From Microthyrium microscopicum (Eukaryota): a stretch of 64,000 nt of DNA. This document shows, in pieces, positions 1 through 64,000 of this stretch (its first letter is position 1; each line of letters opens with the position of its first letter). Where the stretch lies: NCBI GenBank assembly GCA_010405405.1, contig MU004230.1, forward strand, positions 654,627 through 718,626, written 5' to 3'. A program made the position numbers and the translations under genes. The notes under the pieces are model-generated. The model saw only the letters and a program-made list of their open reading frames with translations, did no database searches and was not told the DNA's origin.

Positions 1-1456
1 TCTCTAAGAAGTAGCTACTATATCTATAGTAAGCAACTAATAGACTACCTCTAATACTATATTCTCTCTAAAATAAGACTACTACTTAAAGATTAATATC
101 CTTATAGATACTAGTAGTAAAGTAATAAGAATTATTTATCCTAACTTTATTAAATAATATAGAATCCTTATTATTAATCTCTCTACTCTCTAAATTATAT
201 AATTAGCTAATAGTAAGGCTATTACGAAAGTTAATAAAGCTATTATAGTTAACGTTTATTTAAGAGGATATATTAAATAAATCTACTACTTCGTTATAAA
301 TATTATTAGCTATAACTTTATCCTTAATAACCCTTAGATTAACTTTTATAAAGTTATTCTTAAAAAAGGTAAAAAGTAAATCTACTTTAACTTAGACTAC
401 TACCTTATATACTACTTACTAATAAGCTACCTAATCTTAGTAGATTATAAAGGCTACTTAGTTAATCTAATAAACCTTTACTTTAAAAATATTACTATAG
501 TTAGTACTACTACCTTTATTAAGTTACTAGAATAAGGCTAGTAATTTAGTAAAATCTAGCCTAATAACTTTAAAGATAAAAAGGAAAAGAAACTTCTAAA
601 TCTAGATTCTATACTAAAGGAAAATATTACTATTAACTTAGGTAAAATCTTACTTAAGAATTTTAAAAAATAGTAAGAGAAGTATAATAAGCCTTCTCTT
701 TTATAAAAAGAGATTCTTAAATGCTTATTAAAGGAATATTACTATTATATAAACATCTTTAACCTAAAATTAAGTAATAAACTTATACTATATTATAATA
801 AATAGGATTACTTTATTAATATTATTCTAAATACTATAATTTCTAAACGCTACTATAATAGCCTAAATTACTAAGAATCTCTTATTATTAAATAATACGT
901 TAATTAGATACTTAGTTAAGATTAAGTTTAAGCTAGTAAGTTATATTACGCTATACTAATACTATATATATATAAGCTAGAAGAAAGAATTTAAGTTTAT
1001 ATTAATTATTATAGATTTAATAAGATTATATAAAAGAATTATAACGTCCCTTTATAGCTACTAGAAATACTTATTTATATTTATTACGTAAAATACTTTT
1101 CTAAATTTAATATTATTACTACCTTTATATATATTTATATTAAACCTAGTAATAAATATAAAATCGTATTCCTAACTTATTATAAATTATATAAATTTAA
1201 AATTATATCTTTTAGCTTTACTAGAGCCTTAAAGACTTTCTAAGCTTATCTTAACTATATTCTAATTAATTACCTAGATAACTTTATTATAGGCTATATA
1301 GATAATTTATTAATCTTTAATAATACTAAAACTAGCTATATTACTTATATCTACTTAGTTTTAGAAGTAATAAGTAAAGTAGGATTATACTTAGATATCT
1401 AGAAGTATAAATTTAATACTTAATAAGTTAAATACCTTAGCCTAATTATTACTACT

Positions 1457-1736
1457 NNNNNNNNNNNNNNNNNNNNNNNNNNNNNNNNNNNNNNNNNNNN
1501 NNNNNNNNNNNNNNNNNNNNNNNNNNNNNNNNNNNNNNNNNNNNNNNNNNNNNNNNNNNNNNNNNNNNNNNNNNNNNNNNNNNNNNNNNNNNNNNNNNNN
1601 NNNNNNNNNNNNNNNNNNNNNNNNNNNNNNNNNNNNNNNNNNNNNNNNNNNNNNNNNNNNNNNNNNNNNNNNNNNNNNNNNNNNNNNNNNNNNNNNNNNN
1701 NNNNNNNNNNNNNNNNNNNNNNNNNNNNNNNNNNNN
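1457..1736. other. Assembly gap (280 N) inside the retrotransposon RT/RNase H region
   Basis: Run of n characters. Confidence 1.
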
Positions 1737-4045
1737 GCTATTTAGCTTTATTAACTCTATTTAAGTATTCTCTAATTACTATAACCTTTAGACGTTTATA
1801 ATAATAAAACGTCTCTCTTAATAATAAGCTAGATAAGCTAAGTTCCTTTCCTAGTTTTACTTTAAGATAAAATACTACCTAGGTATAGCTAATAGAAAAA
1901 TAGATATTCTTATTTATTAGTTATAAGATATTTTATAAAGTAATAATAACCTTTACGTCTCTTAATAAGTCTAACCTTTACTATTTCTATACTAATTTAA
2001 TATAAAATATATAGTAAAGCTAGCTATATTACTTATTAAACTTATCTACTTCTTAATATTATACTTAGCTACTATTACTTAGGATAAGTTAGATATTTCT
2101 AATCCTATAAGTAAGCTACTTAATTCTATAAGAGAGTCTCTTAGTAATAATAAGACGCTTAAAAGTAAGCTACTTAATTCCTTAGAAGATAATCTATCTT
2201 TAGATTTTAATAGTAACTAGTTCTTATAGAATATTATAAATATAGTAAAGTATAATAAAATAATAATTATTATTTACTACGCTAAGACTAACTACTAGCT
2301 CTTTTTACCCTTTAATACTTTAGAATAAAAGTAGATTAAGCTTAGAGACTATATAATAGCTATTAATAAAATAATTCTCTACTATAACTAGATCTTTATT
2401 CCTTAAGGTAAGCTTTAGCATTACACTATATAGAGTATATATAGCTATAAAGCTATAAGCTATAGTAGAGTAGTAATAACTTACTATTACTTATAAGAAG
2501 ATTACTAGTAGCTTAAGATATTATAGGACGTTAAAAACTTTATTAAAAGCTATAAATGTATATTTACTAAACCTATTTACTAAAAAAAGTAAAGCTTTCT
2601 ACGTTAATTCTTTCTCTTTAAGCGTATTTAGTTAGATATTTTTATTAACTTTATTATCTTATTACCTTACTATTTATATTAAGGTATAATCTACTAATAT
2701 ATTATAATAGTTATTAACTAATATATATAGACTTAACGTTTTATTCTACTACTAAACTTATCTATAGACTTAATAGTACTAGCTTTTATTAACTACGTAT
2801 AGAAGCTTATTAGCTAGCTATTAATAATTCTTTTAGACTATAGTAGCTAATTTACCTTTATATTCTAAAAGTACTTATATAAATATATAGATACTATACT
2901 TTATTTTAGTATAGCCTTTTACCCTAAAACTAATAATATAATAGAAATCTTAGTTACTATACTTAAGCAATTTCTATATATATTTATTAACTAGAATTAA
3001 GATAACTAGGTAGCTCTTCTACTTTTTATAAAATTTATAGTTAATTCTACTATAAATACTACTATAGGAGTTATATCTTTTAAAGCTTAAAATAGATTTA
3101 ACTCTTAATTAAATCTTAAGTCCTTATATTACCTCCTAAAACCTATAAACGCCTCTATAGCTACTAATAAGGAAGCTATTAATATAGATATAATATAAAT
3201 AGGTTATACTAAGATATATAATTACTTAATAGAGCAATTAATCTAGGTATAAGCTTAGTAGGTAGAATATACTAACTACTATTACTATATAGCCCTAGAC
3301 CTAGTACTAGGTAACTAAGTTTACTTAGATATATAGAACTACTCTACTTTATATTCTTTAAAGACTCTAGATGATAAGAATATAAGCTTCTTTTATATAA
3401 TTAAGAAGATTAATACTATTACTTATAAACTTAATCTCTCTTTTTCTATAAAGATATATAATATTTTCTACGCTTAGGTCTTCTACTATATTATAGATAA
3501 CGCTAAGCTACTTAAGTATACTAATCTATTACTAGTAGTTATTAAAGAAACTATAAATAATAATAAATAGTCTATTAATACTATTATTAATAGCTACTTT
3601 ACTAATTAATATAAGAAGCTATAATATAAGATTAAGTATACTAGTTATAATAAAGCTAAATAGTATAATTAGATAGCTACTAAGAACGCGTTAGAGCTTA
3701 TTACTAAGTTTTACGCTTAGTACCTTAGTAAGCTAGGCTTATACTCTACTTAGATACTACTAATACTAGAGCTTATTAGTAATAGTATTAATTATAACTC
3801 TAATAGTATTCCTACTAATTAGGGGAAGTAAATAATTATACTACTAATTTCTCTATATTAATAGAATTACTAACTACTAGACTACTAGAACTTAAGAACT
3901 AGAGTATTCTAAGGATATCTTAGAGTTTATTAATACTTTTTAATAGTTGCCTTAGTAGACTAAAGGTTAAGATGCTTTAAACGACTAGTATAGTTAGTAT
4001 TATACTATAGAAGGATTAAAATATTACTTATTACTAAAAGTTTAT

Positions 4046-4100
4046 TAGACTAGACTAGACTAGACTAGACTAGATTAGACTAGACTAGATTAGAATAGAA
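4046..4100 (+). repeat. Pentanucleotide tandem repeat (TAGAC/TAGAT/TAGAA) x11 in the retroelement 3' untranslated region
   Basis: Direct reading of tagactagactagac... Confidence 0.9.
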
Positions 4101-4152
4101 GGAATTAGGAAAGTAGTTATAATTAGTAATCTATAGCCTAAAGAGCTATACT

Positions 4153-4163
4153 AAAGGGGGGGG
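4153..4163 (+). other. Polypurine tract (PPT) of the retrotransposon
   Basis: aaagggggggg lies 3 nt before the inferred 3' LTR start. Confidence 0.8.
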
Positions 4164-4166
4164 TTA

Positions 4167-4392
4167 TATAATAATTCCTCTTTATAAGCTTTATAGTAGT
4201 ATTATAAAAGAGATCTTATTATAAGATTACGTACTAGACTTAAGGAGGTTAGCGCGCCTAAGGATCTACTAAGCAAACTTACTTCCCTTATAGATTTGTA
4301 GCTCTTCTAGATCTTCTTCTCTCTCTCTCCTATTTATAGATTCTAGAATATAATCTAATTATCTACTCGCTTAAGTTCCGTAGCTCGTTACA
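4167..4392 (+). repeat. 3' LTR (~226 bp) of the Gypsy element
   Basis: Ends in CGTTACA (4386-4392). Starts TATAATA, the RIP product of its inverted complement TGTAACG, immediately after the PPT. Confidence 0.75.
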
Positions 4393-4862
4393 TAGATTAT
4401 CTACTAGGCATATGTTTTAATTATAATAATATTCTTATTAATGCTAATATCTATAAGACTCTATATAAATAAAATTATTACTTATTCTTTGTATAATTAA
4501 AGACGTGTATTAGTAGGCGTTTAATCTTCTTATAAAGTAGCTCCTTAAAGGTAATTATTAAACGTCCTAGGATTTATTACGTAAGCTGCTATATATTAAC
4601 GTTAGCTTTTCTAACTACTGCGTTTCTATACGTTTATTATATCTAGCATAGTTATATTGCAAAAATAAATTAATAATATTAAAGGGTAAAAGAATAGAAA
4701 TAGAATAAGCTAAAGAACGTTAAAAACTATAAAGTCCTTAGTATTTAAGCCTCTAAGCTAGCGTCTTACTAAGCTGTTAGGCATCCCCTAATGGGGATGT
4801 CTAGTCTTAGGCATGGGTATGCCTAACTGCAGCTATCAAAATAAAGTTTATTGGCCCTAGCT

Positions 4863-5985
4863 TAGGGAAGTAAATTAATTTAGTATAGATTAATTAATTT
4901 CGTATTAAAATTAATTAAATTAATATTAATATGACTTTACTATATTAATTTAATATTAACATAGGGTCTATATTAATTAAGTTAATTTAATTATACTAAG
5001 TATTAATTAAGAAATATTAAATTAATTAATCTATTTTTAGTTATATATTTTTTTCTAGTAAAGTTATATACTTTCCTACTCTATTTTTTACGTAGAATTT
5101 AAATCTGCTCTTAGAATTTTTATAGCTACTATAGCTCTTAAGATATAAATATATTTAAAAAATATATAATAATTATTATTACTAAAACTAAAATATTTCA
5201 CTAGTTATTCTAGTTATAAAAATAAAAATAGTATATCTAGATTCTTTATATTTTCTAGATACTAAATATATATAAAAACTTATATAAAACCTAAATATAC
5301 TATTAGTTATTAGCTTTAGGTAGAAAGTTAGTAAAGTTTATATACTTCTTAATTCTTTTAATTACTTAAAAATAAAATATATAGCTACTATCCTAATTAT
5401 AGCTAGAATATAATAAAAGTATATATTAAAATACTTATTATAAATCTAGGAATACGAATATAGTAATAGTTTAGCTTAATATTATATATTTATTACGTAA
5501 TTAAATTATTAAGAATTTCTAAATTGATTTTTTTCTTTATTATTAAGTTAAACTAAGATTTAGTAAGTATATATTATAAAAAATACTAAGTAATATCTTC
5601 TACTATTATAGTTATATAAATATATTAATTTTAGAACTTATATTACCTTAAATAAAACTATATATACTAAAAGATATAATTTTTCTTTATATTTTTCTTT
5701 TTTTCTTTTTAATATATTTTAATAGTTAGAGTTACTATACTAAAACTAATAGAAGATCTAAAACGAGCTTAATTAGACGAACAAAATAATATAATTTTTA
5801 TAGCTTAAATACTATATTCCTATTTTTAGTAATATTAAATTAATTATTAATATTAATTAATATTAACGTTAATTAATTTAATATTAATACGGTATAGGCA
5901 TTAATTAATTAATTTTAGTATGAGCCTCCATTAATTAATATTATTATGGCGTTAATTAATTAAATTAAATTAATTCACAACCCTG
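4863..5985. mobile_element. Non-autonomous hAT-superfamily DNA transposon (RIP-mutated), ~1.1 kb
   Basis: Left end TAGGGAAGTAAATTAATTTA versus reverse complement of right end CAGGGTTGTGAATTAATTTA (imperfect ~20-bp TIR, CAGGG terminus). Flanked by an 8-bp TSD, CCCTAGCT (4855-4862) / CCCCAGCT (5986-5993), differing by one CpA>TpA change. ATTAATTAA-rich subterminal repeats; no intact ORF. Confidence 0.8.
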
Positions 5986-6255
5986 CCCCAGCTCAATTAA
6001 ATTTCATCCAAACTGAGAGTTGAAAGCCACAAAACCAACACATCAGCGGCGGCGTCTCCTGTCCATCTAATCTAGCAACGTTGCGATTTCTCCACTCTCC
6101 AACACCACACCATCATTTCTCCAACCTCCATCAGACCCCGCGATCTTAAATGTGTCACCTGTGATCCCTCGAAAAGCCGGTCTCTCCAACTCCCCTGGCA
6201 GCCATGGTCTTGACGCTGGACGACAACCGGATATTGTTATAACGAAGGGTCGAAG

Positions 6256-7673
6256 ATGGCCACTGATCACTTCTTCCTCCCTCGAGACGTCCAGTCATGG
6301 ACCGATATACCTACCGCACTGCTTCGTGCCGAACTAGCCAGGAGAAATGAGACACCACCGCGACCCATCTGCGGGTCCAAGAATCGTGGGGCCTACAACT
6401 TGTCAATACACGTTGTAGCTCTGTTTGTCATTCTCATATTGAGTGTCGCAGGTTCGTGTGTTCTACTTCTGCCGCTGAGAAACACTGCTAACATCGTCAA
6501 GCATGCGCATTTCCTATAGCCGCGAAACGATTTCCTCATTTTCCAGTCCCTCACCTTTTCCTATTCCTTTCTCGGCATTTTGGAACTGGCGTCCTCATTG
6601 CCACAGCCTTTGTACATCTATTTCCGACTGCATACATATCATTAACAGACCCATGTTTGCCTCCGTTTTGGAATAAGAAATACCCGGCCATGCCGGGTCT
6701 CATTGCGATGACATCTGTGTTCCTGGTAGTGGGCATTGAGATGTTCTTCGCTATGCGCGGAGCAAAACATAGCCATGGTTCTGGTTTCGAGTCACTAGGA
6801 ATGGAAGATGACGATGCGACTTCTCATACACACCACGAAGGCCACAAGCCTGGCAATACACATAACTCGGAATCGCGGAGAAGTTTCAGCTTCAGGCGGA
6901 AACCACCGGACATATTCCTTCCCACCACGTCTTCAACTGATAACCTCATGGCCGGCAGATCTCCTTCGATTGGTCATCCCTCGCCTCTACCACCCTCTAT
7001 TTTATTTTCCGCCGATGATCCCAGCCGAACGAGCATCGAATCTACACATTCAGTCGATGGACTAGAGCTTGAAGAGCTCAACAGCACACAAGAATCCGGT
7101 CTGCTCAATGGTAACACTAAGCGGAGCTTAGGTTCGAGCTCCGAAAACTCGTCGGAAGAGACGGCGATTCAAAATGGACCAGATCGCAAGGCGCTGTTGC
7201 AATGTCTTTTGTTAGAAGCTGGTATACTGTTCCACAGCATTTTCATTGGAATGGCACTTTCCGTAACACCAGCTCCAGCATTCTACGTCCTATTACTGGC
7301 CATATCTTTCCATCAAACCTTCGAAGGATTAGCACTAGGATCCCGCATCAGCGCGCTCGCATTTCCTGCGTATTCACCGCAGCCTTGGCTTATGGCTCTC
7401 GCATATGGAATGACGACTCCCATAGGTCAAGCCATTGGTCTGGCAATACATGGGATGTATGATCCGGCTAGCGAAACTGGTCTTCTAAGTGTTGGAATTA
7501 TGAACGCCATCTCTAGTGGGCTTCTACTCTTTGCTGGAATGGTTGAGCTTCTAGCTGCCGACTTCCTTAGTGAAGAAAGTTTTCAAACTCTGAAAGGTCG
7601 CCGAAGATATCAAGCCTGCGCATCAGTTGTAGGAGGCGCATTGTTAATGGCATTGGTTGGAGCATGGGCATAG
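6256..7673 (+). CDS. ZIP family zinc/iron transporter (2 exons; intron 6452-6501)
   Basis: RHFGTGVLIATAFVHL, His-rich loop (HSHG, HTHHEGH), LLEAGILFHSIFIG, FHQTFEGLALG, C-terminal ALVGAWA. Confidence 0.93.
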
Positions 7674-8060
7674 ATCGATAACGGATCATTCTGCATTGGA
7701 TGGAGTTCTTATTATGCTGAGCTGAACATTTTTGTTCCTCATTCAATACACACATTTCTACCCTACCAAACTTCTGTACTGTCTGTTATTACCTTGACAT
7801 ACAAAAATGGTCGCATTATCCTAGATGGATGGGTAAAACAGTTATTAAGCACTAGTGCAGCGTTAGTGCTGTTTGCTAGGAAAGGCTGGGTCGTTAGACG
7901 CTCGCTTGGCGGCACGAACGACGAATGTAAACGACGTCAGTTACTGTCCCATTAATGCTCCTCCACCTCAGCCTACACCAACCTGCGACCCTACTCCTCT
8001 TTGCTCTCCTCCCTATTGACAATAATACAAATCTATTCCCGCTAAGCTCTCATAAGAATA

Positions 8061-10225
8061 ATGTGGGAAGAAGACGAAGACAACAACCCCTACGCCTCAT
8101 CGCCTGGAGCTAGTATGTGCCTCTATCAAGCAGTGTTGCCTGTTTCGGACTTTGAGCACCGAGCTTGCGACAGTACTGAACACGAAGAATAATGTACTGA
8201 CTCTTCCAGTTGAATATACTCGACCATTCACCCCAGAGTCTAATCACTCGTCGCCCCGGAGAGACTCAGCCGAATTCGTTCCAAGACCCCACGACCTAAG
8301 TGATGTAGAATACGATGATGAGCGCCCCCATCATATTACGCCGAAGAAGGGCGCATATGAAGGTCGCGTTGAGCAGCTTTTGTATGAGAGCCCGGACTCT
8401 ATCAAGATAACATACGCGGGCAAGAACTCGGAGAGTGGAGGGAGCTATATCGTCTACACCATACAAACGGGAGTGCGTGCAATCGATCCAGAACGTTCTC
8501 TGGAACTGACACTTACATTGTATAGGAAATCCAAGTTCGAAGGCGATACTCGGAATTCGCATCTTTGCGAGCCACCCTGGTTAACATGCACCCAACACTT
8601 GTTATCCCGCCCATCCCAGAGAAACACACCATGGCAGACTACGCAGCAAAACCGACAAAGGCGAAAGAAGATATCGGCATAATTGACCTTCGGAAACGCA
8701 TGCTGGCAGTATTCCTCAATAGATGTCGGCGGATGCCCGAGGTTCTGGACGACGGTGTTTGGTGGAGATTTCTAGACCCAAACGTCAGCTGGGTATATAT
8801 AACTGCAGCAGTATTTGTAGCTACGGTCGCTAACATGATCTTCAGAACGAAGTCCTCAATACGCCGCCAGTCTCAAATATACCTAAGAATGTACTAAAGG
8901 CGCCTCCACTAAACACCACAAACCCGACGACAGCCCACTCATACCTGCCCGTTCCATCCTCCTCTGCAAAATTGAAATCATCTCTTAGCTCCACATCTTC
9001 TGCAACACCAACGTCGCCTAGCAATTACAATTCATCTTCTCAACCTACAGGTGATACAATACCTCCCTCTCATTTTAATAGATTTCCGCCTTCTACCGAA
9101 CAGCTTTCAGAAGAAGAGCTAGACCCTTATTTCATCAATTTCGAGGCGTCGTCCAAAGAGCTAGAAAATCTACTCCAAGGTAGCATGGAAAAGTCTAATC
9201 GTAGAATGCTCAGCCACTATTCCTCGCTTGCTGAAGATCTGATGGAACTTGGTGCCAGATATAACGCCTTTTCATTATCTGAGCAGTCTCCAACCTTGGC
9301 AACCGCGATTGAAAAGATTGGACAAGCTGCAGATACTACCTACATGGTCACGGGGGATTTTTCGACGCAGCTTAGCGCAACCTTCGCCGAACCAATGCGA
9401 GAAAGTGCACAATTTGCTGGAGTCGTCCGGAGTGTTCTTCGATACCGGGTATTGAAACGCGTACAAGAAGAAATGGCCAAGGATGATCTAGAGAGGAAAC
9501 GCGCTCTGCTGGCAAATCTCAAGGATCAAGAGGAACAATCAGCGCGAATGAGTGCAACACTGAATAACTACACTGGACCAACGACTCCTAGGCGGTCAAA
9601 TTCTGGTGGTTCAAGACCAAGTCCGGATCGCCGGAGGGATGACGACGTAGCCTCAATTGACTCCGATTTTCCTCCAACAATGGGCGATGCATCACCACCA
9701 TCCGCCAATCAAGGCCAGGCTGAGGCTCCAGCATCAAATCACAAGAAGTCTACCAGTGGTGGTTTCATCTCTAATAAGATATTTGGACGCCTAAGTCATG
9801 CGTTCCAAGGCGTTGTGGACTCGGATCCAGTTAAGACCAGACAAGATCTAATCGGAAAGACGTCGGAACAAGTAAAGCAGGTGAGCTTTGATCGTTAACG
9901 TTTCTTCCAGTCGTGATGCTAATATAAAGCAGCTTGAACAAGCAATCGTGGTATCGCATGACGACGTTAAAGATGCCAGTGCTGGTGTGCTGAAAGATTT
10001 GAAACGATTCCAGGGCGAGAAGGAAGAGGATCTCAAGCGATACATGGTAACACTTAATCACCTTCTAGCATCTTTCTTACTAATGCGTGTTAGCTTGCTT
10101 TTGCTAAATGCCATATTGAATGGGCAAAGCGGAATATGGAAGGTTGGGTTGATGCCAAGAAGGAAGTCGAGCATATTCACATTGAGGATATCCGGGAGTT
10201 TGACCACCAAGGCAATGCCCTTTAA
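8061..10225 (+). CDS. snx41: PX-BAR sorting nexin Snx41/Atg20-like (multi-exon)
   Basis: N-terminal MWEEDEDNNPY; PX motifs YIVYTI, RRRYSEF, HPTLVIPPIPEKH, RKRMLAVFLNR; BAR region ELGARYNAFSLSE; last exon LAFAKCHIEWAKRN...GNAL* ends at 10225. Confidence 0.88.
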
Positions 10226-10900
10226 TACGCATTCTATGTATCGTAATCGAAATATGAACATAACACGATAAACATGGAGCACAATCTGCGTTCGCAGTCG
10301 GACATTTCTTGATTTTGAGTAGCGCCGGCCGATTTCAGCTTGTGTAAGGCGGGTAGCAGCTGATGGCCCTTTCGGGACTGCTCTTTTGGTATGTCTCCCT
10401 CAAATCGTTGAAATAGCCGCTGACTGGTTTAGAGAAGGCCTGTAGAAACTTTCTTTGACCTGGATTCGCGCACTTGTTGAGGTGGACTTTGAAGAAAACA
10501 CGTAGATTCTCATTGAAATTGCAACAGAAAGATTACCTACTCGCAACCAATCCATATTTCAGGAGATTATACCATTGGCTCCATTATCTTCAGCTCTTAC
10601 ACTTCAAAGTTCATATTGGGCATCTCGCGCTTTGGTTCAATGCTTAACTCATCATGGAACTTTATCGAATACGATGGGCGACATAGATTCCGATATGCAT
10701 TGCACTTGACTCTCTAGCACCTCCAGCTCCGGGTAGTGACTGCCAAAGCCGTCCGTAGCTACCCAGCTAGGCAGTCGCACCTACTTGTCGTGGCTAGCAT
10801 GATTGCCATTGCTTAGAACTTCGAATTTTCGCTATTCCTTCACACAAACCTCGTTCTTCCAGAAGATCTCCTGGTAAATCCACCACCACAGCGCCTGACG

Positions 10901-12317
10901 ATGGCAATAGGAAAACTCAATTACACAAATCGAGGGTCTGAGGGGCCGAAACTCGGTCTCATCGTGGCCAAAGACCTGCGCAAGAAGGCTGCCAAAATCC
11001 ATGCGCAAGGGAAGGATGACGTCGCACATCGCCAGTCATCGCCCATCGAACTCTGCCTTACCGGTAAAAACCTTACGGATGAAGGCCTACAACACGTAAT
11101 CGACGGCCTCGCTGATGCTCTGAGCCTACATTGGTCTGATGATATACCTTGCTTTGTCCTTGAGGAACTCAATCTCTGCGACAATGGCCTCACAACGCGG
11201 TCTCTACGAGCATTGGCACCAATCATTCAATACGCAGCGGAAGATATCAAAGACCTCGACCTATCTCGAAACAAGATATGCGTTCAAAGCAAAGAAGAAG
11301 CGGAGGACTGGCGTATATTTCTTCAGGCGTTCCGGAAAGCATGCTCTCCACGGAGGCTAGTTTTCAGCGAAAACGACCTGTCTGGGCCGTCAGCATTCGA
11401 AATTCTCTCTCAGACATATGCAACTCACTCTCCCAACGGCTCTAACGAACCACAAGGGCTACGATCGATTCCCTACCTCGTCTTTTCAAATGTCAAACTG
11501 GACGACATGGGAGTGCTTTGGCTATCATACTTCCTTGAACTCCATCCTCTGCCCAAGATGTGAGTATTCACAATTGCGCTGGGCGCTCTGACACTTGGCT
11601 GCCATACCTAGTGCTCAATAAGCTTAAACGGAACTAACATCTTTCAGGCTCGCGTCTCCACTAAGACCTGGTCCAATGGCAAACACAATCGCATCCTACG
11701 AAGTCGAAACCGGCTGTCATGGCATCATCTATTCACCAAATGAGCAGGTCTCAATATTCGGGCGGCGACTCCTAGCAGCGGCAGAGACTGCTCGGCGAAA
11801 ACTCACTCAAGAAGTACCTGACGAATTCTCCGAAAACACTCGCCCTTACCGAAAGCTTTCCGCAACATCGATCTCTGATCTCGACAGTCTCCGCCGCAAA
11901 CTCCAACGTGCCAGCATGGACAATGGCTTTCATCGGGTAGAACTCTGGCACACCGCAGTCCGTGTTGCTGCTGTCTCGAGAGCGCTGCTGTGCAATCGTG
12001 AGGAAGAAGCCACATTCGGACTGGACAAAACATTGTGGTATCAGATTATTGGCTTCGCTGAGAATCCCAATGGGGCTCTAGATCCTATGAAGTTTGCAAA
12101 GGCATTCCAGTTCGGCACGGAGCGCGATACGTTGGCGGAGTTTCGCGACATCCAGGGCAAATCAGAATCGCATCAGATATGGCATTTGTTGGACGCGACG
12201 GACTGCCTTTCCTACGACATGGTGGAGTTGGAAATGGTAGATCCACAGTCCGAGCATGCAGCCGCGGTTGAACTTGCGACTTCAGAGATATTCGGTCGAC
12301 TATCATTAGGCCAGTAG
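10901..12317 (+). CDS. Leucine-rich repeat (RNI-like) protein of unknown function (intron 11560-11647)
   Basis: LxxLxLxxNxL repeats (LEELNLCDNGL, IKDLDLSRNKI, LVFSENDL); the GTGAGT...CTAAC...CAG intron joins the two ORFs in frame. Confidence 0.8.
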
Positions 12318-12619
12318 TCAGGAGGTAATACAAAAGTGTCGTATACAATAGAATGTGATGGTCATTAAGTTTGATGTGTAAATTGATCTGGTTCTATCGA
12401 GTACAATGTTCGGCATCATTTTAAGTACGTAAAGCAGTATTAATCAAGGTACCTTTCGAGCTATAATTGAGTATGTGAAACCGTAACTACCAAGGCTACT
12501 GTATATTGCAAGTGATAAGCAAACCCAATCGCATGTGCGATAACGCCATCCGCTGATGCAAAATATACAAATGCAACATCATTCCTTCCTTCCTCATCAC
12601 TGAGTTATGATCATATTCC

Positions 12620-14583
12620 TTATTCTTCATCACTGCTCTCATCATCCAGCATACCAGGTGGAGCCACTAAATCAAAGCTAGTATATAGCCCATCCACCCA
12701 CTTCTTGCTGGTAGGTAGAAAATATGGCTCAAACGCATAATGCGCATCAAGCTTCAATGCTGCCTCACCACCAGACTTCATCGACAATGCGGACTGCCGT
12801 GCGACCGAGCCGTGCTGAATAACACGCGCCAACCGCACACGCTTGTTAGTTTCGAGCTTGGAATACAGGTACAAGAAATTGAGTGCTTTGGTAACCTGCG
12901 CAAACATGTCGACAATCAGCGGCGCGCAGACCTTGAGTGGGTTGATAGCACTGTTGATGTTGACGTCAAACGTCGCCTTGATGCCTGGTAGCCAATGACG
13001 CTCCTCGTCGTCCGCAGCATCGTCGTCACTGTCATCGGCTAGCAGGTCGCGCCAGCGGAAGCAGAATAGGTACATGACTGCTTGGAAGAGGAAGTAGTAG
13101 AGGCCGTATTTGTCGGGGTCTGGACCTGTGGCGGTACGCTCGTGGCGTTTGCGGATAGTGTCGAGTTCGTGCATGAGGCGAGCAAAAATGGATCGGACTT
13201 GGTCTCGGTCGATTTTGGAACCGCGCGCGGCGAAGCTGGCGAGATAGGAGATGGCAGTGGATTGTGTGATGCGTGCTTCATCGCTGTTGAAGGTAATCTT
13301 CAGGAGCGCATCTGTGAAGGCTGTGTAAAAGTCTGGGTTTAGTTGACCAAATCGGAAGAGGAGAAATTGACAATGGCGAGAGTTTTTGATCTTGACGTAG
13401 GATGTTGCAAATGTCGAAACCATAAGCTCGGTTGTATCGATTCTCGCAGTTGCAGCGTTCTTACCATCGGCGTTGAAAACATCCTCGTAGTGCTGAAAAA
13501 GAAGGCTTAAAACAGCATCAACTTTTAGCATGGACTGTTTCATTGCATCCAATGCCTTTTTAGACTTCTGTTCCGGATCATCCACCAGTTCATCATCGTT
13601 GTCATCATCATCGACAACCTCCTCCTCTATCTCAGGCAGATCTCCGAGGAGTCTAGCCATGTCTACTTTGAGTTGTTCGCTTAGGAGTTCAGCGTATTCG
13701 TCGCCCAAGGCGTCGAGCACAGCCCCAAGTTGAGCATCAATGATGATGATCTTTTCCATTGTTAACCTCAATACCTCGGGCTGCAATTTTGGCATATGCT
13801 CTCCCAATAACAGGATATTTTTGACAAACTCGACGTATCCTTTGGTTTCGGAGGCGTGAAACGGAAAAACGTCTCGAATAGTGCTCTCCAAGACAGATTC
13901 AGCCGCAGGTAAATATCGGATTAGTCCTTTGATTGAATTGAAGGTCCTCCGTATGATATCCTTGGCGCTGGTTCCAAAATGGGTCGAGTCGGTTGCTGTA
14001 AGTTTTGTTAGTGCTTTGATCTCTGAAAAACAATAGCGGTTTGCTGACTTCTGAAAAATTGGCAGACTAGAAATCGCATAACTGCAGACAGGTATGTACT
14101 GTGTCCGCTGAGAATTGCGGCTAGAAAGCGCTGAAAGTCCACCCAGATCTGCTCTTCCCGCTCTAACCAGCGACATGCCAGGCAGGCCTTCAACAAACCT
14201 CGACAATCCTTCCCCATATAATATGCCTGGTCTGTGACTGCTTTGAGGTATCGTCGAAGGGCGGTGTAGGACAGGGCTTCATCTTGGTCTGGTGCAGCTG
14301 CAAGAACTCCCTTCAGTCGATCGTATAAGCCATCATCTTTTCGCTTATGCCGCTCGATAGCTAGGCGGACTTCTTCTTGCACCAAGGACCCGGGCTTTTC
14401 TGGTTTTTCGATTGCTGCGATGGCTGGCTTTACATCTTGAGTTTTGGCGGTTGCGCTAAAGGAAACTTTTTGTCGCTTTTGTTGGGCATCTGGTGTAGTT
14501 GGAGGTGAAATTTCGCTTAGGGAACGCTTCAGCTTTCGGGCTGGGGCAGGTTCAGATACGGTCTCTATGATTGCAGATGCCAT
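12620..14583 (-). CDS. rrn3: RNA polymerase I transcription initiation factor Rrn3 (intron 13996-14048)
   Basis: YLASFAARG, FQAVMYLFCFRW, INPLKVCAP, YAFEPYFLP motifs; acidic internal loop and C-terminus. Confidence 0.9.
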
Positions 14584-14819
14584 ACTGATATCTTTGAGGA
14601 GGCATCGGACGTTCACAAAACTAAATTGAGGAGATTGTTTTGGGCCAGAAGGAGATGTGCGGCGAGATGAAAGTTCAGGCGGGGTTGGCGAAAGTTCAAA
14701 GATCCAAAGTCTGAAGTTTTGGTAGTGGCGCACGGACCAAGACCTATTCAACGCCAAAAAAAAGTGGATCCTTACCAGCTTCCTTCATATCAGTCGCAGA
14801 CTCACGAACGTTCTCCATC

Positions 14820-16555
14820 ATGTCCGATCCATTGGTTTCCAGACCGGCTAATAGAGACCAAGCGAGTGACAGGTTCTTCTCTGCATATGACCAGCTCATC
14901 CACGACACTATCAATTATCATCATGTCCCTGCAGTGTCCGTTGCTGTCATCGATGGCGATTCAACCTGGCTCAAGGTGCGTGTCGTTTATTGATACTATA
15001 TGCTAGTATTGTTCACAATTGGACGGCCTTACTGAAAATGGTCCTAGGCGTATGGCATGGCCCAAGTCGCGGATGAACTGGTGCAAGCAGAAAAAGTCAA
15101 TACCGAGACACTTTTCAACGCTGGAAGTATGACAAAGGTCTTCATCTCAGCAGCTATCTCACTACTAGTTGACGATGACTCCTTTCCTGAGGTACAGTGG
15201 TCCACGCCTGTTTCTCAGCTACTTCGTGATGATTTTGTTCTTTCTGACAGCCACGCTACACAAGTCGTCACCATCGAGGATATTCTCTCTCATAGAAGTG
15301 GCTTAGCTGAGTATGTTCCCATTGATGGGATGATTCGGTAAACTTAACAGATTGTCTAGTCAAGATGATGCTTTCATGGGCGTCCATGCCAAAAAGCCCG
15401 ATACGCTCAAATCAGTGACTCGTAAACTACGATATCTTCCATTGGCCGTTCCACCGCGGACAAAGTTCTTGTATTGCAACGCTATGTACGCCGTAGCTAC
15501 ATATCTAATTGAGACACTCACCAACATGCCAATCCGAGACTTCTTACGCCAGCGAATCTGGACACCCCTTGGCATGAAAAACACTTATTTTGGTCTCGAC
15601 GATGTCATTGAGCATCAACTTCTTAATAAAGTTGCCAAAGGCTATGGATGGGATAACGATAAGTCATCCTGTTTTGAGGTTGACCACCCAAGACAACCTG
15701 AAGCTGCTGGTGCAGGCGAGATGATAACTACCACAGGTGATTATGCGCTGTTTCTTCGTTGCATGTTACAACGCACAGGTCCAATATCGGCTGCTGGCCA
15801 TGAAGAGCTCGTCAAACCACGCATGATCACTGATCAAGATCCTAATCCTTTTTGGAGCCATCAGCTGTATTCGATGGGTCTAGAAATCGAAAATTACCAT
15901 GGAGAACAAGTGATTGGACACACTGGCAGCACCACTGGTTTTGCATGTCAGATGGTTTTCCTCCCTCGCAAAAACTGGGGATTCGTGATCATGGGCAACA
16001 CACACGTAGATGTTATGGGCAAGACCAAAATCCGTTGGACGTTGATCGATGATTTGTTGGAAGTGCCAGCAAGCAAACGCTTCGACTGGAATGCATATGC
16101 CGCCCGACTAGAGAAAGAGCTAGAGGCTGCTACGATCGAGGATCTCTATCCCAATCTTCCAGATTCCCGTCTCCCATTGACAGTACCCCTGACGGACTAT
16201 ACAGGTTCATATTGGCATGCTGGCTACGAGGAGCTGGTAATATCTCCTTTTCCTTCCTGAGTCTCTCAGGCGTCAATGGTTATTACTTACTAATACAAAT
16301 ATACAGACTGTCGACCTCGAAAGTGGCAGGCTTGAAGTTGATGCATCCGATAGATGTTGGCGATTCAAACTACTTCTAGAACACATTTCTGGACAGTATT
16401 TCGTTGCCAAAAAGGTAGATATAGATACGCGCGAAGAAGACTTGCTGAAAGCAGAATTTCGAATCGACTCGAGTGGATCAGTTGGACAACTCGGAATTGC
16501 CTTTGTGGCTGACTCTAAGGACGAAATTATATGGTTCGACAAGATAGATTCGTAG
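14820..16555 (+). CDS. Beta-lactamase/AmpC-family serine hydrolase with probable C-terminal DUF3471-like domain (4 exons)
   Basis: Exon 1 MSDPLVS...VPAVSVAVIDG; SxxK (GSMTK), YxN (YCN), HTG triad motif, LSHRSGL; ends IWFDKIDS*. Confidence 0.88.
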
Positions 16556-17400
16556 AAGACTGAAGGTTAGTCAAGTCGAGATTTGTAGCCAATGGTCGTT
16601 CGTGCCAGGTACTGTCGACTCTCAACCCGCCCACTTTTATACCATCACTATACCATACAACTAGCCTATCGACTGATGCGCCTGTCATGGTATTTGAAAA
16701 TAATTGAAAAAAAGCAAGTATGGCCCATCAGATCGCTATAGGACTTCAACAAGGGACTCGAAGGCCCTGAATTTGCATAAGCACGACCAGCATGGGATTT
16801 CCATGTTCCAGCTTTCAACCCCTTCATCCTATCTTCTCAGCATGGCTTTCAGTTCTTCAAGATTCAGAACCTGTAACACTTCGCTTCAAACAGTCTCGTA
16901 TCAGTGTATAATTCATGAAGCGCCGACAAGGCTTCGTACTTTCTCCTCACCGGCTAACATTTTTCATGACATGATTTGATGTATAGGGCTCACTATCAAT
17001 ATCGAAATGTCAAAAATGTATTAAAGGCTGCATGCCAAATTGAATATCCTGGCGTGCCTGGCTATAGTGATCCTATTATTAACGAAGCAAACTCTGAGAA
17101 CTCCTATTTGTCCCAGCTTTGACAGATTGAGCACAGCAAGCCTGCAGCGTTCTGGCCTCCACCACACGGGGTTTCATTTATAAGTGACCAGACTCAATCA
17201 CCTCGACCTAGTTCTCTCTGCGAGAATTTATAGAGATGGCAACGTCTGTGCAGTCGAGCAAGGACAGCGAGGGGAGATCCTACAAGATCACATATATTAC
17301 TCCCCAGCTACAAGTCACAACATCTATTTGAGCAGCCTAATCATGCTATCATATCTCTTGAATTTCTTTAGCTCCCAGACATGTGATTGGGCGAATCGCA

Positions 17401-19571
17401 ATGAATGCTTGCAGAGATAGAAGAAGTAAGGAGCATGTTTTCCCTTCATTTCTGATATTTTGGTTCCTCGTCTCGCGCCTACTCCTCGCCAACGCAGAGA
17501 CAACACCCATTGTTATCAAGGTAAGGTTAGCAGGATAATAGTGTCCTATTCTCTAGCTAACATCGTAGGGCTCTCGCTTCTTCTATCAAAATGGCACACA
17601 ATTCTTCATTCGCGGCATCTCCTATTCGAACGACGCGCGATCTGCACCTGGGAGTACAGTCGTGATTGACACCATATCCGATGAGCTCAGCTGTACGCGA
17701 GATATACCATACTTACAAGGGCTTGGTGTCAATATGCTCAGTGTTCGAGATGTTGACGTCAATGTGGATCATACAAGCTGTATGAATCAGCTTGCTGCAG
17801 CTGGCATATATGTCATGTTCAAGGTGGATGGACAAACGGCGCAATCGAAAGTGCGAAATGGATCAGTCATAACACCATTTGATTCCTCGATGATTGAGCA
17901 TAACCAGGCGGTTGTAGATGTGTATCAGAAATACTCCAATACTCTGGGTTACTACTTCTCTGGGGAGAGGAATAGGATGGACGAGACACCGCTTTATAAG
18001 GCGTGGCTGATACACTTGAAAGAATATATCAAGAAAAAGGGCTATCGAAGTATACCAGTAGGATTTTACCGTCGGGTAAGCATCATGCCCCTAAGCACTG
18101 CATAGTGAACTCAATAATGTAGGGGACTTATTTTGGCCAAGACGACCAAGCACAATATCTGAACTGTGGTCCGCATGACGAGTCCATTGACTTCTTGGGT
18201 GTCGACTTTGAGATGGACTCTTGGGCGATTCAACACTGCGTCGACAATATCACTTTAGCTCTATACGATCTTCCAGCACGATATTCGAATTACTCGATCC
18301 CTTCTTTCGTTGTGTACGGATGCGCTCAGAATCGGAATCATACTTTTTCAGAAGTGGAGACTATCTACGGAGATAGTGGATCAAAAATTATGTCTGGAGG
18401 AGTGGTAAAAGAATGGATGGACGACCGAAGTACGGGAGACAATTTGGGTATGTTGTCAAGCTCGAAGATGCAAATACTCGTAGCTGACTTTCCACAGGGC
18501 TCGTGGACATTGTGAAAGGTACGAATATCAGCGTTCGTCCAAGTTATAACGCTCTACATTCCCAATTCCTCGCCGTACATCCATCTTCAAAGTTGCCTAC
18601 AGTGGATCTTTACAAGCCTACAAATACCGCACCGTCGACTTGTCCGACTTTACACTGGGAAGTCGAATCTAAAAACCCCAGTGGGCTTGTTGTCTACAAG
18701 GGAGGGTCATCGACGACAAAACTTACCACAAGTTCCTAATCGACGGCTGTGCTCTTGCATGATGGAGACTTTAGATTGTATGTTTAACAGCACTGATCTA
18801 TGGGACTATAGCACTTTCAAGAAATATTGCAAAAACCCATACGACGACAATCTCTGCAAAGCAGTTGACAACAACTATACAACGGGCGTTTATGGGACAT
18901 ACGATGGATGCACGGCGCAGGAACAATCATCTTGGATATTGAGTCAGCTATACATCTCCAAAGGCCGAGATCCAGCCAGTTGTACCTCTGCCGGGGGTAT
19001 TATGAAGACGCCAGTCGCAGCAAGTTCAAGGCAAGCCGACTGCCAGTCGTATCTCAAACAAGCTGGGCCCGATTCAGTTGGCAAGATTACGGCCACGCCG
19101 GCTCCGGTGCAAGAGCAGCGACCAGCTAATGGAGATGAGCTGAAACCGGCAACCAAAGCGGGAATAGGCGTCGGCATATCAATATTTGCTTTGATTTGTA
19201 TTGCTGTCGGATTTGTGCTTTACAGACGACGGCAAAACTCAACAGGATCAGAAGAAGAAGACCTTGGTTTCGAAAAAGCTGAACTGGATGGTTCGGAGGT
19301 TGGCGCTGCAAAGACACAGCCTCAGAGTGACATTCCTCCTGACAGCGCGGAATTGGACTCTGGAGAAAGACACGAGATGGCGACAGATGTTCCCCATGAA
19401 CTGGAGACTCCCGTCACAGGAAGTGAAACAACTGCAATACCACACGAGATAGACAGTCGTGAGATTGCGGAGCTGGAGGGTAGTCTCGCGGGCCATGAAA
19501 TGAAGCAAGAGACGGTCGAAAAGCTCGTTAACAGAGGTTACATGGGTCCTCTCAGCCCTGTGATAGAGTGA
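17401..19571 (+). CDS. Divergent GH72 (Gas/Gel 1,3-beta-glucanosyltransferase-like) protein with X8/CBM43 domain, single TM helix and cytoplasmic tail; apparent frame break at ~18720
   Basis: Signal peptide, then PIVIK|GSRFFYQNGTQFFIRGISY, CTRDIPYLQGLGVN, DHTSCMNQLAAAGIYV, KGYRSIPVG, YLNCG..SIDFLG. Introns 17521-17568, 18076-18122 and ~18448-18497. Cys-box LCSCMM...GVYGTYDGC. TM AGIGVGISIFALICIAVGFVLY followed by RRR. Confidence 0.85.
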
Positions 19572-19855
19572 TTAATGAATGATACCCACAATTGCATGAC
19601 TATAAGCTGGAATAAAACTACTTGAAGTTTGTCAATAGGTCAAAGAAATGCCATCGAATGAACAATCCAAACGTCGTGGTTCATAAACTTTTATGTTTCT
19701 CATCTGATGCCTCATTATTTTCGTGTCGGCATAAAATATAATAAAGCCGTCGTTAGCATACAGTTAGAGTCGAATGACTAACCCAAGCTCATCGCTGCGT
19801 AGCTTTGATCGTCTAAACATTGAAATCTCTTAGTTCGTGTATCCCTGGAGACACT

Positions 19856-21516
19856 TCAAGACCGGAATAAAAGCTTGAACCGGAATTGAATCTGGTGGTA
19901 GGCTGGATCCGAAACCGCAATTTCCTCCCCATCAGAGACAAGATCCGTGAGCTTCTTGTCTAGATTCGGACGAGTCTGCTCTTCCAAGCTGGGTGGAGCT
20001 TGATAGTATAGAGACTTGGCTTCAGTCCGAATCGTAGGCTTTTTGAGTTGTCTTCTAACAAATTAGCTTTCGACTATATAGCGATACCAAGATACATACG
20101 CTTCTGGGCGCTCAGCCAAGTTCTCGATCAGCTCTCTCAAAGTGATATTTGAGTTGACTTCAATCTTCTTGGCCAAGTTACCGCAAACCGGGCAGTCGTC
20201 CTTCTTCAGATGCTCGAATGTGTAGGTATATATTCCTTCGTCACCACTGTACATCATGTAATTGTTGGAACCAGGCATTCCAAGACCGGGATTTGTTGAA
20301 CTGGCGAGTTTGAGTGCTTCGTTGCAGCTGCTCGCAGCTATGATGGCGTTGGTGGAGGCGATCGCTGGAATGATGTTTTTGACTACACCTTGGGTCATGG
20401 AATAGGTGACGCCTTGGATATTGAACTCCTGTGCGCGAGCTAGCGCCTTTTGGAAGAGCCATGTAATATGCTCTGGGTCGTCCGTATCGAGCGTAATGTC
20501 TGTATCTCATAAGAATCATTCCCAATTTCAAAACTTTGGCTTACCTTTGCGCTCTTCCTCCCATGCAATGATATGTGCCCATTCGATACAATGTTGAGGC
20601 TGGCGAGGAATTGTAGCAAGTGTACACAGAGGCACTGCCTCTCGTGGGGCGTGCATATCCAGCTGGCATTCAATACACGATGTCATAGTCGGCAGGATGA
20701 CTTTAGATTGTCCTTTGAAGCCTTCTTTACGTTAGCAAGCCTGTAGCAAATGTTGATAGGCTTCTAACCTTCTGTACCACCATCGATCAATGGCTTTAGG
20801 CTGTCTGGATTGTCGCCGTCAACCATTCCGACGAGCATGGCGTTGATCCATCTCCGAGCTTCAACGCTGTCGAGACCACAGATGACAAGGCCAAATTGCA
20901 TGTAATAATCCTCATCTTTGTCTTGGATTTTGCCACAGTAAGGGGTTATTTTGACACCCTTGACTCTCTTTTCAACGAATTCAGCAGCCACTTCTGCTTT
21001 GTGTCGACCAACATCCGCTTGACGGAACAGGAACTGGCGGTTGAGATTGGAAACATCGATCGTATCTTGGTAATGGTTAGAAGGATTTGTATCGTTTCAG
21101 ACACAACCCACCCATATCGATGACATGTATGTCCTTGAATCCCGAGAGAGCCAAGTTTTTGAGCAGCTCGCATCCTAATCCTCCTGCGCCACTTTTCAAC
21201 TTAGTTTGTCTCTCTTATGCCTGGGTAGACATGTCTGGAACCTACATGACTCTTGGCATAGTTAGTATCTGGTGTGATAGTTATGAGATGGGTCACAAGC
21301 TTACAAGATCTTCATTGAAGATATGCGCTGTATAATTTCATCTCCGAGTGTGGCCTCATCATCGGTGAAGGGGCCTGGCGTTGTGAGAAAGCGATTTAGA
21401 TATTGCCTGCATGTTTTTAGTTCACTATGGCAACCGTAAGGTGGGCTGTCGAAGAGGGTATGTTACCATCTGTTGACATCGCTTTCTATGCCATTTGACA
21501 CAGCTCCAACTGCCAT
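19856..21516 (-). CDS. uba3: NEDD8-activating enzyme E1 catalytic subunit Uba3 (multi-exon, includes a 6-nt micro-exon)
   Basis: [49 protein letters not shown], catalytic [31 protein letters not shown]. Confidence 0.95.
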
Positions 21517-21889
21517 CTTGATTTTGATCTCAAGTTGGAAAGATGTGTTTGTGTGAAGTTGTCATGCTCCAGAGGACCAAAACGTTGATGAAGGCAGACA
21601 GCCAAACAGCTTGACAACATGGGGGCGAACAGGGATAGGTGCTTCGGGTAGCCTATCTCAATGAGGTAAAGCGCTCTCTGCCACGCTGCAGCCTCGTGGT
21701 AAAAATGTAAGGAGCTGCAGGTGTGCTGGCTGGCCGCTGGCCACAATTTACAACCTCACCTTTTCTGATGACCATACTTCTCCATCACCAGTCATAAGCT
21801 TGCAATCCCACCTTTACATTTGGCCGCACCAGCTTATCTTAATGGTTTGAATCAGGCCGTCTATCAAGGATTCAGCGGGCTTCCCTGTT

Positions 21890-24803
21890 ATGATGAACAG
21901 TCCAGAGGATGTCATCCAGGCCTTCAAGAATGAGCCAGATCTGAAGACCCTCAAGTCGGCTCTGAGATACCTCCGCACTTGGAAGCTATCATTTCCGTCG
22001 CCTCTATCAACACAAATCTTGGTCTTGTTCATCAATGATGTTCTACCAAACTATTGGGCACAGCTATCGAACGATTCTTCCGAGCAAGAGTCCATAGATT
22101 CGATTCAACAACTGCTTCGTAATGTCCCAGCGATTGGTGCTATAATTACTCGGCTCAAAGCCCTTGGCTCAACTGGTCAACCGACTGCTGGCAAGCAAAG
22201 CTTCCTTCAGACTCGAACCACATGTGCCGTTCAAATGTTGGAACTAGCACTTGATGGTGACCATGTCATAGCAACCATATGGGAGGATATGCAGACGTTT
22301 GACTTAAAAGCATTGCAAAAAGATATGCTATGGTCCCAGTTTATTTCAATCGTGGCTTCGGGAAAAATTGTCTCTACAGTGTCTGAAGCTGAAGTAAATC
22401 TCAATCAGCTTGGTGGCTCGAAGAGTCAGAGCTGGCTGGGCTCAGGCAGAGATTATTCTCTTTGGATTGCCAGGAATATCTCCAATCTAGTATGTCAACT
22501 TTGTGCGATTGGTAACTCAGCCAGAATACTGCGCTACAGCTTTCATGCTTCAGCCATTCAACCAAAGAGAAAAGCGTCCTTTTGCAACATCTGAGAACAT
22601 AAAGCTAACCTGTCTAGGTCTCAAGTCCTAAAGCTGCGGCGCCCTTACTTTCCAAATCATTCAGTCTTGGTTATACGGAGCCACTCCTAAACCAGCTTAT
22701 GTCAACTATTTCTGTGCCTGCCTTGAGAGAGAATCTTCATCTCATGCGCTCCTTTGAGCAAAGAACTCTATTTACCAATCTCACTCGAATCATATCTGCT
22801 GAGATTTCTCCGATGACCAACTCGAATGCAGATGGGGCCTCCGAGAAACAAATCGCTGAATGGGCGGCTTTCATGCGTGACTTGATAGCCGAGAATGAAG
22901 TGCTCAGTGATCATCTCATGGACCTCCTTACCAAACCGGAAACTAGCACTCTTTCATCCACTACCGCTTTTCTGCGGGCTGGTCTTGCTGCTTTATCGTC
23001 CGATCGCATTCGAGTGGATATGATGCTAGAACGGTCATTTGACAAATTCTCCGACAACATCTTCACAAAGCACGCTCCTATCCTCCATCAAGAATCCATT
23101 GTCCAACTACTCTTGCTCATATCAGGACATGTTCACCGTAACCAACCCGCCAAGCTCTCAACATTCGCACGATCAGGCAAATACATGAACGCTGTTTCAA
23201 ATCATATAGCCAGTACCTCGGCGCGTGTCAAATGGCTTGGGATGCTAGTAGCCATGGCAATATCCGGGTTGACCGATAAAGAAGACCTCAAAATGAAGTT
23301 TAGCGATGATTTACTAGACACCAAGGAGGCCAAGTGGTACTTTTCTCTTTTGAAGCTAGAACTAGTTCCTTCGGCAAAGTTCAAGACTCAGACACTGTTC
23401 AAGTCGACATCTCAACCTCAGCCAGAGAAACTCACGACGACACTTACATTGAGACCTAAACCCACTGCCAAACAAAGCCCTTCCAAAGCCAAGCCAAAGA
23501 GACCCAAGGCTGTTCCCCCATCATCCGCAAGAATCATCGAGATATTAAGCGACGAAGAAGATGAGGATGATCTGGTGCCCTACGCTAAGCCGGACTCGGA
23601 TCCAGAAGATGAAGAAGAAGATCCAACACTGGTCGATCGAAACAAGCCCAAGCCGCCTGTGTACGTCCTCCCGGTTTGCTGCATTTTAGGATATCTTACT
23701 AATGTTGATGAAGGTATATTCGGGACCTCCTTGTTGGACTACGCGAAACCGAAAACTACAATAAGCACTATGTTGCTATATCTTCCGCTCCCTCCCTTAT
23801 ACGACAAAAGGCCACATTCGGTAAAGAAGTCAAGGACCATATCCAAGAGTTGGCGAGTATTCTCATGAATCTAAACGATACTTTTGAGCTAGAAAAATTC
23901 CTTGAGTGGAGGCAGGAAGCGCTAATCGCATTGATTATTGCTGATCCTACAGCTGTCGCACAATACTATGCACAATGTGCTGTTCTTGGCGACTTCTCTG
24001 TCCAACAGCGAACTGCTATTCTGGCGGCCATGGGATTAGGGGCCCGAGAGCTAGCTGGCATGAAAGATCAGGAAAGAAGTGAAATCAGCTTTCCATCCAA
24101 GAAGCTACCAGCCCACCTCCATCAAATCTATTCTGACGAGAACACACCCTTGAAAAGCATATCAAGTCGTGTGCAGCAAAGCATTGTTGAGCCGATGGCT
24201 CTCAATGCCGCTGATCAACTATCTGGCCCCAACGTTCTAAAAGTGCGTACATTTTCCTCGCGCATGGAGAAAGAGAAGACTAGAAAACGACCGGCAGCGA
24301 ATGAACTCGCCAAGATTGTTGGTGAAGCCTTCTTCTTTCCCCTCACGGGCCGTTGGTGGATTCAAATGCAGTCATCTGGACAACAATCTGCAATTGCTTC
24401 GTCTCACCTTTTACCCGTTTACCTACGCACCCTCGCGCTCATCATGCATGCTGCTGGACCATGGGCGCTCGCTTTGCCACAGATGACATCCGAGTTTTGG
24501 GCAATCCTGTTATCGTTACGGTCTATTGCCCTGGCGGAGAAGCAGTACGCTGTTCTGGAGGCCCTGTTGTTCTCCCTCCTTATCATCTTCGAGGTCAACG
24601 AGAATAAAGAACAGCTGGCCAGAGACCAATCGAACGCATTGCTAGAGTCACAGGAATGGGCTCGACAAGTTCTCAACGAAGTTGGACATGGAGATGAGGA
24701 AGGCGAGAAAGTTCGTGGCTTAGCTGCTAGTGTGATTATGCACAGTCAGGAAGTTGTCGAGAAATGGCAACGTTTGATGGTTGGCGACTTGATCAATTAT
24801 TGA
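21890..24803 (+). CDS. tel2: Telomere length regulation / PIKK-assembly protein Tel2 (start codon uncertain)
   Basis: Characteristic DDLVPYAKPDSDPEDEEEDPTL...PPVYIRDLL segment; AADQLSGPNVLKVRTFSSRM; FFFPLTGRW. Confidence 0.9.
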
Positions 24804-24877
24804 CAGTGCTGCTGCCAGCTCTGTGCCAATATCTATGCTCCGGCTTATCTATCGAATGATTGTAATTTACGAATGGT

Positions 24878-25981
24878 TCATGACATTCCAGCGTCATCTA
24901 TTCGATTGTGTACGATTCGCTATTCAAAGTTAGTTCGATCCCGCCTTACTTTGTGCATGCACTCACTAGAAGGTTTCTGAGCAGCACTATTATAGTGACC
25001 TTTCCTATAGCCGGTACGTAAATGGAGGCTTTTTCTTTCACCTCTGGAGTAAAGTTCTACGTATATCAATTAGTACACAGTATGTTTCGTCATTCTGGCT
25101 GATTCCGTACCTTTTCACTCGAGAAATTGATGCAAACTGCCCCATTTCGAAGTAGCTTCACTGGTACCTTGTACTTGTCGCCCGGCACGCCACTGATAAC
25201 GACATCACTCAAGGGAAGACAATGCTCGATGGTCCAGCCACCCTTCTCGTCCACAGTGTGCCTTCGCTTTCTAAGCCCTTCACCACGATGGAACTGCTCC
25301 ACATTGTCAATGTCAACGGAGTACACATTGGCACCATCATTGGCTAGCAACGCAGCAAGTGGCCGTCCGACGACTTCTGAGCGGTTGATGATGGTGACAG
25401 TGTGGCCGTGAAGTCTGTTTCCATATGGCAGGATCGGGTTGTAAACATGAAGATACTCAAGGATCTTGATAACGGCGAGAGGTGTGCATGGTAAGATGCT
25501 TTTCCTCTGCTTTGCATCGTCGAGGAAGCGGATATTTTGGTACATGTTGAAAATGTACTTGTGACTGAGGCCTTCGACGTCTTTTCCAATGTCAACTATT
25601 TGTTGGAGATATTGATCTTGGCGATTGCCATGAATCGGGTAGTAGACGATAATGCCATCTACCTTGTCGTCGGTGTTCGCGCTCATGATACCTTCTTCAA
25701 TGTCATCCTTTGTGACTTCACGAAGTTCAAAGTCAAAGCCACTAGACAGACTTAGCCAAAAAATTTGAATTATATTTCAATATACCTTACTTGTCTCTAC
25801 ATGTCTTGCCGGTCCAATCAGCATATACTCGGGAAGCGGCATCATCTGTCGCGAGGAAGCCAACCAGCAAAGGTGCTCTTTCCAGCTTCTTAACTCCTTC
25901 TTGCACTTCGTTCTGCAGTGATTTGGCAATATTACCAGCAAGAATCACTTTGCAGTGGGAAGGCTCTGGAGCACTGGCCAT
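24878..25981 (-). CDS. mtd1: NAD-dependent methylenetetrahydrofolate dehydrogenase Mtd1
   Basis: LVGFLA, VDGIIVYYPI, KDVEGL, ILPCTPLA, INRSEVVGRPLAALLANDGA, YVPAIGKVTI; last exon RIVHNRIDDAGMS*. Confidence 0.93.
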
Positions 25982-26325
25982 GGTAAATTTAGAAGTGGCT
26001 TTTCTCAGCCTTGCGTCAGGGGAAGTTGGTGCCGAATGCGGGATGCCCAATTCTCGCGAACAGACTGAATTTGAGGCTTGTCGGTAATAGAAAACGCGAG
26101 TGATGATTTGGCTCGTTGAAATGTTAGCACAAGGAGAATTATTATACAGTCAGTCTGCTGGATAGAAAATTTGGGAACTTTGGACAACTGCCGTCCAAAT
26201 TTGTAGCAATTAAAAATGCGCCAATCCACTTTCGGACTAGCGCAGCTCACGCAACTCTTCGCCTTCAAGTCTTCTGATACCTAATCTCATCCTGGTGGCC
26301 CTCGCATACATCTACATGCACAAAA

Positions 26326-29300
26326 ATGGCAGATATCGCCAGGTATCTGTACGCGAGAGACAATAGCAATCCCAAAGAAGCCTTCTTAGTTGCCCAACAA
26401 GCTGCCAAACGTGAGCTCAACTAACCGTCTAACCACTAACAAGATTCAAATATTTACTATTCTCTATAGGTATCGAAAACAAGGAGCTTAAACTTGTCGA
26501 CCTAATAGCAGGGCTTGGTGAATATCTCAACCATGAGAGTGCCATCACACGGGACCGGAGTATGTCTTTCTTTGATTCTGAAGTAACTGCTTTGCTTATG
26601 ATATCTTAGCGATGGCCTTCCTGGCGGACGTTCTAGGAGAGATTCCGAACGGAATTTTACCAAGACAACATAGTGCGTTACTATTCGGAAAGACCTTCTT
26701 GTAACTCAAATTGTCTAACATGAAGTCAGGAGTTCTCCTGCTCGACTTCGTTATCTCCAGGATAGAGGACCGCGAGGTTGGCATTGGGAGTTGTGCCAAA
26801 GCACTATTGGCTCTTGAAAACCGCGGACAATGGGACTCTGCACGAGCGGCTCAGGTTATGACATCGTATGTCTTTCTCATCTCTGCCTAGGCTTAGCACT
26901 AAGTATTGTAGATTATTGGAAAACACCTACCCACTAAATGAGGCTGGATCCCAGGAACAGAGATATCAAGTTCTTGTCTTGATAGATCTACTCATGGCTA
27001 AATACCGCGATGGTGAGACTGGAAAGCTCTATATCGGCACATCTAACTATTCACAGCAATGCTCACCTTGCATCAAGGAAGCCGAGACTTTCTTCCAAGA
27101 TTTATTGCTTACTTCGATGGAGAGAAGGATCCACGAAATTTGATGATAGTATTCGCCGTTCTTGCGGTTATCAGTACGGAGTGGGACATTTCTGTCTGCG
27201 TGCAGGTAAAGTCCACATCAAACCGTTGATCAATATATCCTAATGCCGCGATTAGCAAGTCTTTGATGCAGCATTCAACTACTTTCCAATCACTTTCCGC
27301 CCACCTCAAGATGATCGGTACAAGATTACGGCTCAAGATCTCAAAGATAGACTACGGGCATGTATTTCTGCCAACTCTGGCTTCGCCCCATATGCATATC
27401 CTGCCCTCTTAGATAAGCTCGATTCGACTGCGGTCAATACTAAGGTACGCAAAACAGCATCTTTAACTGTATCGACACTAATTGCTCCAGCGAGACGTAT
27501 TACAAGCCATACATGACACGATTATAAGCTATGGACCACGCACTGTAGCTCTGTATTCTATCACGCTATGGGATGCAGTCAAGTATGAAATATTACAAGT
27601 GCAAGAAGACGACCTGGCTGTTGAGTCGCTACGTGTTCTTGCAGGCATTAGCATGGCACTAGACAAAGGCTCGAGAGATGGTCTTGTTGCCTATTTGAAA
27701 CCAGTCATAAAAGAATCCAACGAGCATCTCGAGGATGCTCCCACCAAACAGTCCGACGCGGCATGCCGGATACTTTACAGCATCGCCTCATCTACTGCAG
27801 ACTCATGCAACATCATCATAGCAGGAGTTTTGCCTCACTTATTCCAGCTTTATCAGGCCACGGAGGACGTTCCCAAGAAGAGAAGTCTGGTTCAAGTGCT
27901 TGCAAAACTGATTGAAGCGACCTGTGTTGTGTTTGGAGATTGGCAAAGGGCTCCTCCTCTCAATGAAGATGATACCCCTACTGTCTCTATCGTGTATGGT
28001 CGAGCTGCAAACAGCTCTTTGAAAGAGTTCTCTAATCAAGCCTTCGAATTACTTACTAGAGCTCTGGTCGGGGCGCCAGTAAGAACTGTCTCTTTCCGGT
28101 TATCGCTGCTGGATACTACTCTACAGTTGAGCAAAGCTCGAGAAATTCTAAACGATTCACAGATCTCCAGCCTCATCCGCCTACTCAACGACATAATACT
28201 AGTCGAAGAATCGTATGGAAAAGATGAGATCAAGGTTAAAGCAACAGACGCATTGGTCGAAATTGCAAAGCAAAAACCGCAGTTGGTCATTGACCATTCA
28301 TTCCCAGCATTTCTTTCAAAATTGCCGGATACCGACATCAACTACACTGAGCGATATGTACCTGTTCTTGAAGCTTTTTCCAAATTCGGCGTAGAGGGTA
28401 ACATCTTCAACACTGTTGTATTACGCTTGAAGAACAAACTCAACGCTGCAGTACACCAAGGGGCATCAGCGAGCTACATCCAGGCTATATTATCAGCCTT
28501 GATTTACGTCTTTACTCATACAGATACCTCTCTATGTGGAACGGATGAAACATGTCCTTTCTACTTAGATGTAGTTCAACCTCTTCTCACCACAACCGTC
28601 CAGCAAACACCAGCCGATGCACAAGCCGATCTTACGCTGGGCTTGATCGGTCGCCTCTGCAATGAGATTCTTCGACATCAATCCGCCAAATTCCAACAAA
28701 AGTCTCTAGTAGATCATGTTCTCAATCAGCCACCAGTCATCGCCACTTATTTGCTGGCAGCATGTCGGAGAGAGGTCTCTTTCCAAATCGACATTCCGAC
28801 GAAAATCAGATCCCTGATAACGCCCAATGGTAGCACTGCTTCCGAATTGCAACAGATCAGTCTATGGGTCAACAAATTCTTCCCCTCCGCTGAGTTGAAA
28901 ACGAAACTTAAACCGATCCTAGATGAGATTCTTGGCTCGAAATCCGATCAGAAACTCAGCCAATCTGACATTCGCGTGGCATTTGCATTATTGAATGCTC
29001 TCATTTTTCGCAACGCACCTCTTCTTGGCGCCATATTCCCAATTCTTCTTACCGCATTGGCAGACCCTGACACTGGTGATTCAGTTGCCCATGGGTTTTC
29101 AGCACTGCTTCAACCAAGCCAGATTTTGACCAAGGAAAATCACTGTGTTTTATCAGTGCTCTACAAGCAGAAGACATTCGCCATTTTGGTACCTGACATT
29201 GCGACCCAGGTACGAACTACCAATCCCGAATTGAAAAGAAACTATCTCGTAGCACTATCGGGAATTCTGCGTTGGCTGCCATTTGCCGTAATAGAGCCTG

Positions 29301-29680
29301 AGGTCTCTACACTCATTCCCTTACTTCTTCAGACTCTGGACCTCAAAGGCGAAGAAGATATTCGTGCTGGAGCGGTTGATGAACTTACATCCATTCTCGA
29401 GAATAATGACGGGCTCAATGAACATGCTAGCAGTGTGATCTCTCGGCTCCTGAGCTGCACTGGTGCTGGAAACCCTCCAACGTTAAGGGCCAAGGCTTTG
29501 AGATGCTTGTTACTCGTCACAGAGCATCTGAAATTGGAGAACATCCTGCCATACCGCAAGTCTGTTATCAAGAGCCTCACAGCAGCACTTGATGACCGAA
29601 AGCGAAGTGTTAGATCGGAAGCAGTCAAGTGTAGAAGAAAATGGATAGAGCTCGACCAGGTCGGGGACGAGGATGATTAG
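26326..29680 (+). CDS. mms19: MMS19/Met18 cytosolic Fe-S cluster assembly targeting factor (multi-exon)
   Basis: FDGEKDPRNLMIVF, FNYFPITFRPP, LLDKLDST, LWDAVKYE, C-terminal LDDRKRSVRSEAVKCRRKW HEAT region. Confidence 0.92.
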
Positions 29681-29794
29681 ATATTCGACTTGGGTATAGC
29701 GAGATTGTGTTATACTACACATAAGTATACAATGACCACCAAGAGCTCCTGAAGATGCTAAATAGTACAAACCCCACGTAATATCTCAAAGATC

Positions 29795-30426
29795 TCATCT
29801 CATTCCTCTCAAGAAATTGTCCTCCTTTATTTTTGCCCTCCGTTCTGCGCGCAGGGCCATTGTGATTTGTTTTAATTCACCTTGATATGCCGCTATCGAC
29901 TCATCTGAGCCATCTGACACAGGCAGATCAATCGACTGTTGATGTATTGGGATTTCGACTGCCGTGGCAACCTTATCCTGTCCCCTTTTCGACTTTTTCG
30001 ACTTTTTGTTTACTACAGCACATTAGCATTATCCTATACAGATGCAACTTTTCTCCACATACGCTTCGCCTCCGCCTTGCTCCCCTTCGCAGGCGCTCCC
30101 TTGATCTCGTCCAGCACACCCCATAGCCAGTCCGGATACTCATGGTCCTCCATCGCCACCGGATCTTGCTTGTCTTTGTAGATGTTTATTCCCTTCAGCA
30201 CCGTGCCCGCTGGTATGCTGGACACCACACTCGGCCCTGGCGTCTTCTTCTCGGCTACTACTGGTGCCGGGCCTGCGCGCGCACTCGGGGACATGGCAGC
30301 GGGTATGGTGAAGGGTTCGGCTGCATCACTTCGTGCAGGTATCGAGGAGAAGGCGGCGCGCATTGATGGCAGCGCTCGCCCTGAGCCGTTGCGGGCGAGG
30401 GTGAATAGACAGCGGGGACAGATCAT
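29795..30426 (-). CDS. mrpl37: Mitochondrial large ribosomal subunit protein mL54 (yeast MrpL37)
   Basis: Mitochondrial presequence [23 protein letters not shown]...EYPDWLW; second exon ends [14 protein letters not shown]. Confidence 0.88.
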
Positions 30427-31768
30427 GGCGGGGTCGTCATATGAGATATATGGTATGTGGTGACTGGGGATTGGATGGGTGTTTGTAGATTGCTAGGGTG
30501 ATATTGGCTATTTGAGATGTTGTGTATGAGGTACGGTAGGGTCGAATCAATGGAAGTCATCTCGAAGTTTTTTGGACAGGGGTCTGGATGATGTTAGTAA
30601 GCCAGGAGTAAGCGAATCTTGCATGAGGTCTGGCCTGTCTGGCTAGCCTCTTTCGAGATAGTCGAGATCGTTAGCTTGGTTAGCATCTTTGATCCAACTT
30701 CAACTCCATGCGCTCAAATATCATGTCTGTGATCATAACAGGAATCTTGATTTAATTAATCAGCCGCCTTCCAGGTTTGGACTCCTGGCGGCGCTGTTAG
30801 ATCCCTCACGGGACTCCCACGAGTCCTTCACAGCTTACGATCAAGCTCGGACAAGTCATTACATTTCGACCGGCCGATCTGCGTCCAGGACTCCAGGGAC
30901 ATGCCTCGATCTCGTAACTCCTCGGTACCTACAGAACGTGGTATCCTCTAGCGATTGACATATTGAGGGTGCATCGCTGAGTACCATCCGTCTTGTGATG
31001 TCTGCTCTTCGCGGCCTATTCTGGAGAATCTGTATCCTGATCGAGCCGATCTCGTAAGAACCTGGCCATTTGTGTCTCTTTTTCGACATGATCTTATAGC
31101 AATACCCCCCGAATGCTTCCATTCTCCATGCCTGGTAGCCATGTCGACTGTATAGGCTCATAATACCCCTTCTCTAGTTTATCTATTGTTATCTAAGTTT
31201 GTTCCTAGCTTGTCGCACCTTTCTCTTCCCATTCATCGGGCTGCGACACACTGCTTACCCCACATATAGTATCACAGGTATCGTGGGCCATGACTCTCGT
31301 CGCGAACATGGCTCACAACAGTGATGGCAGCCAGTGCGAGAGCCATGTTGATTGGTGCTTTCATGCCGACCACCTTCTAGAGCTGGCATCATAGGAGCAC
31401 AGGCCCTGGTAGAGGATTCTAAATCGCTGGTTCCTACTAGGGCTCTACTGTATATTGCAGACGTTCCTCTGGCCCTTCAGCCATCACCCTCGAGCCCCGG
31501 GAGATAGCAATTTATCTATTGCTGAATACAGTGCTCGCCGTGCCGCTTTCTTTCTCGTCGGTTTTGAGATCCCTCTACGCTGCTTCGTCCGCTGCCCTGT
31601 TGACAACTTGTTCATCACTGCATGTACTCCGCTTTTGATCTCTTAACCAACACTACGCCACCCACATCACACCCTCTGGTTCGCCATCCATCGCCTAATA
31701 CTGTCGTTGATGTCATGTCGACGTACAGGCTCTCCAACGCTCATCTTATATAACCTACAATCGTCGAG

Positions 31769-33559
31769 ATGTCGGATTCTGGGTCGTCGGCTGCATCAAA
31801 ACCTTCCGGAAGCTCGGGAAACACTGGAGGAAATGCAATTGTAGACACTTCGAGCGCCTTACCACCACCCAAGTCGACAGTACCAGTTCAAGTCAGCTCC
31901 GCTGCTCCAGCTCCAGCATCAACGCCTGCACCAGAACCTTCATCAGCCCCTGCGCCAAGTTCCGTGGCAGAACAACCACCACCTCCTCCACCTCCACCTC
32001 CACCTCCACCACAAACGACACAGGCAGCGCCACCACCAAAATCATCACCGCCAAAACCATCAACTATCATTCCACCAATAGCGATATCTCCTAGTGCATC
32101 ATCACGGACCCGTGATGCCCCGTCTGTAGTATCTTCACAGACTCCCATCCAAGTTTCTCTTCAGTCACAACCAAGCGAACAACCGCAGCAAACACCGATT
32201 CAATCTGAAGTGACAGTGACCAGCATAACTTCCTCAACTCGAGGAGCCAAGAGTTCGTCGTCAGCAGCATCAAAATCAACGGGAGCAGTTCCTCCCCCAG
32301 CGAGTGGTGGATCTCCCTTTGATCCAAAGGCTACACAATCTGACGATGGAAAGCCTCACAAATCTTCTGGGTCTAAGGTAGCAGGGGTAATTGGAGGCCT
32401 CTCTGCTGCAATTCTCGTGGGTTTGATCATTTTTTTTGTGTGGAAATGGAAGACCAAAGGAAGATATCGCTTCAATAAGCGTAATTCGTTTGATCCTTAT
32501 GGTAATGGTATTGATGCCAACCGTGGTGGATTACTGGTCTCTTCTGTACCTCCGGGAGATAAGCCAACCACCTGTAAGTTACAGGCAATTTTTGGCACTG
32601 AAATGAACGCTAATTTTCGTGTAGACTCTGATGACAACTCACCAACGCGGTATCAACAACCAGCTAATGATCTAAACCGGGAGCCAAAGCTTCCGGTATT
32701 AGGGGATAGTCCACCTCAGAATAGAGCCTTCCTAGATCTATCACCGCCACCTACTGCAAGGACAGGTCCTCCAGGCCCAGGAAATTATACTGATCGCAGA
32801 GATCATTTCCCTGTTCCAGAAATGGCCTTGGCTGGTGCTGCAATGATGAGACCATCACCATCCCAACGGCAGCCTCCTGTACTTTACGATCGACGAAGGT
32901 TGCCTCTTCCTCCATCAATGCGTCGCAATCGTTCCCCTCCAAACCGCACTTATAATGCTGGTGCAGTTGAACTACAAGCAACTCCAAGCCCTTCAAGTTC
33001 ACCCCCGGGCCCAGGAATTAGTCCTTCATTGGATCCCTTCAATAGACCCTCAACGAGTCTGGGATTCAATCAGCCAAAGATAGGTCACCCGCGAAGCAAC
33101 ACCATAAGTAGTCAAATGCCAACTCAGCCGCCAGATACTGCGCAGTTTGACTGGAATTCACGAGTACGAAGAAGTATGTCGTTGAGCAATATTAATCCAT
33201 CACCATTCCGAAATCCTCAAGATCCACTCTCCATGCATCCAGTCATTCAAGAAGTTCCTGCCGACGCCACGTCACCAATTCATCCATCGGGTCTAGCTCC
33301 GAGACGCTCGTCTTTTTCATCGCCACTAAGACCTTCCATGATTTCCCGGGCATCCAGTAACGGTTTCTGGGACGACGGGGTTGAAAAACCACGACAGCTT
33401 TTCGTGAGAAATCCTAGTCCTCCTCCTGCGGTTCCTGCTGTTCCTGCGGCTCCTGCAGAGAAGAATCGCAAGCAGTTGGGTGAGATGGTGCGACGAATTG
33501 GCAGTGTTCGCCAGGGTGAACAGCACCACAAGCCCGAATTTGCAGCGAAGAACTTTTAA
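31769..33559 (+). CDS. Pro/Ser/Thr-rich single-pass membrane protein, unknown function (probable in-frame intron 32574-32624)
   Basis: 596-codon ORF; low-complexity N-half, TM VAGVIGGLSAAILVGLIIFFVW followed by KWKTK, Pro-rich C-half. Confidence 0.8.
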   Translation: MSDSGSSAASKPSGSSGNTGGNAIVDTSSALPPPKSTVPVQVSSAAPAPASTPAPEPSSAPAPSSVAEQPPPPPPPPPPPPQTTQAAPPPKSSPPKPSTIIPPIAISPSASSRTRDAPSVVSSQTPIQVSLQSQPSEQPQQTPIQSEVTVTSITSSTRGAKSSSSAASKSTGAVPPPASGGSPFDPKATQSDDGKPHKSSGSKVAGVIGGLSAAILVGLIIFFVWKWKTKGRYRFNKRNSFDPYGNGIDANRGGLLVSSVPPGDKPTTCKLQAIFGTEMNANFRVDSDDNSPTRYQQPANDLNREPKLPVLGDSPPQNRAFLDLSPPPTARTGPPGPGNYTDRRDHFPVPEMALAGAAMMRPSPSQRQPPVLYDRRRLPLPPSMRRNRSPPNRTYNAGAVELQATPSPSSSPPGPGISPSLDPFNRPSTSLGFNQPKIGHPRSNTISSQMPTQPPDTAQFDWNSRVRRSMSLSNINPSPFRNPQDPLSMHPVIQEVPADATSPIHPSGLAPRRSSFSSPLRPSMISRASSNGFWDDGVEKPRQLFVRNPSPPPAVPAVPAAPAEKNRKQLGEMVRRIGSVRQGEQHHKPEFAAKNF

Positions 33560-34794
33560 AGATCCAGAAAACGCAACAAAAACATAGAAAAGGGAAGGAA
33601 ACCTCCCAATTTGAATTACAAATCATAGCACTATACCCTCGCTTTACTCTACTCTGCCAAAGCATGGCGGAGAGTACAGCGTTTTCAAAGGTCTCCAGCA
33701 TTGTGCAATGGAGATGCAAGCGAGACACTGGAAATTGCAGGTCTCTTTTTATCGCATTGATCAGCAAGTCCTTAGGCATTTGCATTGTTTGCCTGCTTTT
33801 CTTTTTGCAGTTAACATGTACAAATAGCTGTTCATAACTCGCAAGACGTCCACGATTTTCATTTTGATTGGGATGCACAGAATCGGCGCCAAGCGTAGAA
33901 GAGAATGTTGGCATTCTTGGGATATTTTGAAGCGGCATGTATCTAGATAAGTGCATCTTGGAACAATTGAACTGCCCTCATCGACCAAACTTATGATGCT
34001 TCAGTTACGTGTTACCTTGAATGTGCCAAGTTGGAGGGAGTAACTTGCCCTGACTTTCAACGACGAGGACTGTCCAAATTTCGCTTCGCTTCCCCACCAA
34101 ATTTCAACAATCGATTTGAAATCTCGAATGACATTGGTGGGTTCTTATCTTCATTATGTGAAAGCTGACATGTCATGGTCTCATAGCTGCGAATATCCGA
34201 ACTCACCACCAAACTTTGATCATCCTGCAATGAACCATAAGCGCCAAAAGCAAAGGCACCACCCAGTGCTCCAAGAGTGATGAAGTCACAAACAACTACC
34301 TTATTAGAGAGAAACAATTATGCGTTCTATCCTTGCAACAGGCTACGAGCGAAAAAGTCAACAGCGTTTCGCTGACCAACCAACAAGCTCACCAAGAGCT
34401 TCCGTTTCAGAACACTTTCGGATCCTCACGAACACCAAAGTTCTAGGCCATATCATTTGGTCTTAATGCCTCCAAATCTGCCGAGCCATCTTTAAGGCTT
34501 CTTGCCACGTTAGTAGGAAGCTGCAGCTTTGAGACACGCGACCGGCACAAACGCCAAAGCCACTTCCTGCTCTCCAAGTCCCTGTTTAACCGGCGAGACG
34601 GGGACCTGGGGTCGAGAACAATGGTATTGCGTGGCTATTGGGTAAACATGGAGTTTCTCACAGCTGTACAAAATGAATTGGTCTCCACTAGCACCGTTGC
34701 GAAAAGGGTAGCGCGGGCTGCTCCTTTTTCCCTGGTACATTTCTTCGACGCTTCATTTGCTCCCCTGTAAGGCTGGTCCTTGTGTTCTATCACG

Positions 34795-37083
34795 ATGCAT
34801 CCCTTTTCAATTCTTGCGACATGCTCGCTTTTGGTGGCCAATGTTTTGGCTCATCACGTATTGCACGAGAAGAGAGGGTTGTCGCCAGCTGATTGGGAAA
34901 TGAAGAAGAATGTGGACTTATCAAGTGTGATTCCGCTCAAGATTGCTTTGAAGCAAAAGGATCTACATCTGGGCGAGAAGTTCTTGTATGATGTCTCGCA
35001 TCCAAGGAGTCGGAATTATGGAAAACATTGGACAGCAAAGGAAGTGGCAGAGAAGTTCGCTCCCAGGTATATTGATCCCCCATAAGATCTCTTCATATGC
35101 CACAGCATGTGAAGATTTAATATCATATGCACATGCTGATACTATCGCAGTCAAGCATCTGTAAAGGCTGTCAAAGACTGGCTCCACGGCTCAGGAATAA
35201 ACCCGATGAGGATAAAACAGGCGCAAAGTCTAGGCTGGCTACATGTCAACACTACAGTCAGAGAAGCTCAAACTCTACTCAAGACAGAGTACTTCGTCTA
35301 TGAGCATACAGTGACTGGAATCCCGCATATTGCCTGCAATGAATATCACGTACCAATCGAAGTATCAGCACATGTCGACTTTATCACACCCACAGTTCAT
35401 TTTGATACTCCCATGAATATCAAGCACCGGAGATCTGTGCGACCACCACCAGCTCCACCAGCCAAGAAACGAGACCGTCAGATTAGGAGACGAAATGTTC
35501 GAACTTTGGCTGATGCTCAAGCTGTGGTAGACACTGATGGAGAAGTCCCAATGCAGCGAGCGGGTGTTACCAAAGAGCTTGGTACTTCCCTTGGATCTCT
35601 TCCTAAGCAAGGTGCCATTCTGGCAGATAATGCTGATGTTGGCGGAAGACTGGACCGATGTGATCAGGCAATCACCCCTGCTTGTCTGAGAGCATTATAT
35701 GGCTACAACGAGTCCATGGCGGGCGGTAATGCCAAAAACAGCTATGGGTAAGTTATATAATCTTTTTTCGCGTGCTGATGGGAGCTGATAGACAGTAGCA
35801 TCGTCGAGTACTCACCACAATCATATAACCAACAGGATCTTGACAAGTACTTCAGCAATTTCTCGCGACCTGCCATGGGATCTCAGCCCGTCCTCAGACC
35901 AATTGACGGTGGAGTAGTTCTCCCAGCTAACCGAAGCTTCAACATCAACGGAGAATCCAATCTGGACTTGGAATATGCCATGGCCATCGTTGCACCCATG
36001 AAAGTCAATCTGTACCAAGTTGGTGATGATGTCCAAGGTGCTTCATTCAACAACTTCCTCGATGCTCTTGATTCCAGTTACTGCAAATTCGAGGGCGGCG
36101 ACGACCCAACTCAAGATGCCGTCTACCCGACTCCGCTCGAGGGATATATCGGACCTGCACAATGCGGCGGTTTTGCAGCCTCGAAAGTTATCTCTACATC
36201 ATATGGATACAACGAGGCGGACTTGACACCTGCATACGCAGACAGACAATGTGCCGAGTATCTTAAGCTGGCTCTACAAGGAGTGACAATCCTTTACTCC
36301 TCCGGCGATTTCGGTGTTGCCGGCAATATGGGACGTTGCATCGACCCCAAGACTGGAAACTTCACCCGGACAAATGCAACAGATGGTGTCTTCAATCCAA
36401 GCTTCCCCAGCGGTTGCCCGTGGGTAACATCAGTAGGCGCAACGGAAGTGCCCCCCGCGACCAACGTCGTCCAAGCTTTGGCAAGCAATACTCAGCCTGA
36501 AGTTGCCTGCGAGACAGTCATTCGCTCCGGCGGTGGATTCAGCAACATGTTTGAAATGCCAGAATATCAAAAAGTAGCCGTCAAAGGCTGGTTTTCAGAC
36601 CATCCACCAGTCTACGGCGCTAGCTTGTTCAATAATACGCAGAAGACAAGGGGTTTTCCTGATATTGCTGTAAATGGTGCAAACTATGTCATTACAGTTG
36701 GCGGTAACTTCTCACTCATCTATGGAACGAGCGCCAGTGCGCCAGCATTGGGTGGTATACTCACCTTGATCAACGAGCAAAGGCTGAATGCTGGAAAAAA
36801 CACAATTGGTTTCATCAATCCAGTCCTATACGAGAATCCACAGTAAGTTGCGCTCCGATCTGACCGTGGATTTCGCTGACATATCTTTCTAGAATGATGA
36901 AGGATGTCGTAAAAGGTCAAAATCGAGGCTGTGGTACTACAGGATTTGATGCAACCACAGGCTGGTAAGTCTAGTGACTTATATATCAATGTCAGTTCAC
37001 TAACAGTACCTAGGGACCCGTTGACTGGACTTGGGACGCCCATATTCCCCAAAATGCTCGAAGTATTTATGGGATTGCCTTGA
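34795..37083 (+). CDS. Secreted sedolisin (peptidase S53; aorsin/tripeptidyl-peptidase-like)
   Basis: Signal peptide + HVLHEKR; pro-domain VSHPRSRNYGKHW; ESNLDLEY (Glu/Asp), SSGDFGV, GTSASAP (Ser), GWDPLTGLGTP. Confidence 0.93.
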
Positions 37084-37449
37084 GACAAGTTTTACGGCAA
37101 AAGAGAGAATTTCTACACTGCTGATCTAAGTGACAACTTTACTTCGATCTTGTTGATACCACTATCTTTAATTTTCTACAGGGAAGAATTGTCGAAGCCT
37201 CATGGCCCCAAAAGCTCGTATGTTTGCGAGCTGGGCCCACTTCGCTTTCAAAAGCATTCTTTAGATATACATCTAGATCCGACAAAGTTTCGGACATATC
37301 AGATACCCCAACATATTCATTACATAGTTTCAATCAATATCTCTGATTCTACGGAGTACTTGCTCTCTACATGCCTGGAAAAGACTAGTGATAAGGCTGA
37401 CCATAAGGCTGCGGCACGTGCGCAACCCCTGTGTGCCACCAATTAAATA

Positions 37450-37466
37450 ACGCGCGCGACACGCGC
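37450..37466 (+). promoter_or_regulatory. MCB-like ACGCG elements upstream of dUTPase
   Basis: ACGCGCGCGACACGCG ~45-60 bp before the first ATG; ACGCG-core elements are the MBF sites typical of fungal G1/S genes (inference). Confidence 0.45.
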
Positions 37467-37509
37467 CTCCATCAACACTCAATTCTGATCTCGCATTTCA
37501 GAGCACACA

Positions 37510-38264
37510 ATGGCGACTCCACTTCCAAATCTAATTCACGATCCTCCTAGCTTGCCGTCCTCACCTCACCACAAGAAAACTAAAGTCATTGACCCCGTCG
37601 CCCTCGCACTTGGTAAGTTGTCGGCTACAAGACAAAGGACATTCAACTGATACTTGAACAGCTGAATCAAGTGGTCGCGAAACACCCACTCCTATAGCCA
37701 TGGCCTCAAACACACTCCAGAACAGCACCAACTCACTTGGTCCACTACAAGTGCAGCTCCTCTCAGCCAAAGGTCGCGCGCCAACCCGAGGAAGCGCATA
37801 CGCGGCTGGCTACGACATTTACAGCTCAACAGACATCGTGGTGCCTGGGCGGGGCAAGGCTGTGGTTGACACGGATATGTCAATTGCAGTACCGGAAGGA
37901 ACATGTATTTTTTGATTACATTAGGAAAGTTGCAAGAGCTCGAGCTGACGTTGGAATAGATGGTCGCATTGCTCCTCGTTCTGGCTTAGCCGCCAAACAT
38001 AGCATTGATACACTGGCCGGTGTCATTGATGCAGACTACCGTGGTCCCGTCAAGGTGCTGTTAGCGAACTTATCGGATGTCGACTTTGAGATCAAGGAAG
38101 GAGACCGCATTGCTCAGCTTATCATTGAGCGCATATACACGCCCGACGTCGCGGTGGTGGAAAAGCTGCCAGATACCGTCCGTGGCGCCGGAGGGTTTGG
38201 TAGCACCGGTGGGTTTGGTGCGAAGATTACCGCACCCACTACCGAAGGAGCTCCAACTGCGTAA
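37510..38264 (+). CDS. dut1: dUTP pyrophosphatase (3 exons; second in-frame ATG at 37700)
   Basis: [43 protein letters not shown] motifs. Confidence 0.96.
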
Positions 38265-38554
38265 TACGCTGGGGCATTGGCTTCACTGCACGAATGTCAT
38301 GATCACTGGATGTCCTTTCTGATTGTAATGGACGATGTTGGAAGGCGGTCTAGGAAAGTATGACTAGAATTAAAAGGATGCTAATGGTATAGTGAGCTCG
38401 TCCCATAAGTAAAAACCAATCCAAGGATTCATTATATAATGGCAGCTTGCGACTCGGACTACCCTGTAGAAATGTGCTTCACTTCTTAGCAAAACGTGGC
38501 CCCTGAGTACTTGCCCCGTGGGTTATACCACCGACAGCTATGTATAGACAACCA

Positions 38555-39869
38555 TTACGCATCGCCTATCTGCGTCACCGCTGCCATAATTGCAATGCCA
38601 ACTACGCAAGTCAGTAAGTCACCACCCATCTCTGAAGCAAAACTTACCACCGGCCGCCGTAACAGAATACGAAGCAATAGTCCAAGCAGTCTGCGCGACC
38701 GCAATCCTATCCGAAAACTCTGCTCCAGGAGCCGTATTCACATAAGTATAGGCCACTCCCACCACCACACTCACCGCAATACACAAACCGCCATATATCA
38801 TAAACTTCTGCGCACTCCACTTCAACCGCAAACTCAGCCCATACCTCCCCTCCTCTGGTCTCAAACTCCCGCCATTCAAACACCGCTGCGTCCACCTCAT
38901 CCAGCGATCATTATAATCCGGCTCCCCGCTCTGAAACTCACGCCATAGCTCCGCGAGCGTTCGCTGTGTGCGTGCGTCGATCGCGACAATGCTGTGGAAG
39001 TCGCCGCCAGCTGAGCACGCGTAGATGCCAAAGCCGGCGACGCGCTTGAGACTGAGGATACGGCGGGGGTAGCCGCGCAGTCGGTGGGTGGCGGCACGTA
39101 TGTGTGTGAAGAGGGATTCAGGGCGCCGGATTGACATGAGTGTTTCGTGGTGGACTAGCTGGGCCGAGGAGTCGATTACGCCGAGAACGATGTAGGGAAG
39201 GGCTCGGGCGGAGTTGGTGGAGGTTTGAGTGTCGATACGGGGAGAGTTTGGTGGTGGTGGTGTATGGGAGTCTAGGTCCATCATACGTCTGGATGGTGGT
39301 CTTGATTGTCTAGAGGACGGACCTGGGTCGCCATCGGGGAAGGGGTTATGAGCAACGTCGTTTTGGTGGTTCCCACTGCGACTTTGGATAGAATGTCGGC
39401 CAAGAGAGAGTCTGGAGAAGCTGTGCGAATCGTTATCTATATCGTAGGTTTCGCCATTGCCGGAGCGGGCACAGTGGCCTTGACAGCCAGCATGCTCTTC
39501 GTCAGCCCGTGGACCGTCGGTATTGATGCGATTTCTAACTCGGCCAAGGATACCGCTTCGTCGTCTTCGGTGGACGTGTGGCGGTGGTTCGAGATGGAGG
39601 ATGGTTGTGGTGGAAGAATCACTTGAATACTCTCCTGGTCGGCCAAATGATACAACGTCGTCCTCGCTGCGTGTGCTCCCTGAAGAATTCGTATACGTAT
39701 CGCGTCGTTGAATGGGTCGCACGGTTACTACGCTTTCAGAGCTGCCGTTGAGGGAAGAACCTGGTTCATGATCTGTATATTGGGTGCCATTGCCTTCAAT
39801 GTGGTTAGTTAGGTGGCCTCCATGGCCGTTTCTTGATTGAAATGTATGAAGAGGTATTTCGTCTTCCAT
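38555..39869 (-). CDS. Hypothetical fungal protein: disordered N-half, globular mid-domain, two C-terminal TM helices
   Basis: 416-codon ORF plus a short spliced last exon (VGIAIMAAVTQIGDA*); hydrophobic FMIYGGLCIAVSVVVGVAY and VAQTAWTIASYSVTAAGVGIAIMA. Confidence 0.75.
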
Positions 39870-40138
39870 GATGCAACGCTACGACTGGAACTAGCCAAAA
39901 GCCAAGACCTAATGGCTTTATACCAATTGCAAGAACAATTCGGTCTAGCTAGCCGATCTAGATATACGTGTCTTAAGAGCTCGGCATCTGACAAACGGTC
40001 TAGCTGTATGTTGACCTGGCAAACGATATCTTATATAGATCTGAGTAAATCACTGAAGTCTTGGTGTGACCTTCAAACATGGTAGAGTTGAATGATAAGT
40101 CAATTGCTCATAAACAACCGGAAGATGATACTGAACCG

Positions 40139-41358
40139 CTAATTAACCTTTACACCTTGCAAAGTCGCAGCCATGGCCAATTGGTTTCTAGTCTGGAGGA
40201 AGACCGATCCTGGGCCTGAAGAGAAGATGTTAGCAAAGCTGTCTTGAGTCCGATCTCTGAACATACCCGTAAACTTGCAAACCAGGCCTTCGCCAGCAGC
40301 AACATTGGACAAAATGCCACCACTAGCAACTCTCTCAATGACATACTGACAGTTCCACGCCACCAAGTGACCATTATCAATGATATACTGCTCCTTTTCT
40401 CCGAGCTATCACCCATCATTAGTATTCCAATCACCCGACGAAGTCATCAAACACTTACATCTTTCCGAATAATCGCCCCAAAACTAGAAATGAACAAAAT
40501 CCCCGTCCCACTAACCCGATAATTAAACAGTCCCTCCCCCGAAAACATCGCCTTACTAATACTCTGCGCCTTCAAATCCTTCTGCACGCGATCCGTCGCC
40601 GCCAAAAACGAATCTTTGCCAACGTTCCACACCTCCGACCCGCTCAGCCTTATACTCGACACATCACCCAGCATCGCCGGCGCCAACAACAACTCACCCG
40701 GCCCTGTGAATGTCGACATGGACATGTGTGAGCCAGTAATGAACTTCTTCATGCTGAACTTGATTTCACCCTTGAGCGTGATGGTTGGGCTCATGGCGAC
40801 CATGGAGCCGGGCTTGGCGTGTAGAGGGCACCCGATGGCGAGTTGCACGGTGAGCACGCTGTTGGTGTCGCGGTGGCTGATGCGGTAGGCGCCGCCGTTG
40901 AAGGAGCCGACGTCGTCGACGTGGGCTTGCGAGGTGAAGTGGGCGGCGGAGGGCGCGCCGCCGGGCATGTTGGAGGCGACATTGGCGTTGAAGGAATCCG
41001 GAGGAGCTGCTGCTGCGACTGGAGCGGGGTTAGGAGTGGTGGATTGCGGTGGTGGTTGGGCAATGGTTTGCTGGGGTGGTGGTGCGAAGTGTTGTTGTGG
41101 CGGTGGATATTGGTTGTCCTTGGCTGGTGGTGGTGGCGAGTATTGGGTTGCGGGTGCTTGGGAGGGTGGAGGTGGATAGTGTGCTTGAGCTGGAGAGTAT
41201 GTTAGAGATGCTACATCCATTTTAAAGCGATTTACAAACCGGCTTGTCCATCTGGAGGAGCTGGAATCTGTCAGGCTATATCATCAACGTTGATGGGAGG
41301 GGTACTTACGAGGATAGAAGTTCTGTGATGGAGGAGGAGGATAGTTTGGAGCAGACAT
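40139..41358 (-). CDS. Aim24/DUF124 (TRAP-like) family protein with Pro/Gln-rich N-terminus
   Basis: [72 protein letters not shown]. Confidence 0.85.
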
Positions 41359-42156
41359 GATTACGATCGAAAGCTTTAGATATTCACGAAGATAAAGATC
41401 AAGAACCAAAGAGTATAGAATCTTGAATGAGCAGCGCCAGATCGGTTTTCGAAGCTCTATGAGGACCGTATCACTGATTTCTGCACAGCCTCGCGATGAG
41501 CTCTTTGCCAACGATATTCACGCTTGGCGATTCAGACTCGAACAATATCACGACAGTTTGTGGTCGGAGGAAGTAAGATAGGAAAGAAGGACACAGGTTT
41601 TACTTAAACGAAGATATTTAACAAGTGTCAGACCAAGAGCATGACATGTGGTGGGTCATCTTCAAGCCAAAATGTGCCTCTCTTAATCATGATTGGCTGG
41701 CATGGGCTTGACGTCAAAAGTTGGGCGGTTATAAAGTGCCCAATGCTATTTTTGGACACTTTGTCATGAGGCACGACTGTAAAACCTTAGGCGGGTTAAT
41801 ATAATAGATAGGAACAGTTCTGAAGTGATATCAATAGTCTGATTAGTCTTTACTCATCATCAATTTCTATTCAGTACACGCATTGCTCATGCCCCATAAA
41901 ACCATGCCTAGCAATCACTAGTTTCGGGCTCCTTACACATTCAACTTCATGTCCAAGATGCTTATGGAAATTACCAAAACAATTGCTATGAAGAGGAACT
42001 CCATTCTGTTTCTTGCGTACATGTCAATGACTCACAACAAAAAGTCCTTATATACTCGGAACATTCCAGCAAGACAACATGATATTTGCTAGGGTATCCA
42101 TTGGGCAAAGACCACAAAGAGTGTGTCTAAAGAGATCCGTACAAGCAACAAGCAGT

Positions 42157-43134
42157 TTAAGTCTGCATACGCTTTCGTTTGCCAATTTGAGCCGAGAAAC
42201 CAGTCTTGATGGCTGGCACAGTTCGTGTACTGCCACAGCTTTGGCAAGTGAGGTACCACAACCGGTTGTCTCCCTTTTGAAGAGTTGTGTTGAGACCGCG
42301 ACATGTCTTGCAGGAGACATAATCTTGGATGTAGCGTCGGAGGACGTTTTCAATCTGTTTCGACTGGAAGCGACCTTTGATGACCAATCGTCTCGAACCA
42401 TCAACCGACCCGTTCGTACCCAACTCAGCGAACAGGAATTGCGTAATATGCTCGTCACTTCGCTTTAGTCGCTTGGCAATATCGGGAATATTGGCGAATA
42501 TGGTTTTCTTGTTGCCTTCACGCAAACACTGTGGTGGAGGAATCTTGTAATTCTTTCCACTGGCTCCAGCAAGATCCGGATGACGATCATGTAGTAGGGT
42601 GAAGAAGCGGCCTAGGAGATTCTTGTAGAGGATAGGTTCCGTGTTGTCGTGCTCAAATATTCCAGTGCCTTCCATCATATCACCCTCCTGTGTGGCCTCC
42701 TTCTTCTCTGAACCTTCGGATGCTTCGCCAGTCTCTCCAGCCTCTGCGAGTGCAGCTTCGAAATCATCTGCCTTTGGCTTCTTCTTCTTCTTTTTCTTGG
42801 TGAGTGCGGATAGGTCTAGATCGTCACCTTCGGCAGTGGGTGTATCGGCATCGGCATCTTCCTTGGGTTTGGAGACCTTCTTTTTCTTCTTCTTCGCTAG
42901 GTCTTTGAATAAATCCTGTCCTCTGTTAGTACCTGCGAAGTGAGTGGGAATGGCGGAAGAACATACTGTGACCTCTTCAACACCGGCGTCATCACCCGTC
43001 GCAGAGTGGTTTTCGGCGGTATTCTTGTCGCCAGTATCGGCAGTTTCGCTCACAGTTCCATCTTGAGCAACAACAGTAGCGCCCTCGCTGAAAGCGACAC
43101 TCTTGCGCTTCTTATCGGTAGAAACGTCAGCCAT
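42157..43134 (-). CDS. sui3: Translation initiation factor eIF2 beta (intron 42916-42966)
   Basis: Poly-Lys boxes, [26 protein letters not shown]2-C2 zinc ribbon (CKTC...CQSC). Confidence 0.96.
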
Positions 43135-43446
43135 GTTGTAAATTATGTGGAAGGTTGTTGGTGAGTTAAAGAGATGACTGTGTGAGTAGAGGGGCAATGA
43201 GTCAAATAGTGATGGATTTAGGACCTGCATCACTAATACCAGCAGGTCCAACCGTGGTTAAAGGGTGGCGCGATTGCCCCACAAGACCAACCGAGATTTA
43301 GCCGTAGCCAATCAATGCCGCCAAAATCAAACCTCCATCTTCAAATCAATCGCGATGGCTAGAAGCACCTGGAACTGGACTGCTGAGCAATTCCAAAATT
43401 GTCGCTGAACACAACATCCTCAGCGCTCTCAGCGCTCGAGTACACC

Positions 43447-43851
43447 ATGACGTCCACCGAAGAGAGCTCCTTCGTCCTTCCCAGCAATCCTTCCGATTCA
43501 TACAACGCATCCGACAATGACGAGATGGACTCGCTACCCAGCAGTTCCGATACCGAGAGCACCATATCTGGCGACGAAGACAATTCCGACGCAGAGAAGG
43601 AATGGCATGAAAGTTTACAACAAATCGAACTGCTGTTAACCATCATGGTGGTCCCATATATTGGAAAATACTTTGGCCGGAAAGCTGCCTATTGGGGTAG
43701 GTATCTTCGTTCGAGATTGCGTTGAACCTTAGACTGACAGCGCATAGGATGGGGCAAGTTCATGGAGTGGAAGTTTCCGGTTGAAGTTACGATTGCAGAT
43801 CCTGGTGCCTTCAAAGCTGCTGGAATCGTTGGAGCGGCATCAGCGTTATAG
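43447..43851 (+). CDS. mim2: Mitochondrial outer-membrane import protein Mim2
   Basis: Acidic N-terminus, then DAEKEWHESLQQIELLLTIMVVPYIGKYFGRKAAYW|GWGKFMEWKF. Confidence 0.82.
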
Positions 43852-44175
43852 TCAATGATCCTGGCAACAAGCAATGTCCCAAATCAAACAATACCAGCAA
43901 TGAAAGACGAGCAAAAAGCCGTTCTTCAAGCACACATTCACATCCCTTGCGGTCTGCATCCGGGATGCAATAAGTGGTCTACCAAAAAGACGCCAATCGT
44001 AGAGGCAGGAGAACTCGAAGATATAGAAGAAACACATAAATGTATAACAACAATGTCAAAATGAATGTCATTATATCATGGCCATATCAGACAGATAAAA
44101 CCTCATTAATGTTCCCTGCTTCATTGATGCCAAGAAACTATATTTACAATCATAATATGCAATGGTCAACATCGA

Positions 44176-45598
44176 TTATATCGACGACACTTTCATACCC
44201 ATTCCAACCGTTGCGCTTACTTTAGCCCAACCACGATCAAAAGCTCGCTTGATCCGCTCACGCATTTCCCTCCGCCCAAACATCAGCGCAAACGCTAATA
44301 TAAAGAGAAGTGTACGGAGAAGCGCCATAGGATTGGAGGATAGACTTTGAGTTGTGTTGAGGATGAGCGATTGCAAGTTCGACAAGATTAATCCAATACG
44401 GGCATATAAAGTCTGAGGTGAAGGGCGGCGAGATATGTCCTTCTTTGCTGGTCGCGGTTTCGATGCAGTGCCTCCGGATATTGTCCGATTGTGTGATGAC
44501 CGTGGTTGTTGATATGTATCCTTGGGTTGTGCTTCCAGTTGTCGTTTACGTAGTTCTTCTCGTTTCCGACTTTCTTCTTCTGCCCGTTTGGCATGGGCTT
44601 TTGCTTCGTCTTCTTCCTCGTGCCTTTGACGCTCGAGTTGTTCTTGCTGGGCGCGTTGTATTTGCTTCTCTCTTTTGGCGGTTTCCTCACGTTCCTCCTT
44701 CAAACCGTGGAGCGCATGCAGGAACGCTTCTTTCTTCTCGTCATCTAGTAATTCGCTCATCATGATGAATTCTTTTGCATATTCCCATTCGCCATTGCGT
44801 GGTAAAACATGAAGAGTGTATAGTTCCAATATTTTCAAGCTAGTTTGAAGATCGCGAGGGGTATTCGTTCCAGGCGTGCTCGATGTCCGTCGAAGTCTGG
44901 GAGGTGACGAGAGATGTGATGTTATGTCGAAAGATGGTCGTGCCACAGCCGATAAGTAAGCTTCTAGCTTTTCTTGATTTATCCGTTGAGACTGCATGTG
45001 CGTGAGAAGCAATGTCGCCCTAGAATGGTCAGTATAAACAATGGTAAATTGGTGGTACCGCTCACAGGCTAACCACCACATCCGCGTCCACGCTACCCTC
45101 AACTCCCCCGTAGCCGTCTCGTACAACATCATCCCATACAGCTCCGTCACGAGCTTTGGAGACCAACGCTTTCCATTTGGTGGTACCAAAAGCATGTTTT
45201 CCCTCTTCTGGGCCAAGGTCTACAACTTGATGCAGAAAGGTCAGCCAGAAGCTCCAGATCTTTATCCGAGTGGTCTTGGAAGCATAGGCAACGGGTGCAA
45301 CAGCTGCTTGCTGCGCAATATGATCGGCTCCATTTCCATTTTGTGACGGTCCCGAGTCTGACGGCTGAACAGTGATAATTGGCTCAATCGTTGAAAGAGC
45401 CTCGGGAAACCGGCGCGTCAAAAACAAATTGGCCGCTTGCCGATATGTCTTTGCGACCTGCGAAGACTGGTGTCTCGAAGATGATAAGGAATGTATTGAG
45501 TCGTGGAGGGAAGTGGAGAGCGGGTGATCTTCTGTTTGAGTTATGGTAGGCATGGCTGGTTGTTGAGATGCCATGTTGGAATCGCCGTTGGTAGTCAT
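44176..45598 (-). CDS. pex26: Peroxin Pex26-like tail-anchored protein
   Basis: YRQAANLFLTRR, RIKIWSFWLT, LELYTLHVLPRNGEW, C-terminal TM followed by RERIKR...ATVGMGMKVSSI. Confidence 0.85.
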
Positions 45599-48500
45599 GC
45601 TGCGTATGACGACCAGCAAGCTCTACTAGGCATGACCGAGCCCAAATACGTAGCTGTAGCTGTCGACAGGTGGTACAAAGTTTGGCGGTGTGGAATGTCG
45701 CGGCGTTGTGATGGTGAGGATAACGGTGGCAGGAAAAGAGTGAACCGCGTCTGATTGTCGTTGCCGCGCTTACCTCGGCTGGCGCCAATCAAATGTAATG
45801 CACATGCAGGGCAAGAGCTTCCATCTGCAAACATACAGGTAAACATTGAATATTGCCGATGGCACGTGGAGATTTTGATATTGTATTCTGATTTTTATAG
45901 AAATAGAATAACCCAATCTTGGAGTGTATGGTGATCCTTTGTCCTCAGGTTGCCTTGCAGAAAGCTTCTACTTAAACACCAAAATCACATCAAATTTCTA
46001 TTCCAGCAAACATGAACTCTCGACTTCTGATTTGTTAGCAGACTTGGGCAAATTTTCATTTTCCTTGCTGAGCAGGTCAATATCAAAAATCGGCTTTCTA
46101 GGGTCGTGGCAAGCATATCAAAAATGCAACTGCGAAGGTAAAGTTCAATGATAGACTTTCAACTGACAAGGCTGAGAGAAGCAATGACTGTTCATGCAGG
46201 CTTTGGCTAGGTACAGAGTGATATCTGGATGTCTATACCAGCAGCATGTCTTCATGAGGAGCCTTTCATCATTCAATCAAACTACGTTAGTCCAAGACCA
46301 GCGTCGAAATTTTGGCAGAAGTCGTTTTTATTATGATGTACCAAAATCCAAATCCATTAGATATTCGGAGACGCCTCCGGCCGACCCCTCTTCTTAAAAC
46401 ATCATATTTCAGGTTCAATACAACGGCTTGTCCCTGCAATAAATAGCAGAGATTATGGACAAGCCCGGATGTGGCTGTTTCAGTGAGTCCAACGCCAGTA
46501 TTTGTGAAGAGATGCAAGCTATATCGAGCCCACAGGATTTGTCTGAGTTACGGATACTGATGCTTATGTTGTTGGTGTTATAGTTGGAATTCTTCTTTCA
46601 CACATCTCTTCAGCGAGAACTCTTCCTGCTTCAAACAAGTCTCTAAATTTTCGGCAATAAGTTGCCGCATTCGAGCAGTTTGAAGTTCCATGGTGAAAGC
46701 ACCCATATTCGGAGTCTGGCTGATGTTTTCTCACGTAGGACTGTTTGCGCCTTGTTATCGTATCTGACTTCAGAATGATGATGGTGGCTTGTCTATTTGT
46801 GGGGAGTAGGGTTCCGAGATGACGTGACCACGCATTTCCCATGGTTTGCACAGTTGTCTGTACACCGCTGTGGCGTGGTTGAACAAGCTCTAAAAAACAC
46901 TCAGCTGGATTGCGTTTGCTTGAGGCTCTGTTGAAAGCTCGGGGATATGGTTCACCAACGCTTTATACAGACCATTGGTTGACAGCATTGACAGAAACAT
47001 CCACAGAAACATCCACGCTGAAGGGTCAGCTCGATCAGAACAAGTGATACATTTCTTCGTGCGCTGTAGCTATAGTCCCGTTTGTGTTTGTATAGTCATT
47101 AAAGGTTTCGTCCAATAATAGGAGGTTCATGTCCTGTAGATTGAGTAGTGATTTGAAGAGTATTGGGGACGCACCAATCAAATGTCGTAGCAGGACGGTT
47201 CTCCAATGGAACAGCCTACAGACGAAATCAGACAGGTATAGACTTTTCAGAAGGTTCAGAGATGACTTCATGTGTTTTCTTCTTTAACAGAAGCATTGGA
47301 CGGCGATTGGATGGAAGTAAATATGAAGCGGTAATGGTCCAATTTTGTTTGGTGTTTGATATCGATGGAGGGCATTGATCTGTACCAGGTTTATTTTGCG
47401 ATTGGACCCTGCGCATCCTTTTAGCAATCCCGGAACGCTGTCTACGCTAACATGGCTTGGTCGGAGTCGGACAATTCCAGGTTGTTAGATACCTTATATC
47501 TTGGGTCGATGGGTGGTAAAGGCTGCCAAACGTTTACTTTTCGCGATCGATGTCGACAGTGTCAATCAAGCCAAATCCAAGCCAAACTGGAGAAAAGAAC
47601 TCCTGAAGACGAACAAGGCTAGATATGGTCGTGCATGTTCAACCTGCAACACATGGGCAGCAGCGCGGTTGATCAAGAACGACCTGACTGGCTGGCGTTG
47701 TCGGATTTGGCGTTGGACCAGACTAAATAGAGTTTAGACTTGCGCAGGACAGACGCAGGTCAAGAGAGAGGTGTTGGTGCACTGTGCAGACTTGGAGGAG
47801 AAGACATTTTGAACGCCACAGAAAAGTTGGCTTCTTTTGAGACGTCTTGGCAGCTTCGTTGGATTTGCTCCACCGTCGTCGCCTCCATCGTTTTGATCTT
47901 TTGATCGCGCGCTTGCTCCTCTCGTGACTCCATTATTCTAGTCGCGTTGGAGCGTTGGAGCGTTGGAGGCACAAATTCAAATACGCTAATTTCCTGATCA
48001 GGCTGTTCATCTAAAAGACACTGCGCACAATCGCCAAAATTGTACCTGCATGTCCGTTGCAGTAGCATCGCCTTGTCCGTCTCATTTGGACCTGTAATGA
48101 GTTGACATGGAGCTCACCATCCCAACCTTGTAGACGAAATTAAAGGCAAAAACCCAACTTGATCTTTAACTCTTCAGGCGTCGACTTTTACCACCAACAC
48201 TCAGTAGTCCTTGGTCGCGACCTGCATGTGTGGCTCCCTCCCGTTCTCCCACAAAGTCTGAGCTCCCTGCTTTCGCTGCACTGTGAGTCGTGATTTTTGT
48301 GGCCAGCGTGTGAGCGCCCACTCTGTCAAACGCGATTCCGCACTGTCAAATCCCCCAGACTCTTCATCTCCATCCTTTCCATTTCTCTGCAACAATCTCC
48401 CAACTCCAACTCCATCTCCCACTACTCCAACCCCAGGTCTCGTCGTGTCTTGATGACCGATTTTGCTAGGGCTTTGAACTGTTGACCGTCATCGCCACCT

Positions 48501-49005
48501 GGATTATCAAACTCTCTTTCAGTCTACAATCAGTTCCAAGTTCCAACCAACGAGCCCAACAAGCCAAACGGCCTTATTTCTATTTTCTCTCAATCGCGCA
48601 GTCGTCCCGTCTGTCTGGCCAACGTCCAACTGCACCAATCCCTTTTAAGTCGCCACCCATTGGCCCTTTGTTCCTGCGCCCCAACACTACCTAAGCCTAA
48701 GCCTCCTATTCACTTCTGCAACACCAACTTGACCAACTTGGCCGCATTCCAACCCATTTCTACTTCTAAAATCAACCGGAACAACCTCCAACAGCTTACT
48801 ACGCGCCCTCAGCTCTTTTCTTCCCTATGCGCTTTGCTACGCCGCCAGCGTGCGTCGTTTTCGCGGGCCCAACTTCTTACACAGATAGCATTTACAACAC
48901 CTTCTCACCTACATAATCTGCTTCCTGCGCTATAATTCTCCGCATAACAGTTTCTGTTGATTGTTCTCATCACTGTTTAGAACACTACGGTTGTTTCGCT
49001 CTACA

Positions 49006-51264
49006 ATGGCAAACCGGCCCAAATATCTCGACTTGTCGTCTGCGACTACCCCGGATCCCCTGTCACGACCACTCTTTACTCCACATGGCGCTCTTGCCTC
49101 ACCTGTACACACAAATGACGTTCCGCCTGCCTTGTCTCCTCTGGATGCATTCGCAATGCAGGGTCGATTGCTTCAAAAACGATTTGAAGAACAAAGTCAA
49201 GCGGGACGCCGGCTCAGTAGACTACCACCAAACACAATCACTAGTGAATTTGGCCGAGCTCGACCAGGCTACTTCCGTTCCATTACCACGGGCACTCATG
49301 GCATAGTGTCCCCTACAAGAATAAACCGTGATGAAACACCAATAGGAAGTGCTACGGAGATTATGCATGCATCTGGTCCGCGGCCAAAGTCCCACTACCC
49401 GCAAATGGTCCAGACAGATAGCATCATCGGTGGATTTGGAGCCGCTTCGTCATATCAAAACTCTCTACATCAAGTACCAGAATTCGACCAGGAACATTTT
49501 GGATCTCTGGATTTTTGGTCAATGCCACGCTCAGCATCTCCTGATGAATTGGATCTTACACCACAGCCTTTTCAAGACAATATCAAGTCATCACACAGTG
49601 CTCTCAGCATCAGTCCACCTCTTCCTCCAGCCTCAATGCCTTCTAGTCTATCACCACCAAAATTCATGATTGGACCTTCACTATTGTCCCCTGCCGCATC
49701 CGCCTCACGTTCTGTCGGCGCTTCTCCCAGCATAAGACCGGTGTTCAACGATCCAGCAGACGACTTTTCCCAATTGTCCTTGGAACCTAGATCTGCAACA
49801 CCCTCGCTCGAAAAGTCAACCATCCCATATCAATCTGGTTTCCCATTTGCCAGATCTCCGTCCAGTGCATCCGATTTTTCCTTCTCAAGTAACGCCCATC
49901 GTCCATCATTCAACTTCTCCCGCCCAATGAGTCGTCAAAGCGGACCGTCTCTGGAACTAAGGAGGCCCAGCGAAACTGCATATCTACCTATTCAAGGCGC
50001 AAAGCGCTCACCAAGACCTCTGGATCTTGCATTTCGGCAAGATTCTACCGAAGCACCACTTACCCCTTTTACCAACGATGCACCTCAAACACCTATCAGC
50101 TTATCCAGTGACGAGATGTTCCTTGGCCCAGACATGGGCTCAGATCTAACGCCTACGTCTTTTGTGTACAAAAAGTATGCGCTTGGTCCAAAAACCAAGA
50201 GAGAATCCAAGCGAGTTTCTGTAGGACTCGAAGAATTCATGAATCGACAGTTCAACTGGGATGGCCCATTGAATGACTCACAGCTCAATTTACAGCTCAA
50301 TGCGCCATTCGTTCTTCCTCAATCACCTCCTTCTCCAACTCTCACAAGTTCTCCTCCAGAAAGCAGACATCGTCAGTTTTTATCGCGAGCTCATGATTCA
50401 CCCCGGCCATCTGGAGAGCGTGGTCGTAAAAAGCTACAAAAGTCTAGGCCAGTAACGCCAGCAACTATTGGAACTAATTCCAGTGGAGCGACCATCAGAC
50501 AACCCAACTCAATTCCGCGACAAGCTCCAGCCGCCGAGCAATCTTCAGAGTATCACCTAGAAGTCGGTATCGAGCGCCATGAAGCAGGCGCGTTGCAAGA
50601 GGCCACTTATCACTTTCGTCTGGCGGCCAATGCTGGCCATCCAACAGCCATGCTTCTTTACGCGTTGGCTTGTCGTCATGGTTGGGGAATAAAACCCAAT
50701 CTTGCTGAAGGTGTCTACTGGCTACAGCAAGCTGTTAATTCCGCTCAACTCGAAGTTGCTGAAGATGAGGATATAATAAGACATGGCGGACGATCAGATG
50801 TTACGGAGAGAAAGACGCACAAAGCGCAATTTGCACTCAGTGTATATGAACTAGGCGTGTCATACATGAACGGCTGGGGTGTCCCTCAAGACAAATCTTT
50901 GGCATTACGATGCTTCGAAATTGGAGGAACGTGGGGTGATCCAGATGCACTCGTCGAGGCTGGTCTCTGCTACAAAGAGGGAATCGGTTGCAAACGAGAC
51001 ATGAACAAGTCTGCAAAATTCTACCGCATGGCGGAGGCAAAGGGTGTCGTTGTTTCTGGCAACAGTTGGTATGTCAACAAGCATTCCGTCAAATCCGCTC
51101 AATTTGCTAACAATAACAGGATTCACAAGGACAAATACCTCGCTGAGATGAACGACGATCTTGAACGCCTTGGCAGACCAAGCAGAAAGAACACAGATGA
51201 GAGTCGAAAACGCGAGAAATCGAGAACTCGAGCCTTCTTTACCCGCAAGTCTAACGCCTCATAA
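49006..51264 (+). CDS. SEL1-repeat protein, Nif1/Dsf2-like cell-cycle regulator (intron 51069-51119)
   Basis: Long Ser/Pro-rich N-terminus; HPTAMLLYALACRHGWG, YELGVSYMNGWG, WGDPDAL, GNSWIHKDKY. Confidence 0.85.
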   Translation: MANRPKYLDLSSATTPDPLSRPLFTPHGALASPVHTNDVPPALSPLDAFAMQGRLLQKRFEEQSQAGRRLSRLPPNTITSEFGRARPGYFRSITTGTHGIVSPTRINRDETPIGSATEIMHASGPRPKSHYPQMVQTDSIIGGFGAASSYQNSLHQVPEFDQEHFGSLDFWSMPRSASPDELDLTPQPFQDNIKSSHSALSISPPLPPASMPSSLSPPKFMIGPSLLSPAASASRSVGASPSIRPVFNDPADDFSQLSLEPRSATPSLEKSTIPYQSGFPFARSPSSASDFSFSSNAHRPSFNFSRPMSRQSGPSLELRRPSETAYLPIQGAKRSPRPLDLAFRQDSTEAPLTPFTNDAPQTPISLSSDEMFLGPDMGSDLTPTSFVYKKYALGPKTKRESKRVSVGLEEFMNRQFNWDGPLNDSQLNLQLNAPFVLPQSPPSPTLTSSPPESRHRQFLSRAHDSPRPSGERGRKKLQKSRPVTPATIGTNSSGATIRQPNSIPRQAPAAEQSSEYHLEVGIERHEAGALQEATYHFRLAANAGHPTAMLLYALACRHGWGIKPNLAEGVYWLQQAVNSAQLEVAEDEDIIRHGGRSDVTERKTHKAQFALSVYELGVSYMNGWGVPQDKSLALRCFEIGGTWGDPDALVEAGLCYKEGIGCKRDMNKSAKFYRMAEAKGVVVSGNSWYVNKHSVKSAQFANNNRIHKDKYLAEMNDDLERLGRPSRKNTDESRKREKSRTRAFFTRKSNAS

Positions 51265-54200
51265 TTTCTGATGACATCTCCTTCCTACCTTCAACCATAT
51301 CTCCTATCCACCACCTTTCACGAAAAGTTCACGACCAACATACATAATACCACCGTCCCTCGTCGAGCTGGCGAGCAATTCTTACCGCCCATCTTCAAAT
51401 ATTTCATTTCTACCAGCATGTGTTTACACATATTTTCTTTCTTACACCGGCCAAGAAGCCGTACCTTGATACCCACTTGTATAATTCTACTTCTTTGTAA
51501 TATTTTACCCCCTCATCAAATCATGCTGCATGAACCCCCCATTGATCCCAAAGCGGTCACACACTTTTTCATTTGTTAACTTATAATGTACATGCTATTA
51601 TCTGCACAGCTGGCGTTTGCAGCATTTGCTTTGGAAAAAGGGGGAAAGTCCAACCAAGCTTGGATCTTGTTTTTTTGTTTATCAAAACTGGAATAGGATA
51701 AACGGGGGATTGATTTCTCAGTCGTTTTCGACCTGGCGTAATGCGAGGGCATTATACTGTAGTAGCACAAGTGTACATCATTATATATACGACTGGACAA
51801 ACATCCAGTCGTCGTCAGCCAAAGTCGTACCTTGGCTTTCCATACAAAAATATCCCTGGATGGGATAGCAGAAATACTTGCTCCAAATTTCAAAAACTAT
51901 ATCAACAACTTCCTCTACATTTCGTGTCTTTCTGTGTGATTGATACCTTGGCGGCATACATGGCTGAAGCTGTACACCTTTGTTGGCAGTTCACATGCTT
52001 TTCAGAATAGGTTGATGTGTTGCGGCGATCGTGCCTGTGCTATCCTGTCCATTTTTCCCCAGATGCGCTACCTGGGCTGGGTAATATATATTGCTTGCTT
52101 TCGTTCCGGATTGCGTCAGCTGGCGGGATCCTGGGGTCGAATTGTTGCTGGGTTGTGGGGGCATGGATGGGTGTGGTAATATCATCTATCGTGGATGTAA
52201 GAACCTGGATAGGTTTTCTTGATCTCGCTTTTGATCTGACAATTAGGTTATGAGTGGGGAAATGATGGGTTCAAGCATCTTTTGGAAAGTTGAGCTTTGA
52301 GTTTGATGCTTGTGTGGAGAAATGCAGCAAAGTATTTCTAGATGCGTAGTAGGTAACGAGTGGGAATCTGATTCGATGGTTGCAACACCAAAAGGCTAAT
52401 GTGGATATTCATATAGTATAGGTATCGTAATTGATAACTGATGGCTCGTAAAAAGTGGTGGTTATTTTCTTTGCCCTCTTATCGACGGCAAAAAGTCGCC
52501 CATTCTGAAAGCAATGAGATTGCATAAAAAGTTCAAATTGAGTGATGTACATCTTCTGTATTACAGGACTATCGTTTCATAGAGTTACTCGCGCTTCAAG
52601 CCTGCGACAATGTAACAGTATCTCCACCTCGCTTGTTAAAATCTCTAGCCCGTTCTCTCGCTTCTCGAAAGCGGTTTGACGATCATTCCCGCGACTACAA
52701 AGGGGCCAAACGCATGTCAGATATCTACGTTCCCTCCAAAAGAACCATTATCAGAGGGTAGTTCACAGAGCTGGCTCAAAACGGCAGGTAGATGTCGGTA
52801 TCCCATGAAGAACAGTCCAAAAAAGCCACAACGTATGAAATCCAGCTGGCTGCTGGCGCACGGAACGATCCGAGGGCTAACCTCACCCACGTGAGTATTC
52901 CCATCTTCTATGCAGAAAAGCGGCTCAATCTGAAGCACATATCATGCACAAGGTTTGCCATTGAGTCGCGACACCGATCGCAAGGTGACAGTACTAAAAC
53001 GATCTTCCCTAGCCTGGTATATTATCCCATGCTTCTTTGCAGTGATATATCAGTATGTAGCATTGTCAAAAGCGCCACAAGCACGGTGGTAGAAAGCCTA
53101 TTCCGGGGCATACTCCACGCGTGTGTTGGTGATCAGCTGGAGGTCTGTGGGCAGTGTGTGGTGTTCTAGAAGCATGAGAAGAGAAAACCCATGACGGGTG
53201 GAAGTTGGCATGGCATTTTATATATGAGGTCAATCTATTGGGGATACACTAGACTTGAGTGACTGACTCGTCTTTCCCCGCGATGGAGGGGAGATGGGGA
53301 AGTTTAATATATACCCTTGGTGGTACGCTTTGAGGTTTTCCGGAGTGTGGTTTGGTGTGCGCGGCTGGTCGGATATGGCTCCGGTCAACAGTTGCTGGAT
53401 ATGGGAGGTATTTGGGCTCATCGGGATTTGGAAGCTCAGGATAATGGTATTTGCTTTGTTGTAGAAATAAGAGAGGGTAGTAAGCTACAGTGGGTTGGTT
53501 ATACGAGAATTTGCCTCTATCTTATTACTGTGGCTATTCGTGGAGGACGATAATTCCCGGCTTATGGATACACACTGAACGGACAACGACGCTCGAGAGT
53601 TGATAGCAGATAATTTTGGATACTTTCCAGTCATACACGTCTACGTACCTGGTAGGCAGACATATCAAAAATATCAGTCACGTTCCTCTAGAGATATTTC
53701 ACACCACCACTTGAAAAACCAAATGTGCGAGTTCAGTGGCAAATTTCTTGCTTTTCATGATGGCTTTCATGCAAAAGAGGTGATAATTTCATGGTCAAGA
53801 TAAGAGATGATTACACAATATTTGTGCCTTGTCCCATTTTGGCTGATGAAGATCCGTATTCGTTTCCAAGAGTTTGGCTAATGGAAAAAGACAATATCTG
53901 TCTTCGTTTTAAGCACGACTTGGACTTTTGTCCCCCAAGCTAAGCACCAAATTGGAAATATTTAGAAAAGGAGAAGATGAGATGACCTTACGTTTCTTAG
54001 GGGCTGACCTCTTAGATATGCCAACCGGAGAATTAAAACAGTGTTCAAACGGTCGGACGAGTGCGTGTGCAGCCATGTATTGATAGTGGATCTGAAAGTC
54101 AGAAGCAGCAGGTTGTATGCTCACGATGATTAGCTAGATGGTGATATTTGACGTGCCGGACTAGTCCATTGATCAGCCTTACAGGCCATTTTGGACTTTG

Positions 54201-55562
54201 AGATTTGTTGCTTTTGTGCTGTTTAGACGCCCCTAATCACACCTAAAGCTGCGGGACAGGCCGACCAATTGTCTCCTAGAGCAACGATTTTGACGCTTTC
54301 CTAACGTCAATTGGCCTGAGCTGCTCCGCCACAAGCATGTCCGCCAAACCTGTCGACTGAATTTCCAACCTCTGAGAAGAAGGCACTGCATTTTCGCATG
54401 CTTCCAGGCTGAACCATGATGCCAAACGGCCTTGTCCGTTCTCGCCGCGGTGCCTGTTGTGCTTGTGTCTGGCTCCCACGCTCCGTCCATTGACGTGGTG
54501 TTTTTCGCGGTGCCTGAAGGGGCTGCTCGTCCAACCTCCCCGCCACCCACTCATCGTCTGTCTTTCCATGAGAGGCCTATTTCCACGTCCACTACAGTGG
54601 ACTTTTCCCCGCTGGTCGGGCTCGAACCAAGCGCTCGCTGCCAGTAGAGTGGCTTTGTCGTGTGCAACAGACGCGTTGGCTGCACGGCTTTTGCTGTGCT
54701 TCGCCCATCGCCGAATGCAATTCGTCCACCGGTCAACTAACCCACTTTGTGTTTTTTCCCAAATCTCGCGAATACCTACAGAACCGACTTTGGCATCTTC
54801 TTGATTGCGGCGAATCCCTATACTTGGTGATCATCTACGCCAATGATCTGTCAACTGTCATGGCCGTGCCCTTTCGGACCGCAGTATCAAGCCAATCTAT
54901 TCGAGCAATGCATTTGCCCACGAAGCCTGCGAGATGTCGCTAAGATCCCGCCTTCAAGTTCAATATCAATTTACTCTCTATTGCCCCAGATGCCCAGTTG
55001 TCTAGCCTTGCTCCCTGGTCTTTCATGGCTCCACTCTGGTGACCCATCACTTTACCCGTCTGAGCTTCGTCCGTCTCCCATTGTACTGAACTGTTGATTC
55101 CCACCCTCTAATACTCCAGTCTATCCCTGGGGTCTTGACTTTGCTCCTTGCTGCTTCTCATTCGGACCTGGTCTTGCTGGTTATTTTTGCCTTTTACTCA
55201 GTTGTGTCTCTCCTTTATATCCAACTGTATTCGCATTTACGACCCTCCCTGCTGTTACTCGCACGCACTACATGCCCACGAGACTCTGATATATATTAAC
55301 CCAAAACGAAGCCCTTACTTGTCAACCACCCCGCGAAGAACGGATAAGCCTTGGGAACGCTGCTCGGATCGAGACTCTATTTTCCTGGAAATCGATTGTA
55401 CAAACCAACAACATCCCACGACTTGGTCGTGCCGTTCCACACAACCACCACACAATCTCCAATTCATTCTCCTTGCATTAGGCGTCCAAATCCCGACCCC
55501 ATGTTCTTCACTAGGTAATCCATACTATTCGAAAACGTCGAGTCGAGACTGTCTTCGTCGAC

Positions 55563-57406
55563 ATGTCGAACGATCCAAATAATCCCCTCGTGCGCGGGCT
55601 TTGTCCCGCGCCTTTCTTGGATATGGCACAATATCCGAATGTAGGAGGAAGTAAGTTGGCATCTACTTTACATAATTGCGAAAGAAATAAGTGCTAACTA
55701 TCTGCTTTTACAGACGTTCAAGGTCGAATGTGCTCAGATGTAGGAGGCGGCTTAACCTGCTGTCTGCCCTGTCCTGCGACTGACTGGATCTATCCTCAAA
55801 GTACGATTTACACGTTTCGATCCACTGATATGTTCTAACGTGGACCTAGGTTTCAATATGTGGTACAGGATATCCCAGATAATAAGTGCTGTTGGGATGG
55901 CCATTTCAATGTTTCTCTTGATATCATGGGCTGTTCTACCAGCCGAGAAAAGTCGCCGACACTATTTGAGTGTCTGCTTGGTGATTGGAATCCTTCTAGA
56001 ATGCGTAAGTGAAATGGAGCTACTCAATCATTCTCGCTAACTGTAACAGCTTGCCTTTGTTATCCCGTTAGGCTCGAAACCAAACCAGTGTTACAACGCA
56101 ATTACGCCGCATGATATGAGATCAGACATTGCTTGCGCCTTTTCGGGCGCATCAGTTGTCCTTGGGGGGCTGGTGACAACAATTTGGAGTAAGTCTTCTT
56201 TTTGTGTGACTTGGGATTCTATTCTAACCAGGATCAGTTTGCTTCCGATCCCTTTCGATGCACTTGCAGATTTGCTGGGACATTGTGCCAGACAAAAAGT
56301 TCTTCTTCACTTCCCTAGGAGTTGGATGGGGGTTCGCCTTACTCTTTTCTATCCTTACACTTGCTCTGACTGGCGTCTCATATCGGTTTGGAGACACATG
56401 CCACGTGAACTCTACCCGATCCATGGGAGAATTCTGGATCCCGCTTCTGGTCATTGCGGGTATCACGGCATTGCTGCAATTCGGAACGTATGTTTTTCTC
56501 CATGCACCGTGTTAACTCCAATACTGACTACGAGTAGATTACTGTATTGCTTCAAGGTCTATCTGGCTAATGCTTGGACCGAGAGCAATGCTCCACCAAC
56601 CCAAAATAGCGATTTGCCATCTTACTCATCCAGCCACCGCACTCACCAAGCACGAATTATGTATCAGAGATTAAAGAAGGTTCTCTGGTTACAATGGCGC
56701 AGCATGACCATTGTTGTATTTCTTTTGGTCGATATTGTGTTCTTTGCGGTTGTCTGGATTCAACTCGACTACTCCGTGAATGATATCAGCCAGCATAAAA
56801 CTACGACAATCGTTCCATTCCTGGCTTGCATATTGGTAAATCCATCAATAGATGCACGCTCGAAATGTTTCGAGCTAGGACAACGAGCACTAGTAGGGGA
56901 GAAGACGAGTATTGCTGTTCTCTTGCTTCTCTCGGTATGTGACTTTCAACCCCATTTTCAGATGAGACACTAACTTCTAATAGCTCACTGGAATACAAAC
57001 CGGTCTACTCATGATCCGCTCCTCCCTCCTCTCCGCATGGGTCGACTTCTTCCGCAGTCGATTCAGCCGAAAGCGCGAGTTTGTCTCGCTAGACGCAAAG
57101 CGTTTTTCCAACGATCCACGAACAATTCAAATGATGGAAATGCACAACACACCTAATCGCGTTGCATCCGCCAATACCGCCCTATCAGGCACAGACACCA
57201 TATCGTCCAAAGAACCCGGCGAAGGCAGCCCGTACTTTGCACAGTCACATTTCGAACGAAATTACAAACAACCGCGGATGTCATTCTCAACTCCGCGGCC
57301 TCTCTCTAGCCATGCAACCCGTGGCTGGGACGGTAACGATACACAAAGCATTGGCAAATCCAGCCTTGCAAAGAACTCGATCGATCATCACGAAAATCGG
57401 ATATGA
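55563..57406 (+). CDS. GPCR, GprM-like (fungal class VII, secretin/GHRF-receptor-like), multi-exon
   Basis: N-terminal CPAPF...GRMC...CCLPCP; SWAVLPAEKSRRHYLS; QCYNAITPHDM; LHLQICW-like (MHLQICW); SYRFGDTCHVN; LQWRS; about seven hydrophobic segments. Confidence 0.85.
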
Positions 57407-58659
57407 AATTTTCAGATTTATTTTTGCTTTCTATACCCCCAGAAGTTGAGCTTTGGAATTTTATTCATTTTACTTCTTGGTACATATTCTGCTTTATAGC
57501 CGGATGTTGTGCTTTCAAGCGTTCGTCGCACAGCGCGAAACACTACGTTCGTTTATAGCCGTTGTGCTCTTCCGCCCAACGCGCTACGATGAATACTTTC
57601 CACCCAGCATATAGGAGGTCCTTACATTCAGCTGGAATGATCAGAACATGATGCCTCTTCCAGGGATTGGAGAGGACCCTCAGGGTAACCAGACTCCGAG
57701 GACTGGGAGTTGGAACCTCACGCGACCGTGGCAAGGATAGGCCTGGGTTGGAGATCCACTCTAGGCACGACACCAGGATGTGAGCGGCAACAGCCCCGTT
57801 TACGGTTTGCCCCAGTGCGCCTCAAAGTCCAGGAACATGGGCGAGAACAAGCAATTTTGTCTGTGATATTGGACGACTACTGCTTATGAAGCGAAACGAT
57901 TCGTGGGAGAGACTTCGTTTGGACGAGTCTGAGATACGCATCATTTCTAGCATTTTGCTAGAGCTCAAATATCCTACTTGTAGATAGTGTTTATATTTCC
58001 GCCAGGAAGACATAATATATACATCACCTTTACGCATTGTTTGTGTGTTCTCGTTATCGATTGAGTGCAAAATGATGTCTTGCCATCGGCGCTAGGGGCA
58101 TTTTCAGGGGCTAAAAATAAGAAGGATATCGCGGCATGCTTCCCGTTGAAAATAGTGGATATACAATATCAAAAATCATCCAATCATAACTGCGAGAATA
58201 ACATATGCTCATCACTAGGTTTTTGGAGCAGGTGTCCTTTCAACCAATGGGCAGATTGAGCGGCGCATTGTAATTGTTTGGAGGCCAATGTTGGATGCCA
58301 CACCTTTCTTTGATGATCATGTATATCTTTGGCTAAGTTTAACATCACACATTTAAGATATTCACTTCCGCACAAAGGGAGATTTCCATAGAGATAAGAC
58401 CTAAGCTAGGTATCTGCAAGTTCTGAGAATTCTTTGGCGTCCTAGGGTGCCCACTACTTCTGACGAAAGGTTTAGAATGTCTCTGGATCGTGACTTCGTG
58501 ATATTTCGATAGTAGGAAGTTCAATACTCCATCATCTGAAGGGGTTTGCTCAGTTCAAATAGTCGATTTCAGAATAGATTGGTAGGGTATATAAATTATG
58601 AGCTAGCATCGCTACCATATGCTTTCTTTCTCTCTTCCACGTAACATTGCTTGTCAGAC

Positions 58660-59857
58660 TTAGTATACAGCATATTTGCTCTTGCCAGTCATAACGTTAA
58701 CAAATTCCTTTGCAACGAGACGATCTGTTTGTTCGGAAGGATGGAGAGCATCACCCCACAGATAAGAGTCTGAGCTCATTCCCTTTCCACTTAGTAGGTT
58801 GGTAAGGCTGAATGTCGGAACACCTGTCACATTAGGAGGCTCGGTGCCGTTCAAGTAATCCTTTGGGCTGCTGATGATGTCCTCGAACTAAAGTTGGCGG
58901 TATGTTAGCTTCTGTTTTCGTGAACATGAAGTTGCTCTAGCTCATACCAATTTGTGGACGTTGTAAACGACCATGTCAGCTCCCGGGTATCTCTTAGTAA
59001 CCACGTCTTTCTGAGTCTTGGCTAAGAATGCATCATTCGCCGTCTTGACTTCGCCTCCAACCTTTGTATTGGCGGCCTTCAATTGTGTGGGATCAGATGG
59101 TTTGGTTGGATAGAACTGATCAGCTCCTTGTCCCTTGGGCAGAGTGTACAGAGGAGTTTTATCAAGTGGTACGTTATTGATAAGAATGAATTTGCGACCA
59201 CCGGCAGCATAAAGCTTGTCAAAAGCACTATAGACACACTCGACGTAATCGAGGACTGTCTTTCCGGGGGCTTGCTCGTCTGTGAGATATCCTCCTGCTC
59301 CTAGATCATTTGTGCCGATCCAGATGGTGTAAACAGTTGAGGCTGGGTCGATGTCGTTCAAGAAGTCTTTGCCGTCCTTCTTGAAAGCCTTGTCGGCCAT
59401 AAAGCCAGGGATCTCATCTTCTTGTACTCCAGCCATCTTTGGTCCGTTGGGAATTGGAGCCTTGCGTGGAACGAGCACCGAGGAACAGCTGGCACCGCTC
59501 ATAGCGTAGTTGTGGCTGTTCGTTCCAGAGTATTGCTTGACATAATCGGGCCAAGACTTCTTGCCTAATTTAGCAAACGGGCTTGTCTAAATCATTGTTA
59601 GGTTTGCTTAGAAAATGCATAGTCAGAAGAGGTCTCCTTACTGATTCGTCCCATCCAGGAGGAACTGGAGAACCACTCATGAAATACACGCCTCTTCCAC
59701 CATCCGTGTAACTGTCACCAAAATAAACCACGGTCTTGGGCTTTAATGATGCCCAAGGATTATCGGCCTTGGGATCAGCATTGTTTCTTGCACTTGGGAG
59801 TCCATAGGCGATAGACGCCGAGCCTAGAAGAGCCAAAACTGAAGTAAACGATGGCAT
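58660..59857 (-). CDS. Secreted SGNH/GDSL hydrolase (CE16 acetylesterase-like)
   Basis: Signal peptide; FGDSYTD, NYAMSGASC, WIGTND, WGDALHPS. Confidence 0.9.
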
Positions 59858-60436
59858 GATGTCCAAAGAGTGTAGTTACTTTTCAAAATCTTGGACACTC
59901 TCGGGCAATAACGAATATTTATTCTTGGCCACTTTCTTAGATTTAATTAACGAGCCACATGTCAACCCTCTTCCAGTACTAGGATTGGGACACGTCCACG
60001 CAATATCTAATCTATTGGAGAGCCTCATCTTTCCGGACATCCCGTTTTGCCTACCGGATTTACCGTGTTCCAGGGTTTTTTGTACAGTAATTACTTCACT
60101 ACTGCAATGATAAACTGGAGGAATCAATACTGTAAACATCAGAGGCAAAACATTGCATACCCTACACAGGTACGTACCTCCGTGGAAGAAGCTCAGTTCA
60201 AACAAAGAAAATGATGTAAGTGATCACCAGGATCTTTTATTGTTTCGATACAAAGGAGTAGAGTAGTACCAATGAAGCCAAGCTTGAGAATTTTAAAGTA
60301 GATAGTTCGGCAAAGTTGTGACAAGCGACTTCATAGTTCTCAGCGAGTGAAGACCATTGCTCGCAGTCTCACAAACGAACCATATCAAAACTTGAGCAGT
60401 TGTTGGTAGTTTTGCATTTCAGTTTTGTTCTCAATA

Positions 60437-61519
60437 TTAGAGGCTCCAAGCAGAAGTCACAGTGACTTTCACCATCTTGTCTCCATCGTAGCCAACCCGT
60501 TCCATCCATTGCTTCAAGCTTCTTGTTCTCTGAGGGTGTATTTTGTCCAATAGTTTATAATCGCGTTTGAGGACTCCAACGTTTCCTCCAGACCGCTGGT
60601 AAAGATGCCACCAATTGGAGAAGTTCTGGTATACTGTCAATAATGACTGATCGTTGGGAGCAGCTGAGGAGGAGCCGATCAAATGCGTAGCACTTTCGCC
60701 TCCTGGAGTTAGACCAAGCTCTGTGAACCATTCGTCAATAGTGATATTCGTCGCTTTTGCGGGTTTCCCGGTGACCTCTGTGAAAGTCGAAGCGAGCTGT
60801 GGAAGCGTCACATGCTCGACGGAGAGTTTGATATTGAGACCAGATGATTCCTTGGGATTCTCGACGATCCAGCGTACGTAGTATGGAATATCATCAAGAG
60901 GAGTATAGGGGATCGCACCGTCTCCAAGTGGGAGTCTGAATTCATATTCGCCATTTTCCTGTTTCTTGGGCGCTTGAAGATTCAGTAGTTGTTCGATGTA
61001 TGGACTGGTTGTTAGAATGGACCACCTCATAGGAGACTGTGGCAAAGCGGACATCCATTGCTCAACGTGACCTTTGCCATAGTAGTGACCGGTGCGAAGA
61101 GAGTCGTCATATCGTGTCTCAAGGAAATAGTTGTCCAAGGAAGACCAAATGTAATGCTTGACTCCACTTTGAACTGCGAGTTCGAAGATGCGAATACCCC
61201 AGAAGATTTCGTTCTTGATGCCCAAGGCCCAGCTGTTGAGGTTTACAAAGGCATAGTCAACGCCATTGAAAGCTTTGCGAAGCGCTTCCTCGTCGTCTGT
61301 TGCGCCAGTGTACAAGGTCACATTCTGCATGGTGGCCAGTTTCTTCGAATTGTCGGATTCCAAGTTTCGAGTTAGAACACGCACATCGAATCCATGCTCA
61401 GCAAGTTCTATTGTAGAGATTAGTTATGATATGGTATGATAGTTTTAGTTGTCAAAACCTTTCACAATAGGCATCCCTTGGCCACCCGTGCCACCTATGA
61501 TGAGGATAGAAGGAGACAT
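60437..61519 (-). CDS. NmrA-like NAD(P)-binding protein
   Basis: ILIIGGTGGQG, VRVLTR, EIFWGIRIFELA, HYIWSSLD, GHYYGKG. Confidence 0.9.
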
Positions 61520-62070
61520 CTTGAATTTAATATCCTCAAAGTAGTAAATATGTAACTTAATGAAATGCCAGTATGATTATTGTGCTGATGATAGAGAAAA
61601 TGATCAGAAAATTTCTCATGCTAAGAGGTTGGTCTTAAGTACTTCAAACTGCCTCGATTAGTGATCTGTGATGCGGGTGTACGTTTAGCATTGTATGACA
61701 AGTGTATCAGTGATCTAAGAAATTTGATCACTCTGACCTAGGGAACTGGAGCTTCGTCATCGCTTGAAGATCAAAAATTCTATCTGGGAATACAACATAT
61801 ACCAGTTTATGGACTGCAAAGAAAATATTCGCACAAAGCTCAACTGTAGATCAGATCGCAAGTGAACTCTCAAAGAATGAACATTCTGTATATAATCAAA
61901 ACATAAACGGGTATCGGTTACTTACCATGCTTCATTATTCGTTAGTTGTGCTACATAGCTTAGTTGTCAGACTAATGTGTGATGGGAATGAAATCTCGGG
62001 TATGTTCAAACTTGCCATATCATGACACGACTTGCAGTCGTTGCAAGTCACCTACCTTTGTCAAGTGCAA

Positions 62071-63000
62071 TCATTCACATTTTCTTGGTCCTCGAGAAGC
62101 TTTTCCTCGAAAGTAGACTATGGCATCCGCATTATCAAACTCTCGATCAAATCTCTTGAGGCGCATTCGGTGCGTAGCTTTCAAAGGTATGTCATGAACT
62201 CCGATGAAGTAGCCAAACATCCACTTTTTGTGTTCGAGTCGTTCTTCATCACTAAGTGCAATCCTGGCTAGCTCCTTAGATGGATCATCAGGGCGTATGG
62301 TGTAGGCTTCTATATCAAAAGCGTGTGCGAAATGTGTAGTATAAGCTGTGCTGACTTGGCACGAAGAATCCTGCACAGCAAGTTCCTTCGCAGCCAAATA
62401 GCTATTCCAATATCTGCCAGGATCTGATTTAGTGTAGTCAGCTCTGTTGTTGGCGTAAAATGCGTACAAGCTATCAAGTTGAGACTCAGTCAAGAGAAGA
62501 TAGTCCATATAGGTTTTGGGAAAATCAGGATGTGGTGCGCCGCCTTCTGTGCACCGAAACTCAGCATCAAATGTCTGATTCCTAATATGAGTAGGCGACA
62601 TGCCGTTCAAAGACAAGAAAGGCTGGAGTGGAGCTTGCAAATCCTTAATTCTGATTTTGAGCGGCAATAGACGCGGCGTTGGCTTCTTCCGCCATACATT
62701 CCCAAAATGGCCTTCGTTGAGCAACGACATTTTGAACAGAATCTGTGATATGTCCTGACGATTATAGGCAACTGTCAAGTCACTTGTATCCAGTTGTGTA
62801 AGATCACATTCAGGAGACATGATAGTACTGTTCAATCCCAATTTTGCAAACCTTTCTGATAGACTTTGCGGTTTGTTCATATACAGGCGGCTCCTAGGCT
62901 TTTTGATGATGCGCTCTTTTCGGGTTCGAGAAGTATTTCGGTCATTCGAGCTGTCTGAAAGGTCGGACCTGCGACGCTTGTTAAGGCTAGGGGGAGCCAT
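62071..63000 (-). CDS. Uncharacterised 309-aa protein with basic NLS-like N-terminus
   Basis: Intronless ORF in good start context (gctATGG); KRRR and RKERIIKK; HPDFPKT...LLTESQLDSL...KKWMFGYFIG segment. Confidence 0.7.
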   Translation of the reverse strand: MAPPSLNKRRRSDLSDSSNDRNTSRTRKERIIKKPRSRLYMNKPQSLSERFAKLGLNSTIMSPECDLTQLDTSDLTVAYNRQDISQILFKMSLLNEGHFGNVWRKKPTPRLLPLKIRIKDLQAPLQPFLSLNGMSPTHIRNQTFDAEFRCTEGGAPHPDFPKTYMDYLLLTESQLDSLYAFYANNRADYTKSDPGRYWNSYLAAKELAVQDSSCQVSTAYTTHFAHAFDIEAYTIRPDDPSKELARIALSDEERLEHKKWMFGYFIGVHDIPLKATHRMRLKRFDREFDNADAIVYFRGKASRGPRKCE

Positions 63001-63269
63001 AGCTCACTCGAGGAGACATGTAGATAACACAAATAAGCCAGCGGATATGAGAAGTGTATGTATAAAGAATGCCATACTATAAGCGCTCAATGCACGGAGA
63101 CCAACAAAGCAAGTAATCCGCGTGTTGAACAAAGAACTTAGCCCAAGAATGGCTTTCTTGACACCAGGCCTTTATTATCAACAAAGCCCAACAGAACACA
63201 ATAGTGCTGTGGCTTTATACTTCCAACATGGAACAATACATTGATTGGCCAAGGTGTAAACTGCACAAT

Positions 63270-64000
63270 CTAATCGTCTTCTGTGGATTCGCCAAGGTTA
63301 GAAAGCTTCAGTTGAAGGTCTCTCATCAATGTGGCTTTCTTGTCCTTTAGCCGCTGTTGCAAGATCTTGTTGGATTGTGCGGCAATCTGCTTGTCGAGGC
63401 CGGCAATCTCAGCCTGGATATCGTCCGCCTCTTCACGAAGTTGGGCCCTCTCCTCTTGTGCAGCACGCTGTTCCTCATCCATCTCTTCATCATCTTCATC
63501 GGACTCGTCGTCTGCTGAATCATCGTCAGGAGACGTGTGCGCTGGTACTCCTTCACCATCAGGCGTCTCCGTTGTTGGTTGCAAAGTGTCTGGACTGGCT
63601 TGAATATCCCCACCAGCGAGAATAGGCTCTTCGTCCTCATTTCCATCTCCCAGGGCGGCCATCATCATCTGAGTCAGGTCGTCTTCTTCCATATTATCGT
63701 CATCCTCCCCTTCAGCATCCATTTCTATGGAATTCTGAACCATGCCAATGTCCTCTTGAAGCTCCTCTGATTCATCGCGGACATTGGGCTCCAGCATTTC
63801 CGTCGTTGTCTCTAATGCTTCTCGATCTAAGCGAAGTAACCGGTCGACTTCTTCTTCTACGGCTTCGATGGTGCGATTGCTGACGCGCTTTCTGAAGCGG
63901 CGTTTCCGGACGTGATGAAGGGGTGGAGTAAGCCCGTGAGGGTATTGCCAATTGCTACTGCTCACCCCATCTGGTGGGCCAGCGTTCTTAGCTTCATCAA
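63270..64000 (-). CDS. taf7: TFIID subunit TAF7 (TAFII55), 3' part; runs off the window end
   Basis: WQYPHGLTPPLHHVRKRRFRKR signature; acidic region and C-terminal coiled coil. Confidence 0.93.
   Translation of the reverse strand, partial: DEAKNAGPPDGVSSSNWQYPHGLTPPLHHVRKRRFRKRVSNRTIEAVEEEVDRLLRLDREALETTTEMLEPNVRDESEELQEDIGMVQNSIEMDAEGEDDDNMEEDDLTQMMMAALGDGNEDEEPILAGGDIQASPDTLQPTTETPDGEGVPAHTSPDDDSADDESDEDDEEMDEEQRAAQEERAQLREEADDIQAEIAGLDKQIAAQSNKILQQRLKDKKATLMRDLQLKLSNLGESTEDD

What the first reader, a model, noticed from the sequence alone, without database searches (positions are those of the whole stretch)
17401..19571. GH72 glucanosyltransferase apparently converted into a catalytically dead, membrane-spanning receptor-like protein
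Seen in sequence: (1) The nucleophile motif of Gas/Gel enzymes, P-x-F-F/L-S/A-E-Y/F-G-C, reads YSIPSFVVYGC at 18291-18323, with no Glu. (2) The acid/base motif GFFAGNEV is degraded to GYYFSGERN (Glu codon at 17965). (3) The X8/CBM43 Cys-box is retained. (4) The C-terminus is not a GPI signal but a TM helix (19158-19223), then RRR, then a ~110-aa acidic cytoplasmic tail with seven [AH]E[LMI] repeats (AELDG, AELDS, HEMAT, HELET, HEIDS, AELEG, HEMKQ). Established: Gas1/Gel1 are GPI-anchored and need two Glu (Gas1 E161/E262). Inference: a pseudo-enzyme ectodomain binds beta-1,3-glucan and signals through the tail, i.e. a candidate cell-wall or glucan sensor derived from an enzyme.
Basis: partly seen in the sequence, partly recalled or inferred. 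Interest (0 to 1): 0.78.

Follow-up and report, generated by a model that had tools for sequence, protein, structure and literature searches.

The report
Frame-broken membrane-anchored dead GH72 gene
This fungal locus belongs to an apparently undescribed group of cell-wall glucan-remodelling enzyme relatives that have lost their catalytic residues and gained a membrane anchor with a cytoplasmic tail, but this particular copy is split by a reading-frame break.

Summary
All four sequence observations are present at the stated coordinates. The nucleophile Glu is replaced by Val, with a one-residue deletion. The acid/base Glu is kept but its Asn is Gly, and three active-site Tyr are also lost. X8/CBM43, a TM helix and a 115-aa acidic tail with seven [AH]E[LMI] follow.

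The implied single protein is not encoded as such. RNA contigs confirm introns 1-3. The GH72 frame stops at 18737-18739, and X8-TM-tail lies in the +1 frame. The only possible 52-nt GT..AG segment is unspliced in the RNA contig and would remove the family-conserved LPxxP. Public annotation holds two models, of 397 and 263 aa.

The architecture is real in relatives. A 23-tip clade (support 0.972) holds 20 proteins with TM, X8 and tail. None carries the canonical N-E…E, against 69 of 71 GPI-type GH72. All named members are Dothideomycetes, including an intact paralogue in the same genome.

Verdict: this is a probably recently frame-broken copy of a membrane-anchored pseudo-GH72 family that I did not find described. 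The sensor function is inferred only.

The parts
17401..17520 (+). Exon 1: start codon and signal-peptide-like hydrophobic N-terminus
   Evidence: Translation; hydrophobic window at residues 12-31. The RNA contig joins 17518 to 17567, GT..AG. The sequence is identical to the N-terminus of database protein P0001.
17521..17568 (+). Intron 1 (48 nt)
   Evidence: Skipped in RNA contig record 1.
17569..18075 (+). Exon 2: N-terminal half of the GH72 domain. Tyr107-equivalent is Arg at 17746-17748; acid/base motif SGE has its Glu at 17965-17967.
   Evidence: PF03198 E 2e-36; alignments to Gel4 and Gas2.
18076..18122 (+). Intron 2 (47 nt)
   Evidence: Skipped in RNA contig record 2.
18123..18447 (+). 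Exon 3: C-terminal half of the GH72 barrel. Tyr244-equivalent is Asp at 18216-18218, nucleophile position is Val at 18312-18314, Tyr307-equivalent is Lys at 18408-18410.
   Evidence: PF03198 E 1.7e-14; alignments.
18448..18497 (+). Intron 3 (50 nt)
   Evidence: Skipped in RNA contig record 3.
18498..18739 (+). Last coding stretch of the 397-aa product. It holds the end of the GH72 domain and the linker Cys (STCPTLHWEV), then about 19 out-of-frame codons and stop TAA at 18737-18739.
   Evidence: The family HMM aligns this frame only up to nt 18664. P0001 ends here. The RNA contig is colinear with the genome.
18665..18701 (+). Interval that must hold the +1 frame break (37 nt, or 12 codons plus 1). 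It includes an A5C4 run at 18671-18679.
   Evidence: The HMM match in the exon-4 frame ends at 18664 and the match in the X8 frame starts at 18702. The tblastn pieces of P0232 end at 18661 and restart at 18693.
18681..18732 (+). Candidate 52-nt GT..AG segment whose removal would fuse the frames. The donor is GTGGGC, the acceptor AAG, and there is no CTRAY branch site.
   Evidence: Sequence. It is not skipped in RNA contig record 3. It overlaps the conserved LPxxP codons.
18702..19571 (+). Second ORF in the +1 frame: LPQVPNRRLCSCMM linker, X8/CBM43 (about 18777-18995), stalk, TM helix (about 19155-19220), RRR, and acidic tail to the stop at 19569-19571.
   Evidence: Family HMM E 5e-51; X8 E 3e-9. 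In the model the X8 has pLDDT 74-96, the TM is a helix and the tail has pLDDT 37-54. Foldseek matches the CBM43 part of Gel4. Database model P0152 covers 18780-19571.

Best explanation
The locus is a copy of a Dothideomycete family of type I membrane proteins derived from GH72 beta-1,3-glucanosyltransferases. Their layout is a signal peptide, a GH72 barrel with a dismantled active site, a Cys linker, X8/CBM43, a TM helix in place of the GPI signal, and a disordered acidic cytosolic tail. The tail carries a juxtamembrane KxE[LM] motif and repeated E-[LMI]-[PDE]-[GS] motifs. In this genome the copy carries a +1 frame break in the variable linker between the GH72 domain and X8 (18665-18701). The break is present in both DNA and RNA. 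The dominant mRNA therefore encodes only a secreted 397-aa dead GH72 domain. The still intact X8-TM-tail ORF lies untranslated or separately translated downstream, which points to a recent disruption. Inferred for the family, not shown: the ectodomain is a non-catalytic glucan-binding or wall-binding module, and the tail motifs recruit cytosolic partners for signalling or trafficking.
For: Shown, gene structure. Three introns are confirmed by RNA contigs, and no joint is seen at 18681-18732. Contig record 3 is colinear from 18497 to 19700 with 0 differences and 0 gaps. The family HMM aligns the exon-4 frame to nodes 308-362 (to nt 18664). It aligns the other frame from node 359 at nt 18702, including LPqvPnrrlCsCmm, with E 5e-51. 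Relatives read LPTLPYNRTCSCMM, LPPTPNRRLCECMM and IPPSPYQRLCSCMM. The closest full-length relatives (P0013, P0016/P0151, P0160, P0142, P0079) are single ORFs across this linker. The database holds two models from the same scaffold, P0001 (397 aa) and P0152 (263 aa).

Shown, dead active site. Against Gas2, Y107 is R, N175 is G, E176 is kept, Y244 is D, E275 is V and Y307 is K. The fold is retained: pLDDT 84.2, Foldseek to Gel4 E 4.7e-28 with TMq 0.73.

Shown, family. A 23-tip clade with support 0.972 holds 20 proteins with TM, X8 and tail. None of the 23 carries N-E…E, against 69 of 71 GPI-like proteins. All 14 named proteins of the clade are Dothideomycetes, including the intact paralogue P0189 of the same species. 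E[LMI] occurs 104 times against 31.8 in shuffles over 22 tails. KxE[LM] is present in 16 of 22 tails. The tail is predicted to be disordered.
Against: Only assembled contigs of one small run could be laid. Contigs drop minor variants, so a minority spliced form (18680 joined to 18733) cannot be excluded. Removing the 52 nt gives a Cys-to-Cys spacing of 19 residues, like P0020 and the canonical GH72 P0024, so a spliced product would not be absurd. The downstream ORF has no stop in 279 codons and keeps all conserved Cys. It is 56% identical (156/279) to orthologue fragment P0153, which begins at the same MMETL. That would also fit a conserved discontinuity or continued use of this half. No DNA of a close orthologue could be obtained: the metagenome scan returned relatives of at most 45% identity. 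Neither the age of the break nor dN/dS could therefore be measured. No binding, localisation or signalling data exist.
Confidence: 0.6

Rival explanations
1. One reading: one intact five-exon gene. The 52-nt segment 18681-18732 is a real but inefficiently or conditionally spliced intron, and a 657-aa dead-GH72 membrane protein is made. The retained-intron form gives a soluble 397-aa isoform.
For: The segment has GT..AG ends, its length (52 nt) resembles introns 1-3 (47-50 nt), and splicing restores the frame with no stop over 657 codons. The downstream ORF is fully intact and conserved. Contigs cannot exclude minor isoforms. The spliced linker spacing resembles P0020 and canonical GH72.
Against: The RNA contig that has intron 3 spliced out runs unspliced through this segment. 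The segment contains the codons for the family-conserved L-P-x-x-P, which the HMM aligns with high posterior. The donor GTGGGC is weak, the acceptor is AAG, and there is no CTRAY branch motif, unlike introns 1 and 3. The nearest full-length relatives have an uninterrupted ORF here. Public annotation did not join the halves.
Confidence: 0.22
2. A functional gene fission. The locus now makes two useful products: a secreted dead GH72 domain, and a separate X8-TM-tail protein initiated at Met 18759 or 18780, inserted N-out by its TM helix.
For: Two database gene models exist. The orthologue fragment P0153 starts at the same MMETL. K/R follow the TM helix as the positive-inside rule expects. The 397-aa product keeps the linker Cys that pairs with the GH72 domain (the disulfide role is from a passage of PMC5753161).
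Against: The second product would have no signal peptide, yet would need about 140 residues with 8 Cys translocated. That objection is my inference, not a test. P0153 comes from a gene caller that starts at an ATG, so its start says little. No separate transcript start could be seen, because contigs cannot show starts.
Confidence: 0.1
3. Programmed +1 ribosomal frameshifting at the ORF1 stop (UCC UAA U, reminiscent of antizyme sites, which I recall rather than looked up) fuses the two ORFs during translation.
For: A +1 shift at 18734-18740 would read ...SS-NRRLCSCMM in frame (sequence).
Against: No stable RNA structure lies 3' of the stop: z +0.98, with 170 of 200 shuffles folding at least as well. 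The conserved LPxxP lies upstream of this site in the other frame, so the overlap looks like the result of an indel rather than design. No relative shows such a site.
Confidence: 0.03

Closest known systems
GH72 beta-1,3-glucanosyltransferases with CBM43 (ScGas1/Gas2, AfGel4; PDB 2w62, 8pe2)
   Same: PF03198 plus PF07983. Predicted barrel superposes on Gel4 and Gas2 with TMq 0.69-0.73. The X8 superposes on their CBM43 part. The conserved Cys framework and the acid/base Glu are kept.
   Different: The nucleophile Glu275, Asn175 and Tyr107/244/307 are replaced. There is no C-terminal GPI-type hydrophobic end; instead a TM helix is followed by a 115-aa acidic tail. The protein lies in a separate long-branch clade. 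This copy is frame-broken.
Enzymatically inactive GH72 members ScGas3p and CaPga4p
   Same: These are GH72 proteins for which no transglycosylase activity was found, discussed as structural mannoproteins (PMC5753161, section 10 read).
   Different: They are listed there as members of the GPI-type Gas/Phr families. That paper does not mention a TM-plus-tail form: its only 'transmembrane' passage concerns Wsc/Mid sensors. Whether they keep the catalytic Glu residues I did not check.
Wsc/Mid2/Mtl cell-wall integrity sensors (type I membrane glycoproteins)
   Same: The layout is analogous: a wall-facing ectodomain, a single TM helix and a cytosolic tail (description from a passage of PMC5753161). 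An Atlas feature search of the TM plus tail gave only weak leads to fungal single-pass proteins, one cluster with Mid2 on 25% of members and a score of 0.82.
   Different: No WSC or Mid2 Pfam domain is present. The ectodomain is a folded GH72 barrel plus CBM43, not a Ser/Thr-rich rod. No link to Rom2 or MAPK signalling has been tested.
Other TM-anchored GH72 without X8 (group B: P0029, P0049, P0072, P0078, P0081, P0084, P0112, P0118)
   Same: They have a GH72 domain followed by a TM helix and a tail of 77-237 aa.
   Different: They have no X8 and lie outside the 23-tip clade. Several keep N-E or D-E plus the nucleophile Glu. The named ones come from Eurotiomycetes, Leotiomycetes, Dothideomycetes and a Candelaria lichen fungus.

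Membership tests
GH72 (catalytically competent glucanosyltransferase) | Pfam PF03198 domain and (beta/alpha)8 fold | tested here: met
   E 2e-36 and 1.7e-14 on exons 2 and 3. Model pLDDT 84.2, Foldseek to Gel4 E 4.7e-28, TMq 0.73.
GH72 (catalytically competent glucanosyltransferase) | Nucleophile Glu (Gas2 Glu275) | tested here: not met
   Val with a one-residue deletion (FV.VYGC against FFsEFGC).
GH72 (catalytically competent glucanosyltransferase) | Acid/base Glu in the N-E motif (Gas2 Asn175-Glu176) | tested here: inconclusive
   Glu is retained, Asn is replaced by Gly.
GH72 (catalytically competent glucanosyltransferase) | Active-site Tyr107, Tyr244, Tyr307 (listed in PMC3627985, passage) | tested here: not met
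   Arg, Asp and Lys at the aligned positions.
GH72 (catalytically competent glucanosyltransferase) | GPI attachment signal at the C-terminus | tested here: not met
   The only C-terminal hydrophobic stretch is followed by 115 hydrophilic residues. No GPI predictor was available.
GH72 (catalytically competent glucanosyltransferase) | Transglycosylase activity | not testable with these tools
   Needs an enzyme assay.
GH72+ subfamily (with CBM43/X8) | X8 domain joined to the GH72 domain in one polypeptide | tested here: not met
   X8 is present, but it lies in the +1 frame behind a stop, and no joining splice is seen.
TM-anchored dead-GH72 clade of Dothideomycetes (defined here) | Placement inside the clade on a GH72-domain tree | tested here: met
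   P0001 sits in a 7-tip subclade (support 0.993) within the 23-tip clade (support 0.972).
TM-anchored dead-GH72 clade of Dothideomycetes (defined here) | TM helix plus acidic tail with juxtamembrane KxE[LM] and repeated E[LMI] motifs | tested here: met
   FEKAELDG lies 15 residues into the tail (as cut by my hydropathy rule); E[LMI] occurs 8 times against 2.8 in shuffles.
TM-anchored dead-GH72 clade of Dothideomycetes (defined here) | Single uninterrupted coding sequence from GH72 to tail | tested here: not met
   Frame break at 18665-18701 in the genome and the RNA contig.
Wsc/Mid2-type wall sensors | WSC or Mid2 domain, and signalling to Rom2/Pkc1-MAPK | tested here: not met
   Pfam finds no such domain. 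Signalling cannot be tested here.

The most novel reading that the evidence does not exclude
The clade is a new class of fungal surface receptor built from a dead transglycosylase. A GH72 barrel plus CBM43 reads the state of wall beta-1,3-glucan, and the disordered tail's E-[LMI]-[PD]-G motifs pass this on to cytosolic partners. At this locus the 52-nt segment would act as a regulated switch between a secreted decoy (397 aa) and the membrane receptor (657 aa).
Probability: 0.12. Interest if true: 0.85.

Novelty: new variant of a known kind. Interest (0 to 1): 0.55.

Why it matters
How filamentous fungi sense the state of their glucan wall is known mainly through Wsc/Mid-type sensors. A conserved, paralogue-rich clade of GH72 proteins has swapped the GPI anchor for a TM helix and a motif-bearing cytosolic tail while losing its catalytic residues. 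That makes it a concrete, testable candidate for a wall-to-cytoplasm link, or at least a new pseudo-enzyme class within a well-studied CAZy family that is also an antifungal target. For annotation, these proteins are currently named 1,3-beta-glucanosyltransferase or GAS1, which probably overstates their activity. This specific locus is a caution: the attractive full-length protein exists only if the frame break is ignored.

Tried and rejected
Whole genome: none is held for this window, so paralogues could not be counted directly.

Homologue search with the exon-5 product among longer proteins found nothing.

The profile search with the clade alignment was swamped by canonical GH72. Only the 8000 candidates sharing most words were scored, so it is no census.

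The metagenome scan for the contigs of the close orthologues P0002 and P0003 returned 15 loci of at most 45% identity. 14 of these are canonical GPI-type GH72 and only L006 is TM-type. Hence no dN/dS and no dating of the break.

RNA runs: no listed holder is on record as RNA. The one run found (X1, a guess) behaves as RNA because its contigs skip introns 1-3. Its depths are per-contig means, and its contigs are merged with neighbouring genes, so I draw no conclusion on expression level.

A first mapping of catalytic columns from P0001 was misaligned and was redone from the canonical P0024. In one search the first letter of each six-letter string is the column before Tyr107, through my offset slip, and is not used.

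The regex count of N-E motifs (45 canonical, 87 non-canonical, 18 without motif, of 150) mis-hits an earlier N-x-L in some proteins, P0001 among them. It is indicative only.

Programmed +1 frameshifting: no RNA structure supports it.

Atlas search of the tail: all scores were below 0.9, so these are leads only.

Earlier findings of this scan: nothing.

Literature: five full-text searches found no paper describing TM-anchored or residue-dead GH72. Subscription journals are not covered. The Microthyrium search gave only a listing with nothing relevant.

Full report
**Gene structure.** The region is a fungal gene with short introns. Translation in three frames and a splice model give exons 17401-17520, 17569-18075 and 18123-18447, then a stretch from 18498. 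Contigs of the one public run that holds the stretch (X1) skip exactly 17521-17568, 18076-18122 and 18448-18497, with GT..AG ends. The run therefore behaves as RNA, and introns 1-3 are confirmed. The exon-2 translation is 100% identical to a database protein of 397 aa (P0001). That protein is named as a GAS1-like protein of Microthyrium microscopicum, a Dothideomycete.

All four are in the sequence.
- YSIPSFVVYGC lies at 18291-18323. phmmer alignments to Gel4 and Gas2 place Val opposite the nucleophile Glu275, with a one-residue deletion.
- GYYFSGERN has its Glu codon at 17965. This Glu aligns with the acid/base Glu176 and so is retained. The Asn of the N-E motif is Gly.
A passage of PMC3627985 names Glu176, Glu275 and these three tyrosines as the GH72 active site. 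Four of five are therefore gone.
- The fold is predicted to survive. An AlphaFold2 model of P0001 has mean pLDDT 84.2 and pTM 0.86. Foldseek ranks Gel4 first (8pe2_A, E 4.7e-28, TMq 0.73), then ScGas2 (TMq 0.69-0.72).
- X8 is found by Pfam at E 3e-9. In a model of the downstream product it has pLDDT 74-96 and superposes on the CBM43 part of Gel4 (E 1.9e-6, 118 columns).
- The TM helix is modelled as a helix. The 115-aa tail has net charge -17 and seven [AH]E[LMI]. It has pLDDT 37-54 and no secondary structure.

**The frame break.** The two halves are not in one frame. After exon 3 the GH72 frame runs to TAA at 18737-18739, which gives exactly the 397-aa P0001. X8-TM-tail is in the +1 frame.
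- Joining them needs removal of 18681-18732, a 52-nt stretch with donor GTGGGC, acceptor AAG and no CTRAY branch motif.
- RNA contig record 3 has intron 3 spliced out, yet runs from 18497 to 19700 with no gap and no difference. The frame break is thus real in both DNA and RNA and is not an assembly error. The dominant transcript keeps the segment.
- A profile HMM of 20 full-length relatives aligns the exon-4 frame to nodes 308-362, ending at nt 18664. It aligns the other frame from node 359 at nt 18702 onward (E 5e-51). LPqvPnrrlCsCmm is matched with high posterior to the family's LPpkPneklCsCmm. Those Leu-Pro codons lie inside the candidate intron.
- tblastn with P0232 gives the same picture, with pieces ending at 18661 and restarting at 18693.
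- The nearest full-length relatives are uninterrupted ORFs across this linker.
- The database also holds a second model from the same scaffold, P0152 (263 aa, X8-TM-tail). Public annotation therefore treats the locus as two genes.
- I conclude that an indel within 18665-18701 (37 nt, or 12 codons plus 1, including an A5C4 run) most likely broke the frame.
- Against this conclusion: contigs cannot exclude a minor spliced form, and the downstream ORF is intact over 279 codons. It keeps all conserved Cys and is 56% identical (156/279) to an orthologue fragment, P0153, which starts at the same MMETL. The break is therefore recent, or the second half is still used.

**The family.** The exhaustive search with exon 2 found 655 representatives at E up to 0.001, of which I saw the best 150. 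After P0001, two fragments score 76% and 69% identity, and everything else is 45% or lower.
- I took 147 proteins of at least 380 aa, leaving out shorter ones and P0152, P0153 and P0232.
- A FastTree on 340 GH72 columns used 146 sequences; P0098 was dropped for low coverage. It gives a 23-tip clade with support 0.972.
- That clade contains P0001, 20 proteins with X8 plus TM plus a tail of 61-182 aa, and two other truncated models.
- In columns defined from a canonical member, 0 of these 23 carry N-E plus the nucleophile Glu. Two have Glu and two have Asp in the nucleophile column. By contrast, 69 of 71 GPI-like proteins carry all three.
- All 14 named proteins of the clade are Dothideomycetes: mostly Pleosporales, plus Zopfia and Microthyrium (two, P0001 and P0189). 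Lophiotrema has three, and Amniculicola has two with adjacent accession numbers.
- M. microscopicum itself has an intact paralogue, P0189 (636 aa), with the same layout and FEKAELPG after the TM helix.
- Across 22 tails, E[LMI] occurs 104 times against 31.8 in composition-preserving shuffles. KxE[LM] lies within 50 residues of the membrane in 16 of 22 tails. 21 of 22 tails start with two or more K/R.

**Mechanism.** Shown: the architecture, the loss of catalytic residues, a retained fold, and conserved tail motifs. Inferred: the family works as a non-catalytic wall-binding or glucan-binding ectodomain coupled to cytosolic partners through short linear motifs in a disordered tail. Whether that serves signalling, trafficking or tethering is open. 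For this copy, the most likely product is a secreted 397-aa dead GH72 domain.

**Comparison and novelty.** Inactive GH72 proteins are known: ScGas3p and CaPga4p (section 10 of PMC5753161). They are discussed there as members of the GPI-type Gas/Phr families. Five full-text searches found no description of TM-anchored or residue-dead GH72. Subscription journals are not covered by that library. I rate the family as a new variant of a known kind, and the window's locus as a broken member of it.

Noticed in passing
window 15222-17596 (approx.): RNA contig record 1 (2327 nt) runs from the upstream beta-lactamase-family gene (15334-16260, PF00144) into exon 1 and the start of exon 2 of the GH72-like gene. 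The same-strand neighbours are therefore bridged in the assembly, by read-through or overlapping UTRs.
   Followed up: no
window 19572 to about 21100: RNA contig record 3 (2800 nt) continues about 1.4 kb past 19700 into the convergent ThiF-family (UBA3-like) gene on the minus strand (20063-21096). This suggests overlapping 3' ends. Its high mean depth (386.6 against 4.92 for the GH72 middle contig) cannot be assigned to either gene.
   Followed up: no
P0029, P0049, P0072, P0078, P0081, P0084, P0112, P0118: This is a second kind of TM-anchored GH72: no X8, a TM helix after about 400-490 residues, and tails of 77-237 aa. It lies outside the dead clade, and several members keep N-E or D-E plus the nucleophile Glu. 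Named members come from Aspergillus, Rhinocladiella, Botrytis, Cadophora, Patellaria, Vermiconidia and Candelaria.
   Followed up: partly
P0093 / P0237: An X8 plus TM plus tail GH72 from a lichen-forming Arthoniomycete (Coniocarpon) lies outside the 23-tip clade and keeps both Glu residues (Y-E and A-E-F-G-C). A TM anchor and loss of catalysis are therefore separable.
   Followed up: no
P0039 and P0103: The two Amniculicola lignicola clade members have consecutive accession numbers and lie on one contig of 1,079,093 nt. They are probably tandem duplicates.
   Followed up: no
window 18734-18742: The ORF1 stop context, UCC UAA U, would put a +1 shift directly into ...NRRLCSCMM. No RNA structure follows it (z +0.98), so I treat it as a coincidence of the overlap.
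   Followed up: yes
L006 5001-7232: This is the only TM-type relative among the 15 metagenome loci. It reads IGE at the acid/base site and LLGLYGC at the nucleophile site. Its X8-TM-tail ORF starts about 150 nt after the GH72 ORF ends, and its tail has ELPG/ELPA motifs.
   Followed up: no
window 12620-14278 (-), 23712-24803 (+), 25090-25776 (-): The neighbours are housekeeping genes: RRN3 (PF05327, E 1e-106), a Tel2-type telomere-length regulator (PF10193) and a tetrahydrofolate dehydrogenase/cyclohydrolase. GC content is even (0.43-0.52) across 14-23 kb, with no sign of a repeat-rich or RIP-affected region.
   Followed up: no
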